Notes under the pieces: model-generated
The model's database searches: none
What the model was told of the DNA's origin: nothing
Seen by the model: the letters and a program-made list of their open reading frames with translations, nothing else
Assembly (NCBI RefSeq): GCF_036365525.1
Contig: NC_090374.1
Location: 15,107,168 to 15,171,167, forward strand
DNA: 64,000 nt
Reading direction: 5' to 3'
Source: Heterodontus francisci
Lineage: Eukaryota
In this document: piece by piece, positions 1 to 64,000 of the stretch
How the letters are laid out: every line of letters begins with the position of its first letter
Position numbering within the stretch: position 1 is the first letter of the stretch
Program-made: the position numbers and the translations under genes

Positions 1-312
1 TATTACTCTCATCATTCTCTGTGCTAATACTTGGTGAAGTATCTTTCCATAACAGCACTGCCTGTGTAGGAGAACAGCCACCTGTCTGTCTTTAGCGAAA
101 GAGAGAGGAAGATTGCAGTAACCCTGGACCCAAAATCTGAACTCCTCAACTTCAAGAGTTTTGTTCGAATTACTCGTGACACAGGTTGCTCTTAACATCT
201 TTGAGAGTTACAACATCAAGCTGCACTTTTGAAAAAGTCTGACTGTAAATTATTGTGTTAATAATTGGTGAAGCCACTTTTGGTACAGTGGAGGCACTCT
301 ACCTTCAATAAA

Positions 313-692
313 GGGGGAACGGTAGCATAGTGGTTATGTTACTGGCCTAGTACTCCAGAGGCCTGGACTAATACTCCGGAGACATGAGTTTAAATCCCAC
401 CACAGCATCTGGTGGAATTTAAAATTCAATTAATAAATCTGGAATAAAATGCTAGTCTCAGTAATAATGATCATGAAATTAGTGGATTGTTGTAAAAGCC
501 CATCCTGTTCACTGATGCATTTCAGAGGAGGAAATCTGCCATCCTTACCTGGTCTGGCCTACATGTGATCCATAGCAATATGGTTGACTCTTAACTGCCT
601 TCTGAAATGGCTTAGCAAGCCATACCGTTGTCAGTGTCAATAAAGGCTGGCTTTGCCAGTGATGCTCACATCCCAAGAACAAATACAAAAAG
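313..692 (+). mobile_element. tRNA-headed SINE (family X; head/body and tail shared with LINE X at 38520-42150)
   Basis: A-box-like TAGCATAGTGG and B-box-like GAGTTTAAATCC; body GAGGAAATCTGCCATCCTTACCTGGTCTGGCCTACATGTGA; tail CAATAAAGGCTGGCTTTGCCAGTGATGCTCACATCCC plus A-rich end. Confidence 0.8.
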
Positions 693-739
693 GCACTAAA
701 TAGCTTGACACAAGAGTGATGACAAGGACGGTTAAGGGT

Positions 740-1070
740 TTACTATTGACAGGCTCAATGGAAGTAAAGAATTTGTTTCCTGTCATTGAGGTATCCAGAC
801 CAAGAGGTTGTAAATGTAAAAAGTCACGAATAGGAAATTTGGGAGAAACCTCTTGACCCAGAGAGTGTTTAGAGTGTGGAACTTGCTAAAACAAGTAGAT
901 GTTGAGGTGAATAGCAGAGTTGCTAAGGGGAAGCTAGATAATCACATGAGAAAGAAGGAATAGAAGGATATGTTAGTAGGGTGAGATGCAGTATGGTGGG
1001 AGGAGGCTCATGTGGAGCATTAACACCCCAGCATGGACCAGTTGGGCCGAATGGCCTGGCTCTGTGCCGC
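740..1070 (+). mobile_element. degraded CR1 LINE 3' fragment
   Basis: ACCCAGAGAGTG..GTGTGGAAC and GGGCCGAATGGCCTG motifs match the 3' ends of the CR1 copies elsewhere in the window. Confidence 0.55.
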
Positions 1071-1369
1071 AGACTCTGCCTCGCATCACAGAGCCAAACT
1101 TGTGTTCATTCAAGAAAAGGAGATAAAAGGGGCACCTGGGCTCTAGAATGCTGCATAAACGCTCCCCTGTGCTGCCTCAAAACTGTAGCTGAGGTTGAGT
1201 TGGCAGCAACTGAACTACATGCAGTCTGCTACTGCCAGGTCCAGTTTGTGCTGGGGGATTGGGACTGGTGCAGGAGAGACAGTGTGAGGTGAGGATTTAG
1301 TTGTCAGCATTGTTGTTGTACGGAACTGCCAATAGTTTCAAACTATTTACACTTTGTCACTTAAATTTA

Positions 1370-1680
1370 GGGCAGCGCAGTGGTTAGCACCGCAGCCTCA
1401 CAGCTCCAGGGACCCGGGTTCAATTCTGGGTACTTACTGTGCGGAGTTTGCAAATTCTCCCGGTGACCGTGTGGGTTTTCGCCGGGTGCTCCGGTTTCCT
1501 CCCACAGCCAAAGACTTGCAGGTGATAGGTAAATTGGCCGTTGTAAATTGCCCCTAGTGTAGGGAGGTGGTAGGGAATTATGGGATTACTGTAGGATTAG
1601 TATAAATGGGTGGTTGTTGGTTGGCATAGACTTGGTGGGCCGAAGGGCCTGTTTCAGTGCTGTATCTCTAAATAAATAAA
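1370..1680 (+). mobile_element. V-SINE (HE1-like), tRNA-derived
   Basis: tRNA-like head (CAGTGGTTAGCAC...GGTTCAATTC); V-domain GGAGTTTGCA...GGGTGCTCCGGTTTCCTCCCACA; CR1-like tail GGGCCGAAGGGCCTGTTTCAGTGCTG plus (TAAA)n; siblings at 23722 and 39863. Confidence 0.85.
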
Positions 1681-1786
1681 TTGATTCACCTACAAATTAA
1701 TAAAAGATATTTTAGAATTCTCGTGTGTGGTTTCTTGTGGCTTGTTTCAGCCTTGGCATCTTTTTCTGGAGATCTTAAAGAAGGAA

Positions 1787-1975
1787 TAAACTTGCATTTC
1801 TATAGCACCTTTCACGACGTCAGGATGTCTCAAAGCACTTTACAGCCAATGAAGTAGTTTTGATGTGTCGCCAGTGCTGTAAAGTCGGAAGCGCATCAGT
1901 CAATTTGTGCACAGCAAGCTCCCACAAACTGCAGTGATCATAACGAGATAATCTGTGTTTTTTTTTCATGATGGT
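1787..1975 (-). mobile_element. Deu-domain SINE (SacSINE1-like) 3' fragment
   Basis: Matches the 3' half of the 30170-30515 copy; L2-type tail GAAAGGTGCTATAGAAATGCAAG on the - strand. Confidence 0.6.
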
Positions 1976-1989
1976 GGTGAAAAGTCAGA

Positions 1990-3300
1990 GATTCATGGCA
2001 CAGAAGGAGGCCATTTGGCCCACTGAGTTCACGCCGGCTCTCTGTCCAACTATCCAGCCAGTCCCATTCCCATAACCCCGTAACCCTGCACGTTTATTTC
2101 CCTCAAGTGCTCATCCAATTTCCTTTTGGAAGCATTCATTGTCTCCGCTTCCGCATCTTCGTAGGCAGTGAGTTCGAGGTCATTTCCACTCGCTGAGTTA
2201 AGAAAGCTCTTCCTCACATCCCCTCGGCATCTCTATCCCAAAAACCTAAATCTGTGTCCCCCTAGTCCTTGTACCATCAGCTAATGAGAAGAACATTTCT
2301 TTGTCAACCTTCTCTAAACCTGCCATAATCTGGTACACCTCTATCAAATCTTCCTGCAATCTCCTTTGCTCCAAGGAGAACAACCCCAGCTTCTCCAACA
2401 TCTGGTCTCGATCTCTCAGTGCCTCACCGAGTGGTGTATTTAACACCGCCCCACATTGAGGGAACTAACTTTTCCTGCTCTCCAAGATTTGAACACTCCG
2501 CCCCCATCCTACCTGCAACATCCCACTGCCCCAGCATACTCTCACTATTAAATGATACCCATTGGTTAACTGCATTCCCCAATACCAGTGCTACATCTAA
2601 AATTTAACTAGCCTCCTTTAAATGTCACAAAACAAAGTCCCAGGAACTTGACATGTGAAATGAACAAGAGGAGGGGACAGAGGGTTTTGGAGGTGGAGGG
2701 GGGGGGGGGGTGGGTGCAATTCCAGAGAGTCTATCAGTGGAGGATGTGCTATTAATAGTAGGGTGAAGGGAGGTTGGGGGGGAAATTCACAAAAGGACGG
2801 AGTCAGAGATGGAGCATAGGAAGAGGAGGAGGCCATTCAGCCCCTCAAGACTGTTCCGCCATTCAATGAGATCATGGCTGATCTTTCTCCAAACCCCAAC
2901 AACCCACCTTGGCTCCGTATTCTTTCATACTGTTGTCTAGCAAAAAATTCATCGATCTCCGATTTGAAATTGTTAGTTGAGCTAACATCTACGGTATCAT
3001 TCTGGGAGAGAGTTCCACACGTCTGCCACCCTTTATGTGAAGAAGTGTTTCCTAACTTCTCTCCTGAATGACCTGGCTCTGATTGCTTGCCCCAGACTCC
3101 CGCACCAGTGGAAAATGTTTCTCTCTCTCTATCCTATCAATTCCTTTCAAAATCCTTCCATCAAATCAACCCTTAACCTTCTACATTCCAGTGAATGCAG
3201 CCTAGTTTATATAATCGCTCTCATAATCTAACCTTAGAGACCTGGTAACATTCTGCTGAAAATCAGCTGGACTCCTTCCAAAGCCAAATATCCTCTCAAA
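1990..3300 (-). mobile_element. two degraded CR1 3' fragments (1990-2400 and 2815-3300)
   Basis: ORF 2246-2446 LGLFSLEQRRLQEDLIEVYQIM...TRTRG is the CR1 ORF2 C-terminal motif. Confidence 0.7.
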
Positions 3301-3739
3301 GATGCGTTGCTATGGGTGAGACAACAAGACTACAGGGGGATTTGAAGATGGAAAGGGATAATCTTTTTTAGGTCTAACCTTGGTGGGGATGAACCCGGAT
3401 CCAGTCTTAGGTCAGTGAGGGCAGGGGGAAGGGGAAAGTGGGACTTAGTGCGGGACATGGAGAGGCTCTGACGGTCTTGCATGAATTAGAGACTGTAGAG
3501 GGTGGAGGGAGCAAGGGGTGATGCTGGAGAAATCAGGACGCGAGGCGACACAATGGTGGCTCAGGGTTTCAGCAGCTGAGAGCGGGACAGAGAGAAGGGG
3601 GTTGGGGGGGGGGTGCGGGGGTTCGATCTCATGGAGATGGAAAAGGAGGTGTTGGTGTTGGAAAGGATGTGTGGTTTGAACCTGAGCGGTTTACTTAGTT
3701 ACCAGTGTAACATTGACACATTGTGTCGGTTGTAAATCT

Positions 3740-4340
3740 ACAACAACAACTTCCATTTTTGTAGCACCTTTACAATAATAAAGCATCCCAAGGAGTGTTA
3801 TCAAATAGAATATGACACAGAGCCACGTAAGGAGATATTAGGACACACGACCAAAAGCTCGGTCATAAAGATAGGTTTTAGGGAATATCTTAAAGGGGGA
3901 AAGGGAGGTAGAGAGGTGGAGAGGGGTAGGGGGTAATTCCAGAGCTTAGGACCTTGGCAGCTGAAGGCACAGCCACCAATGGTGGGGTAATTAAAAAGGC
4001 CAGAAATAGAGGAGCGCAGGTATCTTGGAGGGTTATGGGGCTGGAGGAGATTACAGAGATAGGGAGGTGTGAGACCATGGAGGGATTTGAAAACAAGAAT
4101 GAGAATTTTAAAATTGAGGTGCTGCTTAATGGGAGCCAATATAAGTCAGTGAGTACAGGGATGTTGGGTGAAAGCGAGTTAGAGCACAGACAGCAAAATT
4201 CCAGATGATCTCAAGTTTACGGAGAGTTGAATGAGGGACACCAGCCAGGAGTGCGTTGGAATAATAATGTTTAGCGGTAATAAAGGCATGGATGAGGGTT
4301 TCAACAGCAGATGAGCTGAGACAGGGATGGAGTCGGGCAA
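3740..4340 (-). mobile_element. L2-clade LINE 3' fragment
   Basis: PIKQHLNFKILILVFKSLHGLTPPYLCNLLQP...GPKLWN matches the L2 ORF2 C-terminus; related fragments at 6412-6855, 37600-37995 and 62860-63460. Confidence 0.75.
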
Positions 4341-6411
4341 TGTTTGCACTGGAGTGCTGACTTGGGGCTGCATTGGAGTGCTAAAGTGGGAGTTTTGTGA
4401 CTGAGGGTAATTAAGGGTTAGTTTTATCTAAAGTCCAGTCTTTCTTTTATTTAGCAAATTAACTTAACAGTTGCTGTTTGGGTTGGAGAAGGTGAGTTTT
4501 AGACCAGCTTTAAACAGAGTTCACTCAGGCTCTGCTTGCAGCTGCACCTTGTTAATTAGATAATTGGCTTAAACCAGTTTTCAGGGGCTAGAGTCAGACA
4601 GTAGAAAAGTGAGCCATCTTACAGTGCTGACTTTGTTTGCACTGGAGTACTGACTTGGGGCTGCATTAGAGTGCGAAAGTGGGAGTTTTGTGAGGAGGGA
4701 ACGAGGAGCTCCTTTCATTTGCTACCTGTCGTCAAAGAGCGTGAGGGGAGCTGAGAGTTTCCAAAGAGCACAGCTGACTGGTGAGTAAGTCCTGGTGGGT
4801 ATTTTTCAAACTATATTGAATTGTAAGTCATTGTTTTAGCAAGACTTAGTTGATTTTTTTTTTATTATAATAGTCTTCTAAAGTTTTAAATTTAAAGGGT
4901 TTAGTCATGGCAGGAGAGCTTAAAGCCGTGGTTTGCTTCTCTTGCTGCATGTGGGAATCCGGGAATATTTCCAGTCCCCAGGACCAGCATGTGTGCAGGA
5001 AGTGTGTCCAGCTGCAGCTCCTGGAAGCTTGGGTTTCAGAGCTGGAACAGTGGCTGGAAACACTGTGGAACATCCGCGAGTCTGAGAGCATTGTGGATAG
5101 CACGTTTAGAGAGGTGGTCACATTGCAGCTGAAGGGACTTGAGGAAGGAAGGGAATGGGTGACCACCAGGCAGTCCAAGAGAAACAGGCAGGTAATTCAG
5201 GAGTCCCCTGCAGTACTGCTTGCAACTCGGTATACCATTTTGGAGGCTGATGAAGCTGGTTCCTCCAGGGAGTGCGGACAGAGCCAAGCTTCTGGCACCG
5301 CAAGCAGCCTGTCTGCACAGGAAGGGGGAAAGAGAGGAAGAGCAATAGTAATAGGGGATTCTGTAGTCAGGGGAACAGATAGGCGCTACTGTGGCCGTCA
5401 ACGTGACTCCAGGATGGTGTGTTGCCTCCCTGGTGCCATGGTTCAGGATGTCACTGAACGGCTGCAGGGCATTCTGAACGGGGAGGGTGATAAGGCAGAG
5501 GTCATGGTACATGTTGGTACCAATGACAGAGGTAGAAAGAGGGATGAGGTCTTGTATCAAGAATTCAGGGAGTTAGGCAGTAGACTATAAAGCAGGACCT
5601 CTCAGGTTGTAATCTCTGGATTATTCCCAGTGCCACGTGCTAGCGAGTATAGAAATAGGAGAATAGCACAGATGAATGCGTGGCTTAAGAGTTGGTGCAG
5701 GAGGAAGGGTTTTTGATTCCTGGACCACTGGGACCGTTTCTGGGGAAGGTGGGACCTGTACAAACGGGACGGTCTACATCTGAACCAGAAGGGGACTAAC
5801 ATCCTTGCTGGCGGGTATGCTAGTGCTGTTGGGAGGAGTTTAAACTAATTTGGCAGGGGGAGGGGATGCAGACTCCTAGCAGAATAGGGACACAGCTAAA
5901 CACAGGAAAGCAAACACGTCAGAGGGAATACAGTGGAAGTAAGTTTCAAGGGAGTAAGACCAGGATGGATGGCCTCTACTTTAATGCCAGGAGTATTACA
6001 GGTAAAACGGGTGAGTTAAGGGCAAGGATTGACATGTGGAATTGTAATATAGTAGCCATCACGGAGACATGGTTGAGGGAGGGGCAGGATTGGCAGCTCA
6101 ATATCCCGGGATATAGAATCTTCAGGCGAGACAGAGAAGGGGGTAGAAGAGGAGGGGGCATTGCAATATTAGTTAAGCAGTCAGTTACAGCAGTAAGAAG
6201 AGATGATATCTTGGAGGGGGCATCAAATGAAGCTTTATGGGTAGAGTTTAGGAATAAAAAAGGGACAGCCACATTGCTAGGTGTTTATTATAGACCCCCA
6301 GATAGTCAGCGGGAAATTGAGGAGCAAATATATGCGCAATTCGCAGAGGAGTGTAAAAATAATAATTGGGTAATTATATTAGGTGATTTCAACTTTCCCA
6401 ACATTAATTGG
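4341..6411 (+). mobile_element. CR1 LINE 5' part: 5'UTR, ORF1 (Zn finger, leucine zipper, SGNH esterase; premature stops) and start of ORF2 APE endonuclease
   Basis: ORF 4907-5590 CFSCCMWE..CRKC, IVIGDS, VHVGTND; ORF 5866 YFNARS..IVAITETW..LGDFNFP; truncated at ~6411. Confidence 0.9.
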
Positions 6412-7322
6412 GAGAGAGAGGTAGAGAGATGGAGAGGTTTAGGGAGGGAATTCCAGAGATTAGGGCCCAGGCAGATGAAGGCAGGGCCGCCAATGGTGCA
6501 GCGATTAAAATCAGGAAGTGCAAGGGGTCAGAATTAGAGGAGTGCAGATACCTCTGAGGGTTGTCGGGCTGGAGGAGATTACAGAGATGAGGAGGGGCGA
6601 GGGCCATGGAAGGGATTTGAAAACAAGGCTGAGATTGTTAAAAATGGAGGCATTGCTTCACCAGTAGGTCAGTGAGCACAGGGGTGATGGGTGGAGACTC
6701 TCTTTAAATGCTATCTCTTTGACAATGCTTTTGATCACCTATCCTAACATCTCCTTATGTGGTTTAGTGTCAAACTTAGTTTGATAACACTCCTGTGAAG
6801 CACTTTGGGCTGTTATACAATACAAAGCTGTTTATATAAATGTAAGTTGTTATTCACCAAGAATACAGTAAATATTATTACTGTAGTAATCCCCTCACCA
6901 ATAATAGTGTAAATATTGTAACCCCAGCAACTTACTCACCGGTAGTATATATTACCTTTAATGTCGAAAAACATCGCAAGGTGTTCCACGGAGATGAAAT
7001 TCAGATAAAAATGGCTGTCCGGCCAATGTAGCAGATATGAGGAGGGTAAGAGGTAGGTTTTAAGGAGCATCTTAAAAGGAAATGTAGATGGAGAGGAAGT
7101 AGGGTTAAGGAGGGAATTCCAGAGCTTCAGGCCCTGTTATGAATGCTGGACGTTGTAGAATAATTATGTTTTAAAACTGTGATCTTTAGCATAGTGTTAA
7201 AATGGAGTCAGAAGAGCCATGTGACCTCACAACAACTCTGCTTAAGGACAAGACAGGGATCTTGGTTACCAGGACAACAAACAGCCCAGATCAAAACCCT
7301 TTTGAAAAGCAGAAGGCAAGGT

Positions 7323-7544
7323 TGTAACACCTGAAGAACAATGGATTTCACCCTCCCAGACTTTCAGATCATAAATAAGGAGCCAGTGGCTCTGAAAATA
7401 TAAATACAAGTTACAATTACTAACATCTGAAAGCAAAGAAAAGCCCAGGTTCATCATTGAACTTGTTTTATTTACACCTCCCCAACAGAGGGCAGCAGAG
7501 AGGCAGAATACAAAATGCTCAGCCAGTTCAATACCTATATCACA
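7323..7544 (-). mobile_element. putative 3' LTR of Gypsy element C
   Basis: On the - strand a polypurine tract GAAGTGGGGAGGGAG is followed by TGTGATA...AATAAA...GTTACA; same strand as, and downstream of, the pol remnants at 27820-29655. Confidence 0.55.
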
Positions 7545-8324
7545 CTCCCTCCCCACTTCAAAAAACAACTGATACATTAAAATGTAAAATGGTACATGTA
7601 CATTGTTCGGGATAGAAATGCATTACTGTACTAATGTGCCTCCTGGCTTGCCATTGTCATGTGAGCTGTGCCATGAGGCACTCACTGCAGGCAACCATAA
7701 CAAGTTCAATTCAGTAAAGACACAGTACAAGCAAGACTGTGAGTTTGTAACATGGTGTCAGAGTGGAGCTGAGATTGAGTGTTGAAGAGTTGTATAGAAG
7801 CACAGCTACTAAAACAGGAACACAGGAATGTTCAGAGCTGCTGAAAGCTGCTAAAAGCCATGGGAAGCCACAAAAAGAAGCATTAAAAGCACTGGGTAAG
7901 ACACAATGGCTGCAAATCTTCCTCTCACGCCGCCAGTCGAAATGAAAGGTGATATGAAGCAGAACTGGCAGTTTTTCCAATCACAATGGCAAAATTATGA
8001 AATTGCAATGGATATAATTTGAAAACCAGAGCAGCTACGAGTAGCTACACTTTTATCACTGTTGGGGAGAGACTGTAAATAAATGTATTCTAACGTAAAT
8101 CTCTCCAAAGAACAAACAAAACAGACAGCAGAAATTTTGAAAGACTTGAAGGCCAGCTTTGAACCCCAAGTGAATGTAACTTATGAACAGTTTGATATTA
8201 GGGCCCAAGGTGAAAAACAGTCCATTGATCAATATGTGACTGCATTAACACAGCTCGCAGACTCCTGTGAATTTGCGCAACTAAAAGATGATCTAATTAG
8301 GGGTTATATTAGGCATAAGACCGA

Positions 8325-9195
8325 GCATTTGACCGAGTATGGCATCAAGGAGCCCTAGCAAAACTGGAGTCAATGGGAATCAGAGGGAAAACTCTGCTCT
8401 AATATAATAAAAGCAAAATACTGCGGATGCTGGAAATCTGAAACAAAAACAAGAAATGCTAGAATCACTCAGCAGGTCTGGCAGCATCTGTGGAAAGAGA
8501 AGCAGAGTTAACGTTTCGGGTCAGTGACCCTTCTTCGGAAAACTCTGTTCGTTGGAGTCATACCTGGCACAAAGGAAGATGGCTGTGGTTATTGGAGGTC
8601 AACCATCTGAGCTCCAGGACATCACTGCAGGAGTTCCTCAGGGTAGTGTCCTAGGCCCAACCATCTTCAGCTACTTCATCAATGACCTTCCTTCAATCAT
8701 AAGGTCAGAAGTGCACATTGTTCAGGACCATTTGCGACTCCTCAGATACTGAAGCAATCCTTTTCGAAATGCAGCAAGACCTGGACAATATCTGGGCTTG
8801 GGCTGATAAGTGGCAAGTAACATTTATGCCACACAAGTGCCAGGCAATGACCATCTCCAACAAGAGAGAATCTAACCATCTCCTTTGACATTCAGTGGCA
8901 TTACCCATCGCTGAATCCCCAACTATCAACATCCTAGGGGCTACCATTGAGCAGAAACTGAACTGGAGTAGCCATATAAATACTGTAGCTACAACAGCAG
9001 GTCAGAGGCTAGAAATCCTGAGGCGAGTAACTCACCTCCTGACTCCCCAAAGCCTCTCCACCATCTACAAGGCACAAGTCAGGAGTGTGATGGAATACTC
9101 TCCACTTGCCTGGATGGGTGCAGCTCCAACAACACTCAAGAAGCTTGACACCATGCAGGACAAAGCAGCCCGCTCGATTGGCACCCCATCCACAC
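8325..9195 (+). mobile_element. RT fragment of LINE family X
   Basis: GVPQGSVLGPTIFS; QKLNWSSHINTVA..LSTIYKAQVRSVMEYSP, closely similar to 38520-42150. Confidence 0.85.
8400..8536 (-). mobile_element. Penelope-like pseudo-LTR fragment with 14-bp TSD
   Basis: Reverse complement of the 9870-9962 segment; flanked by GGAAAACTCTG(C/T)TC at 8386-8399 and 8537-8550. Confidence 0.75.
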
Positions 9196-9415
9196 TGCAA
9201 GAAGCTGAATCTAGCCAAACACTTGTGTGCAAAATGAAGGAAGCACAACAAGCAGGTACAGATGGCCACTGGAGCGATGTCAGTCAAAGATTCTGACAAA
9301 TCATGATACACCATATAACAAATTGGGTCAGTCAGGTCGATAGGTAATAAATGGTTTGTGACTGTTGGAATGATGACTGCAGAAGGAGAATATCAAGTCA
9401 TGCAACATCATGACT

Positions 9416-9962
9416 CCGGTGAATATCAACACAAGCTCGAGGAACAGCATCTCATTTACCTATTAGGCACACTGCAGTCTGCCGGACTGAACATTGAGTT
9501 CAATCATTTCAGAGCATGACGGGGCCCCCCATTTTATATTTAGATATTTTTTCTTTTTGCTTTTTTCTTTTTTATATGTTTGTTTTATTTTAGTTTGTTT
9601 AGTTTGTTTCTACTGTGCATACCCACTTTTTTTTCATGTTTGTGCTTGGGGCCAAGGCTGTTAATGTTTCTGTCAAATTCACACCCTCTCTGTATTAACA
9701 CTTTGTCTTTCAGCGCACCATTAACATACCATTTGCCTTTGTTCCATGACCTTCTGGTCAGTTTTTCTCTGTGACCTTGTCCTTTCAACACCTTCTCTTT
9801 TGTTATCTCTTGCCCCACCTCCACTTTACTTGCTTAAAATCTTTTACATTTCTAATATTTGCCAGTTCTGAAGAAGGGTCTCTGACCTGAAACGTTAACT
9901 CTGCTTCTCTCTCCACAGATGCTGCCGGACCTGCTGAGTATTTCCAGAATTTCTTGTTTTTA
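9416..9962 (+). mobile_element. Penelope-like element 3' end (GIY-YIG C-terminus and pseudo-LTR with minimal hammerhead motif)
   Basis: Encodes EYQHKLEEQHLIYLLGTLQSAGLNIEFNHF, typical of the PLE endonuclease end; CTGAAGAAGGGTCTCTGACCTGAAACGTT at 9868-9896. Confidence 0.8.
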
Positions 9963-10164
9963 TAACCTTCACAGACCTGTGCAAAGTGGCTCAACATGGC
10001 AATCCAAAAATGAAGCCCTCGAAGGTAAGGTTGTGGCTATATGATGGCACCCTACTAATGCCAAGAAGGCAAGTTACTCTGATAGCCCATTGCAATGGCA
10101 AGAATGAAGGTCTGGAGTTCCAGATCATATACAACAAGCAAAAACCACTCGTCTCAGCCGGAGC

Positions 10165-10450
10165 AAGTTCCAGGGAGAAGACTCGGAGGGCGGAGTACTG
10201 GAGCAGTGAGTATAAAAACCTTACCTCGGGGATTCACAGCCTAGTTCCAGGGAGAAGACTCTGAGGGCAGAGTACCAGAGCGGTGAGTATAAAAACCTTA
10301 TCTCGGGGATTCACGGCCTAGTTCCAGGGAGAAGACTCGGAGGGCGGAGTTCCGGAGCGGTGAGCATCAAAACCTTACCTCGGGGATTCGCAGCCTAGTT
10401 CCAGGGAGAAGACTCGGAGGGCGGAGTTCCGGAGCGGTAAGTATATTGAG
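10165..10450 (+). repeat. ~79-bp tandem repeat (about 3.5 copies) in the CR1 5'UTR
   Basis: AGTTCCAGGGAGAAGACTC(G/T)GAGGGC recurs at ~10166, 10243, 10320 and 10397. Confidence 0.9.
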
Positions 10451-12539
10451 TAACTTACCTCGGGTGGAAAAAAAACTGAAAAAGTGACATCACAGGAAAG
10501 CTGTGACCTGATTGACTCGTAGGGAATCTGCACTGAATTTGAAAATAAAACATTGATAAACTAATTAACCTTAATTAACTAATTAATTAATAAGTAGGGG
10601 AGTAACTAAACCGGAGGGAGGAGATTACTGTATTTAGTATTTAATAATGACCGCATTTGTTGACAACGCGATCGGTAGGTGGCGCTGTTTTGGCACATGC
10701 GCAAATACAGCATGTGCCACGAAAACATCACAGATTGCGACTGTAGCAGCTGCCAGGACTAAAGATGGTGCTGCTCAAAGAATCACACAGAAGCAACCTA
10801 ACGAACACGTGGCAGTATACAATGGCCGGAGTGAGAGCAGCGCGGGGGCCGGGGAGAGCAGCGTTGAGGGTGTCGGTGGGGGGGGGGGTGAAGAGAGGAG
10901 GGGGGGGGAAAGAGGAGGGGTGGGGCTGAAGGGCGGGAGTGGAAGAGGAGTGCCTTTTTTTGTGCATGCGCCAGAAACACAACAGCAAAAGACTTACCGG
11001 CCAGTCCCTGGACCCGGCGACACCGAGCTCTTCGCACACTCGCTCCCCGCAGCTCTCTGTGGCCTCTCGCATCCGGCCCTCTCCATTCAGCCGTTCCCTC
11101 CAGCTGCAGATGCCCAATCCAGTTGCTTCTCCCCTACTTCTCCACAATACTTCAGGCATTGCAACTGTCTGGTCCCTGTATTTTGCATGCTCCCTCTCCC
11201 CACCCCTCCCTGCTCTCCCCACCCCTCCCCCCCTCTCCATCTACCCCCCTACCTCCACCGCTCCACCATAGTTGAATATCTGAAGTGCAGTTGCAAAGTC
11301 GGGAAAATAGCATGCAAAACAAAACCTCAACAATTCTGGGGTTAATTATTGAGAAGTTTTATTAAGTTCATTAAGTATCCGAGGAACTGCTGTGCATGGA
11401 TACATGAGTGTTGTGTCCAGCATTCCTGTGAGACAGACAGGCCGAGTCTCTGCTATGCACAGCTAAAGAGATTGTTCCTGGAGAGCCCTGTGGTGAATGA
11501 ACGCTTGGCTCTCTATTCCACTACTGTATTGTCCATGTGAAGAAGACAAAGTCACAAGAGTCTGAGCTCAGTCTATTCTTGGTGAGTGTTCCCCAAACAC
11601 ATCCCAATGTGCATTCCCAATTCATCCATAAATGCAATGTTCCTTTCCACATCGTGACCAGCTCCGCAGCATGATCCAGTTGCTTGAATGCTGACCTCAA
11701 GTCTCAAGGATTGTTTTCTCGACGGCATGTTTTACATGAAAAGAAATAAAGCAAATCAGAGTCAGAGCTTGCCTCCCTCCATCCACTGAAATTACTGTTG
11801 TGCACACCTTTTTAAGTTCTGCAGTGAAGGCACCAATTGATAACGTCGCCAATGAAGCACTTATTACCTACCTCAGATGCAGGAATCAGCACATCCTTGC
11901 GTCCTCTCCTGCACTGCCTCCTTTGCTGGAATGCCGTCCTTAAGTGTCAAGGATTGTTTTCTCAAGGGCACGTTTTACATGAAAGGAAATAAGGGAAGAA
12001 CATCAGTGTCAGAGCTTCCCTCCCTCCAATGAAATTACTGTTGAGCATGCTTTGTGTTCTGCGGTAAAGGTATGTACTGATAACACCGCCAATGAATCAC
12101 TTAGTACCCACCTTAGCTGTAGGAGGCAGGATGATGTTACTGCCCCTATCTCGTGATGGTTCAATGCTGCTCTCAGGGAAAACATGAATGATGTGAGGGT
12201 GCTGGAAAAGAAGCACATTTCTTTTGGGCTATGAACATAAAGCTGGCCATTTAGCCCAGCAGTTCCCTGCTAGTGGTTATGTTACTCCTGCATCTTCCCA
12301 TCCATTCCCATTTAATCCTGCCTACTACTATCACCAGTTGTGTTCACAGCAAAAGCATTCACATTTGTGCTACCACTGGACACGGCATGCTTGTTTCTTT
12401 TAGTGCTCAGTCTCTTCTTGCTGAATGTTCCCCAAGTGCTTGACCCCTTTGGACGCCCTCTCTGCTTGACAGGCAGCAGCTGGCAATTGCGGAGTCTCAC
12501 AAGGCTCTGCATGGTTGTTTCAAAGGCGGATGGGGAAAC

Positions 12540-12690
12540 AGGTGGCTGTGTGCCCATGTGCACTGCTCTAATGGGTGTAGGAACAGCTGGCTGTGTGCCC
12601 ATGTGCACTGCTCTGATGGGTGTAGGAGCAGGTAACTGTGTGCCCATGTGCACTGCTCTAATGGGTGCAGGAACAGGTGACTGTGTAACT
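12540..12690. repeat. 45-bp tandem repeat, 3 copies
   Basis: CTGTGTGCCCATGTGCACTGCTCT(A/G)ATGGGTG repeated; reads PTPIRAVHMGTQ on the - strand. Confidence 0.9.
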
Positions 12691-13060
12691 GAGCAGCAAG
12701 GAGAGGGTACCGCAGGTAGGGGAAGTGGAGCTTTGAACAGGCAGACAGGTATGGTCCATCAGATCATTAGGCCAGGGGGTGAGACGCTCAGGATCCAGGG
12801 TTTGTGACACGTGACTGATGTCCAGCATGTGGCCACCTCCATCCGAAGGTGCTTCCGGGCAATTGTTGGGCATAGTAAATGGCTCCATCTCATCAGCCAG
12901 TCCTTGCTGCCAGCGGAGAGTCTGTTGCCGCAGCCAGTCCAGTCTCCTCACGGGAAACATGAGATGAGATAAGAAATACAGAATGCACTATATTAAAAGT
13001 TACAAAAACGAAAGTGACCGTTAAGATGGTAGGTTGCAGCACATGTACTGCCTGCACACA

Positions 13061-14030
13061 GCAACTCACAACAGAGACTGGAGAACATGCGGTGGCCCAG
13101 ACAATGGAAATGTTTTCAGAGCAACTCACAACAGGGACTGGAGCACATGCGGTGGCCCAGACAATGGAAATGTTTTCAGAGCAGCTTACAACAGAGACTG
13201 GAGAACATGCGGTGGCCCAGACAATGGAAATGTTTTCAGAGCAACTCACAACAGAGACTGGAGAACATGCGGTGGCCCAGACAATGGAAATGTTTTCAGA
13301 GCAACTCACAACAGGGACTGGAGCACATGCGGTGGCCCAGACAATGGAAATGTTTTCAGAGCAGCTTACAACAGAGACTGGAGAACATGCGGTGGCCCAG
13401 ACAATGGAAATGTTTTCAGAGCAGCTTACAACAGAGACTGGAGAACATGTGGTGGCCCAGACAATGGAAATGTTTTCAGAGCAACTCACAACAGAGACTG
13501 GAGAACATGCGGTGGCCCAGACAATGGAAATGTTTTCAGAGCAGCTTACAACAGAGACTGGAGAACATGCGGTGGCCCAGACAATGGAAATGTTTTCAGA
13601 GCAGCTTACAACAGAGACTGGAGAACATGTGGTGGCCCAGACAATGGAAATGTTTTCAGAGCAGCTTACAACAGAGACTGGAGAACATGCGGTGGCCCAG
13701 ACAATGGAAATGTTTTCAGAGCAGCTTACAACAGAGACTGGAGAACATGTGGTGGCCCAGACAATGGAAATGTTTTCAGAGCAGCTTACAACAGAGACTG
13801 GAGAACATGCGGTGGCCCAGACAATGGAAATGTTTTCAGAGCAGCTTACAACAGAGACTGGAGAACATGTGGTGGCCCAGACAATGGAAATGTTTTCAGA
13901 GCAACTCACAACAGGGACTGGAGAACATGTGGTGGCCCAGACAATGGAAATGTTTTCAGAGCAATTCACAACAGAGACTGGAGAACATGTGGTGGCCCAG
14001 ACAATGGAAATGTTTTCAAAGCAACTTACA
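13061..14030. repeat. 60-bp minisatellite, 16 full copies plus a partial
   Basis: Unit GCA(ACTC/GCTT)ACAACAG(A/G)GACTGGAG(A/C)ACATG(C/T)GGTGGCCCAGACAATGGAAATGTTTTCAGA in exact 60-bp register, no spacers. Confidence 0.98.
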
Positions 14031-14164
14031 AAGGCAGAGCAACTTACCTTGGAACAATCTCCTGTGTCAAATAAAAATGAAGCAAGTCTCCAAAACGAAT
14101 AAATAATTCAGATAAAATGCGAGAAAATGCCCGACGAAACTTCTCCTCCTTCCACTTTCAAAAA

Positions 14165-14450
14165 GTCGCGCCGAAGCTTTGACGCATGCGCAGAGGCCAA
14201 CCTGGCGCGTTGCCCGAGGAAGACGACGTAACGCGATGACGTCATCTGCGCATGCGCAAAACGGTCCTAGAAGCCGGACCGCAGCGCATGCGCAGATATC
14301 AGGAGACCGTGTGCGCATGTGCGTACCGTGTCATCTGCGCATGCTCAAAACGGTCCCAGAAGCCGGACCGCAGCGCATGCGCAGATATCAGGAGACCATC
14401 TGCGCATGTGCGCACCGCGGCGCATCCTGATGACGTCGGCGATGACGTAG
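14165..14450. promoter_or_regulatory. CpG-rich promoter-like block with repeated NRF1-type (GCGCATGCGC) and CRE (TGACGTCA) motifs
   Basis: GCGCATGCGC at ~14248, 14284 and 14373; TGACGTCA at ~14237; ~89-bp internal duplication; function not shown. Confidence 0.45.
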
Positions 14451-17328
14451 CATTGTCATGAATTACTTTGTTTAATAATTGTAGTAGAAATCTAGCACTA
14501 GGGACCATATAGTTAATTGTAACTTAATTTAGTAAGGATTTAATAAGTATTTATTTTAAATTAATTTATTAATTAGTGCTAGAAATGTCAGTTAGAGGGG
14601 TGAAGTGCTTCACCTGTGAGATGTGGGAGGTCCGTGACGCTTCCAGCGTTCCGGACGACTACATCTGCAGGAAGTGTACCCAGTTGCAGCTCCTCACAGA
14701 CCACATGGATTGGTTGGAGCAGCAACTGGATGCATGTAGGATCATGCAGGTGGCAGAAAGTGTCATAGACAGGAGTTTTAGAGAAGTGGTTACACCCAAG
14801 GTCCAGGCGGATAGATGGGTGACCGCTAGAAGGGGCAGGCAGTCAGTGCAGGAATCCCCCGTGGCTATCCCCCTCTCTAACAAGTATACCGTTTTGGATA
14901 CTGTTGGTGGGGGGGGGGGGGATGGCCTATCAGGGGAAAACAGCAGCATCCAGAGCAGTGGCACCACGGCTGGCACCGTTGTTCAGCAGGGAGGGACAAA
15001 GCGCAGAAGAGCAATAGTTATAGGGGACTCGATAGTCAGGGGCACAGATAGGCACTTCTGTGGATGTGAAAGAGACTCCAGGGTGGTATGTTGCCTCCCT
15101 GGTGCCAGGGTCAAGGATGTCTCTGAACGGGCAGGGGGCATTCTGAAGGAGGAGGGTGAACAGCCAGAGGTTGTGGTACACATTGGTACTAACGACACAG
15201 GCAGGAAGAGTGACGAGGTCCTGCAGGGGCAGTTCAGGGAGTTAGGTAGAAAGTTAAAAAAACAGGATCTCTAGGGTTGTAATCTCGGGATTACTCCCTG
15301 TGCCACGTGCCAGTTAGGCTAGAAATAGGAAGATAGTGTAGCTAAACATGTGGCTGAACAGCTGGTGTAGGAAGCAGCGTTTCAGATATCTGGATCATTG
15401 GGATCTCTTCTGGGACATGTGGGACCTGTACAAGAAGGATGGGTTGCATCTAAACTGGAGGGGCACAAATATCACAGCTGTACTGCGGGAGGACTTCTCA
15501 GAGGGGTCATGCAGCGAGGCAATATGGGTAGAGCTCAGGAATAGGAAGGGTGCAGTCACGATGTTGGGGGTTTACAACTGGCCTCCCAACAGTCAGCAGG
15601 AGATAGAGGAGCAGATATGTAGACAGATTTTGGAAAGATGTAAAAGCAACAGGGTTGTTGCGGTGGGTGATTTTAACTTCCCCTATATTGACTGGGACTC
15701 ACTTAGTGCTAGGGGCTTGGATGGGGCAGAATTTGTGAAGAGCATCCAGGAGGGCTTCTTGAAACAGTATGTAGATAGTACAACTAGGGATGGGGCCATT
15801 CTGGACCTGGTATTGGGGAATGAGCCCGGCCAGGTGGTCGAAGTTTCAGTGGGGGAGCATTTCGGGAGCAGTGACCATAATTCCGTAGGTTTTAAGGCAT
15901 TTGTGGATAAGGATAAGAGTAGTCCTCGGGGGAAGGCTAATTATAACAATATTAGGCAGGTACTGAAGAATTTAGATTGGGGGCGGCTGTTTGAGGGTAA
16001 ATCAACATCTGACATGTGGGAGTCTTACAATCGTCAGTTGATTGGAATCCAGGACCGGCATGTTCCTGTGAGGAAGAAGGATATGTTTGGCAAGTTTCGG
16101 GAACCTTGGATAACGAGGAATATTGTGAGCCTAGTCAGAAAGAAAAAGGAAGCATTCATAAGGGCTGGAAGGCTAGGATGTGCGAGGCAAGTTCTTTACA
16201 CAGAGGGTGGTGAGTGCCGGGAACTTGCTGCCGGGGGAGGTGGTGGAAGCAGATACAATAGCAATGTTTAAGAGGCATCTTGACAAATACATGAATGGGA
16301 TGTGAATGGAGGGATACGGACCCCGGAAGTGTAGGAGGTTTTAGTTTAGACAGGCATCAAGATCGGCGCAGGCTTGGAGGGCCGAATGGCCTGTTCCTGT
16401 GCTGTACTGTTCTTTGTTCTTTGTTAAAGCTTGGACTGGTAATCCTCAACATGAAAAAGAAATTTGTAATGTGTCGCAGCACACTAAACCATTGACCACG
16501 GACCAGATCCTAGAGGAGTACAACCATGTATTTTGAAGTAGATGAGAGGGAAAGACCAATTCAGCATCTGCTGAAGGAAGTTCCAGCTGCCCTCAAGGCC
16601 AGCCTGAAAGACAAGATAGAAGAGCTGGAAAAGAAGGGAGTAAACAAGAAAGTGACAACCTCGACAGAATGGATTAGCAGCAGGGTAACAGTGAAACAAC
16701 CTGGAAAGCTGAGAGTGTGCATCGACCCAAAGGATCTAAATCAAGCTCTGAAGAGATCTCACTATCCCATGCCACCACCGCAGGACTTTTGCCACAACTT
16801 GCAAAGACAAAAATCTTCACTATCCTAGATGCAAAGGATGGTTACTGACAAGTGAAGCTGGATAAAAGCAGCAGCTTTCTAACTATGTTCTGGACACCAT
16901 TTGGGAGATACAGATTGTTGCACATGCAGTTTGGCATTTCTGCGGCTCCAGAGGAATATCAACACAGACAGCATGAGACAGTTAGTGATCTTCCCAGAGT
17001 GGAAGCTATAGTGGATGATATACCAGTTTATGGATGCGGAGACACAATGGAAGAAGCCATTGCTGACCATGATCAAAATCTAGTGCGACTGCTGGAGACA
17101 GCTCGCCAGATGAACCTGAAGCTGAACAAGAAAAAAGTGCAATTAAAATGCCCGAAGTCAAGTACATAGGTCAGGGACTGACAGCAAAAGGTCTTTGCCC
17201 GGATCACAAAAAGGTGAGATTGTAAAATACCTGAAAGCACACTTCAGTGGTCAAGGCATTCCAGACATTGTGATGAGTGACAATGACCCTCAGTTCACAA
17301 AGGATTGGGAAATTCAACACCATACATC

Positions 17329-18158
17329 GCTCTGGAAGTGGTTCAAGAGTTCACCTACCTAGGCTCAACTATCACCAGTAACCTGTCTCTAGATGCAGAA
17401 CTCAACAAGCGCATGGGTAAGGCTTCCACTGCTATGTCCAGACTGGCCAAGAGAGTGTGGGAAAATGGCGCACTGACACGGAACACAAAAGTCCGAGTGT
17501 ATCAGGCCTGTGTCCTCAGTACCTTGCTCTATGGCAGCGAGGCCTGGACAATGTATGCCAGCCAAGAGCGACGTCTCAATTCATTCCATCTTCGCTGCCT
17601 CCGGAGAATACTTGGCATCAGGTGGCAGGACCGTATCTCCAACACAGAAGTCCTCGAGACGGCCAACATGCCCAGCTTATACACACTACTGAGTCAGCGG
17701 CGCTTGAGATGGCTTGGCCATGTGAGCCGCATGGAAGATGGCAGGATCCCCAAAGACACATTGTACAGCGAGCTCGCCACTGGTATCAGACCCACCGGCC
17801 GTCTATGTCTCCGCTTTAAAGACGTCTGCAAACGCGACGAAGTCCTGTGACATTGATCACAAGTTGTGGGAGTCAGTTGCCAGTGTTCGCCAGAGCTGGC
17901 GGGCAGCCATAAAGACGGAGCTAAAGTGTGGCGAGTTGAAGAGACTTATCAGTTGGCAGGAAAAAAGACAGAGGCGCAAGGGGAGAGCCAACTGTGCAAC
18001 AGCCCCGACAAACAATTTTATCTGCAGCACCTGTGGAAGAGCCTGTCACTCTAGAATTGTCCTTTATAGCCACTCCAGGCGCTGCTCCACAAACCACTGA
18101 CCACCTCCAGGTGCTTACCCATTGTCTCTCGAGATAAGGAGGCCCAAAAGAAAGAAAG
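17329..18158 (+). mobile_element. 5'-truncated RTE-clade LINE
   Basis: FTYLGS, LLYGSEAW, RLRWLGHVSRM and C-terminal CSTCGRACHSRI..SHSRRC; (AAAG)n tail; TSD ACATC (17324-17328, 18159-18163); splits the Gypsy A integrase. Confidence 0.92.
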
Positions 18159-18604
18159 ACATCATCTCCACACTATCGCCAGTCCAATGGAAAGGCTGAG
18201 GCGACAGTGAAAATCACCAAAGGAATCATAAAGAAATCAAGCAAAACCGGGAGAGATGTATACAAGGCAATTATCGAGAGGAGAAACACACCTACTGAAG
18301 GCATGTAAAGTAGTCCAGTACAAAGACTAATGTCACGCCGCACCCAAACTACTCTTCCAGGAGCAAAAAAGCTATTGAAGTCAGAAGTAGTAACAGGCGT
18401 GAGTGACAAAATCAAGGTGGAACGGCAGAAAGCTAAATTTCATTTTGACAGAACTGCCAGACCATTGTCAGAATTGAGCATTGGAGAGCCAGTCAGAGAA
18501 CAAACCTTCAACACTCACAACAAGAGTCAGTCCAAGTGGCAACTTAGGATCTGTGTAGAGCAGTTGTCACCTCGATCGTATGCGGTGGAAGTGAACGACC
18601 AGAT

Positions 18605-21600
18605 ATACACAAATAGACATGGTCAAACCAGCTAGTCACATGACTAACTTGCTGGGCAACCTGAGTTTTTTTGAATTTGTACAAACAGTTTGGGCAGAAA
18701 GCTCTTTGCTCCTGGACTGAGAAGATCTCTCCTAGCTGGCTCAACACAGCCTCTCCCGTCTGCTCCCATCTCTTTCTCACAAGCCTCTGATCCACTGAAG
18801 ACACATGAACCCCAAGAGAAAAAAGTCTCCTGCAGTGAACAAGGTTTACGAAGAATACTGGGTCCTAACGAAAAGCAAGATCTACCTACAATCAAGGACT
18901 CTACAGTGAGCTCGAAGAACTGTAACAATAACTATTCAGATATTGCCTCAAACCTTTCCACTTTATTTTTCTTCAGCTCTTTTCTGTCTCTATTTGCATG
19001 TATGTATCGTGTATGCATGCTAGTGTGGGAGCGTCATGTATCTGTAGGCGTTAACAGAATTAGAGTTTAATTAATAAAGTTTAATAAATTTCAACTTTTC
19101 TCCTTTTAAACCTATGAAAACCTGCTTGTGCTTTGTACTGTTCTTTGCCTTATAATTGGAAAGCAATGAAAAAGGATTCACCAAGGGGGAGCTGAAAACA
19201 CAGTGTTTTTAAAAATAAAACCCTTTTACAGTAAGACCAGATGAAGGCTGAAAGGGAACCCTAGACCTCTTTCTCAACTGGTTGTAACAGAAATTTGGGT
19301 GCTAGCATCCGGAATTGACCCACAGACAAACGAGAGAAATTGGAAGTTAGAAGCCAAATTGTTCCCAATCAAAAAAGAGCAAGATTTTAATGCAGATTTT
19401 CTTGTGGTTGTGTGTGATCGAATACTAACATGTCTGCAACTGAAGTTAGTAGCTCCCCAAGCCAGGTTGAAGTAACTTGGGATAAGTTTAAAAACACTGT
19501 CTATGGAGGAGTTGAGGAAAATGGTTGAGCAGTGTGGGATCACTGTACGTGGCAAGGCTAGAAAGTCTGAACTCCTAAGACGAGTGGCCAACCATTTTTC
19601 CTTTGAATCTGAAGAAGCAGAAACAGGGTTAGAAGCAGAACCCAACAGGGTATTGTTAGCAAAGATACAACTGAAACAGAGGAAATTAGAGGAGAGAGAG
19701 AGAAAGAATATTCTGGAAGGAATGTGAAGAGAGAGAGTTGAAGCAGCTTGAGTTAACTAGGGGGCTACAGATTATCCCCAGTGAAATCATGGCCAATATC
19801 GAGGAACATAATTCAGGGCTGGGTACAAAATTGTTAAAACTAGCTCAACTAATTTCAAAATTCAATGAGGAAGATGTAGAAGCAGTTTTTGTGTCTTTTG
19901 AGAAACTGGCAAGCTAAAATGGCCAGCTGAGACCTTGTCTCTTTTATTACAAAGCAAGCTAACTGGAAAAGCTGATGAGGTTTATTCCCTGTTGCCAGAT
20001 GAGAGTTCATCAAATTATGAACTGACAAAAAATGCTATCCTTGGGGAATATGAATTACTACCCGAAGCCTATCACCAAAAGTTTAGAACCCTCAAGAAGC
20101 AAGGCAATCAAACTTATCTGAAGTTTGAAAGAAGTAAGCAGTTGGCTTATGACCAGTGGCCGAGGGCTGTAAAGTACAGCTCAGCTATGAGAATCTCAGA
20201 GAAGTAATTCTGTTAGAGGAATTTAAATACTGTCTCCCACTCTCCATAACGACCCATGTAGAGGAGCAGTAGGTTCAGAGAGCCCGGCAAGCGGCTGTTC
20301 TGGCCAATGAGTTTGCTTTAATTTATAAGTCAGTTTTCCAGGGGAGAACCTTTCCTAGTCACCTCCACAAATCCAAAAGGGTCAAAAGGTGGGAAGGTGA
20401 TAGGAGCCCAAGCAGTCCTGGGAGAGAAAGGAAAGCAGGAGACACAGGCGGCCGTTTTCCAGCCAAAAAGGAAGGTGCTGTGAGCAAGAGCGAGACCTGG
20501 AGACCTGTGTGCTTCCATTGTAATAAGGCAGGGCATTTAAAAGCTGACTGCTGGAAACTAAAGGGAAAACTGGTAGGGTTAATCAGAGTACACCCGCTCA
20601 GTGAAGACGGGACCCTGATGGAAAGCACAGCAGAACTAGCTGTGGCTTTAACTGCAGTAAGAGTGAGACCCAGGAAGCGTACGGCTGCAAGTGCAGGGAA
20701 AATTAATAGGATTCCTGAAGGTTATCAGGGTTTTGTGTCTGAAGGGAAAGTAACCCCATACCCCTCGAGTGGGGTAAGCAAGCCCATAGTGATTCTCAGG
20801 GACACAGGGGACACTAGATCCCTTTTACTGGGGAAAAGGCCTGACCTTTCCCCCAGAGAGTGCAGTGAACACCAGAATGGTGGTGAATGGTATTGGAGTG
20901 ATTGTCTGTACCTATACACTGGGTGCATCTAGAGTGCAACCTAATTTTGGAACCGGTGACCGTAGGGATTGTCCCTAGTTTGCCTGTGGACGAGGTTGAC
21001 CTGCTCCTAGGTAATGATCGGGCAGGGGGTGAAGGTGGTAGCCCCAAACCCACCCCCCCCCCCACCCCCACCCGTAGTGAAAGAAAGACCGCAGGAGGTC
21101 AGAGAAACAGGACAGTGGCAGGAGACGGTCTCCTGCAGTTTCCCTGAATGTGTAGTGGATCAAGCCATGATCAAACCAGCTCCCCCAGAGGAGACTGCAA
21201 TGGCGCTGCAGGCAGATGACCAGGTCTATCTTTCCAAGACTTTCTTTGGAAAGTTAGTAAACCCAGGGAATGAATTAAATGGATTTTCCCTAGGTGAGGC
21301 TCAGCGAGCCGACCCAGTATTACAAGAGTTAGCACAGGCTGCCCAGTCTGAAAGTGAAGCAGAGGGAGACCCTGATTGCTACTATTTAAAGAATGAGGTA
21401 CTGATGAGGAAGTGGAGTTCTCCTCACACACCTGAGAGCAAGGAATGGACAGTAGTTCACCAGTTAGTGGTGCTGCAGGTGTACCGGAGGGAAATATTAA
21501 CAAGGGCCCATGAGACTACAGTGGCTGTACATGCCGGTATATGAAAGACCAACGCCTGCATAAGACAGCAGTTTGACCGGCCAAAACTCCACAAAGATGT

Positions 21601-23410
21601 GGTGGAGTCCTGCAGGAGTTGCCACGTGTGCCAGGTTGAGGGGAAACCACAACCTACAGTGAAACCAGCAGCCCTAAATCCTGTACTGGTGTTAGGAGGA
21701 CCCTCCAGCAGAGGGCTGGTGAACTGTAAGAGATCCCCATCGAGAACAAAAGGGGAAGACAGGCACAAGGCTGGCAAAAGCTTAGAAAGAGAAAGGGAAG
21801 GTTAAAGAGGGCAGATTAAAGGAAGTACAAGAGGAATCCAAGATGAAAACTCCTACTGTCCTATCAGCCAACCCAGAGAAATGTGAAAAGTTAGACCCCA
21901 CATCCTCCAATGTAAATGCAGACTCTAGAAGCACCTCACCAGAGTTGCTAACAGCATTTACAGGAACTTTCAGAGACAAAGAAAGACCTCTAGGGGCAGA
22001 GAAACTGTGAGGGTGATGCCTCACCTAGTCGAAGTGCCACAGGAGAATGCAGTAGAGCCTGCACAAATACCTGCAGGCAGGAATATCCTCTGGGACAAAG
22101 GGGAGATTAGCAAAGAATCCTCCTCCACAATCAGAAAAAAGAAAATCACACATTCCCCCAAAGTCAAAAGCCTTTGCATGACTTAGCAAAGCACTGAAAG
22201 AAAGTTCAGGTTAGGCCCGCCCACTACTGAGTCTCCTGAAAAGAAAAGTACCTCCGCAGGAACAAAGACCCTAGGCAGCCATGGAAATGGGCAAACGGAA
22301 GAGAAGCTTCCACAAAAAAGAATCACATGTTTATTGGGATGCCAAAATGGGGGCGAATTTAATAAGTTTTAGAATGAATGAGAGAAATACATGTTTTTTT
22401 TCTGTATCTTACATTTTTCTCATGACCCTTTTAATGAAATGCGCTTTTCTCAAATTGCATTTCATTCTGCTGAGTGTTTTGGTGTCATGCTTGGCCCTCA
22501 CCTGCCAAGAATGAGGCACATTAATTTTATCTTGAACATTGATTTTAAACTGTTACTTGAGTGAAGAAAGGACTTGTTAAACAGATTAGCCGTGGCTGGA
22601 AAGACATTAGCATATTAACAGACAGTGTTTGGAAGGACAATGGAGCCATTTCTCAACACATTCAACCCACATTGGACTTTTGATCACCAGACATTGAAGG
22701 TGGGGGAAGCTCGCATTCCAGTTTGATTGCTAAAATGGTGGAATACACAAATAGACATGGTTAAACCCGCTGGTCACATGACTAACCTGCTTGGCAACCT
22801 GAGTTTTTTTGAATGTGTACAAACAGTTTGGGCAGAAAGCTGTTTACTCCTGGACTGAGAAGATCTCTCCTGGCTGGCTCACCACAGCCTCTCCTGTCTG
22901 TCTGCTCCCATCTCTTTCTCATAAGCCTCTGAATCCACTGATGACACATGAACCCCAAGAAAGAAAAGCAAACAAGTTTTAAGAAGAATACTGGGCCCCA
23001 ACAAAAAGCAAGATCTACCTACAATCAAGGACTCTACAGTGAGTTCGAAGAACTGCAACAATAACTATTCAGATATTGCCTCAAACTTTTCCACTTTATT
23101 TTTCCTCTGCTCTTTTCTGTCTCTATTTTCATTTGTGTATCGTGTATGCATGCTAGCATGGGCGCATCGTGTATCTGTAGGCGTTAACCGAATTAGAGTT
23201 TAAGTTTAATAATAAATTTCAACTTTTCTCCAGTAAATCTAAGAAAGCCTGTTTGTGCTGGTTTCTTTGCCTTATAAGTGGAAAGCGGTGTAAAAGGATT
23301 CACCAACGGGGATCTGAAAACACGATGTGTTTAAAATTAAACCCGGTTACGGTAAGACCAGGTGAAGGCTGAGAGGGAACCCTCGACCTCTTTCTCACTT
23401 GGTGGTAACA
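18605..23410 (+). mobile_element. Gmr1-like Gypsy LTR element B, non-autonomous (no RT)
   Basis: Truncated 5' LTR ~18605-19289 matches 3' LTR 22483-23410 (TG...CA); degenerate tRNA-Pro-like PBS; gag LLLQSKLTGKA..YELLPEAYHQKFR; CCHC knuckle CFHCNKAGHLKADC; protease ILRDTG; integrase HHCC (AHETTVAVH..CRSCHVCQ) directly after the protease. Confidence 0.85.
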
Positions 23411-23809
23411 CTGTACTAATGTGCTTCCTGGCTTGCCGTAGTCATGTGACCTCTACCATGAGGCACTCACTGCAGGCAGCCATCGCAAGTTCAGTTCAAT
23501 AAAGACACAGTACAAGCAAGACTGTTCTCCTGTGAGCTTGGAACATACATAATTTCCCAGAATACAATAACAGTTCCTGAAATCTAACAGTTTGGTTTGC
23601 ATGCTTGTTGTTACTGTAATCACAACTAACACATATGTAACCAATATTTCCAAAGTAATTTACATGTTAAAAAGATTCCTTTTCCTTTACACAAGTATAT
23701 CTTCAACAAAAATATCATCATTGGGCAGCACAGTGGCGCAGTGGCTAGCATCACAGCTCCAGCAACCCAGGTTCAATTCTGGGTACTGCTTGTGTGGAGT
23801 TTGCAAGTT

Positions 23810-26800
23810 TTTTTTTAGAACATTACAGCGCAGTACAGGCCCTTCGGCCCTCTATGTTGCGCTGACCTGTGAAACCATCTGACCTACACTATTCCATTTT
23901 CATCCATATGTCTATCCAATGACCACTTAAATGCCCTGAAAGTTGGCGAATCTACTACTGCTGCAGGCAGGGTGTTCCACACCCCTACTACTCTCATCTA
24001 CACTACCAAGAATCTTCCCATTAGCCCAGTACTCTGCATTCCTGTTACTCCTTCCAAAGTGAATCACCTCACACTTTTCCGCATTAAACTCCATTTGCCA
24101 TCTCTCAGCCCAGCTCTGCAGCCTATCTACGTCCCTCTGTACCCTACAACATCCTTCGGCACTATCCACAACTCCACCGACCTTAGTGTCATCCGCAAAT
24201 TTACTAACCCACCCTTCTACACCCTCTTCCAGGTCATTTATAAAAATGACAAACAGCAGTGGCCCCAAAACAGATCCTTGCGGTACACCACTAGTAACTA
24301 AACTCCAGGATGAACATTTGCCATCAACCACCACCCTCTGTCTTCTTTCAGCTAGCCAATTTCTGATCCAAAGCTCTAAATCACCTTCAACCCCATACTT
24401 CCGTATTTTCTGCAATAGCCTACCGTGGGGAACCTTATCAAACGCCTTACTGAAATCCATATACACCACATCCACTGCTTTACCCTCATCCACCTGTTTG
24501 GTCACCTTCTCGAAAAACTCAATAAGGTTTGTGAGGCACGACCTACCCGTCACAAAACCGTGCTGACTATCTCTAATGAACTTATTCTTTTCAAGATGAT
24601 TATAAATCCTGTCTCTTCTAACCTTTTCCAACATTTTACCCACAACCAAAGTAAGGCTCACAGGTCTATAATTACCAGGGCTGTCTCTACTCCCCTTCTT
24701 GAACAAGGGGACAACATTTGCTATCCTCCAGTCTTCCGGCACTATTCCTGTCGACAATGACGACATAAAGATCAAGGACAAAGGCTCTGCAATCTCCTCC
24801 CTAGCTTCCCAGAGAATCCTAGGATAAATCCCATCTGGCCCAGGGGACTTATCTATTTTCACACTTTCCAAAATTGATAACACCTCCTCCTTGTGAACCT
24901 CAATCCCATCTAGCCTAGTAGCCTGAATCTCAGTATTCTCCTCAACAACATTTTCTTTCTCTACTGTAAATACTGACGCAAAATATTCATTTAACACTTC
25001 CCCTACCTCCTCTGATTCCACACACAACTTCCCACTACTATCCTTGATTGGCCCTAATCTAACTCTAGTCATTCTTTTATTCCTGATATACCTATAGAAA
25101 GCCTTAGGGTTTTCCCTGATCCTATCCGCCAATGACTTCTCGTGTCCTCTCCTTGCTCTTCTTAGCTCTCCCTTTAGATCCTTCCTGGCTAGCTTGTAAC
25201 TCTCAAGCGCCCTAACTGAGCCTTCACGTCTCATCCAAACATAAGCCTTCTTCTTCCTCTTGACAAGCGCTTCAACTTTTTTAGTAAACCACAGCTCCCT
25301 CGCTCGACAACTTCCTCCCTACCTCACAGGTACATACTTATCAAGGACACGCAGTAGCTGCTCCTTGAATAAGCTCCACATTTCGATTGTTCCCATCCCC
25401 TGCAGTTTCCTTCCCCATCCTACGCATCCTAAATCTTGCCTAATCGCATCATAATTTCCTTTCCCCCAGCTATAAATTTTGCCCTGCGGTATATACCTGT
25501 CCCTGCCCATCACTAAGGTAAACCTAACCGAATTGTGATCACTATCACCAAAGTGCTCACCTACATCTAAATCTAACACCTGGCCGGGTTCATTTCCCAG
25601 TACCAAATCCAATGTGGCATCGCCCCTGGTTGGCCTGTCTACATACTGTGTCAGAAAACCCTCCTGCACACACTGGACAAAAACTGACCCAGCTAAAGTA
25701 CTCGAACTATAGTATTTCCAGTCGATATTTGGAAAGTTAAAGTCCCCCATAACAACTACCCTGTTACTCTCGCCCCTGTCGAGAATCATCTTCGCTATCC
25801 TTTCCTCTACATCTCTGGAACTATTTGGAGGTCTATAAAAGACTCCCAACAGGGTAACCTCACCTCTCCTGTTTCTAACCTCGGCCCATACTACCTCAGT
25901 AGACGAGTCCTTAAACATCCTTTCTGTCGCTGTAATACTCTCCTTGATTAACAATGCCACACCCCCCCCTCTTTTACCACCTTCTCTGTTCTTACTGAAA
26001 CATCTAAATCCCAGAACCTGCAACATCCATTCCTGCCCCTGCTCTACCCATGTCTCCGAAATGGCCACAACATCGAGATCCCAGGTACCAACCCATGCTG
26101 CAAGCTCACCCACCTTATTCCGGATGCTCCTGGCGTTGAAGTAGACACACTTTAAACCAGGTTCTTGCTTGCCAGTGCCCTCTTGCGTCCTTGTAACCAT
26201 ATCCCTGACCTCACTACTCTCAACATCCTGTACACTGGCCCTACAATTTAGGTTCCCATTCCCCTGCTGAATTAGTTTAAACTCCCCCGAAGAGTACTAG
26301 CAAATCTCCCCCCCAGGATATTGGTACCCCTCTGGTTCAGGTGAAGACCATCCTGTTTGTAGAGGTCCCACCTACCCCAGAAAGAGCCCCAATTATCCAG
26401 GAAACCAAAACCCTCCCTCCTGCACCATCCCTGCAGCCACGTGTTCAACTCCTCTCTCTCCCTATTCCTCGCTTCGCTATCACGTGGCACGGGCAACAAC
26501 CCAGAGATAACAACTCTGTTTGTTCTCGCTCTAAGCTTCCACCCTAGCTCCCTGAATTTCTGTCTTAAATCTCCATCTCTCTTCCTACCTATGTCATTGG
26601 TGCCTATGTGGACCACGACTTGGGGCTGCTCCCCCTCCCCCTTAAGGATCCCAAAAACACGATCCGAGACATCACGAACCCTGGCACCTGGGAGGCAACA
26701 TACCAACCGTGAGTCTCTCTCGTTCCCACAGAACCTCCTATCTGTTCCCCTAACTATGGAGTCCCCAATGACTAATGCTCTGCTCCTCTTCCCCTTTCCC

Positions 26801-27560
26801 TTCTGAGCAACAGGGACAGACTCTGTGCCAGATACCTGTACCCCATTGCTTACCCCTGGTAAGTCGTCCCCCGCAACAGTATCCAAAACGGTATACCTGT
26901 TGTTGAGGGAAACGGCCACAGGGGATCCCTGCACTGCCTGCTGGTTCCCTCTCCTTCCCCTGACGGTAACCCATCTACCTACTTCTTTTACCTGAGGTGT
27001 GACTACCTCCGCATAACTCCTCTCAATAACCTGCTCCGCCTCCCGAATGATCCGAAGTTCATCCAGCTCCAGCTCCAGTTCCCTAACGCGGTTCTCGAGG
27101 AGCTGGAGTTGGGTGCACTTCCCGCAGATGCAGTCAGCAGGGACACTCTTGGCGACCCTTACCTCCCACATTCTGCAGGAGGAACATACAACTGCCTTAA
27201 CTTCCATTCCCTCTATTCTAAATTCCCAACAAATCTACTGAAAAACCAAAAAAAAGAAAAAGTCAAAACTTGTTAGGTTAGCAATCCAACGGACAGAACT
27301 TCCTAAATAAAAAGCTTACCTTATCAACACACCAGAGTCCTTTTTTTATGGTTAGAGGAGGAGGGTGGGTGGGAGACACTACACGTGTAGTGTCTCGGGT
27401 ACAGCCACCACACAAATATATACTTTTTACTTACCCAGCAGTCCCCTGGTCCTCCGAAAACAAAAGGGAATTCACTTTTAAACTTACACTGAAATTGACT
27501 TCACAGCTGTAAGCCCGCTCCCGCACCTCCGTTACTATCAAAGCTGCAGTCACCGAAACT
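23810..27560 (-). mobile_element. near full-length young CR1 LINE (intact ORF1; ORF2 with one nonsense codon and a ~0.5-kb 3' deletion)
   Basis: ORF1 311 aa; APE 25319-26200; RT 23927-25234 (YMDFSKAFD, GVPQGSVLGP, FADD); TAG at 25319 where the 51.5-kb sibling has CAG; deletion at ~23995 relative to the 28441 copy. Confidence 0.95.
26272..27207 (-). CDS. CR1 ORF1p (Zn finger, leucine zipper, SGNH/GDSL esterase), intact
   Basis: CSSCRMWE..CGKC; LQLLENRVRELELEL; esterase blocks IGDS, PGA, HIGTND and DGLH. Confidence 0.9.
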   Translation of the reverse strand: MEVKAVVCSSCRMWEVRVAKSVPADCICGKCTQLQLLENRVRELELELDELRIIREAEQVIERSYAEVVTPQVKEVGRWVTVRGRRGNQQAVQGSPVAVSLNNRYTVLDTVAGDDLPGVSNGVQVSGTESVPVAQKGKGKRSRALVIGDSIVRGTDRRFCGNERDSRLVCCLPGARVRDVSDRVFGILKGEGEQPQVVVHIGTNDIGRKRDGDLRQKFRELGWKLRARTNRVVISGLLPVPRDSEARNREREELNTWLQGWCRREGFGFLDNWGSFWGRWDLYKQDGLHLNQRGTNILGGRFASTLRGSLN

Positions 27561-27819
27561 AGTTCTCTCTGTGACCGTGTGGGTTTCTGCCAGGTGCTCC
27601 GGTTTCCTCCCACAGCCAAAGACTTGGAGGTGATAGGTAAATTGGCCATTGTAAATTGCCCCTCGTGTAGTTAGGTGGTAGGGAATATGGGATTAATGTA
27701 GGATTAGTATAAATGGGTGGTTGATGGTCAGCACAGACTTGGTGGGCCGAAGGGCCTGTTTCAGTGCTGTGTCTCTAAGTAAGAAATAATGAAAAGAACA
27801 ACTTATTTCTTTTCCTGTC

Positions 27820-29655
27820 CTACATACTTTCAATTAACCTATCTGGCTTCTTTCTCTTTCTGTCTGAGTATCTTCTTCCATTTCCATGAGCTTGACTCTG
27901 CACTCTCAACATCTCAGATGGTATCAACCCTGAACTTTGACTTTGACTACCAACTCCACTTAATAGTGGGGACTGTGAAATTGATTGATTCGTCTTAATC
28001 AAAGTCCCTGACTCACTCTGTTCCACCGGCGGATTCTGTGAAACCGGCAAACTTTCAGTATTTTTGTTACTTGCACATTCTTTCTGACTGTCATTTAGGA
28101 CTGTTGGACTTTTAACTATAGAAAGTTTCCCATGCTCTCCCTTTGTCAGATTTCCTCTTTCAAGCAAATGATCTACATGACACTGTGGACTATCCCTGTG
28201 TGCTCTTGATGAATTTTCTCTAACAATCTCTCTCTGAACCTTGGTGGAATAGTGACTCTTAAATTCCATAGGAGGCAGCCTTGATCTACACTCAGTTCCT
28301 TTCTACATGTGAAATACTCCTGCAATTTCTCATCATCACACTCTTTAGACCAGCCATTCATGACATAATTGAGTACTTTAGTGAGCAACACATACTTGCG
28401 AGTTTGTTCAGAAATTTTTCTGGCAGATACCGGCATGTATATAGAACATAGAACATTACAGCGCAGTACAGGCCCTTCGGCCCTCGATGTTGCGCCGACC
28501 TGTGAAACCATCTGACCTAAACTTTTCATCCATATGTCTATCCAATGACCACTTAAATGCCCTTAAAGTTGGCAAGTCTACTACTGTTGCAGGCAGGGCA
28601 TTCCACACCCCTACTACTCTCTGAGTAAAGAAACTACCTCTGACATCTGTCCTATATCTATCACCCCTCAACTTAAAGCTATGTCCCCTCGTGTTTGCCA
28701 TCACCATCCGAGGAAAAAGACTCTCACTATCCACCCTATCTAATCCTCTGATTATCTTATATGACTCTATTAAGTCACCTCTCCTCCTCCTTCTCTCCAA
28801 CGAAAACAACCTCAAGTCCCTCAGCCTTTCCTCGTAAGACCTTCCCTCCATACCAGGCAACATCTGAGTAAATCTCCTCTGCACCCTTTCCAAAGCTTCC
28901 ACATCCTTCCTATAATGCAGTGACTAGAACTGCACGCAATACTCCAGGTGCGGCCGCACCAGAGTTTTGTACAGCTGCAGCATGACCTCGTGGCTCCGAA
29001 ACTCGATCCCCCTACTAATAAAAGCTAACACACCATATGCCTTCTTAACAGTCCTATTAACCTGGGTGGCAACTTTCAGGGATTTATGTAGCTGGACACC
29101 AAGATCTCTCTGCTCATCTACACTACCAAGAATCTTCCCATTAGCCCAGTACTCTGCATTCCTGTTACTCCTTCCAAAGTGAATCACCTCACACTTTTCC
29201 GCATTAAACTCCATTTGCCATCTCTCAGCCCAGCTCTGCAGCCTATCTATGTCCCTCTGTACCCTACAACATCCTTCGGCACTATCCACAACTCCACCGA
29301 CCTTCGTGTCATCCGCAAATTTACTAACCCACCCTTCTACACCCTCTTCCAGGTCATTTATAAAAATGACAAACAGCAGTGGCCCCAAAACAGATCCTTG
29401 CGGTACACCACTATGTAAATGTAAAGTAATTCACGGGTAACTAACTCATTTGCTAAAAATGAATCAGTCTTAGGGGAAATCTCGAAAGAACGTCCTCATT
29501 TGTATGATCTGCTGACTTACGAGATTTAACATTATACTGATGGGCCATCAAAATCAATGCCTATCTCTGAAGCCGTGCGACTGCTCGGGATGGTACTCAC
29601 TTCTTTTAACCACATATGATCGTAAGGGCTTGGTGGTCAGTTAACAAAGTGAAAT
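27820..29655 (-). mobile_element. Gypsy element C pol remnant (RNase H end, integrase linker, C-terminal tail)
   Basis: FTLLTDHQAL..ARLQR*ALILMAHQYNV..DHTNEDVLSRFP (29420-29655); ELSVDQGCLLWNLRVTIPPRFRERLLEKIHQEHTG; HVDHL..RRYSDRKRKKPDRL. Confidence 0.8.
28441..29412 (-). mobile_element. 5'-truncated young CR1 (same family as 23810 and 49506)
   Basis: FADD..LVRPHLEYCVQF..LFSLERRRRRGDLIE; (TTCTATG)n tail. Confidence 0.95.
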
Positions 29656-30169
29656 ACAGGTATTTATGGAACTTTGTAACACCATATATAGAACCATAGG
29701 AAAATTACGGCACAGAAGGAGGACATTCAGCCCATCGTGCCTGTGCTGGCTCTTTGAAAGAGCTACCCAATTATTTCCACTCCCCCCTAGCTCTTTCCCA
29801 ACAACCCTGAAAATTTATCCCCTTCAAGTATCTATCCAATTCCCCTTTGAAAGTTACTATTGAATCTGCTTCCAGCAACATCTAAGGCAGTGCATTCCAG
29901 ATCACAACAACTCACTGCAGTAAAAAAAAAAGGTTTCCTCATCTCCCCCTCTGGTTCTTTTATCAATTAGCTTAAATCGGAGTCCTCTGGTTACTGACCC
30001 TCCAGCCACTGGAAACATTTTCTCCATATTTTTACATGTATTTTGTTCTGTGAATTCTGTTCTTGGGTTTGAATCAAATAAAACAATTGAATAAAATTTG
30101 TTGATTCATTCAAAGTGAAGATTAGATAGCTTTCTTTTGGGATACGGTACATGAGTAATTTGAAAAAGG

Positions 30170-30515
30170 AAAGACTTGCATTTATATAGCACCTTTCGTG
30201 GTCTCAGGACATCTCGAAGGCTTTACAGCCAATTAACTATTTTTGAAGTGTAATCACTGTTGTAATGTAGGAAACGCAGCAGCCAATTTGTGCATAGCAA
30301 GCTCCCACAAACAGCAATGAGCTCATGACCAGATAATCTGTTTTTGTGATGTTGGTTGAGGGATAAATATTGGCCAGGACACCAGGGAGAACTCCCCTGC
30401 TCGTCTTCAAATAGTGCTATGGGATCTTTTATGTCCACCTGAGGGGGAAGATGGGGCCTCGGTTTAACATCTCATCCAAAAGACAGCATTTCTGACAGTG
30501 CAGCACTCTCTCAGC
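30170..30515 (-). mobile_element. Deu-domain SINE (SacSINE1/AmnSINE-like)
   Basis: - strand GGATGAGATGTTAAACCGAGG...AAAAGATCCCATAGCAC...GGTGTCCTGGCCAA resembles the Deu domain as recalled; L2-type tail; further copies at 48395-48675 and 60405-60700. Confidence 0.7.
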
Positions 30516-30687
30516 AAGTAATTAGGAAGGTAAATGAAATGTTGGCATTTATTATAAGTGGAATGAAGTATAAAAGTAGGGAAGTCTTGCTACAACTATA
30601 CTGAGACTGTATCTAGAGTACTGCGTACAGGTTTGGTCACCTTATTTAAAGAGGGACATACTTGCATTAGAAGCAGTTCAGAGAAGG

Positions 30688-31505
30688 GATGCTGTCGGAT
30701 GGTTCCCCGAGCAGACCGTCAAAGTCATTTGGCGGAATGCCTCATCACCAGAACTTTCAAACAAGCACCAAGACGTAGCTTGGCTGGTGGTGAGAAGGGC
30801 CCTCCCCGTCAGATCCTTCATGCACACCCGAAGTCTCGCCCCCTCCGCACAATGCCCCCGCGGTGGCTGTGGTGGGGAAGAGACGGTCGCCCACCTCCTC
30901 CTGGAATGTGTCTTCGCAAAGCAGGTGTGGAAAGAGATGCAGTGGTTTTTGTCGAGGTTCATCCCAAGCAGCTCTGTAACACAGGAGTCTGTGCTCTACG
31001 GGCTGTTCCCAGGGACGCACACCGAGACAAACATCAACTGCTGCTGGAGGACTATCAATTCGGTGAAAGACGCCCTTTGGTCTGCCCGAAACTTGCTGGT
31101 CTTCCAGCGCAAAGAGTTGTCCACCACCGAATGTTGCAGACTGGCACATTCCAAGGTCCAGGACTACATGCTGAGGGACGCACTAAAGCTTGGGGCAGCC
31201 GCAGCAAAGGCTCAATGGGGAAAGACCACAGTGTAAGGTCCCCCCACCAAGCTGAACTGAGGGGCTGGATCCATGGGAAACCCCTCGAACTGTATCGTTA
31301 ATATTTTCATTTGCTGTAAATGTAAAACGGTAATTGGCATGACAATTGTGAAATGGAAGGGTTGTGAAGAAACTCATGATAGTATAGAAGGAAACTGATC
31401 TCCCTTGCAATGTTTGTATTTTTTGGTGCTGTTTGAAACTGTTTGGCAATGTAATTTTTGCAGATTTTTATGAATAAAGTATATTTTGGAAATAAAAAAA
31501 AAAGA
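30688..31505 (+). mobile_element. 5'-truncated Tx1/L1-clade LINE with zf-RVT, polyA and 10-bp TSD
   Basis: RRALPV..CPRGGCGGEETVAHLLLEC..VW; AATAAA plus A-tail; TSD TCAGAGAAGG (30678-30687, 31506-31515); inserted in an old CR1. Confidence 0.88.
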
Positions 31506-31555
31506 TCAGAGAAGGTTCACTAGGGATGAAGGGGTTGTCTTATGAGGACAAGTTG

Positions 31556-31805
31556 TGTAATGAGTTCTTTACGTTGTCTGTTGCAACATGAATGAGAAGC
31601 GTGGAGTCCAGTTTGCTGAAAATCTCAAATAGGTTTATTAACAGCTAAACTATTATACACAGTACAGAGCAAACTATTTACAGAACCTTCATCTGGGTGT
31701 TCCAGAGTGACTATGGCTTGTAGTCACATGACTACATCCTGGTACTTAGCTCATTAGCATACTGAGATCTTAAAGAGACATCACTCTTAAGGTAATCAAT
31801 CAACA
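31556..31805 (-). mobile_element. putative solo LTR (250 bp)
   Basis: TG...CA termini; imperfect 5-bp TSD AGTTG/GGTTG; AATAAA on the - strand; interrupts a CR1 fragment. Confidence 0.55.
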
Positions 31806-32807
31806 GGTTGAACCTATATTCATTGGAGTTTAGAAGATTGAGAGGCAATCTTACTGAAATGTACAAGATTCTGCGAGGGCTTGATAGGGTAGATGCTGAG
31901 AGGATGTTTCCCTTCGTGGGGGGATTTATAACTAGGGGTTTCAAATTCAGGGGTCTCTGATTTAAGACAGAGATGAGGAGGAATTTCCTCTCTCAGAGGG
32001 TCATTAATCTTTGGAATTCTCTTTCCAGACAGCAGTGGAGGCTGGGCCACTGAATATATTCAAGGCCGAGTTAGACAGATTTTTGATTTACAAGGGAGTC
32101 AAGGGTTATGGGGACAGACAGGAAAGTGGAGTTAAGGCCGCAATCAGATCAGCCATGATTTTATTAAAGGATGGAGCCATCTCAAGAGGCCATGGCCTCC
32201 TCATGCTCCTATTTCTTATGCTCAATTAGAGCTTTTGCTCAAGTCTCTGGAGTGGGATTTGAATCCACAATTTTCCCGACTCAGAACCAAGAATGCTACC
32301 CACTGAGCCACCGCTCATACCAGAATCAGACCACCTGGTGAGTGCAGTGTGGTTTTAAGAGGAAATATGCCTTTGGACTTAAGATTTTCAGAGCTCCCCA
32401 CCACTGGGGGATTTCTTCACCTCATGTCTGCTTCTCTGTGATTAATCAATGACTCCATTATTGTTTTATAATGTGACTATCACTAAGGTAGAAGGCAAAC
32501 CAGACAGACCTTGGTCTTTTCTCGTCTGGTGATTCCTATGTTCTTGAAACTGGTATTTAAGAATAAGTAATAAGAGAGAAACAGGGTTAACATTTCAGAA
32601 AATCAGAACAGCTCACCCACATGTGGCTGAATTCTACTGAACCCCAAGTGCCAGGAAAGGAGACAGGGGGAGGGGTGGGGGGTGGGGGGTGGTGGTCAGT
32701 TAAAATAGTGGGGAGCCACGCTAGGACGGCTCCTCATTACTGTCCCGCCACCGGGAATGTTTCCCAGCCGTGAGCTGCAAAGCAGATCGGCTGCTTAGTC
32801 CACGGGG

Positions 32808-33835
32808 TAACATAGGAAATAGGAGCAGGAGTAGGCCATTCAGCCCATCGAGCCTGCTCCACCATTCAAACAGATCATGGATGATCATCTATCACTTTGC
32901 CATGCTATCCCCATATCCCTTTAGTATCATTAGCATCCAGATATCTATCAATTTCTGTCTTGAACACGCTCAATGATTGAGCCTACACAGCCCTCTGAAG
33001 TAGAAAATTCCACAGATTCATCACCCTCTGAGTGAAGAAATTCCTCCTCATCTCAGTCTTAAATGACTAGCCCCTTATTCTGAGACGATGTCCCCTAGTT
33101 ATACACTTACCAACTGAGGAAACATCCTCTGTACATCCACCCTGCCACACCCTGTAAGAATTTTGTAGGTTTCAATGAGATCACCTCCCATTCTTCGAAA
33201 CTCTAGAGAACACAGGCCCAGTTTCCTCAATCTCTCCTCATAAGAGAGTCCTGCTATCCCAAGGATTGGTTTGGTGAACCTCCATTGCACTCCCTCTGTG
33301 ACAAGTATATCTTCCTGAGGAGACCAAAACTGTACACAATATTCCAGGTACGGTTTCACCAAGGCTTTATACAATTGCAGTAAGACATCTTTACTCCTGT
33401 CCTCAAATCCGCTTACAATGAAGGCCAACGTACACCTTCCTACTTGCTTGCTGCACCTGCAGTGATTCATGAACAAGGACACCCAGGTCTGTTTGGACAT
33501 CAACACTTCCCAACCTCTCACCATTTAAGAAATACTCTGTCTTTCTGTTTTTTTCTACCAAGTGGATAACTTCACACTTATTCACATTATATTCCAACGG
33601 TCATGTTCTTGCCCATTCCCTTAGCCAGTCCAAATCCCCTTGAAGCCTCCTCTACACAAATTGCGTTCCCTTAAAGGAATGTATATTTGTTGTAGACCAC
33701 GTAATACTTCTTTAAATATCTGTCTACCGTCAAATCTTTTAGTGTATTTTCCCAATCCAACATAGCCAATTTGCCTCTTATACCTTTGTAGTTTCCTTTG
33801 TTCAGATTTAAGACCCTAGTTTCAGAATGAACAGC
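32808..33835 (-). mobile_element. degraded CR1 RT/3' fragment
   Basis: ORF 33099-33524 LYKALVKPYLEYCVQFWSP..GDLIETYKI. Confidence 0.85.
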
Positions 33836-34869
33836 CTTCCTGAATTAAAATTTTTACCTAGCTGTCTGAGGGCGCCTCCATGATGAGGCACCACACCACC
33901 CCCCCCCACCCCAACGAGGTCTCTGACCTTCCTCAGCAGCGTCCACCTCCCCACTGGGGCAGGAAGCCAATTTTCATAATTAAGGGCCCAATTAAGGGCC
34001 ATTTTACAGGGCTGCTGGCAACCTGCATCATGAGGAGGTCACCAACTCCATGGAGGGGCTTCCCTGTGGCAGCCTGGGGGAGTCATCAGAGCAGGAAGCT
34101 CCATCCCCAGAGAGGGGGCCGCGGGCAGGAAAGGCAGCCTCAACTATCCCCTGGTGGGAGGGGGTTCCCCTCTGATCGCCATGGCCTACCACCTTCAGCC
34201 TTCCTGAATTTAAATTTTTACTTACCTGTCTGATGGCGCCTCCATGTTGAGTTGCCCACCTCCCCCCCCAAACCTGAGGTCTCCGGCCTGCCTCAGGAGG
34301 GTCCACTGGGGCTGCTGAGGCTTCAGAGCTGCCGGCCCGCTGACTGGGCCAGGAGCATAAGGGGCCCGCCACCATCCTTAATTAGACAGCGGGCCCGAGG
34401 TGGCCAATTAGGAGGAAGGTGATGGCCAGAGGCGGCCAATTAGGAGTACAGTGGGCCCAAGGTGGCCAATTAGGAGGGTGATGGTCAGAGGCAGCCAATT
34501 AGGAGAACGGTGGGATCAAGGCGATGAATTAGAAGGATGGTGGGCCCGAGGCAGCCAATTAGGAGGATGGTGGGCCCAAGGTGGCCAATTAGGGCGGTGA
34601 TAGTCAGAGGCAGCCAATTAGGAGGATGGTGGGCCTGAGGCAACCAATTAGGAGGACAGTGGGCTCAAGGCGACTAATTAGGACGGTGATAGTCAGAGGC
34701 AGCCAATTAGGAGGATGGTGGGCCTGAGGCAACCAATTAGGAGGACAGTGGGCTCAAGGCGACTAATTAGGACGGTGATAGTCAGAGGCAGCCAATTAGG
34801 AGGACGGTGATAGTCAGAGGCAGCCAATTAGGAGGATGGTGGGCTGAAGGCGGCCAATTAGGAGGATGC

Positions 34870-35788
34870 TAGATGACACAAAACTGGGTGGGAGGGTAAG
34901 TTGTGAGGAGGATGCAGAAAGGCTTCAGGGTGATTTGGACAAGTTGAGTGAGTGGGCAAGTGCATGGCAGATGCAGTACAATGTGGATAAATGTGAGGTT
35001 ATCCACTTTGGTAGCAAAAACAGGAAGGCAGATTATTATCTGAACGGCTATAAATGGAGAGAAGGGAATAGGCAGCGGGACCTGGGTGTTCTCGTACACC
35101 AGTCGCTGAAGGCAAGCTTGCAGGTGCAACAGGTAGTAAAAACGGCAAATGGTATGTTGGCTTTCATAGCAAGAGGATTCGAGTACAGGAGCAGGGATGT
35201 CTTGCTGCAATTATACAGGGCCTTGGTGAGGCCACACCTGGAATATTGTGTGCAGTTTTGGTCTCCTTATCTGAGGAAGGATGTTCTTGCTATAGAGGGA
35301 GTGCAGCGAAGGTTTACCAGACTGATTGCTGGGATGGCGGGACTGACGTATGAGGAGAGATTGAGTCGGTGAGGATTATATTCGCTAGAGTTCAGAAGGG
35401 TGAGGGGGGAATCTCATAGAAACTTGTAAAATTCTAACAGGACTTGACAGGGTAGATGCAGGAAGGATGTTCCCAAGGTGGGGGAGTCCAGAATCAGGGA
35501 TCATAGTCTAAGGATTTGGGGTAAACCTTTCAGGACTGAGATGAGGAGAAATTTCTTCACCCAGAGAGTGGTGAATCTGTGGAATTCACTACCACAGAAA
35601 GCAGGTGAGGCCAAAACATTGTATGTTTTCAAGAAGGAGTTAGATATAGCTCGTGGGTCTAAAGGGATCAAAGAATATGGGGCAAAAGCAGGAACAGGTG
35701 ACTGAGTTGGATGATCAGCCATGATCATATTGAATGGCGGGGCAGGCCTGAAGGGCCGAATGGCCTACTCCTGCTCCTATTTTCTATG
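34870..35788 (+). mobile_element. 5'-truncated CR1
   Basis: DDTKLGG..LVRPHLEYCVQFWSP; FFTQRVVNLWNSLP; CR1 3' tail. Confidence 0.92.
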
Positions 35789-35872
35789 TTGGGCCTAGTT
35801 GGCCAATTAGGAGGAACGGTGGGCCTGGGGCGGCCAATTAGGAGGAACAGTGGGCCTGGGGCGGCCAACAAG

Positions 35873-36152
35873 CAGGACAAGGGCAGCAAATGCATGGGAA
35901 CACCACCACCTGCAAGTTCCCCTCCATGTCACACACCATCCTGACTTGGAACTATATCGCTGTTCCTTCACTGTCGCTGGGTCAAAATCCTGGAACTCCC
36001 TTCCTAACAGCACTGTGGGTGTACCTACCCCACATGGACTGCAGCGGTTCAAGAAGACAGCTCACCACCACCTTCTCAAGGGCAATTAGGAGTGAGCCAT
36101 AAATACTGGCCTGGCCAGCGACGCCCACATCCCATGAATGAATTAAAACAAA
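35873..36152 (+). mobile_element. 3' tail fragment of LINE family X
   Basis: FTVAGSKSWNSLP..HHHLLKGN* followed by GCCAGCGACGCCCACATCCCATGAATGAA. Confidence 0.85.
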
Positions 36153-37019
36153 AAGGTGGGCCGGAGGTGGCCAATGAGGAGGATGGTGGGGCCCAAGGCG
36201 GCTAATTAGGAGGCCGTTGAGGTAAAATTGCCAAGACAGACTCACTGCCGGCAAGTGCAGGCTTGGGAGCCGCTTTTCACCCCAACATTGGGTGTCATTG
36301 CGAAGCCCCGCAATAAAATTCAGCCCATTCTCCCCACACAGATACTGAGAATTTCTGATTTCCAGTATTTCATTTATGTAAATAAGTTTCATAGTCACAT
36401 TGGAACATCTGATTACTTATTACTTCCCTGGACTGATCTTGTAATTTAAATATGAAGCAAAGAACCAAATCCACTGCAAAACAAGTAGATTGGGGTTTTT
36501 TTAAAAAAAGAAAAGCAACCAGAAGAAAGTAGTTCTGGCACTGAACAGGTGAATAATGAAAGTGAGGGAACTAGACATTGACCAGCTCCCGGAACCATTC
36601 ACTGACTCCCCACTCGGGGCTTCCCCATTGATAAGTGCAACGTGGTGTCTGAATTCGGACTTTCCAAACTTGTATCTTCCCCCACCCCCCAGAGATTTTT
36701 TTAAAAATACACACAGAAACTTCCAGCAATGCTACAACTGTCCCTTAGAAAAAAAGCAATAAGAAAAGGTGTCATTTAATTTGTTCCAGCTGCTCACACA
36801 TAGGTCAAATCCCAGAGGATTCTACCCACAGAGGGAACGAGAATAAATTCCCCTTGGCAAAACAAAACAAGATCCCTTAAATTTAAATTAAAAGAAAAAA
36901 TTCCACAAACAGTCAGGTCAGGTTCAGCCTCTTTGGAGAGTTCAGTCAACTGCTGTGTTAACTCTGCACATTTGCTGGTGAGTGAGGACAGGACTGTCGC
37001 TTATTACACTTTTTGCAAC

Positions 37020-37135
37020 TGACTAGAGGAACTTACCCTTGAGAGAATGACACCAGTGAAGGAGGGACTTTCGGGACGCTTCACCATAACTCTGCTTTCG
37101 GTTATAAAGGAGGAAGCGACATGACTTCCTGGTTA
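37020..37135 (+). promoter_or_regulatory. candidate promoter of the Siglec-15-like gene (TATA, ETS/PU.1 and NF-kB-like sites)
   Basis: GAGGAACT 37026-37033; GGGACTTTCG 37064-37073; TATAAA 37103-37108; AGGAAG and ACTTCCTG within 37111-37131; 80 nt upstream of the leader ATG in a non-repetitive island. Confidence 0.55.
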
Positions 37136-37182
37136 TATTGTGAAAGAGAAAGACTTTGAGACGGCTTCTGCAGTGTGTAACG

Positions 37183-37234
37183 ATGAAAGCTCTATCCTTG
37201 CTGCTCCCAGTGCTGTTAGCTGTGCTAAGCTCCG
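37183..37234 (+). CDS. SIGLEC15: Siglec-15-like receptor, exon 1 (signal peptide MKALSLLLPVLLAVLSS)
   Basis: ATG, hydrophobic 17 codons plus 1 nt, donor G|GTATGT; phase 1 fits the V exon; link across 17.5 kb is inferred. Confidence 0.75.
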
Positions 37235-38519
37235 GTATGTATTTGTGACTGGGTCTCTGGAATTAACCGACCACTCATACAGCCTCGGAGACGGGCAGAG
37301 TAAACAAGGTATAGGGAGGGGATGTTCTGTTAGATTAGCTCAGTGACGCGCGTTTCGATCAAGAAAAAAAATTGAGTGTAGAAAGTTGGGAACATTCCCC
37401 TCTTTTCCCTTTTCTCTAATTCTGTTTGCTGTTCCTCTGTGATATCTTTCAGTTCTCAGGACTTTTTAAAGGGTGAAATTGTGAAGACGGGTTTCATAAA
37501 CTTGGCTTGTGTTCCCTCCAGTTTAAGGGTTGATTGAGGTTTTTGAATTGTTAAACGGGGGGGGGGGGGGGGGGGGGGTTTCTATGGGGGTGGATACCCA
37601 TCTGGTAGATCTTGGTGTCATATATGACCCCGAGATGAGTTTCCAAACACATTTTAGCCCCATCACTAAGACCACACATTTCCAGCTCTGTAACATCGCC
37701 GGACTTTGCCCCATCTCAGCACATCTCCTGCTGAACTCCTCATTCATGTCTTTGTTACCTCTAGACTTGTCTATTCCTGGCTGGTCTCCCACATTCTACC
37801 CCCTGTTGTCTGTGTCTTATCGCAGCAAGTCCCTTTCCCCTATCACCCCTGTGCTCGCTGACCTACACTGGGTCCCGTTCAAGCAGCGCCTTGATTTTTA
37901 CATTCTCAACCTTGTTTTCAAATCCCTCATGACCTCGCCCCTCCCATATCTCTGTCATCGCCTCCAGCCCCAAAACCCTCCCAGATATCTGTGCTAAAAT
38001 TAGAGGTAGGTCAGGCAGGAGTGAAATCAGGAAGCACTTTTTATACAAGAGGTCGTGGAAATCTGGAACTTACTCCTTCAAAAGGCTGAATGTTGGGGGA
38101 GGGGGGTGTCAATTGAAGCCTGCAAGACTGAGATTGATAGGTTCTGTTCAGGTAAGGTTATCGACGAATAATGTAGTCTCACTTGTATTATCTGCATAGG
38201 CAGTGTCTAACCTGCTGAGCGTTTGCTGTTTTTGTGTGAGATTGTGGAGAATTGGGGATTTTGGGTTAAAACTAACTATTTAATAAGGAAAAAGGCAGAG
38301 GAATCATTTCTGAGGAGCTAAGAGGTGGAGAGGCGTATAAAGAAATAGGAGCGAGAATAGGCCATGTGGCTCCTCTAGCTTGCTCCACCATTCAGTATTG
38401 ACCTGTACATGAGCTCCAGTTTCCCATCCTGTCCCCATATTCTCTTAGAGTCCAAAAATTTATCGATCTCAGCTTTGAATATACTCAATGACCAAGCATT
38501 CACAGGATTCCAAAGATTC

Positions 38520-41500
38520 TTTTTTTAAATTCATTCATGGGATGTAGGTGTCGCTGGCTAGGCCAGCATTTATTGCCCATCCCTAATTGCCCTTGAGAAG
38601 GTGGTGGTGAGCTGCCTTCTTGAACCGCTGAAGTCCATGTGGGGTAGGTACACCCACAGTGCTGTTAGGAAGGGAGTTCCAGCATTTTGACCCAGCGACA
38701 GTGAAGCAACGGCCGATATAGTTCCAAGTCAGGATGGTGTGTGACTTGGAGGGGAACTTGCAGGTGGTGGTATTCCCATGTATTTGTTGCCCTTGTCCTT
38801 CTAGTTGGTAGAGGTCGCAGGTTTGGAAGGTGCTGTCTAAGGAGCCTTGGTGCATTGCTGCAGTGCATCTTGTAGATGGTACACACTGCTGCCACTGTGC
38901 GTCAGTGGTGGAGGGAGTGAATGTTTGTAGATGGGGTGCCAATCAAGCGGGCTGCTTTCTCCTGGATGGTGTCGAGCTTCTTGAATGTTGTCGGAGCTGC
39001 ACCCATCCAGGTAATTGGAGAGTATTCCATCACACTCCTGACTTGTGCCTTCTAGATGGTGGACAGGCTTTGGGGAGTCAGGAGGTGAGTTACTCGTCTC
39101 AGGACGTCTAGCCTCTGACCTGCTCTTGTAGCCACGGTATTTATATGGCTACTCCAATTCAGTTTCTGGTCAATGGTAGCCCCGAGGATGTTGATAGTGG
39201 GGGATTCAGTAATGGTAATGCCGTTGAATGTCAAGGGGAGATGGTTAGATTCTCTCTTGTTGGAGATGGTCATTACCTGGCACTTGTGTGGCGTGAATGT
39301 TACTTGCCACTTATCAGCCCAAGCCTGGATATTGTCCAGGTCTTGCTGCATTTCTACATGGACTGCTTCAGTATCTGAGGAGTCAGGAATGGTGTTGAAC
39401 ATTGTGCAATCATCAGCGAACATCCCATTTCTGACCTCATGATTGAAGGAAGGTCATTGATGAAGCAGCTGAAGATGGTTGGGCCGAGGACACTACCCTG
39501 AGGAACTCCTGCAGTGATGTCCTGGATCTCAGATGATTGACCTCCAACAACTACAACCATCTTCCTTTGCGATAGGTATGACTCCAGCCAGCGGAGGGTT
39601 TTCCTCTGATTCCCATTGACCTCAGTTTTACTAGGGCTCCTTGATGCCATACTCGGTCAAATGCTGTCTTGATGTCAAGGGCAGTCACTCTCACCTCACC
39701 TCTTGAGTTCAGCTCTTTTGTCCATGTTCGAACCAAGGCTGTAATGAGGTCAGGAGCTGAGTGGCCCTGGCGGAACCCAAACTGAGTGTCACTGAGCAGG
39801 TTATTGCGAAGTAAGTGCCGCTTGATGGCACTGTTGATGACACCTTCCATCACTTTACTGATGGGCAGCACAGTGGCGCAGTGGTTAGCACTGCAGCCTC
39901 ACAGCTCCAGCAACCCGGGTTCAATTCTGGGTACTGCCTGTGTGGAGTTTGCAAGTTCTCCCTGTGTTTGCGTGGGTTTCCTTCGGGTGCTCCGGTTTCC
40001 TCCCACATGCCAAAGACTTGCAGGTTGATAGGTAAATTGGCCATTATAAATTGCCCCTAGTATAGGTAGGTGATAGGGAAATATAGGGACAGGTGGGGAT
40101 GTGGTAGGAATATGGAATTAGTGTAGGATTAGTATAAATGGGTGGTTGATGGTCGGCGCAGACTCAGTGGGCCGAAGGGCCTGTTTCAGTGCTGTATCTC
40201 TAAATAAATAAAAAAAAAATAAGTTGGCTGATGGGGCAGTAATTGGCCGGGTTGGACTTGTCCTGCTTTTTGTGCACAGGACCTACCTGGGCAATTTTCC
40301 ACATTGCAGGGTAGATGCCAGTGTTGTAGCTGTACTGGAACAGCTTGGCTAGGGGCGCGGCAAGTTCTGGAGCACAGGTCTTCAGTACAATTGTCACGGC
40401 CCATAGCCTTTGCAGTGTCCAGTTACTTCAGTTGTTTCTTGATATCACGCAGAGTGAATCGAATTGGCTGAAGTCTGGCATCTGTGATACTGGGGACTTC
40501 AGGAGGAGGCCAAGATAGATCATCAATTCGGCACTTCTGGCTGAAGATTGTTGCAAATGCTTCAGACTTATCTTTCGCACTGATGTGCTGGGCTCCCCCA
40601 TCATTTGAGGATGGGAATATTTGTGGAGCCACCTCCTCCAGTTAGTTGTTTAATTGTCCACCACCATTCACGGCTGGATGTGGCAGGACTGCAGAGCTTA
40701 GATCTGATCCGTTGGTTATGGGATTGCTTAGCTCTGTCTATCGCATGCTGCTTACGCAGTTTGGCACGCAGATAGTCCTGTGTTGTAGCTTCACCAGGTT
40801 GACACCTCATTTTGAGGTATGCCTGGTGCTCCTGGCATGCCCTCCTGCACTCTTCATTAAACCAAGGTTGGTCTCCTGGCTTGATGGTAATGGTAGAGAG
40901 GGGGATATGTCGGGCCATGAGGTTACAGATTGTGGATGAGTACAATTCTGCTGCTGCTGATGGCCCACAGCGCCTCATGGATGCCCAGTTTTCCATTGCT
41001 AGATCTGTTCGAAATCTATCCCATTTAGCACGGTGATAGTGCCACACAACACGATGGAGGGTATCCTCAATGTGAAGGCGGGACTTCGTCTCCACAAGGA
41101 CTGTGCGGTGGTCACTCCTACCAATACTGTCATGGACAGTTGCATCTGCAGCAGGCAGATTGGTGAGGACGAGGTCAAGTATGTTTTCCCCTCTTGTTGG
41201 TTCCCCCACCACCTGCTGCAGACCCAGTCTAGCAGATATGTCCTTTAGGACTCGGCCAGCTCAGTCAGTAGTAGTGCTACCGAGCCACTCTTGGTGATGG
41301 ACATTGAAGTCCCCCACCCAGCGTACATTTTGTGCCCTTGCCACCCTCAGTGCTTCCTCCAAGTGCTGTTCAACATGGAGAAGTACTGACTGATCAGCTG
41401 AGGGAGGTAGGTGGTAATCAGCAGGAGGTTTCCTTGTCCATGTTTGACCTGATGCCATGAGACTTCATGGGGTCCAGAGTCGATGTTGAGGACACCCAGG

Positions 41501-42150
41501 GCAACTCCCTCCTTACTGTATACCACTGTGCCACCACCTCTGGTGGGTCTATCCTGCTGGTGGGACAGGACATACCCGGGGGTGGTGATGGCAGTGTCTG
41601 AGACATTGTCTGTAAGGTATGATTCCGTGAGTATGACTATGTCAGGCTGTTGCTTGACTAGTCTGTGTCACAGCTCTCCCAACTTTGGCACAAGCCCCCA
41701 GATGTTAGTCAGGAGGACTTTGCAGGGTCGACATGGCTGGGTTTGCCGTTGTTGTTTCCGGTGCCTAGGTCGATGCCGGGTGTCCGTCCGGTTTCATTCC
41801 TTTTTATTGACTTGGTAGCAGTTAGATACAACTGAGTGGCTTGCTAGGCCATTTTAGAGGACATGTAAGAGTCAACCACATTGCTGTGGGTCTGGAGTCA
41901 CATGTAGGCCAGACCAGGTAAGGACAGCAGATTTCCTTCCCTAAAGGACATTAGTGAACCAGATGGGTTTTTACAACAATCGACAATGGTTTCATGGCCA
42001 TCATTAGACTAGCTTTTTAATTCCAGATTTATTAATTGAATTCAAATTCCACCTTCTGCTGTGGTGGGATTTGAACCCATGTTCCCAGGGCAATACCTTG
42101 GTTCTCTGGGTTACTAGTCCAGTGACAATACCACTGCGCCATTGCCTCCT
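38520..42150 (-). mobile_element. LINE X: tRNA-headed, single-ORF (APE+RT) CR1-group LINE, full length but frameshifted
   Basis: A box TGGCGCAGTGG (42141-42131); B box GGTTCAAATCC (42077-42067); APE KVLLTNIWGL..PDIVILTES..GDFN..ILDLVLT..SDH; RT ALDIKTAFD, GVPQGSVLGP, FADD; tail (ATGA)n plus A-run; host CR1 fragment continues on both sides. Confidence 0.85.
39863..40219 (+). mobile_element. full-length V-SINE (HE1-like) inserted in LINE X
   Basis: GGGCAGCACAGTGGCGCAGTGG head, V-domain, CR1-like tail, TAAA/A end. Confidence 0.9.
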
Positions 42151-43832
42151 CTTTGAGTGAAGAAATATCTCCTCATCTCAGTCCTAAATAGTCGACCCCT
42201 GATTTCAAGACTGTGTGACCCCTAGTCCTAGAATTTCCAGCCAAGGAAAACAGCCTCTCAGGATCCAACCTGTTAAGTCCTCCAAGAATTTTACGTACTT
42301 CAGTGGTTTTGAACAATAAAGAGTCAGGGTGTGAAGCTACCCGGCCGGTTTCATACCAATCTATGAAGAGGTTGATTCAAAGCCCTCAGGCCCTTCCTCA
42401 TTGCAATGTTAGAAGTGTTTGCTCATGGCTTCATCAATGGAATGTATAGTATGAACTGGAGAATGTCCCTAAATTGTTTGCGTACTGCGTCTTGTTGAGA
42501 ACCCCTGATTTTATCTCATTCTTGCTGAAACCCTAACTGAGCCTCACCTTCTGTCTGTCTCCAAGACTATTTCTGCCTCTGAAGCTCAGTCCTCTCTATT
42601 CCCCTCCCATTCACATCTGAAACCTTTAACCATGCTTTATCTACTTTGAGGCATGATTTCCCCAGTATCCTGGTGTTTGGGCACTGAGTCAGATCTGCCA
42701 CCAACTCCACTGAACATTCAACCTGTCCAAGACTCTACCATGGAAAGGATGTGAAGGATGAGAAGAGGGTACAGAGAATATTTACTAGAATGGTACCAGG
42801 GAAGAGGGAGTTCAGTTCCACGGAGAGACTAGGATTATTCTTCTTACAGCAGAGAGGTTTAAGGTGAGATTTAATAGAAGGGTCCAAAATTATGAAGGGT
42901 TTTGAGAGGGTAAATAGGGTAAAGCTGTTTCCACTGGCAGATGGATCAGTAACTGGAGAACACAGATATTTGCCAAAAAAGGCTGTGGGTGGAGTTGTTG
43001 GGGGGGGGGGGGGGGTGGGGGAGATGAGGTAATTGGATATATAATTAAAAAGGAAAAGATTTGCAAGGTTATATTGAAAGAGTGGAATAAATTGAATAGT
43101 TCAGGGAGGTGGTACAGGGATGATGGGCTGAATGGCCTCTTTCTGTAGGACTTATTGTGCTACCTTCTGTGTCTCCCATTGCATCCCGTTCAATCATCAT
43201 CCTTTTCCTTAGACTTTCAAAGTACTTAATTGGCTGGAAAGTACTTTGGGACATCCTGAGGTGGTGAAAGGTGCTATATAAATGCAAGTCTTCCTTTCCT
43301 TAGTGACCCTGTTCCCCCAACATGCCAAATTCAAAGTCCTCGAGCTTGTTCACTGATCCCTCCATCACCTCCCTGGCTCTGCCAACTATTCCAACCTTCC
43401 ACCAGTCTGCACCCCTTTGATTGCCCTACCTCCACTGACCTCCTACTAACCCCATCCACCCTCCCTTTGTTTCACTAACAAAGGGGGGGAACTTCAGCCG
43501 CCTCAGCCCGACCGAATCCCCTCCACCTCTGCTCAAAAGCCTTCCCAAACCTACCTTTTGGACCTAAGATTTTAACATCTCTGCAATTCTTCAGCTACTG
43601 CTCAGTATCTGTGGTTCTGCTGTGAAACACTTTGGGAAATTCCACAGTATTGACACAGTAAAACTGCAGATTAATGAGTTCCCTTTCCATCCTTGTAATT
43701 CCCACATGAATGTTGTTAAACTGCACAGTTTATTTCTTCCTTTATATAGCATTTCCACCCTGTTTTATGGGATTACATCTGGTTGGTGTGTGTACACGAA
43801 ATGTATACTATTGAATAGTCTAAGCCTATAGT

Positions 43833-46032
43833 CTCTAATGAAGAGCTGGAACCTGTCATAGCCGCTAAGCGCATTGCACTGTTGAACTACAAGAAAGCCC
43901 CCAGCGATTTAACATCCGCAGCACTTAAAGCAGCCAGAAGCACTGCACAAAGAACAGCCAGGCGCTGTGCAAACGACTACTGGCAACACCTATGCAGTCA
44001 TATTCAGCTGGACTCAGACACCGGAAACATCAGAGGAATGTATGATGGCATGAAGAGAGCTCTTGGGCCAACCATCAAGAAGATCGCCCCCCTCAAATCT
44101 AAATCAGGGGACATAATCACTGACCAACGCAAACAAATGGACCGCTGGGTTGAGCACTACCTAGAACTGTACTCCAGGGAGAATGCTGTCACTGAGACTG
44201 CCCTCAATGCAGCCCAGCCTCTACCAGTCATGGATGAGCTGGACATACAGCCAACCAAATCGGAACTCAGTGATGCCATTGATTCTCTAGCCAGCAGAAA
44301 AGCCCCTGGGAAGGACAGCATTACCCCTGAAATAATCAAGAGTGCCAAGCCTGCTATACTCTCAGCACTACATGAACTGCTTTGCCTGTGCTGGGACGAG
44401 GGAGCAGTACCACAGGACATGCGCGATGCCAATATCATCACCCTCTATAAAAACAAAGGTGACTGCAACAACTACCGTGGAATCTCCCTGCTCAGCATAG
44501 TGGGGAAAGTCTTTGCTCGAGTCCTGCTGAACAGGCTCCAGAAGCTGGCCGAGCGCGTCTACCCAGAGGCACAGTATGGCTTTCGTGCAGAGAGATCGAC
44601 CGTTGACATGCTGTTCTCCCTTCGTCAGATACAGGAGAAATGCCGTGAACAACAGATGCCCCTCTACATTGCTTTCATTGATCTCACCAAAGCCTTTGAC
44701 CTCGTCAGCAGACGTGGTCTCTTCAGACTACTAGAAAAGATTGGATGCCCACCAAAGCTACTAAGTATCATCACCTCATTCCATGACAATATGAAAGGCA
44801 CAATTCAACATGGTGGCTCCTCATCAGAGCCCTTTCCTATCCTGAGTGGCGTGAAACAGGGCTGTGTTCTCGCACCCACACTTTTTGGGATTTTCTTCTC
44901 CCTGCTGCTTTCACATGCGTTCAAGTGCTCTGAAGAAGGAATTTTCCTCCACACAAGATCAGGGGGCAGGTTGTTCAACCTTGCCCGTCTAAGAGCCAAG
45001 TCCAAAGTACGGAAAGTCCTCATCAGGGAACTCCTCTTTGCTGACGATGCTGCTTTAACATCTCACACTGAAGAGTGCCTGCAGAGTCTCATCGACAGGT
45101 TTGCGGCTGCCTGCAATGAATTTGGCCTAACCATCAGCCTCAAGAAAACGAACATCATGGGGCAGGACGTCAGAAATGCTCCATCCATCAATATTGGCGA
45201 CCACGCTCTGGAAGTGGTTCAAGAGTTCACCTACCTAGGCTCAACTATCACCAGTAACCTGTCTCTAGATTCAGAAATCAACAAGCGCATGGGTAAGGCT
45301 TCCACTGCTATGTCCAGACTGGCCAAGAGAGTGTGGGAAAATGGTGCACTGACACGGAACACAAAAGTCCGAGTGTATCAGGCCTGTGTCCTCAGTACCT
45401 TGCTCTATGGCAGCGAGGCCTGGACAATGTATGCCAGCCAAGAGCGACGTCTCAATTCATTCCATCTTTGCTGCCTCCGGAGAATACTTGGCATCAGGTG
45501 GCAGGACTATATCTCCAACACAGAAGTCCTTGAAGCGGCCAACATCCCCAGCTTATACACACTACTGAGTCAGCGGCGCTTGGGATGGCTTGGCCATGTG
45601 AGCCGCATGGAAGATGGCAGGATCCCCAAAGACACATTGTACAGCAAGCTCGCCACTGGTATCAGACCCACCGGCCGTCCACGTCTCCGCTTTAAAGACG
45701 TCTGCAAACGCGACATGAAATCCTGTGACATTGATCACAAGTTGTGGGAGTCAGTTGCCAGCATTCGCCAGAGCTGGCGGGCAGCCATAAAGGCAGGGCT
45801 AAAATGTGGCGAGTCGAAGAGACTTAGTAGTTGGCAGGAAAAAAGACAGAGGCGCAAGGGGAGAGCCAACTGTGTAACAGCCCCGACAAACAAATTTCTC
45901 TGCAGCACCTGTGGAAGAGCCTGTCACTCTAGAATTGGCATTTATAGCCACTCCAGGCGCTGCTTCACAAACCACTGACCACCTCCAGGCGCTTACCCAT
46001 TGTCTCTCGAGATAAGGAGGCCCAAAAGAAAG
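43833..46032 (+). mobile_element. 5'-truncated RTE-clade LINE
   Basis: Uninterrupted RT frame; same 3' end and AAAG tail as 17329-18158. Confidence 0.93.
43882..45978 (+). CDS. RTE reverse transcriptase with C-terminal zinc finger (698 aa, lacks the APE N-terminus)
   Basis: NYRGISLL, FIDLTKAFD, GVKQGCVLAP, LFADD, FTYLGS, CSTCGRACHSRIGIYSH. Confidence 0.85.
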   Translation: MNYKKAPSDLTSAALKAARSTAQRTARRCANDYWQHLCSHIQLDSDTGNIRGMYDGMKRALGPTIKKIAPLKSKSGDIITDQRKQMDRWVEHYLELYSRENAVTETALNAAQPLPVMDELDIQPTKSELSDAIDSLASRKAPGKDSITPEIIKSAKPAILSALHELLCLCWDEGAVPQDMRDANIITLYKNKGDCNNYRGISLLSIVGKVFARVLLNRLQKLAERVYPEAQYGFRAERSTVDMLFSLRQIQEKCREQQMPLYIAFIDLTKAFDLVSRRGLFRLLEKIGCPPKLLSIITSFHDNMKGTIQHGGSSSEPFPILSGVKQGCVLAPTLFGIFFSLLLSHAFKCSEEGIFLHTRSGGRLFNLARLRAKSKVRKVLIRELLFADDAALTSHTEECLQSLIDRFAAACNEFGLTISLKKTNIMGQDVRNAPSINIGDHALEVVQEFTYLGSTITSNLSLDSEINKRMGKASTAMSRLAKRVWENGALTRNTKVRVYQACVLSTLLYGSEAWTMYASQERRLNSFHLCCLRRILGIRWQDYISNTEVLEAANIPSLYTLLSQRRLGWLGHVSRMEDGRIPKDTLYSKLATGIRPTGRPRLRFKDVCKRDMKSCDIDHKLWESVASIRQSWRAAIKAGLKCGESKRLSSWQEKRQRRKGRANCVTAPTNKFLCSTCGRACHSRIGIYSHSRRCFTNH

Positions 46033-47045
46033 AGTGTCTAGAGTTCAGAAGAATGACCTCATAGAAACAGATATGATTCAGAGAGGGTTTGATAGGATAG
46101 ATGCTGGGAAGCTGTTTCCCCTGATCAGTCTTGGAATAAGGCATCTGCCATTTAGGACTGAGATGCAGAGAAATTTCTTCGCTTAGAGGATTATGAATCA
46201 TTGGAATTCTCTATCCCAGAGAGAAGTGGATGCTCCCACATTGAGTATGTTCAACACTGCGATTGATAGATTTCTGGACTCTTAGGGGATCCAGGATAGG
46301 GCGATAAATCAAAGAGGTGCAGCTGAGGTTGACATGATTGTACTGAATGGTGGAGCAGACTCGAAGGGCCGAATGGCCAACTCCTTCTCCTGTTTCTTAT
46401 GTTCTTGTGTATAATAAGCAGTGATAGAGGTGGGGAAGCCCCACCATAACTCATGAAAAAATTTGGCCATTACTTTATGGTGACTGCATTATTTAAATTC
46501 CGTGGGATTCCAGAAATGTGTTCAGAGATTTGGGGTTTTTATTCTGTAATTTCACCCTCTTGAAAACCACAAACTAGAGGTCAGGTCACATGCCAGGATT
46601 TGATAATAAATGAAATGCGTTGAGTGTTGTGTAGGCTGTGTATGTATCACATGACTGCAACACAACCCCCTACTTCCCATTGCTCGTTCTCACAATGTGA
46701 GGAATACAGAAATGTGTTGTGGCTTAACCACAATGAAGGAAATCTCCAGGATTAAGTTCCAGTCTTATTCTTGCCTTATGATTCATCAGAGTGAGAATCA
46801 TGCAGCTCAGAAGGAGAACATTCAACCCATCATGCCAATCATAGAATAGTTACCACACAGGAGGAGGCCATTCAGCCTGGTGTGTCTATGCTTGCCCTCT
46901 GCAAGAGCAAGTCACCTAGTCCCACTCCCTTGCCACTTCCCAGTAGCGCTGCAGAGTTTTTTCTCTTCATTAACTTATCCAATTCTCTATTGAATAACAC
47001 GATTAAATCTGCCTCCACCACACTCTCAGGCAGTGCAACCCAGAT

Positions 47046-47530
47046 ACAGCACAGAAACAGGCCTTTCGGCCCACCGTGTCCGTGCCAGCCATCAAGCCTA
47101 TCTATTCTAATCCCATTTTCCAGCACTTGGCCCGTAACCTTGTATGCTATGGCGTTTCAAGTGCTCATCTAAATACCTCTTAAATGTTGTGAGGGTTCCT
47201 GCCTCTACCACCCCTTCAGGCAGTGTGTTCCAGGTTCCAACCACCCTCTGGGTGAAAAATCTTTTCCTCAAATCCCCTGTAAACCTCCTGCCCCTTACCT
47301 TAAATCTATGCCCCCTGGTTATTGACCCCTCTGCTAAGGGAAAAAGTTTCCTCCTATCTACCCTATCTATGCCCCTCATAATTTTGTATACCTCAATCAT
47401 GTCCCCTCTCAACCTTCTCTGCTCCAAGAAAAACAACCCTAGCCTTTGCAGTCTCTCTTCATAGCTGAAATGCTCCAGCCCAGGCAACATCTTGGTGAAT
47501 CTGCTCGGCACCCTCTCCAGTTCAATCACA
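47046..47530 (-). mobile_element. CR1 3' fragment
   Basis: ORF 47107-47529 LEQRRLRGDMIEVYKIM..FFTQRVVGTWNTLP. Confidence 0.9.
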
Positions 47531-49505
47531 TCCTCCCGATATCACATGGAGATCTGCTGCATGCTGCAGTTGGTTCTTTTGCCAATCACCTTAAATTGGT
47601 GTCCTCTGGTTTATGGTTTTCAAGAGGGTGAAACTGCAGAATAAAAACCCTGAAACTCGGCGAACATTTCTGGAATCACACGGAATTTAAATAATTCAGT
47701 CACTGTAAAGTAATGGCCTATTTTTTCATGTGTTATAGAATACAGTGGGGTTTCCCCACTGCTTTCATTGTTCATTGTACACAGGAGCTTAAGAAACAGA
47801 AGAAGTAGTCGACCATTCGGCCCTTCGAGCCTGCTCATCCATTCAATATGATCATGGTTGATCCTCTACCTCATCTGCGCCTCCTTGGCTTATCCCCATA
47901 TCCCTGGATTCCCATACAGCCAGAAATCTATCGATCTCAGTGTTGAATATACTCAATGTTAGAGCATCCACATCTCTTTGGCTTGAGAATTCCAAAGATT
48001 CACAATACTTAATGTGAAGAAATTTCTCCTCATCTCAGTCCTAAATAAGACTGTGACTCTGTGTTCTAGAGTCCCCAGTCAGGGGAACCAGCTTCCCAGC
48101 CTCTACCCTGTCAAGCCCTCTCTAAATGGTATATGACTCTCGGGAATATAGGCCTAGACTATTCAATAATATACATTTTGTGTATGTACATCAGCCAGAT
48201 GTAATCCCTTAGAACAGGGTGGAAATAAACTGTGCAGTTTTACAACATTTAACAAAATTCTTGTGGGAATCACAAGGATGGAAAAGGAACTCATTAATTT
48301 GAAGTTTTACTGTGTTAATACTGTGGAATGTCCCAAAGTGTTTCACAGCAGAACCACAGATACTGAGCAGTAGCCGACGAATTTGTGCAGATGAAAGAGA
48401 AATAAAAAGGTCTTGCATTTATATAGTGCCTTTCACAACCACTGGATTTCCAAAATCGCAATTAGTGCTGAGGTTACTTTACATCCATCTGAAAGAGCAG
48501 ACAGGGCCTTGATTTAACGTCCCATCCGAAAGATGGCACCTCCAACACTGCAGCATTCCCTCAGTACTGCACTGCAGCATCAGCCTTGATTTTTGTGCTC
48601 AAGTCCTGGAGCGAGACTTAGACCCACAGATTTCTGACTCAGAGGTGAGAGCCCGACCAACTGAACCACAGTTGAGACTATGAGCAAATGGCATCTGAAA
48701 ATTTTGCAATTGTGCCCAGTACACCCAATTCCTAGTCATTTAAATATATCAAAAAAAGCAGTGGTCCCAGTACTGACCCCTGGGAAACCCCACTGTCTAC
48801 CACCCTCCAGTCCGAAAAACAACCATTCACCACTATTCTCTGTTTTCTGTCTTTTAACAAACTTCATACCATGCTGCCACTGTCCTTTTTATCCCACGGG
48901 CTTCAATTTTGCTGACAAGCCTATTATGTGGCACTTTATTAAATGCCTTTTGGAAGTCTATGTACTCCACATCAACCACATTACCCTCATCAACCTTCTG
49001 TTACCTGATCAAAAAACTCAAGCAAGTTAGTTAAACACAATTTCCTTTAACAAATCCATGCTGGCTTTCCTTAACTAATCCATACTTGTCCAACTGACTG
49101 TTAATATTATCTTAGATTACCGTTTCTAAAAGCTTTCCCACCACTGAGGTTAAATTATCTTGGCCTGAAGTTGCTGGGTTTATCCCTATAAACAAGGGTG
49201 TAACATTTGCAATTCTTCAGTTCTTTGGAACCACCCCTCTATCTGAGCAAGATTGGAAGATTGTGGCCAGTTCCTCCGCAATTTCCTCCCTTAATTCCCT
49301 CAGTAAGCTAGGATGCATCCTTTCCAGTACCTGCTCTTCCACAGTTTTCAGCCCATCCAGTATCTCACAACATCCTATTTCGCTATGACTTAGGCAACAT
49401 CTTCTTCCTTGGTAAAGACAGATGCAAAGTACATAGGAACATACGAAATAGGATCAGGAGTAGGCCATCCGGCCTATGTACTTGCCTGTGTACGTTGCCA
49501 ATCTT

Positions 49506-51530
49506 AGAACATAGAACATTACAGCGCAGTACAGGCCCTTCGGCCCTCGATGTTGCGCTGACCTGTGAAACCATCTGACCTACACTATTCCATTTTCATC
49601 CATATGTCTATCCAATGACCACCTAAATGCCCTCAAAGTTGGCGAGTCTACTACTGTTGCAGGCAGGGCTTTCCACGCCCCTACTACTCTCTGAGTAAAG
49701 AAACTACCTCTGACATCTGTCCTATATCTATCACCCCTCAACTTAAAGCTATGTCCCCTCGTGTTTGCCATCACCATCCGAGGAAAAAGACTCTCACTAT
49801 CCACCCTATCTAACCCTCTGATTATCTTATATGTCTCTATTAAGTCACCTCTCCTCCTCCTTCTCTCCATGAAAACAACCTCAAGTCCCTCAGCCTTTCC
49901 TCGTAAGACCTTCCCTCCATACCAGGCAACATCCTAGTAAATCTCCTCTGCACCCTTTCCAAAGCTTCCACATCCTTCCTATAATGCGGTGACCAGAACT
50001 GCACGCAATACTCCAGGTGCGGCCGCACCAGAGTTTTGTACAGCTGCAGCATGACCTCGTGGCTCCGAAACTCGATCCCCCTACTAATAAAAGCTAACAC
50101 ACCATATGCCTTCTTAACAGCCCTATTAACCTGGGTGGCAACTTTCAGGGATTTATGTACCTGGACACCAAGATCTCTCTGCTCATCTACACTACCAAGA
50201 ATCTTCCCATTAGCCCAGTACTCTGCATTCTTGTTACTCCTTCCAAAGTGAATCACCTCACACTTTTCCGCATTAAACTCCATTTGCCATCTCTCAGCCC
50301 AGCTCTGCAGCCTATCTATGTCCCTCTGTAACCTACAACATCCTTCGGCACTATCCACAACTCCACCGACCTTCGTGTCATCCGCAAATTTACTAACCCA
50401 CCCTTCTACACCCTCTTCCAGGTCATTTATAAAAATGACAAACAGCAGTGGCCCCAAAACAGATCCTTGCGGTACACCACTAGTAACTAAACTCCAGGAT
50501 GAGCATTTGCCATCAACCACCACCCACTGTCTTCTTTCAGCTAACCAATTTCTGATCCAAAGCACTAAATCACCTTCAATCCCATACTTCCGTATTTTCT
50601 ACAATAGCCTACCGTGGGGAACCTTATCAAACGCCTTACTGAAATCCATATACACCACATCCACGGCTTTACCCTCATCCACCTGTTTGGTCACCTTCTC
50701 GAAAAACTCAATAAGGTTTGTGAGGCACGACCTACCCTTCACAAAACCGTGCTGACTATCTCTAATGAACTTATTCTTTTAAAGATGATTATAAATCCTA
50801 TCTCTTATAACCTTTTCCAATATTTTACCCACAACCGAAGTAAGGCTCACAGGTCTATAATTACCAGGGCTGTCTCTACTCCCCTTCTTGAACAAGGGGA
50901 CAACATTTGCTATCCTCCAGTCTTCCGGCACTATTCCTGTCGACAATGACGACATAAAGATCAAGGTCAAAGGCTCTGCAATCTCCTCCCTGGCTTCCCA
51001 GAGAATCCTAGGATAAATCCCATCTGGCCCAGGGGACTTATCTATTTTCACACTTTCCAAAATTGCTAACACCTCCTCCTTGTGAACCTCAATCCCATCT
51101 AGCCTAGTAGTCTGAATCTCAGTATTCTCCTCGACAACATTTTCTTTCTCCACTGTAAATACTGACGAAAAATATTCATTTAACGCTTCCCCTATCTCCT
51201 CTGATTCCACACACAACTTCCCACTACTATCCTTGATTGGCCCTAATCTAACTCTAGTCATTCTTTTATTCCTGATATACCTATAGAAAGCCTTAGGGTT
51301 TTCCTTGATCCTATCCGCCAATGACTTCTCGTGTCCTCTCCTCGCTCTTCTTAGCTCTCCCTTTAGATCCTTCCTGGCTAGCTTGTAACTCTCAAGCGCC
51401 CTAACTGAGCCTTCACGTCTCATCCTAACATAAGCCTTCTTCTTCCTCTTGACAAGCTCTTCAACTTCTTTAGTAAACCACGGCTCCCTCGCTCGACAAC
51501 TTCCTCCCTGCCTGACAGGTACGTACTTAT
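49506..51530 (-). mobile_element. 5'-truncated young CR1 (RT with stop and frameshift)
   Basis: ORFs 50779-51567, 49840-50565 and 49580-49870, nearly identical to the 23810 and 28441 copies. Confidence 0.95.
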
Positions 51531-51534
51531 CTTC

Positions 51535-53090
51535 TACCTCAATGCTATTTTTCCGCATGATCCCCATGTCCCTTGATATCTTTAATATCTAGAAATCTAT
51601 CAATCTCTGTCTTGAACAATGACTGAGCCTCCACAGTCCTCTGGGGTAGAGAATTCCAAAGATTCACCACCCTCCGAGTGAAGAAATTCCTCCCCATCTG
51701 GCCTACCTCTTACTCTGAGACTGTGTCCTGGGTTCTAGAGCCCCTGCCAAGGGAAACATCCTTCCTGCATCAATCCTGTCGAGCCCTGTAAGAATTTTGT
51801 ATGCTTCAATGAGATCACTACTCATTCTTCTAAACTCTGGAGAATTCAGGCTCAGTTTCCTCAATCTCTCCTCATGGGACAATCCCGCCATCCCAGGAAT
51901 CATTCTGGTGAACCTTTGTTGCACTCCCTCTCTGGCAAATATATCCTTTCTTAGATAAGGAGACCAAAACTGTACACAATACTCCAGGTGCGGTCTCACC
52001 AAGACTCAAATCCTCTTGCAGTAAAGGCCAACATACCATTTGCCTTCCTGATTGCTTGCTGAACCTGCATGTTGGCTTTCAATGACTTATGAACAACGAC
52101 GCCCTTTGGACATCAACACTTCCCAATCTCACACCATTTAAGAAATACTCTACATTTCTGTTTTTCCTACCAAAGTGGATAACTTCACATTTTTCCGCAT
52201 ATATTCCATCTGTCCTGTTATTGCCCACTCACTTAGCCTGTCTAAATCCCCTTGAAATCTCTTTGCATCCTCCTCACAACTCACATTCCCATCTAGTTTT
52301 GTGTCATCAGCAAACTTGGAAATATTACATTTGGTCTCCACATCCATATCATTGATATAGATTGTGAACAGCTCATTTAGTGCCATAGCTATGCTCTCTG
52401 CCTCCATTTGTCGGTCTGTAATCAGCCCGCCCCTCCTTTTACCACCCTTTTAATATTTATGTGCCTATTGAAGACTTTTGGATTCCCTTTTATGCTCGAT
52501 GCCAGTCTCTTTGCATACTCTCTCTTTGCTGCTTTTATTGCCCTTTTTTGACTACCCTCCTGAACTTTCTATAATCAGCTTGGTTCTCACTTGTATTATC
52601 AACCTGGCATCTGTCATGTGCGCCCTTTTTCTGCTTCATTTTACTCTCTATCTCTTTCATCATCCAGGGAGCTTTGGCTTTGCCCTACCTTTCCCCCTCA
52701 TGGGAATGTACATCATTGGACCCGAACCATCTTCTCTTTAAAGGCAGCCCATTGTTCCGTTACAGTTTTGCCTGCTAATCTTTGACGCCAATTTACCTGG
52801 GATAGATCCTTTTATCCTGCCAGTGAAATTGTCTCCCTCCAAATAATTATTTTACTCTGGATTGTTCCTTGTCCTTTTCCATAGCAAACCTAAACCTCGT
52901 GATACTATGATCACTGTCCGTTCAGTGTTCCCCTACTGACACTTGATCCACTTGACCCACCTCATTCTCGAGAACTAGATCCAGCAATGCCTCCTTTTGC
53001 ATTGGGCTAGAAATGTACTGATCAAGAAAATTCTCCTGAACAACTTCAGAAATACTTCGCCCATCTGCCCTTTGCACTGTTACTATCCCA
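51535..53090 (-). mobile_element. older degraded CR1 fragments
   Basis: VRPHLEYCVQFWSP (51703-52002); ISKFADDTKL (52150-52407). Confidence 0.8.
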
Positions 53091-53327
53091 GTTTGCCAAA
53101 CCTCTGGGTAGACAGTGATTCACTCATGAGGGACATTGGGAGGGATGGATAGAGTCACAGGTCAGGCTGTGATGCTTCCTTCTGTCCAAAGATGAATAGC
53201 TTGCCAGCACTCGTCGTTGGACTTGTACATGGTGAGCACCAACCTTGGACAGAAGCTGGAGCCTGGCCAGAGCTCATGGAGTTGCACTGGGGCATGAGTC
53301 ACATGTGCAGTACAATACAGAATCTCT

Positions 53328-53674
53328 TAGGCTAATGCTCTGGGGACGTGGGTTCGAATCCCACTATGGCAATTGGTGAAATTTGAATTCAATTAATGAA
53401 TCTGGAATTAAACACTAGTCTAATGATGAGCATGAAACTATTGTCGATTGTTGTAAAAACCCATCTGGTTCACTAATGTCCTTTAGGGAAGGAAATCTGC
53501 CGTTCTTACCTGGTCTGGTCTACATGTGACTCCAGACCCACAGCAATGTGGTTGACTCTTAAATGCCCTCTGAAATGGTCTAGCAAGCCACTCAGTTCAA
53601 GGGAAATTCGGGATGGGCAATAAATACTGTCCTAGCCAGTGACCCCCACATCCCACTAAACAAATAAAACAAAA
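53328..53674 (+). mobile_element. family X SINE, 5'-truncated (B box, body, LINE X tail)
   Basis: GGTTCGAATCC; body collinear with 42100-41830; at 53597/53598 it jumps to CAAGGGAAATTCGGGATGGGCAATAAA, the LINE X 3' end. Confidence 0.88.
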
Positions 53675-53724
53675 TTACTTTTCTCTGATGCCAGGTGCCC
53701 TGACCTGCTCTGGTGAGATTTGAA

Positions 53725-53937
53725 GTCACAACAAGAAATGTTGGAAATACCAGGCAGGTCTGGCAGCATCTGTGGAGAGAGAAGCAGAGTTAACATTTCA
53801 GGTCAGAAGAAGGGTCACTGGCCTGAAACGTTAACTGTGCTTCTCTTTCCACAGATGTTGCCAGACCTGCTGAGTATTTCCAGCATTTCTTATTTTTATT
53901 TCAGATTTCCAGCATCGGCGGTATTTTGCTTTTATTT
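53725..53937. mobile_element. Penelope pseudo-LTRs in head-to-head inverted arrangement
   Basis: CAGGTCTGGCAGCATCTGTGGAGAGAGAAGCAGAGTTAAC...GTTAACTGTGCTTCTCTTTCCACAGATGTTGCCAGACCTG forms a hairpin centred at ~53803. Confidence 0.75.
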
Positions 53938-54726
53938 GAACTCACAACTTCTGGGTGGCTAATACCAGAGCCACTGCATTACTGTACCCAATATTCAGTC
54001 ACACCCCGAACTCTGTCCCTTCCTCCTGCATAGTGTCTGATACCCCCTCCAAGGTGACCCTGGAGAAGGACCAAAGGGTATCTGCCAAAGGCTTTCCATG
54101 ACTGGAGTGTGGAGGGGAGAGTGCAAATAATAATGCAATTTATTTATAGTTTGGGTTTCTATTAGTTGTCCCCTCTTAAAAAGGGGGCACTTTTATCGTA
54201 GAATGGTTACAGCACAGAAGGAGGTTATTCGGCCCATCGTGTCCATGCTGCCTTTCTACAAAGGCAAATCAGTTAGTCCCACTCCCCTGCTCTTTCTCTG
54301 TAGCCCTGAAAATTTTTTCTCTTCAGATAAATATCCAATTCCGTTTTGAAAGCCACGATCGAACCTACCTGCACCACACACCCGAGCAGTGCATTCCAGA
54401 TCCTAAACACTCGCTGTGTAAAAAAAAAAAGTTTGTCCTCATGTCGTCTTTGGTTCTTATGCCAATCGCCTTAAATCAGTGTCCTCTGGTTCTAGATCCT
54501 TCTGCCAATGGGAAGCTTCTCCTTACCTACACTGTCCGGAGCCCTCATGATTTCGATCTCCTCTATCAGATCTCCTCTCAACCTTGTCTTCTCTAAGGAG
54601 AACAATTGTTGATTTGTTTTGGCCTCCTTCTGGCTTCGAAATGAAAAGGCAAAGCAAACTGGTCATTTGGTTGAGGGACATTTAAACAAGCAGTTGATTG
54701 ACTCACTAACTCTTGTATTCCTGCAG

Positions 54727-55128
54727 GAAGTGATAGAGTGTCAGTGTCTGTGGAAGTACCAAGGAGAGTGGATGGTAGTGCTGGGAACTCTGTCGTTCTC
54801 CCCTGCAAGTTCAGGTCTTCCTATGCGGATTACACTACCTTTGATATTACTGTCATCTGGAAGATGAAGGTGTTTTATACAGGACCAGTTCTCTTCAACT
54901 CGACTAACAGACTAAAGACCAGTAAAATATTTGAAAATGTAGTTCACACTAACATTAATGGCCGATACAGACTGGCTGGGGACCCCAGAAAGAAGGATGC
55001 TTCATTAGAGCTGAAGAATGCCATGTTAGATGACAACAGTGAGTATTTCTGTCGTGTGGAAGTGAAACGTCAGGGATTACCTCCTTACATGGATGAAACC
55101 AATCCTGGAACCATCCTGAAAATAACAG
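54727..55128 (+). CDS. SIGLEC15: Siglec-15-like receptor, V-set Ig exon
   Basis: Acceptor TTCCTGCAG|GA and donor CAG|GTAAAT, phase 1-1; VEVPRRVDGSAGNSVVLPCKF..VIW..YTGPVLF..GRYRLAGDPRKKDASL..DDNSEYFCRVE..GTILKIT resembles recalled Siglec-15 (VLPCTF, YAGPQVF, GRFRLLGNPRRNDLSL, YFCRVE). Confidence 0.88.
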
Positions 55129-55204
55129 GTAAATTCAACATGAATTTAAATTGCTGGTGGATACTGAATAGAATTAGACCTGCCCTGAGTCTGATAGACA
55201 GGTG

Positions 55205-55235
<31 letters not shown>

Positions 55236-55763
55236 AGAGTCATTGTCTTTGGCTACCAACATTACCCCCATACCTTTTACTAGTGACTCCACACCTCCCT
55301 GGACACTATCTCAAGCTGAACCACGTCTGTTCAATCCCAAGCTGGGCTTCTAACCCCATATTCTCGATCACAAAGACCATCTAATTCCACCTCCATCCCC
55401 TCCCTCAGCCCATCAGCTGCTGAAACTGCCACCTGTGCCTTTCTCACCCCCAGACCCGATGGTTCTAGTGCTCCCCTGACCGACTGACTGACCTCCCATC
55501 CTCCTGGCCAGGTGGCTGCCTTGCTGGCCTCACGTTTTCAGCCGGAGGTCTTGGGGTCAAGGAGCCTGTGCCAGGTCACTGACTTCTTCTCACCTCTGGC
55601 TTGTGCATGTGCTGTTCCACCGAGTGAATATGTCCACTCCCCAGGCAGACGTGCAGCAAACGTACTTGTTTGAAGAAGTGTCCGCTCATCTTGACTCCAA
55701 TGACGCCAGCAAATGTATCATCCTTGGTGGAGGGGAGAAATTTCAACAGTACTCTTGACTTGA

Positions 55764-56115
55764 GGGACTGCTCCGGCATCCCGCATAGCCGGGTGGCAAT
55801 AGAGAGGGCAAGGGACTGCTCCGGTACCCCGTGCAGCCGGGTGGCAATAGAGAGGGCAAGGGACTGCTCCGGTATCCCGCATAGCCGGCTGACAATGGAG
55901 AGGGCAAGGGACTGCTCTGGTACCCCCCGCAGCTGACTGGCAATGGAGAGGGCAAGGGACTGCTCTGGTACCCCCCGCAGCTGACTGGCAATGGAGAGGG
56001 CAAGGGACTGCTCCGGTATCCCGCATAGCCGGCTGACAATGGAGAGGGCAAGGGACTGCTCTGGTACCCCCCGCAGCTGACTGGCAATGGAGAGGGCAAG
56101 GGACTGCTCCGGTAC
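55764..56115. repeat. 48-bp minisatellite, about 7.3 copies
   Basis: GGGACTGCTC(C/T)GGTA..GCAATGGAGAGGGCAA units starting at ~55764, 55812, 55860 ... 56100. Confidence 0.95.
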
Positions 56116-56329
56116 CACGCGTGGCTGCAGGGTCAAGGGGGATGGAGGGGAGTGATGGAGAGAGTGAGGGATTGCTCTGGTACCCCACCAGATTGTTGGG
56201 GGGAGGGGTGGTTGGAGTGATGAAGAGAGTGAACAGTACTCCACATGGATAGGGGTGGGTGGGGGGTTGATGGAGAGAGTGAGGGGCCACTCTGAGATCG
56301 GCCGGCTGACAATGGGGAAGTTGAGGAAA

Positions 56330-59300
56330 CTGGTTAACTCCTACAACTCGATGGACGTCTGGGGAAATCTCCCTCCCGTACCAGCCCTTTCACTTTCATG
56401 CAGTCTGAAGGAGGAGGGTCAGGAATCGACCTCCTTTACATTTCTCAGGCGTTCATCTCTCGTGTTCTGGCAGCTTCTGTGCAGCTGGTGCCGTGCACTG
56501 CCCACCACCTGATGTGGGTGGAGCTGGTGCTACTCTCCATGTGAGTGGAGACATTTTAACAACCTGCTGCTGGAGGATGAACGGCTCCAGGACTCGGGAT
56601 ATGGACAAGGCCCGTGTCCATGTCTTCTGTCAGAAGTATGCGAGGGGGTCGACCAGGAGGCAGAAGACCAGGGTTGAGCGGTTGGAGTAGGAGGTGCTCG
56701 ACCTGGAGTCCTGTCTTGGTCAGGCTGGTGAAGACCCGGTCCTGCAGAGGTCTGCAAAGAGAACAGCACGTTCATGAGGTTGCGTGTTCGATTCCTCCAA
56801 GACCTGGACCATGCCTCCCCCTGCTCCTACTTACTGGAGAAAAGGCAGGGGGTTTGTAAGCAGATCCTGGGGCTGCTGGCCGATGATGGATCCCTGGTCT
56901 CAGATATAGAGAGCATCGGTGCCCAGGTCCTGGCCTTTGCTCTCTACAGATCCATTCAGCGAGGCTGCTCGCAGAGATTTGTGGGAGGACCTGCCAAAGG
57001 TGGGCTTGGAGGGTACCGAGCATCTTGATGCTTCCCTCAGCCCTTGAGGGGCAAGTCCCCAGGGCTGGATGTACTGATTGTGGAGTCCCACAGCGGGTGG
57101 GGGGGGAGGGGGTCACCTACCCATGGGTCCTGGGGGAAAGTCTGGTGACCAGGGAAATTCCCCTCTCTTGGTGTAGGGCCATCATTGTCCTGCTGCTCTA
57201 ATCTCCATCTGCTTAAGAACTGGTGCCCAGTCTCCTTCCTCAGCATGGACTACAAGATCTTTGCCTGGGCTATGTCTACCCGCCTGGGCTCTGTGCTGGC
57301 CCACATGATCCACCCTGACCAGTCCTACATGGTCCCGGGCCGGTCCATCCAAGACGACATCCACCTGCTCTGGGACCTGATCCACCTGTTCCAGAATACT
57401 GGTCTGTCAGTCGCCTTCCTTTCCTGAATCATGAGAAGACGTCCAACAGGGTTGATCACAACTATTTTTTAGGATTCTGCAGGCTTTTGGGTTCGGGACG
57501 CATTTCAGTGCCCAGATCCAGAGTGTCTGGTTAAGCTTAATGAGTCCTTGATGACACTTTGGGAGTGGAGTGCGTCAGGGGCACCCCATATCTTGCGGAG
57601 GAGATTGATGGGACTGGCTCTATGGGGGCTGGGTGGGTCATCCTCATGGCTTACACCAGTGACGTCCTCCTCATGGTCACGGATCCTGTTGACCAGTGGA
57701 GGATGTGCAAGTGTCAGCAGGTCTACTCCATGGTGTCCTCCGCCAGGATCAACTGAGAGAAATGTGCTGGACTCCTGGTGGGTCAGTGGCGGCTGGATTC
57801 CCTGCCGGAGGAGCTCAGGAGCATCATCCACCTCCTCTACCTGGGAGTCTATCTTCACCCTGCTGGGGAACTGGCAAGAGCTGAAGGCCAAGATCAGTAT
57901 TTGCATAGCGCGTGGGACAGATCTGCTCCCAGTGCTGTCCGACAGGGGCCGAGCGCTGGACATAAACTAACTGGCGGCCGCGATGCTGTGGTACTGCTTG
58001 GTCACCTTGGTCTCCCCTCCCCCACCCCCCCCCCCCCCCACAGAGTTAGTCGCTAAGATACAGAAGAAACTGGTCGACTTCTTCTGGGACAAAAGGCAGC
58101 AACTGGCTCTCTGCCACGGTGCTGGGTCTCCCACTTCGGTCAGGTGCTGGTGTGCCTTCGCACCCAGGCAGTGACTTTTCACCTTCGACCCTGCATGTTG
58201 AGGACCCTCCTAGATGGTGCCGCTGGAGACGTATTTCTTCTGCCAGCTGCTTGGCATCAATTACGATGGGCAGCTGCTGTTTATTGCCCTGGGCCTCCTG
58301 TCTCCACGCCCCCTTGCAGGAGCTGCCTGTCTCTTACACGGAACTGATCAGGGTCTGGAATATGGTTGCCTCCAGCCGGAGCGTTCCCCATCAGAAGTGG
58401 TGGCTATCCTCCGGAAGCCGCGGTTCAGAAATCGATCCGTACAGGTTCATGTGACTGATGGAGGAGGGGACGCTGGCTGCCAAGGTGGCCAGAGTCAGGA
58501 TAGACTGGGCTGGATGGTGCTGGAAGAGTTGGCATAAAGTGCATCCTTGGGTGGTGGTCCAGCTCATGGCCAAAGCTATTGAGAGTCTAAAGAAGTGGTG
58601 CTCAGCCCTGACTGCACTCGAGGTGTCGAGGTGGCTGAGGCGGGTGGAGGACTTTCCTCACAGCTGATCCCCGTTTAGACAGAACATCTCATTGGAAATC
58701 CCCTCCGTGCCATTCCACTCTGCACCGACTGGTCTCCTGTTCGGGCTGCTTTTGCACACCCTCCATTTCTCAACTCTCGTTGGCTATCCAGAGGAGGTGA
58801 GGGTCCCCGGTGGGAGGCTGTCCAGTTGGGAGTCTTGCCGATTTGGTGTGGAGGGTGTTGCATGCGGCAGTTCTGTGCACCAGGTTGTCAAAGTCGATTC
58901 ACGGCCTCCCGGGCTGCCTGTAATTTCTGCGGCCTGGAGGAGCCCATGTTTTGCACCTTTGTCAGAGGTGAGAGGCTGCAGCCCCTCTTTTTCATTATCT
59001 GAGGAGGCTGCTCCTCAATTTCTGGCTGCACTTCAGTCCCAAGCTCCTGATCTTTGCCACCTGGTGCAGAGGGGAGTGGGCAGATCGGAGGATCTCCTCA
59101 TGGGATTGCGTCTGGGCCTGGGAAAGTGGTCATCAATAGGTCCAGGCAGCGGGCAGTTGAATGGGTCATTTTCCCTGACTGCCTGCCTCTCTTCTATGGC
59201 AACATCCATGCACAGGTGTCCCTGGAGTTGGAGCACATGATGTCCGCTCGTACGCTTCAGGTTTTCCGTGACCAGTGGGCAACAGGAGGCTGGAGTGCAT

Positions 59301-59410
59301 CATCGCCCCTGGGAATCTGATTAGTTCGGCTTGGTGTAAAATGTTTGGGATTTTTTTGTTACCGTATATTAGTGGGGCACCTTTCAGAAGGGGCACTTAG
59401 TTCCTTTTGA
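56330..59410 (+). mobile_element. heavily degraded Tx1-clade LINE ORF2
   Basis: LKNWCPVSFLSMDYKIFA..IHPDQSYMVPGRSIQDDI..AFLS; MAYTSDV; LSDRGRALDIN..MLWY..IQKKLVDFFW; 3' hairpin resembles 54165-54192. Confidence 0.75.
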
Positions 59411-59799
59411 TTGCCGACCTTCTGATTGGATCAGAAGAGGTATAAAAAGGAATAGACTGAAAGTTAGGTCAGACGGTGCATGTTTGCAATGTGTATCTCT
59501 GTAAATAAATGCTTATAAAGGGTGTAAAGATTGGCTCCAGTTCTATCCTTCACCACCTGGATTTCCGGAGCACAAAACATCCGCACCAAACTCTCCGTTC
59601 CTCTTGACTCTTGTGCATTGCTGTTCGATCAACCCAACTGTATTAAGTATTATGGAACCAAGGTGGGTAGAGGAAGTTAAAATTCAGATCAGTCATGACC
59701 TAATTGAATGACAGACAGGCTAGAGGGTCTGAATGGCCATTCTTTTACCTGTGTTCCTTCCTAGGAACCACCTTCAGCTACCCAGACCCCATGCTCTGG

Positions 59800-60330
59800 A
59801 ATAAAAACAGAAAGTGCTGGAAATACTCAGCAGGTCAGGCAGCATCTGTGGAGAGAGAAGCAGAGTTAATATTTCAGGTCTGTGACCTTTCATCACAGAG
59901 TCACAGAATTGTTACAGTGCAGAAGGAGTCCATTCAGCCCATCATGTCTGTACCAGCTCTCAATGAGCATTTCACCAAGTGCCATTCCCACCTTTCTCCC
60001 TGTAACCCTGCACATTCTGCCTTTTCATATAACAGTCTAATTCCATTTTGAATACCTCGATTGAACCTGCCTCCAACACACTCTCAGGCAGTGCATTCAA
60101 GACCTTAACCATCAGAACTGGCAAAGGTTAGAAATGTAATAGGCTTTGAGAAAGTGAAAAGGTGGGGGGGGGGGGGGGGGGGGGGAGGGGGGAAGAAGAA
60201 CAATAGGGAAGGTGTGTGATAGGGCAAAGGGCAGGAGAGATTAAATGACAAAGATGTCACGGCACAAAGGCAAAGGGAGTGCTAATACATAGATTAAAAG
60301 ACAAAGCATTAGTCCAGAGAGAGTGTTCAT
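59800..60330 (-). mobile_element. Penelope pseudo-LTR fragment interrupted by a CR1 tail
   Basis: 59800-59895 and 60112-60330 are reverse-complement similar to 9690-9960. Confidence 0.65.
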
Positions 60331-60894
60331 GGCAGGACCCTGGAATTCCCTTGCCGAAGGTCTCCACCTCGCTGTTTTTCCTTAGGACTCTCTGTTGCAG
60401 CCAATGGAAAACCCAGCAGCCAATTTGCATGCAGCAAGCTTTCACAAAGTGGGTCATGGCCAGATAATCTATTCTGGTGATGTGGGTTGAGGGATAAATA
60501 TATACCAGGATACCTGGGAGAACTCCCTGCTCTTTGAAATAGGGACTCTGGGATCCTTTATATCCACCTGAGATTAGCAGACAGGGCCTCAGTTTAACAT
60601 CTCATCCAATAGACGGCACCACCAACAGTGCTGCACTCCCTCAGTACTGCAGTGTAAGTGTCAGTCTGCACTACAGGCTCAATTCTCCTAGAATAGGACT
60701 GAAGTATCATTTTTATATCTTCCTCTTTCCAGTCTCACAGATAATGTCCGGTCACATGCTTCCTCATCTAGCCCAGTGTGTCATTCAGTCTGGCTTCCTG
60801 TCTGTCTTTAAATACACTGGCTCGATGCGCTAGTCATGAGGTAGATTACTTCAGCGTCTTATTTTAACCACATATCTATCCGCTTTGTTCTCAG

Positions 60895-61278
60895 GTCCGC
60901 CAGCCATTCTCAACGTCTCTATCCAAACCATTAATGACACGCAGTTCACCATTGTGTGCATTGCCCAAGGAGAACCCTCTCCAAATATCATGTGGATTGA
61001 TCCCCAGAACAACAGAATTCCCATGAATGGCAGCAACACGCCGGTAATGCGAGGTCCAGAGAAATATCAGATCATAGGGAGACTACATGACCCGAAGCTT
61101 GGAGGCAACTACAGCTGTGTGGCCACCAATGACCGGGGCAATGTCACCCACACCATCTACTTCACCAGCTTCAATGAACAGTGGCGTCTGCTCAAAATAA
61201 TAATTTGTGCTTCGGCTGGAGGTCTCTGTCTGATAATCCTGATTGTTATTGTCGTAATGATCTGGAGGCGAAAGAGAG
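60895..61278 (+). CDS. SIGLEC15: Siglec-15-like receptor, C2-set Ig plus transmembrane exon
   Basis: Acceptor TTCTCAG|GT and donor GAG|GTATGT, phase 1-1; PPAILNVS..CIAQGEPSPNIMW..GNYSCVATNDRG..IYF; TM IIICASAGGLCLIILIVIVVMIW then RRKR. Confidence 0.88.
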
Positions 61279-61472
61279 GTATGTTATTATAATTTAAGAA
61301 TGTAATGTAACATTACAAAGGATAGGAGGGCCTCACCTCAAGTTACACAAGAAGCTACAAATCAAAAGGTGAGGGAACTGAAAGGAGATAGGAAATGAGA
61401 GGGAGAGGCATTGGAGGAGGTAGAAAATTGAAGGGAGAAACCTGGGAGGAGACAGGAAATTGGAGGGAGAAG

Positions 61473-61870
61473 CCAAGTCAGGATAGTGTGTGACTTGGAG
61501 GGGAACTTTCAGGTGGTCATAATCTCAGCTGCCCTTCGCAGGTTTGGAAGGTGCTGTCGAAGGAGCCTTGGTGCGTTGCTGCAGTGTATCTTGTAGATGG
61601 TACACGCTGCTGCTGTGCGGCGGTGGTGGAGGGAGTGAATGGTGTGACAATCAAGCGGGCTGCTTTGTCCTGGATGGTGTCGAGCTTCTTGAGTGTTGTT
61701 GGAGCTGCACCCATCCAGGCAAGTGGAGAGTGTTCCATCACACTCCTGACTTGTGCCTTGTAGATGATGGATAGGCTTTGGGGAGTCAGGAGGTGAGTTA
61801 CTCGCTGCAGAATTCCCAGTTACAGATCTGCTCTTGTAGCCACAGTATTTATATGGCTGGTCCAGTTAGA
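61473..61870 (-). mobile_element. LINE X RT fragment
   Basis: MEHSPLAWMGAAPTTLKKLDTIQDKAARLI. Confidence 0.8.
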
Positions 61871-61971
61871 ACCATTTGCATGAGACAATGCACCAAACTA
61901 ACTATTAACACCACAGTGAGAGCCTGGTAACTGAAATGCTTCAAATATTTTTCCTTTCTTTCCCCATTCAG

Positions 61972-62002
61972 GAACAGCAACGTTTACCCCACAGGCAAAA
62001 AG
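61972..62002 (+). CDS. SIGLEC15: Siglec-15-like receptor, 31-nt cytoplasmic exon (GTATFTPQAK)
   Basis: Polypyrimidine tract plus CAG acceptor, donor AAG|GTACG; phase 1-2 keeps the frame with its neighbours. Confidence 0.7.
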
Positions 62003-63635
62003 GTACGATTCTACCTTTCAGTTTTTCTAGATTAAATGTGTTCTATCTTCTTAATGTTATATCATTACAACAATCTATGTCAAATTAACATTTAATCTGC
62101 ATGCCTTTTTTAGCTGTAGCCATATTAGACTCCCATGGGAATGGGCTTTAAATATCCCTCAGATTCCCATGGGAATGGAGCTCACAGCTGTTGAGAATTG
62201 ATGCACACAATGGAATACAATACCTGCAAGGGCGGTGGAAGCAGATTCAATAATAACTTTCAAAAGGGAATTGGATAAATATTTGAAAAGGAAAAAAAAT
62301 GCAGCTGTCTGGGGAAAGAGTAGGGGGATGGGACTAATCAGAAAACTCTTGCAAAGAGCCTGCTCAGGGTCGATGGGTTTCTGATTACATTCCAGTGAAC
62401 CCTATTGGATTTCAGGATTGGATAAGGTATGACAGCGATTCCCTCCCTGACCGAATAGCCCGATGGCGCTTTCTGCCTTTGCTCCCAGGTGAATAATGCC
62501 AGGTGGGTTTGTTATTGGTGGCTGGTAGTGCTTAAAGACCTGTACCGCAATTAGAGAGCAATCCTCTGGGTGAAAAGGGGAGAACATTTAGGAAAATACT
62601 TATACTGTTTCACTTTGAAATTTCTGGGTACTTCTGACTTTAGGGAGAGCAATTTTAACCTAACTCTCTGATTGAGAAGCGGATAGTATCAGCAGCAATG
62701 CTAGTCTCACACCATCCGTCCGAATTTATACTCTACTGAAGTTGTTATTGTGTAATATCAGGCAGGGTGTCAAACTGGTATTCCGCCCAATCCCAGGGGT
62801 TTCCCTCCAGGTGAAACTGGTTAAAATAACTCTCCAGTCGCCGAGTCTGTGGGCCCTCTCTATCACAAAGATGAACTGCTTCCATCTCTGATATCATCTA
62901 CCTTAGCCCATCTGCTGGTGAAACCTTATCTGTGCCTTTGTTGCCTCCAGACTCAACTAATCCAATGGTTTGCTGGCCAGCCTCCCATCCTGAAGTCAGC
63001 TCATCCATGACTCTGTGGTCCTTATCCTATCAGGAACCAAGCCCTCCTCGCCCGTCACTCCTGACCTCACTCACCTTGTTTGTCAGTCCTTTGATGCCTC
63101 AAAGTTTAAAATTTGCATCCTCGTGTTTTAATCCTTTTAATGTCTCTCATCTCCATCTCTGCAACTTCCTCGAGTCTTGCAAACATCTGAGAACTCTCCA
63201 TTCCTCTGTCTCTGACCTTGATCCTCCATAATCCTCACCTCCACCCATGCTTTCAGATGCCTAGACCCCCCTGCTTGAGAGATCCCTCCCTAAACCCCTC
63301 CTCTTTTTACTCCTTTTAAGATGCTTAAATACCCATTTGACCAAGGTTTCATCACCAATCCTAATATGTTTTTGGCTCAACATCCAATTGTTTTGACCCT
63401 GCCTTGTGAAGCATCTTGCGGTGTTTTTCTACATTAAAATATTATATAAATGTAAGTTTTGTGCCATCACCACTGACACAGTTGGATAGTTGTGTGTCTA
63501 TGGGTCACTGAGAGTGAGACCTGATATAACATGGGTTCAGTGGAACTTCTTGTGAATATTGTGTCTGTCCGTAATAACGTCTGTAGTTTGATTTCTTCTT
63601 TATAAATGCAAATCTTTCTTTTTCTTATCTCTTAG

Positions 63636-63697
63636 CTACCAGCCAGATTCATCCACGTATTGTAAAGTTAAACTGTATCAGCAGCAATCAACACCAG
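63636..63697 (+). CDS. SIGLEC15: Siglec-15-like receptor, cytoplasmic exon with ITIM-like motif (SYQPDSSTYCKVKLYQQQSTP)
   Basis: Long pyrimidine tract plus TAG acceptor, phase-2 entry, donor CAG|GTATC; if unspliced it reads on to TAA at 63754-63756. Confidence 0.7.
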
Positions 63698-64000
63698 GTA
63701 TCTGTGGATCCATTTATAGTGACTTCCAAAAATTAGATAACCATTCAATTATTTAACTTGAAGCTGGGATTATTCTCCTTAGAGCGGAGAAGTTTAAAGA
63801 GAGATTTGATGGAGGTATTTAAAATAATTTGAGGTTATGATAAAGTAAACGGGGAGAAACTTTCCAGTGACTGAAGGGTTTAGTAACCAGAGGTCACAGT
63901 TTGAAGCAAATTGGTAAAAGAACCCCAGAAGGGAGATGAGGAATTTGTGTTTTTTTTTTAAACTTAACGAGTTGATCTGATCTGGAATATACTGCCTGAA

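What the first reader, a model, noticed from the sequence alone, without database searches (positions are those of the whole stretch)
38520..42150. Candidate RNA polymerase III-transcribed autonomous LINE: tRNA head fused to APE+RT, sense strand free of TTTT terminators
Seen: (1) The - strand starts with a tRNA-like head: A box TGGCGCAGTGG, an anticodon-like stem-loop CTGGA-CTAGTAA-CCCAG and B box GGTTCAAATCC. (2) A ~230-nt body follows, and ~110 nt later the APE N-terminus (KVLLTNIWGL..PDIVILTES), then RT and an (ATGA)n/A tail; there is no ORF1. (3) The unit interrupts one old CR1 fragment (GGATTCCAAAGATTC | CTTTGAGTGAAGAAAT), so head and LINE arrived together. (4) Excluding the nested V-SINE, my line-by-line scan found no AAAA on the + strand over ~3.25 kb, meaning no sense TTTT, and only about 8 sense TTT. 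Sense AAAA runs are present, and neighbouring CR1 and RTE copies do have sense T4-T5 runs (e.g. + strand CCCCAAAA ~24265, CGAAAAAC ~24512; RTE CTTTTTGG 44881). Established: vertebrate Pol III uses internal A/B boxes and terminates at four or more T; LINEs are normally Pol II transcripts. Inference: this family adopted a Pol III promoter and purged terminators from its coding region. I do not recall a description, but could not check the literature. Caveat: the older fragment at 8325-9195 has one sense TTTT (~8761) where this copy reads CATGT.
Basis: partly seen in the sequence, partly recalled or inferred. Interest (0 to 1): 0.92.

Follow-up and report, generated by a model that had tools for sequence, protein, structure and literature searches.

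The report
Shark LINE with SINE-type tRNA head
A dead copy of a very abundant shark jumping gene (a protein-coding LINE) starts with the tRNA-like promoter module normally seen only on short SINEs. Its coding strand has been specifically cleared of T runs, the stop signal of RNA polymerase III, so this LINE may be transcribed by the "wrong" polymerase, though transcription was not tested.

Summary
On the - strand, 42150..38520 is one insertion into an old CR1 fragment. In order it has a tRNA-like head with intact A and B boxes, a ~235-nt SINE body, a 107-nt CpG-rich leader, an APE+RT ORF with no room for ORF1, and an A-tail. A later nested SINE interrupts it. Without that SINE the unit is 3,269 nt and has no sense TTTT.

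The T-run loss is real and specific to this family. All 5 TTT are Phe codons and none spans a codon boundary. Synonymous shuffles expect ~17 TTT (P<0.001) and 2.5-2.7 TTTT (P~0.05). Four other LINE fragments in the window match their own expectation.

The junction recurs. Three whale-shark gene models read from the SINE body through the leader into the APE. Stand-alone SINEs equal this element minus bases 324-3554.

This copy is dead, with at least 5 stops and 5 frameshifts, and has no in-frame AUG. Pol III transcription is inferred, not shown.

The scan found this architecture before on at least 12 other loci of this genome, with two follow-ups reaching the same reading. The papers I searched do not describe it.

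The parts
38520..42150 (-). Whole inserted unit: tRNA-like head, SINE body, leader, APE-RT ORF and tail. It is 3,631 nt, or 3,269 nt without the nested SINE.
   Evidence: its flanks are one old CR1
42061..42150 (-). tRNA-derived head. A box at 42141-42131, anticodon-like arm at 42122-42106 with AGT (Thr) at the anticodon position, B box at 42077-42067. 53 nt lie between the two boxes.
   Evidence: Rfam tRNA 18.9 bits, E 0.32, below threshold; ARAGORN negative
41828..42060 (-). SINE body. I recall it as Deu-domain-like but did not test that against a reference. It is shared with the stand-alone SINE copies at 53333-53597 and 329-631.
   Evidence: the SINE-form joints end at 41828-41832
41722..41827 (-). 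LINE-specific leader of 107 nt, CpG-rich (CpG o/e 0.94 over el 324-440). The APE reading frame is open from 41793, directly after an in-frame TGA. It has no ORF1 and no in-frame AUG.
   Evidence: it is not similar to the LINE or SINE tail; the ATG at 41734 is private to this copy
41101..41721 (-). APE endonuclease domain, degenerate, with frameshifts and stops.
   Evidence: tblastn against P0003; sub-threshold Exo_endo_phos and Exo_endo_phos_2 hits in the right order
39243..40263 (-). Reverse transcriptase domain, interrupted by the nested SINE.
   Evidence: Pfam RVT_1, E 1.9e-11 and 1.7e-05; tblastn
39866..40227 (+). Its A-tail reads as T10 on the LINE sense strand. An 8-nt TSD, CCCATCAG on the - strand, lies at 40235-40228 and 39865-39858.
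   Evidence: family contigs without it appear as joints 39863->40222/40228
38520..38596 (-). 77-nt 3' tail shared with the SINE: AATAAA, (ATGA)2, TTT, A7.
   Evidence: joints 38595-38597 -> 41828-41832 in all four runs
38454..38458 (-). First sense-strand T>=4 after the element: a T5 in the flanking old CR1, 62 nt past the A-tail. It is a possible Pol III terminator for this copy.
53333..53673 (+). Stand-alone SINE. It equals el 56-321 joined directly to el 3555-3631, that is, the element without its leader and ORF.
329..700 (+). Older stand-alone SINE copy of the same head and body, 77% identical.

Best explanation
This is a decayed full-length copy of a very abundant, ORF1-less, A-tailed CR1-group LINE family of sharks, possibly of the Zenon type. 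Its 5' terminus is the complete front end of a tRNA-derived SINE, with intact A and B boxes and the SINE body. It inserted as one unit into an old CR1 fragment. The partner SINE is the same element with the leader and ORF (el 324-3554) removed.

Most likely mechanism (inferred): TFIIIC and TFIIIB assemble on the internal A and B boxes. Pol III starts at the head's first bases and reads through about 3.2 kb, because the sense strand has been selected free of T runs. It terminates in flanking DNA, here at a T5 62 nt downstream. The RNA is translated without a cap, and the APE-RT copies it back through the 3' tail it shares with the SINE.

Shown: the architecture, its recurrence, the SINE relationship and the T-run purge. 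Inferred: Pol III transcription, translation and autonomy.
For: - Single-unit insertion.
- Head with a consensus A box, a near-consensus B box and 53-nt spacing.
- APE+RT colinear with a 983-aa relative.
- Recurrent junction: Rhincodon typus models P0158 (its first 9 residues match el 299-325 at 8 of 9 positions, then it runs through the leader and the APE), P0152 and P0154 (residues matching body positions 197-238, then the leader and the APE).
- The SINE form, with breakpoints at 41828-41832 and 38595-38597, is present in all four runs laid. They are from three coded organisms.
- T-run purge: 0 TTTT against 5.2 expected from composition. 5 TTT, all Phe codons, against 16.9-17.1 under synonymous shuffles (P<0.001). 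TTTT expected 2.5-2.7 (P 0.05-0.06).
- Four control LINE fragments in the window sit at their own expectation (P 0.28-0.75).
- Only T runs are purged. Pyrimidine tracts are not, and A runs only mildly.
- The element is the single outlier among all 3.27-kb windows on both strands.
- None of the 38 listed majority letters creates a sense TTTT, and one removes a TTT.
Against: - There is no transcript evidence. All runs were contigs, which cannot show RNA 5' ends.
- Natural Pol III transcripts are normally a few hundred nt, uncapped and poorly translated (established knowledge).
- This copy lacks an in-frame AUG, and the start codon of the family is unknown.
- The tail has AATAAA 42 nt before the A run. 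The leader is CpG-rich like a Pol II internal promoter. Both fit Pol II.
- With codon usage held fixed, the TTTT absence alone is only P about 0.05. The strong signal is in TTT, which is not itself a canonical terminator.
- The whale-shark models show the body, not the tRNA head, upstream of the ORF.
Confidence: 0.5

Rival explanations
1. The tRNA-headed architecture is family-wide, but the productive mRNA is made by Pol II. The promoter could be the CpG-rich leader and SINE body acting as an internal promoter, or read-through from outside. The head would be a passenger, a boundary element or a 5'-end protector. The T-run loss would serve another RNA-level purpose, such as avoiding U-rich destabilising or cleavage-stimulating elements.
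For: - The leader keeps CpG o/e 0.94, while the ORF is at 0.29.
- The tail has AATAAA followed by an A-tail.
- Zenon-type CR1-group elements are described as ORF1-less with poly-A tails (PMC13343379).
- A capped mRNA would solve the translation problem.
Against: - The purge is specific to T runs on the sense strand. It is absent from four other LINE families in the same window. No known Pol II constraint predicts that.
- The element begins within about 2 nt of tRNA position +1, as expected for a type-2 Pol III start.
- Scan notes report equal lengths of 3,214-3,292 nt at other loci. These are leads only.
Confidence: 0.3
2. The headed 3.3-kb elements are long, non-autonomous, Pol III-transcribed passengers that carry a defunct ORF. 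A separate head-less autonomous LINE mobilises them in trans through the shared tail.
For: - This copy is dead and has no in-frame AUG.
- The ATG at 41734 is private to this copy.
- I could not recover any intact ORF of the family.
Against: - All remaining TTT are in-frame Phe codons, and TTC is preferred 13-14 to 5. So the purge happened while the reading frame was under coding selection.
- The whale-shark fragments keep 75-82% protein identity.
- No second, head-less 5' end was seen, although the read laying tables were truncated.
Confidence: 0.12
3. The fusion is a one-off 5' chimera at this locus. The reverse transcriptase would have switched template from the LINE RNA to a SINE RNA, as in U6-L1 chimeras, or two independent insertions would have landed next to each other.
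For: Template switching onto Pol III RNAs is established for L1 (Buzdin 2003, cited in PMC4824008).
Against: - Three independent whale-shark gene models bridge the same body, leader and APE arrangement.
- The junction coincides with the SINE's own body/tail breakpoint.
- No SINE tail or A run lies between body and leader, and the leader is unrelated to the tail.
- The ORF-wide T purge needs long-term selection.
- At least 12 scan notes report the architecture at other loci.
Confidence: 0.03

Closest known systems
ORF1-less CR1-group LINEs of elasmobranchs, Zenon type (PMC13343379)
   Same: A single APE+RT ORF, no ORF1 and an A-rich or poly-A 3' end. Very abundant in sharks and rays.
   Different: That survey describes no tRNA or SINE module at the 5' end; the word tRNA occurs 0 times in it. 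It reports no T-run purge. Zenon membership by RT phylogeny was not tested here.
SacSINE1 and other DeuSINEs: tRNA head, Deu-domain and a CR1-4_DR-like tail (PMC3747384 table; PMC2746220)
   Same: The head, the body and the LINE-derived tail. The stand-alone copies at 53333-53673 and 329-700 fit this kind.
   Different: Here the same head and body sit in front of a 2.9-kb APE-RT coding region. The Deu identity of the body is recalled from memory and was not tested against a reference sequence.
Bipartite non-autonomous LINE derivatives, and SINEs whose bodies come from LINE 5' parts: Bov-A/Bov-tA, RTE- and Vingi-derived SINEs, RIME/ingi (Kojima 2018, PMC5786205)
   Same: The short element equals the long element's 5' part joined to its 3' part by an internal deletion.
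   Different: In those cases the small-RNA head is found only on the SINE, the long element is taken to be Pol II-transcribed, and only RTE and Vingi 5' regions were found to contribute to SINE bodies. Here the head is on the long element and the clade is the CR1 group.
U6-L1 and other 5' chimeric retrocopies made by template switching (Buzdin 2003, as cited in PMC4824008)
   Same: A Pol III-type RNA sequence fused to the 5' side of LINE sequence. This is a plausible origin for the first headed copy.
   Different: Those are one-off dead-on-arrival products with variable junctions. Here there is one fixed junction, many copies and a purged ORF.
T+ SINEs such as B2, whose Pol III transcripts are polyadenylated through AAUAAA (Borodulina and Kramerov 2008; my own knowledge, not checked here)
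   Same: An AATAAA in the tail ahead of an A run on a unit with a Pol III promoter.
   Different: This copy has no T4 or longer terminator inside the tail (TTT only), and the unit is ten times longer and coding.

Membership tests
LINE (non-LTR retrotransposon), CR1 group | N-terminal APE endonuclease domain | tested here: met
   Colinear tblastn alignment to P0003, which has Exo_endo_phos above threshold. The pieces of this copy score below threshold because the copy is fragmented.
LINE (non-LTR retrotransposon), CR1 group | Reverse transcriptase domain downstream of the APE | tested here: met
   Pfam RVT_1, E 1.9e-11, on window 39551-39871; tblastn.
LINE (non-LTR retrotransposon), CR1 group | Intact ORF, needed for autonomy | tested here: not met
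   This copy has at least 5 in-frame stops, at least 5 frame changes and no in-frame AUG. The state of the family's masters is unknown.
CR1-Zenon | No ORF1 and a poly-A tail (features listed in PMC13343379) | tested here: met
   A 107-nt leader lies between the body and the APE. The A7 tail follows (ATGA)2.
CR1-Zenon | Placement of the RT inside the Zenon clade | not tested
   No named reference sequences were available, and no tree was built.
tRNA-derived SINE (SINE2) / DeuSINE | tRNA-derived head with A and B boxes | tested here: met
   The A box matches TRGCNNAGTGG at 11 of 11 positions. The B box matches GGTTCGANNCC at 10 of 11. The tRNA covariance model is sub-threshold.
tRNA-derived SINE (SINE2) / DeuSINE | Deu-domain body | not tested
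   The resemblance is recalled from memory. A literature search for the sequence found nothing, and the Nishihara 2006 paper is not held.
tRNA-derived SINE (SINE2) / DeuSINE | Short and non-coding | tested here: not met
   The unit is 3,269 nt and carries APE-RT. Only the copies at 53333-53673 and 329-700 qualify as SINEs.
Type-2 RNA polymerase III transcription unit | Internal A and B boxes near the 5' end, with the unit starting about 8-10 nt before the A box | tested here: met
   The A box starts at el 10. The insertion boundary lies within about 2 nt of tRNA position +1.
Type-2 RNA polymerase III transcription unit | No T4 or longer run on the sense strand before the intended 3' end | tested here: met
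   0 TTTT in 3,269 nt once the later nested SINE is excluded. The first T5 lies 62 nt downstream.
Type-2 RNA polymerase III transcription unit | Actual transcription by Pol III | not testable with these tools
   Only contigs were available, with no raw RNA reads.

The most novel reading that the evidence does not exclude
An autonomous, protein-coding LINE lineage in sharks is transcribed in full by RNA polymerase III from a SINE-type tRNA promoter, and its ORF has been purged of terminators. Its uncapped RNA is translated by a non-canonical start. Its partner DeuSINE arises from it by internal deletion, so a conserved SINE head and body would be part of an autonomous element rather than a parasite's add-on.
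Probability: 0.42. Interest if true: 0.92.

Novelty: new variant of a known kind. Interest (0 to 1): 0.8.

Why it matters
LINEs are textbook Pol II elements and SINEs are textbook Pol III elements. Only the 3' tail is thought to link them. A LINE that carries the SINE's promoter head and body, with a coding region selected against Pol III terminators, would do three things:
- It would blur that division.
- It would be a rare natural case of a Pol III-made mRNA.
- It would offer a concrete route for SINE birth and tail exchange, from headed LINE to SINE by internal deletion. This includes a SINE body whose origin is listed as unknown in the literature (PMC5786205).

It would also explain how a LINE can carry a fully portable promoter. 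The claim is directly testable with standard polymerase-inhibitor, ChIP and RNA 5'-end assays.

Tried and rejected
- Metagenome scans by protein and by a 20-mer found nothing. A viral-contig scan also found nothing.
- A 44-aa peptide bridging the junction found no candidates. A search with residues 1-45 of P0158 found only P0158 itself.
- The search of earlier findings by sequence came back blank.
- Read laying: among the 32 contig pieces listed, none bridges 41828, and the tables were truncated. It therefore neither supports nor refutes the junction. All runs were contigs, so it gives no RNA starts or strand.
- Idea rejected: that the leader is an old SINE tail, that is, a complete SINE followed by a LINE. 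The local alignment of leader against tail is no better than shuffles (P 0.66).
- Idea rejected: that the T-run loss reflects avoidance of cryptic splice-site pyrimidine tracts. Tracts of 8 or more pyrimidines number 8 against 4.5 expected.
- Idea rejected: that the T-run loss reflects avoidance of the element's own endonuclease target sites. A runs are not purged to match.
- The reading that AGGAGG at the 5' boundary belongs to the old CR1, which would give a 3-nt TSD of AAT, could not be separated from a ~7-nt target deletion or an AAAG TSD.
- A literature search for the body sequence found nothing. The Nishihara 2006 paper is not held.
- The RNA fold of head to leader has z = -2.56, which is suggestive only.
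Full report
COORDINATES. The sense strand is the - strand. "el" numbers run from window 42150 (el 1) to 38520 (el 3631), so el i = window 42151-i. "Core" means the element after removing the nested SINE (el 1924-2285). The core is 3,269 nt.

OBSERVATION

- The A box TGGCGCAGTGG is at el 10-20.
- An anticodon-like arm, CTGGA/CTAGTAA/CCCAG, follows, with AGT (Thr) at the anticodon position.
- The B box GGTTCAAATCC is at el 74-84, 53 nt after the A box.
- ARAGORN and Rfam at gathering threshold report nothing in the window. A permissive Rfam search gives tRNA at 42057-42137(-) with 18.9 bits and E 0.32. That is what a degenerate SINE head would give.

A body follows to el 323, then a 107-nt leader. 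The APE starts at el 430 with KVLLTNIWGL.

By tblastn the core is colinear with residues 8-977 of P0003. P0003 is a 983-aa relative that scores above threshold for Exo_endo_phos, Exo_endo_phos_2 and RVT_1. The alignment runs in at least six frame pieces with at least five in-frame stops, so this copy is dead. Pfam RVT_1 hits two RT pieces of the copy itself. There is no room for an ORF1.

The nested SINE at 39866-40227, sense +, has an 8-nt TSD. Family contigs without it are seen as joints.

ONE INSERTION

The two flanks, joined in silico, match uninterrupted old-CR1 copies elsewhere in the window across the join. Head and LINE therefore occupy a single insertion site.

About 7 nt of target are missing, or there is a 3-4 nt TSD. 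I could not decide which.

No SINE tail or A run lies between body and leader, and the leader is unrelated to the tail. That excludes a SINE followed by a separately inserted LINE.

RELATION TO THE SINE

A self-comparison and an alignment show a stand-alone SINE at 53333-53673. It equals el 56-321 joined directly to el 3555-3631. An older copy lies at 329-700.

The same joined form, 38595-38597 to 41828-41832, is present in contigs of all four runs laid. They are from three coded organisms.

Runs of at least five coded organisms hold 46-77% of the element's sampled 31-mers. Between 40,000 and 800,000 contigs per run lie on the element, with a 3'-to-5' depth gradient. The family is therefore very abundant and shared among species.

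IS THE JUNCTION RECURRENT?

A protein search with the APE N-terminal piece returned short gene models. Exact look-up places them in the EukProt Rhincodon typus (whale shark) proteome. Their alignment to the core shows three things.
- P0158 starts with MAQQATQLY. That matches the translation of el 299-325, the last 25 nt of the SINE body plus the junction, at 8 of 9 positions. It then continues through the leader into the APE as far as el 627.
- P0152 starts at the same ATG and reads colinearly from el 299 to el 750. Its match on the body side is weak: only 4 of its first 9 residues match.
- P0154 starts inside the body at el 197-238 (E 8e-4). It then skips to the leader at el 395 and continues into the APE.

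These are three different sequences and so three independent loci. They show the SINE body upstream of the ORF. They do not reach the tRNA head.

The scan's own notes, which are leads and not evidence, list at least 12 further loci in this genome with the same architecture and lengths of 3,214-3,292 nt. Two follow-ups reached the same reading. My measured core length of 3,269 nt fits that range.

T-RUN PURGE

The only sense T>=4 run is the nested SINE's T10.

In the 2,946-nt LINE part, T is 20.5%:

| k-mer | observed | expected from composition |
|---|---|---|
| TT | 86 | 124 |
| TTT | 6 | 25 |
| TTTT | 0 | 5.2 |

A, C and G runs are near expectation.

Dinucleotide shuffles expect 12.2 TTT (P 0.02) and 1.5 T4 runs (P of zero = 0.20).

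The decisive test holds protein sequence and codon usage fixed:
- All 5 TTT are in-frame Phe codons and none spans a codon boundary. Synonymous shuffles expect 16.9-17.1 TTT (P<0.001).
- TTTT is 0 against 2.5-2.7 expected (P 0.05-0.06).
- Phe uses TTC over TTT by 13-14 to 5.

Four other LINE fragments in the same window sit at their own expectation under the identical test (P 0.28-0.75) and prefer TTT.

Pyrimidine tracts are not depleted and A runs only mildly. So the signal is specific to one base and one strand.

Of the 38 positions where read laying lists a majority letter different from this copy, none creates a sense TTTT. One turns a TTT into TTC.

In sliding 3,269-nt windows on both strands the median is 15 T>=4 runs. 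The minimum of 1 occurs only over this element.

MECHANISM

The combination fits a type-2 Pol III unit that reads through a coding region:
- a promoter head flush with the 5' end;
- a family-specific, sense-strand-specific purge of T runs, imposed while the frame was still coding;
- a first terminator-like T5 62 nt downstream.

This is inference. Pol III terminates at T4 or longer runs. It also terminates less efficiently at shorter or interrupted T stretches (my own knowledge: Orioli et al. 2011), which would explain selection against TTT over 3 kb.

Against it:
- No transcript data exist.
- Pol III RNAs are uncapped.
- The tail AATAAA and the CpG-rich leader (o/e 0.94 against 0.29 in the ORF) would suit Pol II.

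The APE frame opens right after an in-frame TGA that overlaps an out-of-frame ATG. The ATG at 41734 is private to this copy. How translation starts is unexplained.

I put the family-wide architecture at about 0.9 and Pol III transcription of full-length RNA at about 0.5.

ORIGIN

Two routes fit. In the first, a LINE cDNA was extended by template switching onto a SINE RNA, giving a headed LINE that then propagated. The present SINE subfamily would arise from it by internal deletion. In the second, the body was always LINE 5' sequence. I cannot tell them apart.

LITERATURE

- Kojima 2018 (PMC5786205) found LINE 5' parts in SINE bodies only for RTE and Vingi. It treats the long elements as Pol II units and lists the Deu-domain's origin as unknown.
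- A 2026 survey of CR1-group elements (PMC13343379) describes ORF1-less, poly-A-tailed Zenon elements in elasmobranchs and never mentions tRNA.
- Other searches found no description of a tRNA-headed LINE.
- An old claim that the human L1 promoter depends on Pol III (Kurose et al. 1995), and the demonstration that Pol III transcripts can be translated (Gunnery and Mathews 1995), are my own recollection and were not checked.

Noticed in passing
window 54738-55205 (+): A 155-aa ORF with Ig V-set-like hallmarks (..VVLPCKF.. and ..YFCRVEV..). It is probably an exon of a host immunoglobulin-superfamily gene.
   Followed up: no
window ~55720-56250: A GC-rich, T-poor tandem repeat that gives repetitive ORFs on the - strand. 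It accounts for the third-longest T4-free stretch on that strand (56839->55209).
   Followed up: no
window 41722-41827 (-): The leader keeps CpG at o/e 0.94 (measured over el 324-440). The ORF is at 0.29 and the head plus body at 0.12. The APE frame has no in-frame AUG, and an AATGA stop/start overlap sits at its upstream edge.
   Followed up: partly
window 39866-40227 (+): A nested SINE of another family with a clean 8-nt TSD. Other copies lie at 1375-1680, 27561-27782 and 23722-23809. It is nearly absent from the contigs of run X8 (organism D), so that SINE family may be lineage-restricted.
   Followed up: no
window 8317-9194 (+), 61473-61867 (-), 35865-36152 (+): Three 5'-truncated fragments of the same LINE family, 81-92% identical to this copy. 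Their T runs are only partly depleted (one TTTT at 8322-9227), as expected after decay.
   Followed up: partly

Follow-up and report, generated by a model that had tools for sequence, protein, structure and literature searches.

Does a short non-coding retroelement (SINE) of a shark genome represent its partner LINE with only the gene removed, and if so, which of the two came first? The question was raised by a sequence-only reading of a 64,000-nt stretch of Heterodontus francisci DNA (GCF_036365525.1, contig NC_090374.1, positions 15,107,168 to 15,171,167, forward strand; here denoted the window), which proposed that a SINE at 53328-53674 is collinear with the 5' region of a LINE and then jumps to the last ~75 nt of the same LINE. 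The elements are here denoted SINE X and LINE X. That observation held, with small corrections to the coordinates. The reading further proposed that the SINE is either an internal-deletion derivative of a tRNA-headed LINE or was captured by the LINE as a promoter. As an either/or this interpretation is supported, although our data do not decide between the two. The layout offers a direct route by which SINEs and their unexplained middle parts could arise.

Layout of SINE X and LINE X

To examine the relation between the two elements, we aligned the window, which contains no N, with itself using blastn. Window 53333-53597 matched LINE X positions 51-316 at 90.6% identity over 266 nt (E 7e-102), and window 53597-53673 matched positions 3550-3626 at 81.8% (E 1.5e-15); over the first 316 nt of the LINE identity is 85-91%. 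A multiple alignment placed the switch at 53597/53598, right after ...GCAAGCCACTCAGTT, exactly as the sequence-only reading had described. The SINE does not start at 53328, however. A local alignment carried it through a more decayed head to LINE position 1, and an nhmmer profile search gave 53287-53597, indicating that the copy is full length and not 5'-truncated. LINE and SINE start within about 3 nt of each other. Profile searches detected only three head/body copies and four tails in the window.

The older SINE copy has the same layout. It follows the LINE to position 318 and keeps the GT that follows GTT in the LINE. Its junction, described in the sequence-only reading as shorter, reflects the absence of one unit of a 14-nt near-repeat (GGGCAAT[T/A]A...; GGGCAATTA...GGGCAATAA) and is not a different breakpoint class. 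Either the old copy lost a unit by slippage, or the repeat arose later in the LINE. The claim that the whole ORF is removed is nearly exact, as the single gap spans LINE positions 317-3550, that is, about 32 nt of leader plus the ORF except its last 10 nt and the stop codon.

LINE X is a 3,626-nt dead element with stops and frame shifts, 3.26 kb of which is its own. Its minus-strand reading-frame pieces hit Pfam RVT_1 in three ORF pieces (best E 1.9e-11) and, weakly, Exo_endo_phos_2 (E 3.6e-4). An intact 983-aa relative (P0018, 40% identity) carries endonuclease and reverse transcriptase (RT) in one ORF. P0018, P0158 and P0160, intact 983-aa single-ORF relatives, sit on ENA contigs of 3.6-3.8 kb, about the length of one element, and their relatives occur in brittle star, amphioxus and coral. 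With its domains and the 5'-truncated copies in the window, LINE X has the features of an APE-type non-LTR retrotransposon. The ORF has about 950 codons, and there is no room for an ORF1.

The ATG at 41734, the apparent start codon in the sequence-only reading, is private to this copy, since 98% or more of contig depth in the four sequencing runs described below reads another base there. The likely start codon of the family lies upstream, at LINE position 349. An in-frame TAA lies two codons upstream of it, and the arginine-rich peptide that follows resembles the N-terminus of P0018, although in this copy it is one base out of frame with the endonuclease. The LINE leader is therefore almost entirely the SINE head and body, with only about 31 nt separating the shared part from the likely start codon. 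At the other end, the 3' UTR is 63 nt and ends in A7.

The likeness of the head to tRNA is weak. The Rfam tRNA model scored 18.9 bits (threshold 29, E 0.32) with a 24-nt insert, there was no hit in the old copy, and ARAGORN found nothing; nevertheless GGGTTCAAATCCCA and GCAGTGGTA are visible, and box A-like and box B-like motifs are plain. To learn whether SINE X is a V-SINE of the HE1 type, we searched for a 12-nt core motif of the V domain as printed in the supplement of PMC6887750 (the human MER6 consensus printed there was compared by eye only). The motif occurs only at 39942, within the SINE nested in LINE X, and at 23794, and never in SINE X or the LINE X leader, so that identity was rejected. 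A 25-nt string of the body occurred in none of the papers searched.

Table. Features of SINE X, LINE X and associated repeats in the window.
Position	Strand	Feature	Remarks
53284-53597	+	SINE X copy, head and body	Matches LINE X positions 1-316; first ~45 nt decayed, box A damaged
53598-53674	+	SINE X copy, tail	Matches the last 77 nt of LINE X: last 10 nt of the ORF, stop codon and 3' UTR
320-631	+	Older SINE X copy, head and body	Matches LINE X positions 2-318 at about 77-79% identity
632-692	+	Older SINE X copy, tail	Only one unit of the 14-nt near-repeat
38520-42145	-	LINE X, full-length dead copy	Head, ~240-nt body, ~31-nt leader, broken endonuclease-RT ORF and tail; one insertion inside an older repeat
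41828-42145	-	LINE X 5' leader equal to the SINE head and body
42137-42057	-	tRNA-like part of the leader	Box A and box B motifs
42054		Head position	97-99% of contig depth in organisms B and D reads the other base, 77% in organism A reads the base of LINE X; marks a head subfamily specific to the window's lineage
41795-41797	-	Likely start codon of the family
38583-38585	-	Stop codon of the LINE ORF	Inside the part kept by the SINE
38520-38595	-	LINE X tail shared with the SINE	Hairpin CTGGC-CTA-GCCAG, kept in all four tails of the window (two LINE, two SINE)
38560-38595	-	14-nt near-repeat at the start of the LINE tail	Spans the stop codon
39864-40227	+	Nested 364-nt SINE of another family (V-domain type)	Antisense inside LINE X; tRNA head, A-rich end; flanked by an 8-nt duplication (CCCATCAG)
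23722-23809		Fragment of the same V-domain SINE	88.5% identity to the nested copy
35865-36152	+	5'-truncated LINE X copy	Last 289 nt, 92% identity; shows that the tail is continuous with the end of the ORF in the LINE family
8317-9194	+	5'-truncated LINE X fragment	RT region, 88-91% identity
61473-61867	-	Older LINE X fragment	81% identity
42146-42445 and 38220-38519		Older, abundant repeat hosting LINE X	...TTCTTCACTCAGAGGGTGATGAATCT...
31853-31998, 32816-33164, 35426-35568, 46126-46398, 47908-48047		Other copies of the older repeat	Copies about 68-80% alike

Recurrence of the junctions in other copies

The window holds a single full-length LINE X, hence we examined whether its structure is an accident of this locus. 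The flanks of LINE X are the two halves of the older repeat. Three uninterrupted copies of that repeat in the window show the empty site (...CACTCAGAGGGTGATGAATCT...), and so does a loose-end consensus in reads of run X17 described below (at 42154). LINE X, from head to A7, fills that one site with the loss of about 4-5 bases and with a single tail, indicating that head, ORF and tail arrived on one RNA.

To look beyond the window, Logan contigs of four sequencing runs were mapped to 38450-42200 at 80% likeness or more; all junction counts come from this one mapping. The runs are X1 and X17 from organism A (the window's own species), X5 from organism B and X8 from organism D. X1 may be the sample from which the window was assembled, and X17 is only guessed to be RNA, so we draw nothing about expression from it. 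SINE-type joints 38593-38597 -> 41828-41833 occurred in all four runs; for example, 38595->41830 was present in 38, 20, 19 and 14 contigs of X1, X5, X8 and X17, respectively, with close variants at 41828 and 41833. Three contigs of organism A (X1 record 8, X17 records 15 and 16) crossed the head-to-ORF junction at 41830 with at least 66 nt on each side, and they differ from the window copy at about 12-15% of letters, demonstrating that they come from other copies and that the headed LINE is a family trait and not a one-off chimera. In organisms B and D the mapping showed the LINE's 5' coding part (for example place 41781, in 80 and 77 contigs) and the SINE-type joints but no bridging contig, and the headed LINE is thus shown directly only for the window's own species. 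A second group of joints at 41856-41866 was not accepted as a deletion class, since the sequence between is marked as not known and the loose ends there are only the homologous sequence of more diverged subfamilies.

All four runs hold the LINE without the nested SINE (joint 39863->40228), indicating that the insert is not part of the LINE family. Contig depth over the nested SINE is millions in organism A but near zero in organisms B and D, so that this subfamily expanded only in the window's lineage. Protein relatives at 70-85% identity come from Heptranchias perlo, Heterodontus francisci and Rhincodon typus; the LINE family is therefore widespread among sharks. A 1573-aa H. francisci gene model named storkhead-box protein 1-like (P0021, XP_067909351.1) contains a stretch 76% identical to the LINE X protein (residues 119-193), where a LINE fragment was probably annotated as exon sequence. 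A 24-base pattern of the body found nothing in viral, metagenome or prokaryote genome collections, and a protein-based metagenome scan found no relative.

Direction of descent between LINE and SINE

We regard SINE X and LINE X as two size forms of one retrotransposon lineage. The most economical history, which we consider about as likely as not, is that a LINE already carrying the head lost positions 317-3550 in one internal deletion, either by a jump of the reverse transcriptase along its template or by a genomic deletion in a source copy. One deletion explains both borders of the SINE without any coincidence, as the shared 5' part is nearly the whole LINE leader and the shared 3' part begins 10 nt before the stop codon. 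In this view the short product kept the two things it needs, the 5' module with the internal promoter motifs and the 3' tail with its hairpin, and was then copied in trans, in far larger numbers. In stringent CR1/L2-type LINEs this tail is what the reverse transcriptase recognises, as established for eel UnaL2 (Kajikawa and Okada 2002, cited in PMC5786205). The 3,262-nt sense core of LINE X, without the nested SINE, has no run of four or more T, against 5.1 expected from shuffles (P 0.0035), whereas runs of A are as expected (15 against 16). This would fit read-through by RNA polymerase III but is not proof. Work on L1 and Alu shows that polymerase III transcripts can retrotranspose without ORF1 protein (PMC2666806), which would make a headed LINE without ORF1 coherent. 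What our analysis demonstrates is that both ends are collinear, that the LINE copy inserted as one piece, that the SINE-type junction recurs across copies and species and the head-to-ORF junction in other copies of the window's own species, and that the sense strand of the LINE lacks T runs; the direction from LINE to SINE, transcription of either form by polymerase III and recognition of the tail by the reverse transcriptase are inferred.

Capture of the SINE by the LINE is a less likely but open alternative. An older SINE would have existed first, and the enzyme, having run to the 5' end of a LINE RNA or to a truncated end just upstream of the ORF, would have switched to a SINE RNA at the end of its body, producing a head-body-ORF-tail chimera that became a source element. 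The SINE would then not derive from the LINE. Template switching onto small RNAs and 5' replacement in LINEs are documented for L1 (bioRxiv 10.1101/2025.02.02.635956), and a LINE with no ORF1 and so little leader of its own looks like a 5'-truncated element rescued by a foreign promoter. That the old SINE copy is the most diverged of the three head/body copies also speaks for capture. However, the switch would have to land exactly at the body/tail border, which needs a coincidence or a hot spot. Had a complete SINE RNA been copied, a SINE tail should lie between body and ORF, but the ~98-nt stretch from the body to the ATG at 41734 shows no likeness to the tail beyond chance (p 0.73 against shuffles; 77% of other LINE windows score as high). 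A further route, outside the either/or of the sequence-only reading and slightly less likely again, is that the body is the LINE's own ancient 5' UTR, that a headless derivative of 5' UTR plus 3' end gained a tRNA-like head by a template switch (the Okada-Hamada and Kojima model), and that the head later passed to the full LINE by a switch inside the homologous body. This model is documented for RTE and Vingi LINEs and for many SINEs such as Bov-tA, Mar-1 and AfroSINE (PMC5786205); homology across the body would make such a switch easy, and the shared borders are explained as well as by deletion. It needs three events where two suffice, and no headless full-length LINE X 5' end was seen, albeit with one full-length copy in the window. 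Relatives of the LINE carry a jockey label rather than RTE or Vingi, which is weak evidence.

The deletion and capture readings together cover most of the probability. The three head/body copies of the window fit an unrooted star, with 15 private sites for the LINE head, 23 for the young SINE and 39 for the old one, and thus say nothing about direction. The old SINE, the most diverged of the three (about 18% branch length), is at least as old as the oldest LINE fragment in the window, and old LINE copies are 5'-truncated, so that they do not show whether early LINEs carried the head. A one-off accident, namely a LINE that landed inside or next to a SINE copy or an assembly error, is very unlikely and close to refuted, as there is only one tail, the head-to-tail unit fills a single site and other, non-identical contigs cross the same junction.

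The origin of SINE middle parts is an open question, and the current model rests on RTE and Vingi LINEs, whose 5' UTR pieces turn up in SINEs (PMC5786205). If the LINE is the parent, SINE birth needs one deletion and no separate gain of a head; if the SINE is the parent, a LINE has replaced its promoter and ORF1 with a SINE module, which would fit the retrotransposition of polymerase III transcripts without ORF1 protein. Either way the family is very abundant in at least three shark species, and the question can be addressed with genome data that already exist. A more far-reaching possibility, which we hold only tentatively, is that sharks carry an autonomous, CR1-like LINE lineage that is itself a polymerase III-type unit, with a SINE head and body as its whole leader, no ORF1 and no T runs, which sheds its ORF, perhaps more than once, to make SINEs. 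The SINE body would then simply be the LINE's leader, and LINE and SINE would be interconvertible forms of one element, a living example of how SINE bodies arise outside the RTE and Vingi clades.

Comparison with known SINE and LINE pairs

The premise of the sequence-only reading that SINEs usually share only the 3' tail with their LINE is too strong. In Bov-tA/Bov-A with Bov-B, Mar-1, AfroSINE, Ped-1/2 and the SINEs listed by Kojima 2018 (PMC5786205), the SINE holds a piece of the partner LINE's 5' region as its middle part and the LINE's extreme 3' end as its tail, and an internal-deletion step is invoked. SINE X likewise matches its LINE in both parts. In those cases the tRNA head belongs to the SINE only and the LINEs are RTE or Vingi, the only donor clades found by Kojima, whereas LINE X itself starts with the head, the shared 5' part is nearly the whole leader, and the LINE's relatives are labelled jockey/CR1-like. 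For this last point Pfam gave only RVT_1 and Exo_endo_phos(_2), and the label rests on two relatives of P0018 named 'mobile element jockey' by a source, which is weak evidence for a CR1-type rather than an RTE-type element. Literature searches, which did not cover most subscription journals and so are not proof of novelty, found no description of a LINE with a tRNA-type head.

Among cartilaginous fish, HE1 with HER1 and SacSINE1 with L2-2_CM (PMC3747384; PMC5499810) are tRNA-headed SINEs of sharks that share a conserved 3' tail with a CR1/L2-type LINE. For these pairs only the tail is reported as shared, and SINE X may or may not be SacSINE1. In U6/L1 and other LINE-1 chimeras, and in L1 promoter co-option (bioRxiv 10.1101/2025.02.02.635956), a LINE RNA becomes joined at its 5' side to a small polymerase III RNA or gains a foreign promoter. 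Those are mostly single dead-end insertions, whereas here the joined form recurs in non-identical copies, in a family that is abundant across shark species.

The closest parallel in logic is RIME/ingi and NARTc/L1Tc of trypanosomes (PMC5786205), together with HAL1/L1, non-autonomous LINEs made by internal deletion. There the short element is the long one with its coding part deleted, and both share the same 5' terminus, which carries the internal promoter, and the same 3' end. SINE X is likewise collinear with LINE X at both termini, with a single internal gap and the same 5' terminus. The shared 5' module of the trypanosome elements is a polymerase II promoter and ribozyme, and HAL1 keeps ORF1, whereas the module shared by SINE X and LINE X is a tRNA-like head with box A and box B motifs that sits on the autonomous element itself.
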